DNA of 18,314 bases, from NCBI GenBank assembly GCA_049598495.1, contig JBMYNR010000033.1, positions 1 through 18,314 of the forward strand, written 5' to 3'. Each line of letters starts with the position of its first letter. Position 1 is the first letter of the stretch. Positions 1 to 18,314 of this stretch are shown in pieces. A model generated the notes under the pieces. It searched no databases, was not told the origin of the DNA, and was given only the letters and a program-made list of their open reading frames with translations. Position numbers and translations under genes: made by a program. This DNA is from Opitutales bacterium. Lineage in GTDB: Bacteria; Verrucomicrobiota; Verrucomicrobiia; Opitutales; Coraliomargaritaceae.

Positions 1-117
1 GCAGAACACGAGGCAGAACGCCAAGCTCTCCGCCTCCCCACGCGGCTCAAGAGCATCTCTGCCTGACTGTCGAGTCCGTGCGGGAAAGGCCCCAAGCAGG
101 CGGAGGCACGCATGCCT

Positions 118-144
118 CGATCTTGCTGACGAAAGGCCGCTACG
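118..144 (-). repeat. Possible degenerate GTAG-type REP-like palindromic element
   Basis: The minus strand reads cGTAGcggcctttcgtcagcaagatcg: a GTAG tetranucleotide followed by an imperfect hairpin, in an intergenic position just downstream of a stop codon. Only one copy is visible in the window. Confidence 0.3.
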
Positions 145-180
145 TCCACACCCGGGGTGGTGCTCGCGAGAGCAATGATA

Positions 181-2619
181 TCAATCGGGCTCGACCAGCC
201 ATAGCCCGCATGAAAGCGGCGGCAGATTGATGTGTGAATCGCTCAACGGAATACGGGCCGATGCAATGCCTCCAAGATCGAAGCGTTCCTGATCAGCAAT
301 CTGCTTGAGCGCACTCAGATTGAGATCCCCACACTGGACATTTGCATATTCCAGATGCGGATTGATCGCATATATGAGTTGAGGCGCATCGACACTCCGA
401 TCCGCATTGTAAAGAACCACGCCTGCGCTCGACCCCTCCGCAAAATAGAACTCGAGGTAACGCTCGGTTAAACCACCGTCATATCGCAAGGCCTTGCCCA
501 GTTCCGAGCGACGGAAGCGAATCCAATTGCAAAAATAACCATGGACTCCTGAATAGACGAAGCGACGGTTGTAATCCAGCGCATTCACATCGCCACGCTG
601 GTAGGTATTGGAAATACCCTCCTTCGAGCGCATGAAGTCCTGCCCTTCCGCTAGCATCGGCACCCCGAGCGAGGCGAATAACATCGAAGCCATCAGATGA
701 GTGCGTCGCTTATCCAGGAGCGTTGGATCGCTACCGTCATGGCCAGGCCGCTCTGTGATACGATCCATCCAGCAATGGTCATCGTGCGATTCTGTGTAAT
801 TGATCGTCTGCGCAGCGAAACGAGTTGCTCCCGGCGACGCGGCCATGAAGTGACGAACCATGTCCTGACTCCCTTGCCCGCAGACATACTTAGCGATACA
901 CTCGCGAAAACCGTCATTCCAGGAGGCAAAGCCCGTCTCCTTGAGTTCCTTTTGAATGTGCCCGCGGAAGCTCCAAGGCTCAGCGATTAGAATGATCGAA
1001 GGCTTCATCTTCTTTAGTTCAACCTCGATTTCCCGCAACACCTCAATCCCAATCAATTCGGCCAGATCGAAACGGAAGCCGTCCACATCATAAGTCATTA
1101 CGAGATGCTTCAGGCTATCGATGATGAGACGACGCCCCATCGGCGTATTACAGCGAAGGTCATTACCACAGCCGCTCCAGTTCACCAGATCATTCGCTTG
1201 ATCGAGGTGAAAATAATAATACTTATCGATAAAGAGCAAATGGTTCGGCTCACCCACATGATTGTAGACGACATCCAGAATGACCGCCATGCCGTGGTCG
1301 TGAAAGTCCTGTACCAGCCCTCTAAACTCCTCGATCTGGGACGCCTTCTCCGGATCGGCGGCATAGCTACTGTCCGGCGAAAAATAGTTTACCGTCATAT
1401 ACCCCCAATGGTAATCCTCGTGGTTCGGATTGTCGAATTCCTGAATGGGCTGGAGCTCAACCGCATTCACTCCAATTTCTCTCAGATAGGAGCCTTCGGC
1501 TTTGAGCCATTTACGGAGGCCCGCATAGCCGGATCGCTCGCGGGCAGACAGATCAATCGGTGCATGGGCCGCCAAATCGCGCACATGACCTTCGAGAATG
1601 ACGAGATCATGCCAGGCCGGCGGGTGAAAAGTTCGTTCCACCCGAGACAGGCGCTCCGGCGACACCACAATACCCGGGCCACGGTGCCCGACACAGGCCT
1701 TCGCATAGGGGTCTAAAATGGCAAAGGATGGATCAAAATGGGTCGTTCCCTCGGAGTTGGTGCCATCCACATGATAGGCATAGTAGCAACCATCCAGATT
1801 CTGGGGTACCACGAGCTCCCAGGTTCGCCCCTCGAGGCAACGCAGCGGCTGTGTCACCGCATCGGAGCCGTTCAGCTCATTCCCGTAACTGACCTTCACC
1901 CCACTCGCCCTGGGAGCGAAGAGCCGAAAGGTAGTCGTCCCATCCCGAACGATCGCACCAAGTTCGAGATCGGTTTTTGCCCCCAGCAGAAACTGCGTAT
2001 GTGGCAACTCATGGAGTTCTTCAGCCTTTGCTCCGCGCCATACAATCTTCTCGTTTCCTATGGGCTCGTAGCCATCGGGCGAGTGGAAGCGAAAAATATG
2101 GGTTCCCGTCTGCTCGGGGTTAAACTCAAAATTATCGACGGCACCTCTTAGGATTCGATTGGGCGCACTGTCCGGGACATCGAGCCATTCCCCCTGATCG
2201 GTTACAAACTTGAAGGCAAAGCGTCGGTCTCTCGGGATCAATTTGAGCGGAACCCGCACTTCATAAATCGTTTCAGCATCCTCACTAACTGGCTGCAGTT
2301 CCCATCGTGGCTGACCTATAGCCTCTGACCAGTCATTAAAATCCCCGCCGAGAAAGACCCGTGCTTTCCGGTCCAGAAGTTGCGGGTAACGGTTGGAATG
2401 AAGCGCAAAAACCCAGCTGTTCTTGCAGCGGTAATAGCGGCAGTAACGACCACAGGCTTCCGGAGACAACAGTTCGAGCTTAGCGAAGCTTAGGTTCAGG
2501 GGCCCGAGCAAAAGCGGTGGCAAGGCCGTCGTGCTCGTCCAATTCTCGGAAAGAATGACCAGTCCGGAATCCTTCGACTCCCAGAATGCATGGGCGATTT
2601 TCTGTTTTCGTTCCAACAT
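181..2619 (-). CDS. GH13 type I pullulanase / glycogen-debranching-like enzyme with N-terminal CBM48-like modules
   Basis: GH13 motifs DVVYNH, DGFRFDL (nucleophile), AEPW (acid/base) and ESHD are present. It also has the pullulanase-type YHWGY motif and the CBM48-like [22 protein letters not shown] at 2619 is preferred over TTG at 2628. No signal peptide is evident. Confidence 0.88.
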
Positions 2620-2699
2620 TAACAGCAACTATTCCTGCTCCCAAGAGCAGCAAGCGCAATACCCATTCATCGGAATCCGGAAATTGGATGATCCACAGG

Positions 2700-2729
2700 T
2701 TGACGTTTTTGGCCGCCTGAGCTTATCCT
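2700..2729 (+). promoter_or_regulatory. Candidate sigma70 promoter for mnmA (possibly leaderless)
   Basis: TTGACG (2700-2705), an 18-nt spacer, then TATCCT (2724-2729), ending 7 nt before the ATG at 2737. No Shine-Dalgarno sequence. Confidence 0.45.
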
Positions 2730-2736
2730 TGCTCCC

Positions 2737-3810
2737 ATGAAAAAGATCCTCGTGGCACTCTCGGGCGGTGTGGACAGTTCCGTTGCAGCCTGGCTTCTGA
2801 AAGAGCAAGGCTACGATGTTTCGGGTGCCTACATTCGCACTTGGATGAACGAGGAGATGCCACTGGCTGACTGTCCCGCCCAGCAGGACATTGAGGACTC
2901 TCGCAAGGTCGCCGCACACCTCGGAATCAACTATGAGATTGTCAACCTCGTGAATGAGTATCGCGAGCATGTTGTAAACTATTTGGTCGATGGATATAAA
3001 CGTGGAATCACGCCAAACCCGGATATGATGTGTAACCGGGAAATGAAATTCGGCATCTTCCAGGATTACGCCCTCAAGAACGGCTTCGACGGTATCGCCA
3101 CAGGCCACTATGTGCGTAAACGATGCAACGAAGACAGCAAACAGGATCTCCTGGAAGGACTCGATAAAAACAAGGATCAGACCTACTTTCTCGCGCTCCT
3201 CAAACAGCAACAGATTCGCCATGCCCTCTTTCCCGTAGGTGAACTGAACAAAGCCCACGTGCGCGAGATTGCTGAAAAGATCGCACTTCCGAATGCCTCC
3301 AAAAAGGATAGTCAGGGCATCTGCTTCCTTGGCGATATGAATATCAGCCGATTCCTGGAATACTATATTGAGGACAAACCGGGCGACATTGTGGATACGG
3401 AGGGCAAAGTGCTCGGCTGCCATCGCGGTCTACATCGCTACACCACGGGCCAGCGGCGCGGCATTGGTGTGCCCTCGAATACGGACAACGAATTCTACGT
3501 GGTCACCAAGCTCGACATGGAGCGGAACGAACTCGTCGTTGCCTTCGACAAGCCGGACTCTCCCGGGCTTTTTACCGCTGAAGTTGAAGTGAATGGTCTC
3601 AGTTTTGTGAACAAATCGATTAAGGAGAAATGCCGGCTTATGGCGAAGCCACGCTATCGGGATCCATCCCAATCAATCACTTTCACACCTAAGGGTGAAG
3701 GTCGGGCGAAGGTCCAATTCGACCAACCTCAACGAGCACTCTCCCCCGGACAAGTGCTCGCAATCTACGATGGCGAACAACTACTTGGCGGCGGGTTTTA
3801 TACCACCTAG
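2737..3810 (+). CDS. mnmA: tRNA-specific 2-thiouridylase MnmA
   Basis: Motifs SGGVDS (PP-loop), [33 protein letters not shown] and PGQ; 357 aa, full length. Confidence 0.97.
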
Positions 3811-3898
3811 CATTGTTTCTAGTATGATTTGATCCATCTGCAGAATAGAAAAAAAAAAAATTCGCAGTCAGAGAGGTCGGCGTCGAGCAACCGTATTC

Positions 3899-4167
3899 GC
3901 GGAACAAGCTGAGGCCGCCCAATCTCCAGCAAAGCGGGGAACCACTCCTCACCACTCATGAGAATCCTCATCCGAGCATAGAAGCGACAAGACCGGATGC
4001 TCCGCAGACCGGACCATTGAGGATTCCATCCACATGAGACACATCCGAGTCAGATTAGAGGTCATCAGCGGTTATCAGTGGTTAAAATGCTACTCAGTCC
4101 GTTTCGCAAAAGGTTGAGCCCTTGCCGTTGACTGGCTTGGCTTACGGACACCTCATCAACGTTCCGC
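3899..4167 (+). mobile_element. Long element with attC-like (integron recombination site) ends
   Basis: GCGGAAC (3899-3905) is the exact reverse complement of GTTCCGC (4161-4167), preserving the AAC/GTT triplets. Spacers are 5 and 6 nt. GAGG pairs with CCTC, followed by one unpaired base and a G.T-wobble continuation on the bottom strand. At 269 bp it is longer than typical attC sites. Confidence 0.4.
4054..4083. repeat. Three degenerate 10-bp tandem units
   Basis: ATTAGAGGTC / ATCAGCGGTT / ATCAGTGGTT, read directly. Confidence 0.55.
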
Positions 4168-4300
4168 TGATGCAAGCGCTCAGCTGTATCATCCAGCGTA
4201 AGCTGAATGAAGACCTTGGATCACACCAACATTCAACGAGGTCAACCCTTCCATGAAGTGGCATGGCTCAAGCTTGATCGGGCCCAAAATGGACGCCCGG

Positions 4301-4386
4301 AGTTTTATAATAAATTTACATTAAAAGCCTTTATAAACTGTATTATTAATGCTTTATTAATAATTCTCCATTTAACCTACTACATA
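4301..4386 (+). promoter_or_regulatory. AT-rich promoter/operator region of the pilin operon
   Basis: A sharp AT-rich island immediately upstream of the pilin ATG. It contains TATAAT (4306-4311), TTTACA (4315-4320) and a perfect 9-bp inverted repeat ATTATTAAT-N5-ATTAATAAT (4342-4364). Confidence 0.55.
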
Positions 4387-5100
4387 ATGAAAAAGAAAAA
4401 CAACCCACAAGGATTCACACTGATCGAAATGATTGGTGTTCTCGCCATCATCGGTATTCTGGCCGCGGTAGTGGCCCCCCGCGTCATCGAATCGATCCGA
4501 GACGCTAAGGTGACCTCGGCAGTTGCATCCGTCAACTCCGCCAAGACCGCTGCAATCAACTACTACCAACGCTATGACAATTTCCCAACCGACACCGAAA
4601 CACAAGCAGCAGGGGTGTTGGATTATAAAGCGGATCCAACTAATCCACAGGCTTACACACCGACTGTCGGCGATGTGAGCTTCGGTGATATTCTCGTTTA
4701 CCAAGCTCAACTACTGGAGCAGGAAAAGACGCCGGTTGGCCGCCCTGAAGGTGCCCTTGAGCATGCGATTGGCTGTGCCACGGTTGGCGATGCGCTCATC
4801 GGTGGAGCCACCTATGGGGGCACCACAAGCACGATGCGCTTCAAATCAGCAGGCACAGGCACACGGGTTGTTTACTACTTTATGCCTAATTTGACCACAC
4901 AAGAAGCGGCTGCCCTTGCCACCAAGGTAAATGGACCCTTCGAAAGCTCCGCTGTGGCTGACACGGATTTCATTGAAGCGTCCTTAGCCGGTAGCGGGAT
5001 CGATTCAACCAAAGGCGGCCTTGAAGGTGCCAATGCATGGTTTGCCGTAGGAGATGGAACCGGTGAATACCACGCCTATCTATACGTCTCGCACCAGTAA
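4387..5100 (+). CDS. Type IV pilin / pseudopilin, probable major subunit (237 aa)
   Basis: Class III signal peptide MKKKNNPQG|FTLIEMIGVLAIIGILAAVVAP, with a basic leader, G-1, F1, E5 and P22. First gene of the operon. The true start is the ATG at 4387, not 4207. Confidence 0.9.
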   Translation: MKKKNNPQGFTLIEMIGVLAIIGILAAVVAPRVIESIRDAKVTSAVASVNSAKTAAINYYQRYDNFPTDTETQAAGVLDYKADPTNPQAYTPTVGDVSFGDILVYQAQLLEQEKTPVGRPEGALEHAIGCATVGDALIGGATYGGTTSTMRFKSAGTGTRVVYYFMPNLTTQEAAALATKVNGPFESSAVADTDFIEASLAGSGIDSTKGGLEGANAWFAVGDGTGEYHAYLYVSHQ

Positions 5101-5132
5101 GCCGGACGAACACTGCGGCTAGTTCGAATCCA

Positions 5133-6878
5133 TTGGAAACGAACCCTCAAAAACAATCGATAAACGGCCAGGCCTCTGAAAATTTGGAGGCCTGGCTTTT
5201 ATCCAAGCATATCCTCACGGCCTCGCAGGCCGAGTTGGCTCGGCGCGAAGGCACCCGACTGGGACTCAGTTTTTCGGAGATCGTTCAGCGCCTAGGCCTC
5301 GTTAGTAGCGAGGAACTCTCCGAATTCCGCTCCGTCCGCGGGCAATTGCGCACGGCGACTGAATTTATTCAGGACGGCCAAATCGAGGGGCAACAACTCA
5401 GTCTCCGCCGCCTCAGTCTCGATGAGGGGCTACGCTCCACCCTTCCTGCGGAGCTGTGCGAGAAATTAACCGCTATTCCGGTCGCTGAGCGCGATGACCG
5501 CCTGTGGATTGCCTGCGCGAACCCCTTCGACCTCCCCACTATCAAACGCCTCGAGACGGCTGCTCGAAGGTCGATTGAAGTATTGCCCGCTTCCGAAACG
5601 GACATCCGGCTAGCCATCAATCGAAACTACAGGGCACGCGATGAGCTCTATGAGGCGGTTGGGGCCTTCATCCAAATGGATGCAGAGGCACTCAACGAAC
5701 AAAGTCAGGACGATCCGCCGATGATCCGCCTGGCCGAGCAGATCCTCATGCATGCCGCCACCCGGGAAGCGAGCGATGTCCATCTACATCCGGAAGAACG
5801 CTTCTTCCGTATCCGCCTGCGGGTGGACGGTGTATTGGAGGAGGGGCTTCTCTTGCCCAGTGCGATACGGAGCGCACTGACAGCGCGCTTTAAAATCCTC
5901 GCGGGTATGGATATCGCGGAAGACCGACTACCACAGGATGGCCGTATTCGCTTTGCTGTGGGAAGCGAAGAGATCGATGTTCGTGTGTCCAGCCTCCCCT
6001 CCTCCAATGGTGAGAGTGTCGTCATGCGCCTTTTGGATCAGTCGCGCCTCAAGTTGGAACTCGCCACGCTCGGTTTTTCCGAAACACAGCAAAGAGAGTT
6101 TGAAGACGTATTGGATCAACCACACGGAGTCTTTTTGATCACAGGTCCGACCGGTAGCGGTAAGACCACCACACTCTATACCTTACTCTCGATGGTCGAT
6201 GCCGAGGAACGAAGTGTGTTCACTCTGGAAGACCCCATTGAATACCGCCTACCCCTGATTCGCCAAACTCAGATCAAAGATGAAATCGGGCTAAGTTTTG
6301 CCAATGGTCTGCGTACCCTGCTACGCCAAGACCCGGACGTTATTCTCGTAGGTGAAACCCGTGACCAAGTGACCGCAGAGTTGATGATTCGTGCCGCACT
6401 CACCGGTCACCTGGTCTTTTCCACGCTACACACCAACGATGCGATCAGCGCGGTGCCTCGACTCACGGATCTGGGCATCCCTCCTTACTTGCTCTCCAGT
6501 AGTTTAATCGGCCTAAGCGCACAGCGACTGGCAAGACGCCTCTGCCCGGTCTGTAAGAGCGAACATTCCTTAAGCCCCGATGAGTGGCTCGCATTGGGCG
6601 GAGACGATCGAGAAAACAATATCACCGTCTACCAAGCCACCGGCTGTCAGGCCTGCAGCCAGAAGGGCTACAACGGACGCATCAGCCTGGCAGAAATCAT
6701 CCGTATCGACTCGGGTCTAAGAAAACAGATTGATGACCACGTTCCGACATCACAACTCAAGCACTATTTGCATGAACAAGGCGTCATTCTCATGCGCCAA
6801 GATGGTTTGTTAAAAGCAGAAGCGGGACTCACCAGTATCGAAGAGGTCGGGCGAGTCATTCAACTGGAAGCTCATTAG
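5133..6878 (+). CDS. PilB/GspE-family assembly ATPase
   Basis: ASDVHLHP, RLPQDGR, Walker A GPTGSGKT, TLEDPIEY, LRQDPDVILVGE (Walker B), TGHLVFSTLHTND (His box) and the tetracysteine CPVC...CQAC. TTG start. Confidence 0.95.
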   Translation: METNPQKQSINGQASENLEAWLLSKHILTASQAELARREGTRLGLSFSEIVQRLGLVSSEELSEFRSVRGQLRTATEFIQDGQIEGQQLSLRRLSLDEGLRSTLPAELCEKLTAIPVAERDDRLWIACANPFDLPTIKRLETAARRSIEVLPASETDIRLAINRNYRARDELYEAVGAFIQMDAEALNEQSQDDPPMIRLAEQILMHAATREASDVHLHPEERFFRIRLRVDGVLEEGLLLPSAIRSALTARFKILAGMDIAEDRLPQDGRIRFAVGSEEIDVRVSSLPSSNGESVVMRLLDQSRLKLELATLGFSETQQREFEDVLDQPHGVFLITGPTGSGKTTTLYTLLSMVDAEERSVFTLEDPIEYRLPLIRQTQIKDEIGLSFANGLRTLLRQDPDVILVGETRDQVTAELMIRAALTGHLVFSTLHTNDAISAVPRLTDLGIPPYLLSSSLIGLSAQRLARRLCPVCKSEHSLSPDEWLALGGDDRENNITVYQATGCQACSQKGYNGRISLAEIIRIDSGLRKQIDDHVPTSQLKHYLHEQGVILMRQDGLLKAEAGLTSIEEVGRVIQLEAH

Positions 6879-6888
6879 TCCACCGAAG

Positions 6889-8097
6889 ATGCCTGAATTC
6901 AACTACACTGCAGTCTCCCTCGATGGTAGCCTAACTAAAGGCAACCGAGAAGCGGACTCGGTCAAACGCCTGACCGATCTACTCGCTGCAGAAGGACTCG
7001 AACTGGTTCAAGCTGATTACAGTGATTCACGGACCAAAAAACTTGAATCGCGGCAAAAATTAAAAACCTCCGAACTGGCGAACCTTCTCTTCCAGGTGGG
7101 CATTCAACTGAGGGCTGGCGTGCCGATCACAGAGGCCCTGCGTTCGCGCGAGGGCGAGGAAAACTCCAAAGCAGAGTCAACGATCCGACAGCGTTTAAGC
7201 GAAATGCTCGAACAGGGCACGCCACTGAGCAAAGGTCTGGAAAGATTTCCCCGGGCCTTCCCGAGCTACGTCCGCAATATCACTAAGGTTGCCGAACAGA
7301 GTGGTTCTCTTGATGAAAATTTTATCGAGCTTCGTGACTATCTCGAGTGGATGGACCGGAACTGGAAGGCTTTCAAACAGGCGATGCTCTACCCCGCATT
7401 CGTGGTCGCCGCTCTAGTTATCTTTATTTTCATCGCATTGCGGTTCGTCTTTCCGACGGTCACAGAACTGCTTTTTGAATTGGATATCCCCTTGCCGTGG
7501 ATAACCCGCGTAATGATCGCAGCAAGCGATTTTGTGGTCGAATACTGGGGCATTATTCTTTCGGCTATCGTCTTCGGCCCCGCCTGCTTACGGCTATTAT
7601 TTCGAATTTCCAAACGGGCGGCACTCCTTCGGGATCATTTTCTCCTCAAACTTCCCTTTCTGGGCGACGTACTCCTCACACTCGCAGTTTCCCGTTTTCT
7701 GCGTAGCCTGATTCTTATGCAAAAGGCCGGCATCGTGATCACGGATTCACTCGCGATGGCTCGCGAGGTCGTCGGAAACGGCGTTATCGAGCGCAGCGTT
7801 TCACGGATTGAAACCGCTGTATCCAATGGCTCAAGCATGAGCAGCAGCATGTCCAAAGATCCGTTTTTTCCTCCACTTGTCCGCACCATGGTCGGCGTGG
7901 GCGAGCGCAGCGGATCCCTAGACACCTCTCTGCAAGCTGTCGTTGATTATTATGACGATTTAGTGCCACGCAAAATTAAGACTTTCTTCGCGGTCCTGGA
8001 ACCGGGCTTGATCGTTTTAACGGTATTCATGGCGGGCATCGTCGCAGCCGCCGTATTTTTGCCGCTTGTCAATATGCTCAGCCCCAGCGCTTTCTAA
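6889..8097 (+). CDS. PilC/GspF-family inner-membrane platform protein
   Basis: Two repeated T2SSF domains (AGVPITEAL...AEQSGSLD and AGIVITDSL...GERSGSLD), AMLYP and LEP motifs, three hydrophobic segments; 402 aa. Confidence 0.95.
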   Translation: MPEFNYTAVSLDGSLTKGNREADSVKRLTDLLAAEGLELVQADYSDSRTKKLESRQKLKTSELANLLFQVGIQLRAGVPITEALRSREGEENSKAESTIRQRLSEMLEQGTPLSKGLERFPRAFPSYVRNITKVAEQSGSLDENFIELRDYLEWMDRNWKAFKQAMLYPAFVVAALVIFIFIALRFVFPTVTELLFELDIPLPWITRVMIAASDFVVEYWGIILSAIVFGPACLRLLFRISKRAALLRDHFLLKLPFLGDVLLTLAVSRFLRSLILMQKAGIVITDSLAMAREVVGNGVIERSVSRIETAVSNGSSMSSSMSKDPFFPPLVRTMVGVGERSGSLDTSLQAVVDYYDDLVPRKIKTFFAVLEPGLIVLTVFMAGIVAAAVFLPLVNMLSPSAF

Positions 8098-8104
8098 TTA
8101 CCCC

Positions 8105-8836
8105 GTGCTTCACCACACCCCAGTCGTCCCCCCCGGTCGATGTCGCACCGGATTCACGCTCATTGAAATGATCGGTGTGCTGGCTATCATTGCCATTCTT
8201 GCCGCGGTCATCACACCCGCCATCGTCAAGTCAATTCGCGAAGCAAAAATCACCTCGACGGTTGGTTCCATACATGCAGCCAAAGTCGCAACGAGTAACT
8301 TTTTTCAACGATACGAGCAGATACCACTGGATGCCGATATCACCACTGTTTACAATTACAAGCTAGATCCCGGAGGGAATCCACCCCCTAGCTACACCCC
8401 GGACGTCGGAAGCTTGGATTTTGGGGATATCCTGGTCTACCAATCTCAGCTCCTCGAGACGGAAAGCTCTCGAATTGGCCGCACAACTGACTCTCTATGC
8501 CATGCAATCTGCAGTCATCAGGTGGGTGATACACTGATCGGCGGGGTGGTTTACTCAGGCTCTGTCAATGGGATGCACTTTAAGTCAGCGGGTGCAGCCG
8601 TTCAAATCGTCTATTATTTCATACCCAATCTAACAACCAAAGAAGCCGCGGGCATCGCCATTCAAATCAATGGCCCATTCAGCCAAGACGCCCTCAGCGA
8701 ACGGGATTTTATTGAAGCAACACTTGCGGGCCAGGGAATCAGTAGTATCGGCGGCTTGGAGGGCGCCGACGTCTGGTTCACCGCAGGAGATAACCCGGGA
8801 GAATACCATGCTTATGCCTACGTCTTTCATCGTTAA
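8105..8836 (+). CDS. Second type IV pilin, full-length paralog of 4387-5100
   Basis: RCRTG|FTLIEMIGVLAIIAILAAVITP. It shares FGDILVYQ, FKSAG, YYF.PNLTT.EAA, NGPF, DFIEA, GGLEGA and GEYHAY blocks with the first pilin. The in-frame GTG at 8105 (7 nt after the upstream stop) is the likely start. Confidence 0.87.
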   Translation: MLHHTPVVPPGRCRTGFTLIEMIGVLAIIAILAAVITPAIVKSIREAKITSTVGSIHAAKVATSNFFQRYEQIPLDADITTVYNYKLDPGGNPPPSYTPDVGSLDFGDILVYQSQLLETESSRIGRTTDSLCHAICSHQVGDTLIGGVVYSGSVNGMHFKSAGAAVQIVYYFIPNLTTKEAAGIAIQINGPFSQDALSERDFIEATLAGQGISSIGGLEGADVWFTAGDNPGEYHAYAYVFHR

Positions 8837-10097
8837 AGAAAATATTCTACCAACGGCTCGCATTCAAAAATCCAAGCGTGCCGGCTTCACTTTACTGGAG
8901 TTAATCGGCGTGATGGTGATTATCAGCATCCTGCTCGCAGTCGCACTCCCGAGCACGATCGATTTGATTCAAGTACAACGCTCGGCCAATGAAGCAGCCG
9001 AACTCCCAAAAATCGCCGAAGCGCTCAAGCGCGGCATGCTACGCGAACAGATTTTTCCTATCTATCAAAATGATGCCAGCGTGTCGACCGATGGCAGTGA
9101 CGCCTACTGGTGGAATCTGGCTGCCCGCCACGGCGGTGGCAGTGCCAATGAACTGCGCTATCCGCTTGGCGTGCGCCCAGGAGCAAACAATACACGAAAG
9201 CTTTACTTTGCGAACACCGCTTGGTCAGGAGACAGTTTCTTCGAGATAGTCAGCGGTAATCAATCGAGTTGGATTGCCGATTTTCAGGATCCATCTGAAT
9301 TACGACTTCTACTGCTCTCCACCACCAGCTCTGATCTGGAACTACCGAATACCCTCAATACCACCCGTTTCAATAGATTCTGGAACGACTGGGCGGTCGG
9401 CAGCGACGGTAATCCCGCCACAGGAAGCTGGAACAGTTACGGCCTCGGAAATGACTGGGCCGGACGTGCCGCTGAATTGAATGTCGAACGCATCGACCTT
9501 CGGGATTGGCTGTGCACGGTGGTCATTGAGAATCGCCGAGCGATTGTGGAGGCGAGCGGGACTCGATTTGATAATAATAATCAACTACTACCAGAAGACC
9601 TAGGAGGCGATTGGGAATCAGGTAGCATTTACGCCTATACAGAGAATCAAAATGGAGCAAAAATTGTTCTTTCGACGACAGAGGGTACTGACGGTAACAC
9701 ACCACCAAATGTTGTTAGCCGCATCGAGGCAGTTACCCTATCCAATCGCGGACGCGTCACCGATGAAACTGAAGCTGCTAATATTGTTATTGGTGGATCA
9801 AAAATAACGACTGACCCTGGCCCTCCTGTTGAGACCACGTCTACTCCTACCATAGTTAAAATCCCATTGAGCTTAACCGACCGCGCCCCGATGGCACTCC
9901 TTAACCCAAATGATTCAACGACCCCTTCGCCGTTGACCGGCTGGAGCAATAACGACGATTATATCCAAAACCGCTACTTTCTGCGCAGTCAGGAATTGCT
10001 GCTTGGCGAGCCTTGGACTCAAACCGAGGTCGGTATTTTCACGATCAGCGAAACTTTCAGCACCTTACGCTTTGACGGACTCGAATGGCAGTATTAA
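8808..10097 (+). CDS. Large minor pilin / pilin-like protein with extended C-terminal domain (~429 aa)
   Basis: KSKRAG|FTLLELIGVMVIISILLAVALP class III signal. The ATG at 8808 is preceded by GGAG (8798-8801). The start is uncertain (8808 or 8814) and overlaps the upstream gene. Confidence 0.82.
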   Translation: MLMPTSFIVKENILPTARIQKSKRAGFTLLELIGVMVIISILLAVALPSTIDLIQVQRSANEAAELPKIAEALKRGMLREQIFPIYQNDASVSTDGSDAYWWNLAARHGGGSANELRYPLGVRPGANNTRKLYFANTAWSGDSFFEIVSGNQSSWIADFQDPSELRLLLLSTTSSDLELPNTLNTTRFNRFWNDWAVGSDGNPATGSWNSYGLGNDWAGRAAELNVERIDLRDWLCTVVIENRRAIVEASGTRFDNNNQLLPEDLGGDWESGSIYAYTENQNGAKIVLSTTEGTDGNTPPNVVSRIEAVTLSNRGRVTDETEAANIVIGGSKITTDPGPPVETTSTPTIVKIPLSLTDRAPMALLNPNDSTTPSPLTGWSNNDDYIQNRYFLRSQELLLGEPWTQTEVGIFTISETFSTLRFDGLEWQY

Positions 10098-10111
10098 CTG
10101 CGTGATCGTAT

Positions 10112-11452
10112 ATGGCACGTAGCACCATCATCTGGAATCACCGCACCCTGCAAATCTGGCGCCTACGAGGCTCCCGTGCAGAACTTCTTCATGAAGCGGA
10201 AGTCGACTCGGTCGATGCAATGATATCGATCTTGGAGAGCGAGGCGAAACGACTCAAAATATCCAAATTACGCGTCTATCTGGATCGTCCTGAACTCGAC
10301 CATCATATCGAGCGGATCCCTGAGATGACCCCGAGGTTGCGACAGCAGCTGTTAAAACAACGCAAAATAAAGCTCTACGGGGATGAGGACCGGGTCTGGG
10401 TCAGCCACGACATGTCCTTAGATCCGGCAGGTGCACAGCATTTCTATTTTATCGGCTCGCTACCCAATCTTATCTCGCATGCCATTGCTGATTGGGCTTT
10501 TGAAAATGCCATCCTTCTGGAAGGTATTTTTAGCCTACCACTGGCCCTCGCCACCGCGACAGAAGCAAAGGTAACAAATGAAGCCTCCATGCGTTTCCAA
10601 GCTCTGGGTCGGGCTGGTTATTTAATCGCACGTAACGAAGCTGGGAAGCTTCTCTTCGTAAGTCGTCTGGACACGCACAGGCCCAGCGAGGAAGCTCTGG
10701 ATGCAAGTGCACGACGCCTCCTCCTCTTCCTGGAACAGGAATTCGCAGTCACACCAAAACTGGTTCAAGGCGAGGAAACAGATGAGTCGCAGGATGCCTT
10801 GATTGTGGCTCAGATGAGTCAAAAGAAGGCAGAGCCCGGACTAAAACTTATTTCAGGATTGGACCGAAATCGACAGAGTCGACAACGCCTTCGGCATCGG
10901 GCTTTCGCCTTACTGAGCATCGGGCTCATCATCACCCTCTACGCCAGCCTACCACTCATGCAGAAAAAGAAGGCCCTGCAGCTGAGCCTGAGTGATCTTA
11001 GCGCACAAATTAAGACGGAAGAGCTTTCCCTACAATTGGTCGAAGAACGCATTGAGAGAATGCAGAAATATAACAAGGTCATCGAATTCAGTGAAGGTCG
11101 CGAAACGATCGATACCGAAGGCCCCATCCCATCACCTCTTCTGGTGATCATGCGGGGTCTGTCGAACGCATTGCCAAATTTTGTCGAGCTGGACAGCTAT
11201 GAAGGCTCAATTGACCTGACGAACGCCACCGCATCCATTACCATGGAGGGACGCCCCTTGACCGCAGATATTAATCTCTCCGAGAGAGTCCAACAAATGC
11301 ACGACGGGCTAAAAAAACAGGGTTGGTTGATCAGCGAACCTGAGCTCAGTTTCGAAAAGAAATCAGGCGGCTCCAGATTTTCTAATCAACGGGGAGAACT
11401 GAGAAAATTCATCCTTCGATTTCAAATCAACGCGAAGGGAGGCGCAAATTAG
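10112..11452 (+). CDS. Bitopic membrane protein, probable PilM-PilN fusion / GspL-like alignment subunit
   Basis: A ~260-aa soluble N-terminal domain, a single TM (AFALLSIGLIITLYASLPLM), a coiled coil, then a PilN-like C-terminal region (LSNALPNFVELDSY...ITMEG). The assignment rests on architecture and operon position. Confidence 0.6.
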   Translation: MARSTIIWNHRTLQIWRLRGSRAELLHEAEVDSVDAMISILESEAKRLKISKLRVYLDRPELDHHIERIPEMTPRLRQQLLKQRKIKLYGDEDRVWVSHDMSLDPAGAQHFYFIGSLPNLISHAIADWAFENAILLEGIFSLPLALATATEAKVTNEASMRFQALGRAGYLIARNEAGKLLFVSRLDTHRPSEEALDASARRLLLFLEQEFAVTPKLVQGEETDESQDALIVAQMSQKKAEPGLKLISGLDRNRQSRQRLRHRAFALLSIGLIITLYASLPLMQKKKALQLSLSDLSAQIKTEELSLQLVEERIERMQKYNKVIEFSEGRETIDTEGPIPSPLLVIMRGLSNALPNFVELDSYEGSIDLTNATASITMEGRPLTADINLSERVQQMHDGLKKQGWLISEPELSFEKKSGGSRFSNQRGELRKFILRFQINAKGGAN

Positions 11453-11454
11453 TC

Positions 11455-12090
11455 ATGAGAAAGCTAGTCTGCCGCAGCTATAATCTAATCGCATCCTACC
11501 CGGTGCTGGCCCTACTTCTGCTCGCGATTGTCACCCTGTTATATCTGGGTCAACAGTATCGACCGATCGAACAAAAAGAACAGCGCGAATTGGCCAGAAG
11601 TATGCAACTCCGGCAAGAACGACAGGCTTTAGAGCAAGAGCTCACCAACGTGGAGATGTCGGACTTGTCGAAACGCTATGCACTCTTCAACGAGAATTTT
11701 CTTTCGGAAGATGATGAGGATCGATCTTCGCTGATTGAAGACATCTCCAGCGCGTTGAAAGCCTATGGTTGGGAGCTTCAGCAACATTCTTTTGAGCCGC
11801 TGGAAGAGCCAGAATCACTGGCCGACACAGATAATAGTGAGGCCATTCAAATCCGAGCCAATTTGCTTCAGCTTGTCGCGACTGCCGATAATCCGGAGAC
11901 CCCACCTGAGGAGCCCTTCCTACCACTCTATTCACTATCCGAGGCGAAAAAATACTTATGGAGCCGTAGTCCGAATAAAGAATATCAGAGAATCAAAATT
12001 GCTCGTAGCGAGACGGGCTTTACAATGGAGGCTACCTTATTCCTGCCCATCGTCGACCCGAACTTTTCAAAACAAACAGTGAGTGAGTAA
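11455..12090 (+). CDS. Membrane-anchored protein, probable PilO/GspM-like subunit
   Basis: N-terminal TM (VLALLLLAIVTLLYLG) followed by a coiled coil; 2 nt downstream of the PilMN-like gene, with GGAGG upstream. Confidence 0.55.
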   Translation: MRKLVCRSYNLIASYPVLALLLLAIVTLLYLGQQYRPIEQKEQRELARSMQLRQERQALEQELTNVEMSDLSKRYALFNENFLSEDDEDRSSLIEDISSALKAYGWELQQHSFEPLEEPESLADTDNSEAIQIRANLLQLVATADNPETPPEEPFLPLYSLSEAKKYLWSRSPNKEYQRIKIARSETGFTMEATLFLPIVDPNFSKQTVSE

Positions 12091-12096
12091 CCCGGG

Positions 12097-12927
12097 ATGC
12101 GTAAATTACTGAACAATCCTGCAGTCGTCCTACCTCTTGCGTGCATCGCACTACTATGGGTCGCCCATAGCTACGGGTTGTCCGACTTTCTTCTGAAGCA
12201 ATTTTTCGGGCAATCGAGTCGAGGAAATACCCTTCCCTTCGAGCAAAAGAACAAATCGAATGCTTCAACAAAAAGTGAAAAGGCAATGGAAACCCTCATT
12301 GCGGATCGTTGGTTGATTTCAGCCTGGGCCCGAGCAAGTGTCGCCAAAAATGAGCCCTTTGTCGCGAATGGCCTGCAATCCGAAGTCGAATTGCCAACCA
12401 TCACTGTCCCCGAGATCAAAGATGAAGAGATGGTCATCGTGGACAAGGAGACATTTGATGCAGCGCTTGTCTCCACGCTTGGTCTGGACCAAGAGGGTTA
12501 CTTCGTTGTATTTGAGAATGTTCTCAATCAACCCATCCGAAAAAGAGTGGGAGACGTGATTTACCTTCAAGGAAGTGGTCCCTTAATGATTCCAACCTTT
12601 GGAATCGCAGAAACCAGAAGGAATCCCGCGGAATTTAAGGCGCAGGCCGCTTCAATTATCGCCGGCTTTAAATTACTGGGTGTCGGCACAGAAAATGTTC
12701 AAGACTCGGGTGTCGCATCGTCTCAAAACACAAATAATATCGCCTTCATCGAAGACGCTGATGGCAACATGGGGATTTTTAAACAGGGTCAGTTGGTTCA
12801 CCGAAATCCCAATCTCGGGCTCGACCAAATCTTCAAGGATGCCGACAGAGACCGTGTTATTCTCATAGATCCATTCGGAAGTGAATATGAACTGATCTCG
12901 CTCACTGAAACTCGGAAGCTAAATTAA
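12097..12927 (+). CDS. Membrane-anchored hypothetical protein, possibly PilP/GspC-like
   Basis: N-terminal hydrophobic segment, a linker and two beta-rich regions (YFVVFENV...KRVGDVI and IAFIED...FKQGQLV) reminiscent of PilP/GspC HR folds. Lies 6 nt after the previous gene. Confidence 0.45.
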   Translation: MRKLLNNPAVVLPLACIALLWVAHSYGLSDFLLKQFFGQSSRGNTLPFEQKNKSNASTKSEKAMETLIADRWLISAWARASVAKNEPFVANGLQSEVELPTITVPEIKDEEMVIVDKETFDAALVSTLGLDQEGYFVVFENVLNQPIRKRVGDVIYLQGSGPLMIPTFGIAETRRNPAEFKAQAASIIAGFKLLGVGTENVQDSGVASSQNTNNIAFIEDADGNMGIFKQGQLVHRNPNLGLDQIFKDADRDRVILIDPFGSEYELISLTETRKLN

Positions 12928-12969
12928 GCATTTTGCCATGCTCCCTCATTGAGATGAACCCCGTATACA

Positions 12970-13950
12970 ATGGAAATATCTCAGCGTGATTCTTTATCCA
13001 GCTGTGACCTGGAGCAACTTGCCAAATTGGCCTGGCGCAACAGTGCCCGCTGTATTGGTCGATTGTTCTGGGAAACACTCGAGCTTCTCGATGCACGCTC
13101 CGCCTCATCCCCGGATGAAGTTTACGAAGCCTGTGTTCAACACCTCATTCATGCGACCAATAAGGGTCGAATCAAATCAGTTATTACCGTATTCGCAGAA
13201 ACAGAACCGGAAGAGCGGGGGATTCGGATCTGGAATACGCAACTGATTCGATACGCAGGCTACCGTGCCGCGGACGGCTCCGTTCTTGGTGATCCGGATC
13301 AGGCGGCCTTTACCGAGCGAGCCATCGAGATGGGCTGGCAGCCACCACGCGAGCGATCTGCCTTTGATCCACTGCCCCTCATCATCGACTTCCCGGGGTA
13401 TTCCCCAAAACTATACCAGCTGCCCCAGGAAGCGATCCTAGAGGTGCCCATCTCCCACCCCGAATTTGAATGGTTTAAAGAACTCGGGCTAAAATGGCAT
13501 GCCGTCCCTGTGATTTCAGACCGGGCATTGGTTGGTGAGGGTCACCGTTTCAATGCAGCACCCTTCAGCGGCTACTATATGGGAACGGAAATTGCCTCGC
13601 GTAATTTTGGAGATGAGAAACGCTACAATATTTTACCTCTCATCGCGGAGCGGATGCAACTCGAGCGCTCGAAGAGAAGCACGCTCTGGAAGGACCGTGC
13701 ACTGGTCGAAATCAATACCGCCGTGCTTCATTCCTTTCGTGAAGCTGGAGTGAGTATCGTCGATCACCACACCGCCTCCGAACAATTCATGCGACATCTG
13801 GCAAACGAAGAGAAATGTGGCCGCGATGTACCGGGTGAATGGCCTTGGTTGGTTCCTCCCATGTCCGGCTCTGCCTGCCCGGTCTTTCACCGTTACTACG
13901 ACAAATCCCGCCCCCTACCGGCATTTATCGACCAAAAGCGTGCCTGGTAA
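12970..13950 (+). CDS. nos: Bacterial nitric oxide synthase, oxygenase domain only
   Basis: Heme-thiolate motif AWRNSARCIGRLFW (Cys28), ATNKGRI, IWNTQLIRYAGY, FDPLPL, APFSGYYMGTEI (substrate Glu207), LWKDRALVE, IVDHHTA, EWPWLVPP and PVFHR. Colinear with the Bacillus-type NOS as I recall it. Confidence 0.96.
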   Translation: MEISQRDSLSSCDLEQLAKLAWRNSARCIGRLFWETLELLDARSASSPDEVYEACVQHLIHATNKGRIKSVITVFAETEPEERGIRIWNTQLIRYAGYRAADGSVLGDPDQAAFTERAIEMGWQPPRERSAFDPLPLIIDFPGYSPKLYQLPQEAILEVPISHPEFEWFKELGLKWHAVPVISDRALVGEGHRFNAAPFSGYYMGTEIASRNFGDEKRYNILPLIAERMQLERSKRSTLWKDRALVEINTAVLHSFREAGVSIVDHHTASEQFMRHLANEEKCGRDVPGEWPWLVPPMSGSACPVFHRYYDKSRPLPAFIDQKRAW

Positions 13951-13983
13951 ACACCCCTGCCGCAGCCGCCCGGAAATCTCCAA

Positions 13984-15156
13984 TCAGGAATTTTTTTCCA
14001 CGAAGCGCTCGATGCGATCGGTTGCTTCGATGATACGGTCATAGCTTGTGGAGAAACTTGCACGGGCAAAACCGGCCCCGCTGGGTCCAAATGCCGTGCC
14101 CGGAACGACGGCAACTTCTTCTTGGTCCAGGAGACCCTTGCAGAAATCAAGCGAGTCGAGACCCGTCGATTCAATCGACGGGAAGGCATAAAAGGAACCT
14201 TTCGGCGAATGGCAGTTAAGGCCGATTTCATTAAAACGACGCACGATCAAATCACGGCGGCGGTGGTAGGCCTCCTTCATTTTGGCCACCGCGGGCGCAC
14301 CGTTTCTCAATGCCTCGATGGCTGCTTCCTGCGAGAGGATCGGCGCGCAGAGCATACTGTATTGATGCACCTTCATCATGGCCTCAATTAGGACCTGCGG
14401 ACCACAGGCATAACCGATACGGAAGCCCGTCATGGCAAAGGCCTTCGAGAACCCATGCAAAAAGATCGTGCGATCCTGCATCCCGGGTAAGGATGCGATA
14501 CTGGTGTGCTCCCCTTCAAAAGTGAGCTCGGAATAAATCTCATCGCTGATCACCAAAAGATCTTTTTCGACAGCAAACTTTGCCAGACGCTCTAATTTGG
14601 CCCGCTCCGTTACCCCGCCCGTTGGATTGGTCGGAAAGTTGAGCAAAAGAACTTTTACACCGGGCTCCCACGCTTCAATGACCCGATCCGGATCGATGCC
14701 GAACTCATCCTCGGCCGAGGTCGCCACAGCGATCGGTTCTGCATAGGCCAGCTTAATACTCGGGCTATAAGAAACGTAGCACGGCTCATGGTAGAGCACC
14801 TTGTCCCCGGGGTTGAGTACGGCACGCAAAGCAATGTCGAGTGCCTCGGAGACACCGACTGCAACTAGAATATCCGTCTCCGGGTGGTAGCTGATACCGA
14901 AATGATCCTCTACGTATTTGCTAATCTCGCGACGTAGTCGAATCAGCCCTAAATTATCCGTGTAACTGGTTTTCCCCTTCTCGAGGGCAAAAATGGCCGC
15001 TTCACGGATATGCCAGGGTGTGACAAAATCCGGTTCGCCGATACCGAGCGAGATGGCCTGTGGCATCGCTGCCACGATAGCGAAGAAATCACGAATACCC
15101 GAACGAGGCAGACCCTTCACGTGATCCGCCACAAATTGTTGACCTTGATCACTCAT
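13984..15156 (-). CDS. PLP-dependent aminotransferase class I/II (AlaT/YugH-like)
   Basis: ISLGIGEPDF, NFPTNPTG, SDEIY, GFSKAFAMTGFRIGY (PLP lysine) and VPGTAFG...RAS motifs. Confidence 0.93.
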   Translation of the reverse strand: MSDQGQQFVADHVKGLPRSGIRDFFAIVAAMPQAISLGIGEPDFVTPWHIREAAIFALEKGKTSYTDNLGLIRLRREISKYVEDHFGISYHPETDILVAVGVSEALDIALRAVLNPGDKVLYHEPCYVSYSPSIKLAYAEPIAVATSAEDEFGIDPDRVIEAWEPGVKVLLLNFPTNPTGGVTERAKLERLAKFAVEKDLLVISDEIYSELTFEGEHTSIASLPGMQDRTIFLHGFSKAFAMTGFRIGYACGPQVLIEAMMKVHQYSMLCAPILSQEAAIEALRNGAPAVAKMKEAYHRRRDLIVRRFNEIGLNCHSPKGSFYAFPSIESTGLDSLDFCKGLLDQEEVAVVPGTAFGPSGAGFARASFSTSYDRIIEATDRIERFVEKNS

Positions 15157-15638
15157 TATGGGCTGACCGCTGGTTTATCATCGCCGTCTGCCGGCGAGAG
15201 CATGAGATGCCCCTGCTCCTTGTAGGCGCGGAGCATGAAGTGCGTGGCCGTCGAAAGGACTCCTTCGACACTGGCGAGCCGCTCCGATACAAATGAAGCA
15301 ACCTCACGTAGGTCATCACCTGTAGCAAAAACAAGGAGATCGTAGGACCCGGACATAAGATAGCAGGACTCCACCGCATCAAATTGAGCAATCCGCGCTG
15401 CGAGACGATCAAATCCACCATCGCGCTCGGGCGTGATTCGCACCTCAATGACGGCACGGACGATACCGTCTTGCGCCTTCTCCGGATTCAATACGGGACG
15501 CCATCCAAGAAGAATATTCTCGGCCTTGAGGCGTGAAAGCTCGGCCTCAATCTCAGTCTCGGACAAGCCGAGCACCTGCGCCATTTGGGCAGTATCCAGG
15601 CGCTCGCCTTCCAGAAGCAGTCTTAGAACGGTTGTCAT
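15156..15638 (-). CDS. Lrp/AsnC-family transcriptional regulator (AlaR/YugG-like)
   Basis: N-terminal HTH and C-terminal RAM domain (VESCYLMSGSYDLLV, VLSTATHF). ATG at 15638 gives 160 aa. The TAATG stop/start overlap couples it to the aminotransferase. Confidence 0.9.
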   Translation of the reverse strand: MTTVLRLLLEGERLDTAQMAQVLGLSETEIEAELSRLKAENILLGWRPVLNPEKAQDGIVRAVIEVRITPERDGGFDRLAARIAQFDAVESCYLMSGSYDLLVFATGDDLREVASFVSERLASVEGVLSTATHFMLRAYKEQGHLMLSPADGDDKPAVSP

Positions 15639-15803
15639 AACGGTGCTAGTAAAGGTGGAGTTTTCCCAAAAGGCAAAAGACAAAAGATACAATTTTCGGC
15701 ACGAGCCTAGGGCACATTGCATTTCGTTAGAACTTCCGGCGAGAGCCGTTTCGAGAGCCGCGCAAGGCGTCCAGCCAGTAATTCTACCTAAATGCGATCG
15801 GCT

Positions 15804-16694
15804 CTAGGCTCGAATGAAATCTTTAATTTCCCGCAGTGCCGCGTAGTCGGCATCTTCTAGAATATAATGACCACAATCCTTATACAGACGAACCTCTGCC
15901 TCCGGGAAGATCGTTTTCCAGCGCTTTAAAAAATGGAGGTTAAAGCAAAAGTCCTTACCACCCCAAACCAGTTGCACGGGCTTAAGTTTCAACCGCTCGA
16001 GCCCACTTTCGACATCAAGCAACTCAGCATAGGATCGGTGCGATGCATTCAAGGGGATGTCTTTGACAAAGTTCCAGACCGCGACACGGTCACCCCAGGA
16101 TCGATAGGGCCAGAGGAAGCCACGCCTAACCACCGGTGACAGAGGCACTTTAACGGCCATATTGACCGCGGGCCCGGCAAACCCGTTGAGCGCACGAATA
16201 ATAAATTCGCCCAGAAATGGCAGTTTGATCGCCGCAATTCGCAACGGTATCCGCTTTGAACGAAAGGCTGCAGTATTTAGCAAAACGAGCTTTTCCAGCG
16301 CCTCAGGGCGACGGCCCGCAAGGCCACATCCGATGGCCCCACCCCAATCATGCACCACCAAACTGAAACTCGATATGTCCAAATAATCGATCAGCCTTTG
16401 CACATCATCGATGCGTCGTTTCAAGCCATAATCATAGTCCTTTGGTTTGTCGGAAAGACCACAACCGACATGGTCCGGCACGATACAACGGTAGCCCGCT
16501 GACACCAGTTCATTGACTAGATTTCGATAATAGAACGACCAGGTCGGATTGCCGTGCAATAGCAACACAACCGGCCCCTGCCCCTCATCGAGATAGTGCA
16601 TCTGCACGCCTCCGGGCTGCTCAAAAAGATTGCCGGCGTAAGGGTATTCCAGCCGAATATCCGGCGGTAATTGACTGGCTCGTGATCGAATCAT
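15804..16694 (-). CDS. oleB: OleB-like beta-lactone decarboxylase (haloalkane-dehalogenase-like alpha/beta hydrolase)
   Basis: HGNPTWSFYYR, PDHVGCGLSDKP, HDWGG (Asp nucleophile), WGGKDFCF and CGHYILED. ATGA overlap with the oleA stop (16691-16694); alternative start at 16706. Confidence 0.82.
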   Translation of the reverse strand: MIRSRASQLPPDIRLEYPYAGNLFEQPGGVQMHYLDEGQGPVVLLLHGNPTWSFYYRNLVNELVSAGYRCIVPDHVGCGLSDKPKDYDYGLKRRIDDVQRLIDYLDISSFSLVVHDWGGAIGCGLAGRRPEALEKLVLLNTAAFRSKRIPLRIAAIKLPFLGEFIIRALNGFAGPAVNMAVKVPLSPVVRRGFLWPYRSWGDRVAVWNFVKDIPLNASHRSYAELLDVESGLERLKLKPVQLVWGGKDFCFNLHFLKRWKTIFPEAEVRLYKDCGHYILEDADYAALREIKDFIRA

Positions 16695-17731
16695 ATCTGC
16701 GGCCACTCCAGGGCCATCATAATGCTGCTCAATCCACTCCCAATCCCAAGTAGGGCCGCTTTTTGCCCCTCAATGTAAGCACCCTGCTCTATGGCTGTCG
16801 CCAAGGTAATCGGGCAGGACACCGAGCCCACATTGCCGAGCGTCTCGAAGGTCGTAAAATCCTTCTCCAAATCTAAGCCGAGGGCTTTGAAAAGTTCACG
16901 CGAGTGCGCTTTCCCTACTTGGTGGGTGATCACCCGGTCAGGTGTCTCCGGGGTCCAGCCCGTCGCATCCATGAACTGCGCCCAGGCCCTTGTGGCCACC
17001 CCGATCCCCGCAACCAACAGCTCCTCCGAATCCGTCAGCATCTCGAGCGCATCGCCCGCACTGTCCCCCTGACAAAGCTCGTTGTGCGAGGTATCCGTCT
17101 CGACCACGGCTGCAGTCATCAAAGGGCAGGATTCAGACGTCAGGTCTTTCCGGCAAAGCACGGCCGCCACCGCCCCGGCCCCAATCGTTAGATTCGCGAA
17201 GTAGGGCTTAATTGTCTTCCGCGTGAGCTCAGGGTTTTGCAGCTCTGCGATGGTATTCTCGACCAGCGGCCGCCCATCTTCGCCCGAACAGATCAAGGCC
17301 CGTTCGATCTGGCCACTCTCGATCATACTGCCCGCCACAACCATGGCATTGAGAAAACCGAGACAGGCATTGGACACATCGAAGATCTGGGTCTTCCCGG
17401 AGAGCTTGAGCAGGCCGTGGACATACGCAGCCGTGGCAGGCTCAAGCCGGTCGCGGCAGACGGCCGAGTGAATCAGTAAATCGATCGACTCGCGATCGAA
17501 TGAGGACTTCGCAAGCGCAGCTTCACCTGCTTTGGCTGAAGCGACCGAGGCGGGTGTGCCCCGAGGGAAGAAACGGCGTTCACGAATGCCTGTCATTAAT
17601 TCCAAACGCCCCTCGGGGAGACGGAGACGCTCGTAGACAGGCGCCAGTTTCGCCTCCAGATCCGCCGAAGTCCACACCTCCTCCGGAAGCGCGTAGGCGA
17701 TCGATTCAATGGCGACTTGGGTGAATTCCAT
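16691..17731 (-). CDS. oleA: OleA acyl-CoA condensing thiolase (FabH-like)
   Basis: EPATA (OleA catalytic Glu), FDVSNACLGF (Cys), ITHQVG (His), GNVGSVS (Asn) and LLGIGSGL; directly upstream of an OleB-like gene. Confidence 0.88.
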   Translation of the reverse strand: MEFTQVAIESIAYALPEEVWTSADLEAKLAPVYERLRLPEGRLELMTGIRERRFFPRGTPASVASAKAGEAALAKSSFDRESIDLLIHSAVCRDRLEPATAAYVHGLLKLSGKTQIFDVSNACLGFLNAMVVAGSMIESGQIERALICSGEDGRPLVENTIAELQNPELTRKTIKPYFANLTIGAGAVAAVLCRKDLTSESCPLMTAAVVETDTSHNELCQGDSAGDALEMLTDSEELLVAGIGVATRAWAQFMDATGWTPETPDRVITHQVGKAHSRELFKALGLDLEKDFTTFETLGNVGSVSCPITLATAIEQGAYIEGQKAALLGIGSGLSSIMMALEWPQI

Positions 17732-17790
17732 GAGCTAAGCGGAGGATCAAACCCTCCATATCAGGCAAAATCAAGCCACGAACCGCAAAC

Positions 17791-18314
17791 CTACAAATCC
17801 AGCGGACTCATCATCTCCTTCTTCGTTCGGCTCTGCACGGTATGTGTGTAGATCATCGTTGTCTTGATATCCGAGTGCCCGAGTAATTGCTGAATCGTGC
17901 GTAGATCGACATTCGCCGCGAGCAAATGGCTGGCAAACGAATGACGAAAGGTGTGTGCCGTTACACGCTTTGATATCTGGGTGGACTTCACGGCCATTCG
18001 CAACACACGGCTAAAGTGCTGCTGGTAGGCATGATGCCGCCGGAATTCCCCATCATCAGGGACGAGCGTCAAGGTCTTCGCTGGGAAAACCCACTGCCAG
18101 CCGTAGTCTTTCGCCTCCCGACGTGCCCGCTGCCTTCCTAGCGTGTCAGGCATAAAAGCACCACCGAAATCCTCCACCAATAGATCGCGCTCCAACTGCC
18201 CGTGCACCCGGGCTAACTGATCTTTGAGCCGAGACTTCAACGCAGTAGGCATGGGAACGGAACGATCCTTTTTCCCCTTTCCATCGTGAATGATTACCAA
18301 ATTCTCCTCGAAGT
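17791..18314 (-). CDS. intI: Integron integrase (tyrosine recombinase), 3' part; 5' end lies beyond the window
   Basis: DGKGKKDRSV, the IntI-specific insertion WQWVFPA...RRHH, HTFRHSFASHLL, IQQLLGHSDIKTTMIYTH (catalytic Tyr) and terminal SPLD. The frame stays open to the window edge (FEENLVIIH). Confidence 0.92.
   Translation of the reverse strand, partial: FEENLVIIHDGKGKKDRSVPMPTALKSRLKDQLARVHGQLERDLLVEDFGGAFMPDTLGRQRARREAKDYGWQWVFPAKTLTLVPDDGEFRRHHAYQQHFSRVLRMAVKSTQISKRVTAHTFRHSFASHLLAANVDLRTIQQLLGHSDIKTTMIYTHTVQSRTKKEMMSPLDL

Follow-up and report, generated by a model that had tools for sequence, protein, structure and literature searches.

The window analysed here, a stretch of 18,314 nt, carries a gene for an oxygenase-only nitric oxide synthase (nos) directly downstream of the final gene in a type IV filament operon. 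We find that this adjacency is real, but that it is not a conserved system. The explanation that we favor, with a probability of about one half, is that nos is a passenger on the pilin transcript: a laterally acquired gene behind the filament operon that has no dedicated role in filament building. We favor it because NOS is highly mobile in the family, the window copy groups outside of it and nos-free junctions exist in three other genomes (G082–G084). Two observations stand above the ordinary, namely the threefold recurrence of NOS beside this operon and the trimmed NOS clade to which the window protein belongs. We found no description of a NOS-pilus operon or of the short NOS clade in the literature searched, which holds few subscription papers.

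Organization of the locus

The window is the whole 18.3-kb contig of a 1.75-Mb assembly that is 95% complete; the genome carrying it is named G000, and other G numbers denote comparison genomes of our survey. Judged by the names of its homologs, the contig belongs to Verrucomicrobiota. The filament unit comprises eight genes from position 4387 to 12,927: three pilins, a PilB/GspE ATPase, a PilC/GspF platform protein and three genes without Pfam match. They are arranged in the order pilin1, pilB, pilC, pilin2, pilin3, pilM/N-like, pilO-like and pilP-like, and nos follows as the ninth gene:

4307..4386, + strand: leader rich in AT and likely to hold the operon promoter (81% AT, a value exceeded by hardly any of 410 divergent-head regions in the genome)
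4387..5100, + strand: pilin1, large, major pilin-like (PF07963 and TIGR02532 over cut-off; start from sequence)
5133..6878, + strand: PilB/GspE assembly ATPase with MshEN-like domain (PF00437, E 1.2e-125; PF05157)
6889..8097, + strand: PilC/GspF platform protein (PF00482, E 8.3e-42)
8105..8836, + strand: pilin2, a pilin1 paralog (PF07963; putative start GTG 8105; missing in many relatives)
8814..10097, + strand: pilin3, large minor pilin (PF07963; putative start)
10112..11452, + strand: PilM/PilN (GspL)-like, a lead only (Atlas neighbors; no Pfam or PDB sequence match)
11455..12090, + strand: PilO/GspM-like, named by position alone (relatives keep it at this place, with M/N-like and P-like neighbors; no Pfam match)
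12097..12927, + strand: PilP/GspC-like, last filament gene (predicted N-terminal membrane helix and C-terminal HR-type beta domain; structural alignment)
12928..12969, + strand: gap of 42 nt (weak 5-bp stem; no consensus promoter or terminator)
12970..13950, + strand: oxygenase-only nitric oxide synthase (nos), 326 aa (PF02898; short verrucomicrobial clade; 21 residues ahead of the heme motif)
13984..15156, − strand: aminotransferase, convergent core gene (matched in 94 of 101 family genomes; marks the far side of the junction)

The start of pilin1 was set by sequence inspection at ATG 4387 rather than at 4207, where the longest ORF begins. An earlier sequence-only reading had placed nos 42 nt behind the operon on the same strand, as its ninth and last gene ahead of a convergent neighbor. 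The coordinates bear this out: the pilP-like ORF ends at 12,927, nos starts at 12,970 and the aminotransferase converges on it at a spacing of 33 nt. That reading had also seen a weak stem in the gap but neither promoter nor terminator. The 5-bp stem is present at 12,927–12,942 but is no better than shuffled sequences (z −0.51); a consensus scan likewise found no promoter or terminator, absences that carry little weight in G000.

Three other origins of the arrangement were set aside. The nos ORF is neither fused to nor a read-through of the pilP-like ORF: they share a frame, but two stops lie between them, with an in-frame stop within the gap. An assembly chimera is unlikely, as NOS and the pilP-like protein have 90% clusters with seven longest-contig sizes in common across sources (NCBI, JGI, ENA and Logan; equal size was taken as the same contig). 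An integron cassette origin seems unlikely, as the integrase at 17,791–18,300 is oriented such that its array would fall past the contig end; no attC-like end was seen by eye after nos.

Profile searches identified the prepilin motif, the extension ATPase and the platform protein in the operon. Together with a PilP/GspC-like protein, these N-methylation-motif pilins, ATPase and platform protein are shared with type IVa pilus and T2SS-like operons. In contrast to those, the window operon lacks secretin, peptidase and retraction ATPase, which have matches elsewhere in the genome, its pilins are large (237–430 aa) and its M/N- and O-like genes escape Pfam. Secretin and prepilin peptidase occur once each in G000, on other contigs, and may serve this operon. 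A PilP/GspC-like fold of the last filament protein is supported, at middling Z, by VIA-align comparison of its model with PilP (3jc8; Z 7.8, rmsd 3.8, 74 aligned) and GspC (3oss; Z 7.8, rmsd 2.5, 65 aligned): eight of nine rows with Z of at least 5 were PilP, GspC or GspB-type. Foldseek gave no match for this model at E ≤ 0.001. Atlas neighbors of the M/N-like protein (0.94–0.95) carry PilM_2 (26%), PilN (25%) and GspL_C (20%), and its family profile found nothing among solved structures (best E 0.71).

Transcription of nos

Judged from gene layout, read-through into nos from the filament operon is plausible, and nos is probably carried on the pilin transcript. Using a rough custom gene caller on G000, we found gaps of at most 42 nt in 37.5% of 957 co-directional, 40% of 213 convergent and 4.4% of 228 divergent gene pairs. 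It is improbable, in our view, that the two modules are plain neighbors; in that case a separate promoter, within the gap or slightly ahead of it, would drive nos, and the close spacing would result from genome compaction. Consistent with such an arrangement, the 42-nt gap exceeds all others in the unit (which measure 2–32 nt or are overlaps), the convergent pairs are equally close despite not being co-transcribable, and codon usage places nos at the 29th percentile but the adjacent pilO/pilP-like genes at the 2nd–5th. The AT content upstream of nos (56%) is also compatible with a promoter; however, it lies at the 62nd percentile of promoter regions and the 90th of internal junctions, fits both equally well and thus does not decide read-through. 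Gaps this short are rare between divergent genes, no consensus promoter precedes nos and none of 25 hexamers enriched in promoter regions is present in the 120 nt upstream of it, all of which argues against a separate promoter. The absence of a terminator or ribosome binding site near nos is uninformative because such sites are scarce throughout G000: a terminator-like site was found at only 65 of 426 convergent gene ends (15%) and an SD-like word at about 13% of 1464 gene starts. A looser script yielded one hairpin with T-run in 12,918–12,997 (−9.3 kcal/mol); by inspection its T-run lies inside nos (12,990–12,997).

Linkage of NOS and filament operon in the family

We surveyed 101 genomes of the family and found NOS in 37, the pilP-like gene in 39 and both in 24. 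Linkage was detected in four of these 24 genomes. In G000 and G012, the only two with the arrangement of the window, nos lies downstream and co-oriented (gaps of 42 and 55 nt); in G088 and G089 it is divergent and lies upstream of pilin1, at distances of 2.3 and 0.9 kb. The remaining 20 showed no linkage, although assembly fragmentation could mask a few (upstream) cases; the two modules are 35 kb apart in G016 and 330 kb apart in G008. In G082–G084 the same aminotransferase-Lrp-hydrolase-FabH block begins 13–14 nt after the pilP-like gene and nos is missing from the junction, and G022 has kept a lone pilin at the aminotransferase junction; these genomes are from another genus, and the site is empty at the level of synteny, not of nucleotides. 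The rpoB sister G011 has a pilP-like gene without nos over ∼800 nt to the contig end and a different NOS elsewhere, and G073, with the closest operon, has no NOS match (88% complete). A conserved filament-NOS system, as it could be read from the window, is therefore not supported: linkage is limited to 4 of 24 genomes, three genomes have nos-free junctions and the closest NOS homologs have no pilins beside them. The operon itself is patchy and its tree conflicts with that of rpoB, so both modules move.

Next to the 20 unlinked genomes, the gene-neighborhood survey, a check that the earlier reading had suggested, revealed recurrence beside this operon in three independent NOS clades. The linked NOS genes are 46–51% identical between groups, while the operon is single-copy. 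A shared origin was rejected for each union tested (p-AU 1e-40, 3e-4 and 3e-7), the unions having been named after a first tree was seen. Three of 17 distinct NOS placements are at this operon. With G000 removed, two further placements among 13 give p of about 0.0005 under uniform placement and a marginal 0.03–0.09 under a hotspot null in which 2–4% of insertions fall near the locus. Rhodopsin, the one control gene run, was on the operon contig in 0 of 18 genomes, which does not differ significantly from 4 of 24 for NOS (p 0.12, or 0.24 without G000). Co-occurrence at genome level was dismissed as evidence of coupling because rhodopsin co-occurs with the operon equally (18 of 27 genomes, NOS 24 of 37).

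This recurrence speaks for a selected coupling, in which NO production is tied to the filament system and which we judge possible, though rather unlikely. The operon is the only single-copy neighbor that recurs across NOS clades, the other recurrences being kinases, AAA ATPases and fucosidases. G000 and G012 hold nos in the same position, and their operons and their rpoB genes each fall in one clade. A FIST-domain gene and a hybrid kinase abut the operon in at least eight genomes of genus g19, and in G322 nos is convergent on a different pilB-pilC pair (tblastn). Under coupling, the operon would have gained NOS several times, or a xenolog would have displaced the earlier NOS at its site in the G000/G012 lineage; such in-place replacement of a gene is a known concept. 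However, most genomes with both modules keep them apart, 15 of the 39 operon genomes lack a NOS match, the linked arrangements differ (downstream versus upstream) and FIST is a resident gene of the family (39 of 101 genomes) that the g19 operon joined in a single event.

Origin of nos

The window NOS groups with NOS of Prosthecobacter/Akkermansiaceae (69–77% identity, SH-aLRT 97–99), whereas identity to the family copies is only 45–55%; monophyly of family NOS was rejected (p-AU 1.7e-7). All NOS trees are unrooted and do not give the donor direction. The first was built without 12 loci missed by the motif pattern, including seven g19 rows, and a later one adds three g19 rows. Because the short clade is broad outside the family and absent from its other loci, the window NOS was likely imported from a distant relative, as judged from these sequence comparisons.

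Within this family the NOS gene is highly mobile, with at least eight clades and 17 distinct placements among 35 loci, which come from 34 of the 37 NOS genomes. The expectation that NOS is uncommon in Gram-negative lineages fails for this family (37 of 101 genomes); outside of it, NOS was found in 8 of 367 sampled genomes of the order. Among 21 genome loci with NOS of at least 68% identity, five carry genes for H-NOX and an HNOBA kinase adjacent to nos, several others have a GAF/PAS kinase with a LuxR regulator, and none has pilins. A prepilin motif near NOS was found in 0 of 163 non-family loci, many from Bacillota, in flanks of 1.5–9 kb where contigs allow. Exceptions seen by tblastn are the G322 locus mentioned above and one metagenome locus (L236) with a weak ATPase match near NOS. 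NOS in freshwater Verrucomicrobia MAGs has been published (PMC5673642).

Characterization of the NOS protein

The nos product matches PF02898 with E 1.9e-136 and 455 bits (cut-off 22.7) over model positions 50–361 of 362, and its AlphaFold model (pLDDT 87.8) yields a Foldseek TM of 0.90 to nNOS. It carries no fused reductase: the 326-aa ORF is bounded by stops, and seven full-length alleles have the same length. C28, E207, R211, W291 and W293, which were also aligned to nNOS, are invariant in 118 of 118 aligned clade sequences; we take these to be the heme Cys, the substrate Glu and the pterin-site Arg/Trp. A homodimer with heme was modeled with a score of 0.80 (best control 0.00), although likeness to solved NOS dimers may explain this pass; 20 of 30 solved homodimers attain the score mark, as does 1 of 23 monomers. 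The homodimer runs agreed in at least 97% of contacts, with pLDDT of at least 92. We predict that the nos product is a working dimeric arginine-to-NO oxygenase.

With the NOS of Bacillus subtilis, Geobacillus (2FLQ) and Staphylococcus aureus the protein shares heme Cys28, Glu207, Gln91, Arg211, Asn212 and Trp291/Trp293 (window numbering), and with bacterial oxygenase-only NOS the lack of a reductase domain, the NOS fold and perhaps the homodimer, which the model predicts. It has also kept the bacterial Ile at the Val/Ile switch (Ile182); the Ile/Val and Asn/Asp differences are as described in PMC9500659. In contrast to these enzymes, the window NOS lacks about 45 N-terminal residues as well as the relay Trp. 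Its Pfam match begins at model position 48–50, its residue 14 has residue 62 of 2FLQ as counterpart, and the stretch ahead of the heme motif is just 21 residues long, compared to at least 56 in the other 34 family loci examined. The clade alignment comprises 118 best hits (120 listed, two fragments left out), 110 of them with the heme motif. A short N-terminus is found throughout (median 25.5 residues; at most 45 in 100 of the 110 motif-bearing members), and in 116 of 118 sequences His takes the place of the substrate-side Tyr. Five residues ahead of the substrate Glu, none of the 117 aligned members has Trp (Tyr 55, Phe 33, His 28, Val 1); the window NOS has Tyr202 at this position. Two other family NOS clades also have His there, and the substitution is not unique to the short clade. 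This position presumably corresponds to W372 of human iNOS. There, W372 serves as the electron relay between FMN and heme (bioRxiv 10.64898/2026.04.06.716795). From these differences the reductase-docking face of the short-clade NOS appears to have been rebuilt. Cultured strains of Luteolibacter and Haloferula carry short-clade NOS.

Strain alleles

The 90% cluster of the window NOS (n = 14) contains seven full-length alleles, two contigs with nos split into 81 + 206 aa, one allele that looks frameshifted and two that are apparently cut by contig ends. Two different alleles have premature stops at the same residue, and another changes an invariant tryptophan. The contig of one split allele is equal in size to a contig for which an intact, full-length pilP-like protein is listed. 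The broken alleles may be assembly errors; if they are real, nos would be dispensable in some strains, and the split alleles in the species cluster would also count against selected coupling. They would fit a decaying remnant of a NOS-H-NOX-kinase module, its sensor lost and the enzyme inactive or on its way out, as would the N-terminus, the shortest among 35 family loci, and the absence of an NO sensor match in G000. We regard this as very improbable: the catalytic residues are invariant in the clade and kept in the window NOS, full-length alleles exist, the homodimer model scored well above its controls with the reservation given above, and the codon usage of nos is already host-like. The short form is moreover clade-wide, for which reason the window nos was also rejected as a one-off truncated pseudogene.

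Potential partners in the genome

We searched G000 (95% complete) by profile for partners of NOS. H-NOX (PF07700/HNOB), FIST/NosP (PF08495), P450 (PF00067), GGDEF (PF00990), globin and truncated globin (Bac_globin) and a stand-alone flavodoxin of PF00258 were not found. Two CysJ-like FMN/FAD/NADPH flavoproteins are present, one in a cluster with nitrate transporter, nitrite reductase and nitrate reductase. The signaling and nitration routes proposed in the sequence-only reading lack their known parts, because H-NOX, FIST/NosP, GGDEF and P450 were not found. If NO served as a signal in G000, as coupling would imply, it would have to act without H-NOX or NosP, e.g. via the single Rrf2-family regulator or S-nitrosylation; one Rrf2 gene is present, but its protein scores 43.7 against the NsrR cut-off of 182.

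The MshEN-like domain of the window PilB lacks, by inspection, the RLG motif, which we take to be the c-di-GMP motif of MshEN; V. cholerae MshE presumably has this domain as well. In Vibrio cholerae, NO is reported to control a type IV pilus through NosP-CdpA, with retraction of the MSHA pilus (PMC8851539). The parallel to the window would be an effect of NO on a type IV pilus with an MshEN domain in its ATPase; the circuit as described in PMC8851539, however, includes no NOS gene, and G000 has no FIST or GGDEF match. The NOS/H-NOX/kinase/c-di-GMP biofilm pathway of Silicibacter TrichCH4B (PMC4436077) shares with G000 an endogenous NOS in a Gram-negative aquatic bacterium, and some of the closest relatives of the window NOS adjoin H-NOX and HNOBA kinase as well. 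In contrast, SiliNOS is described with a fused reductase, whereas G000 has no H-NOX or GGDEF match and has a filament operon as neighbor of nos. The NOS-P450 nitration clusters TxtD/TxtE and RufN/RufO (PMC9500659) likewise place an oxygenase-only NOS inside an unrelated gene cluster, but G000 has no P450 match and no biosynthetic cluster beside nos.

Discussion

If nos is a passenger, it would have been acquired laterally, have landed after the final filament gene and be expressed through transcription that starts at the pilin promoter and runs on into nos, so that NO would be made in whatever state the filament operon is on. Electrons would reach NOS in trans, most likely from one of the two CysJ-like flavoproteins, and NO may serve general redox-stress protection, or nitrogen salvage via the nitrate/nitrite assimilation locus. 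Of the roles considered, stress protection (PMC9500659, PMC4436077) and arginine-nitrogen salvage (cf. PMC6104048) are those left.

Were selected coupling true instead, the NO of piliated, attached cells could control attachment and detachment, protect during colonization of particles or algae, or signal to a partner organism. A more far-reaching version, which we hold to be doubtful to a slightly greater degree, is that the operon repeatedly recruits NO chemistry (three unrelated NOS, FIST in a fourth lineage) and that small pelagic verrucomicrobia make NO when piliating, governing attachment or signaling to algal partners. In G000, without H-NOX, NosP or c-di-GMP, this would run via a minimal NOS with its docking face rebuilt, by loss of the N-terminal segment and replacement of the relay Trp, for another donor such as a CysJ-like diflavin protein. 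Coupling would be, to our knowledge, the first known case in which a type IV filament is genetically tied to NO that the cell itself makes.

According to PMC1480536, new operons often join unrelated genes. As a passenger, nos would be a clear case of this and a warning against reading function from adjacency. A solid by-product of the analysis is a NOS clade, widespread among verrucomicrobia and with proteins of about 320 aa, that has lost the N-terminal segment and the relay tryptophan. We take this lost tryptophan to be the residue by which mammalian NOS passes electrons on from FMN to heme, and the short clade bears on the question of which reductase feeds stand-alone bacterial NOS.

Distribution and mobility of NOS

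Nitric oxide synthase (NOS) is strongly enriched in the Coraliomargaritaceae, with 36 of 100 genomes carrying the gene versus 8 of 367 in the rest of the sampled order; carriers in this survey were mostly genomes below 3.2 Mb. NOS domains also lie within open frames of 884–1075 aa in other verrucomicrobial genomes (locus L393 in G730, L396 in G621 and L315 in G428), which are probably reductase fusions. The contig end cuts an integrase gene:

17791–18300, minus strand: integron-type integrase (partial match to TIGR02249, E 4e-54, below cut-off)

Similar integrases occur in G093 (L145), at a distance of 1.5 kb from nos, and in G016 (L175/L035), where ∼17 kb separate them and small ORFs lie around. 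The integrases near nos in these two genomes hint at a cassette-like spread of NOS.

Variation of the filament operon

In some lineages the type IV filament operon appears to be in decay: it is split into several short ORFs in G015 (L049) and G107 (L164), and a single pilin is left of it in G022 (L295). In genera g16, g6 and g19 an ABC1 kinase accompanies the operon (L169–L174), and some of these loci also carry a secretin or S8/PPC peptidase gene; this form is possibly an older, larger version of the operon island. A gene with FIST and FIST_C domains adjoins the pilP-like end in at least eight genomes of g19, with a hybrid kinase divergent from it:

L163–L168, L174, L371 and L377: FIST+FIST_C gene at the filament operon, genus g19

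By inspection, the RLG c-di-GMP motif was not seen in the MshEN-like N-terminus of the ATPase (5133–5460), in agreement with zero GGDEF matches in the Opitutales genome under study (G000).

Accompanying metabolic loci

15804–17731, minus strand: FabH-like gene (profile match, PRK09258 over cut-off) and alpha/beta-hydrolase gene
G000 contig C14, L385:771–11610: nitrate/nitrite assimilation cluster

The FabH-like/hydrolase pair resembles OleA/OleB of olefin synthesis, and throughout the family it is conserved along with the Lrp and aminotransferase genes. The nitrate/nitrite cluster, in which an unusual 4Fe-4S/DmsC-anchor gene accompanies a CysJ-like diflavin gene, is a candidate for both the electron donor of NOS and the sink for NO oxidation products.

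NOS beside NO-sensor genes

In Prosthecobacter/Verrucomicrobiaceae MAGs, nos adjoins genes for H-NOX and an HNOBA/PAS hybrid kinase (L063:5554–6102, L064:7312–12821, L066, L069 and L073), and the same two genes lie right next to nos in G022 (L036:6739–10300). Such loci are candidates for a make-and-sense NO module built on an oxygenase-only NOS.
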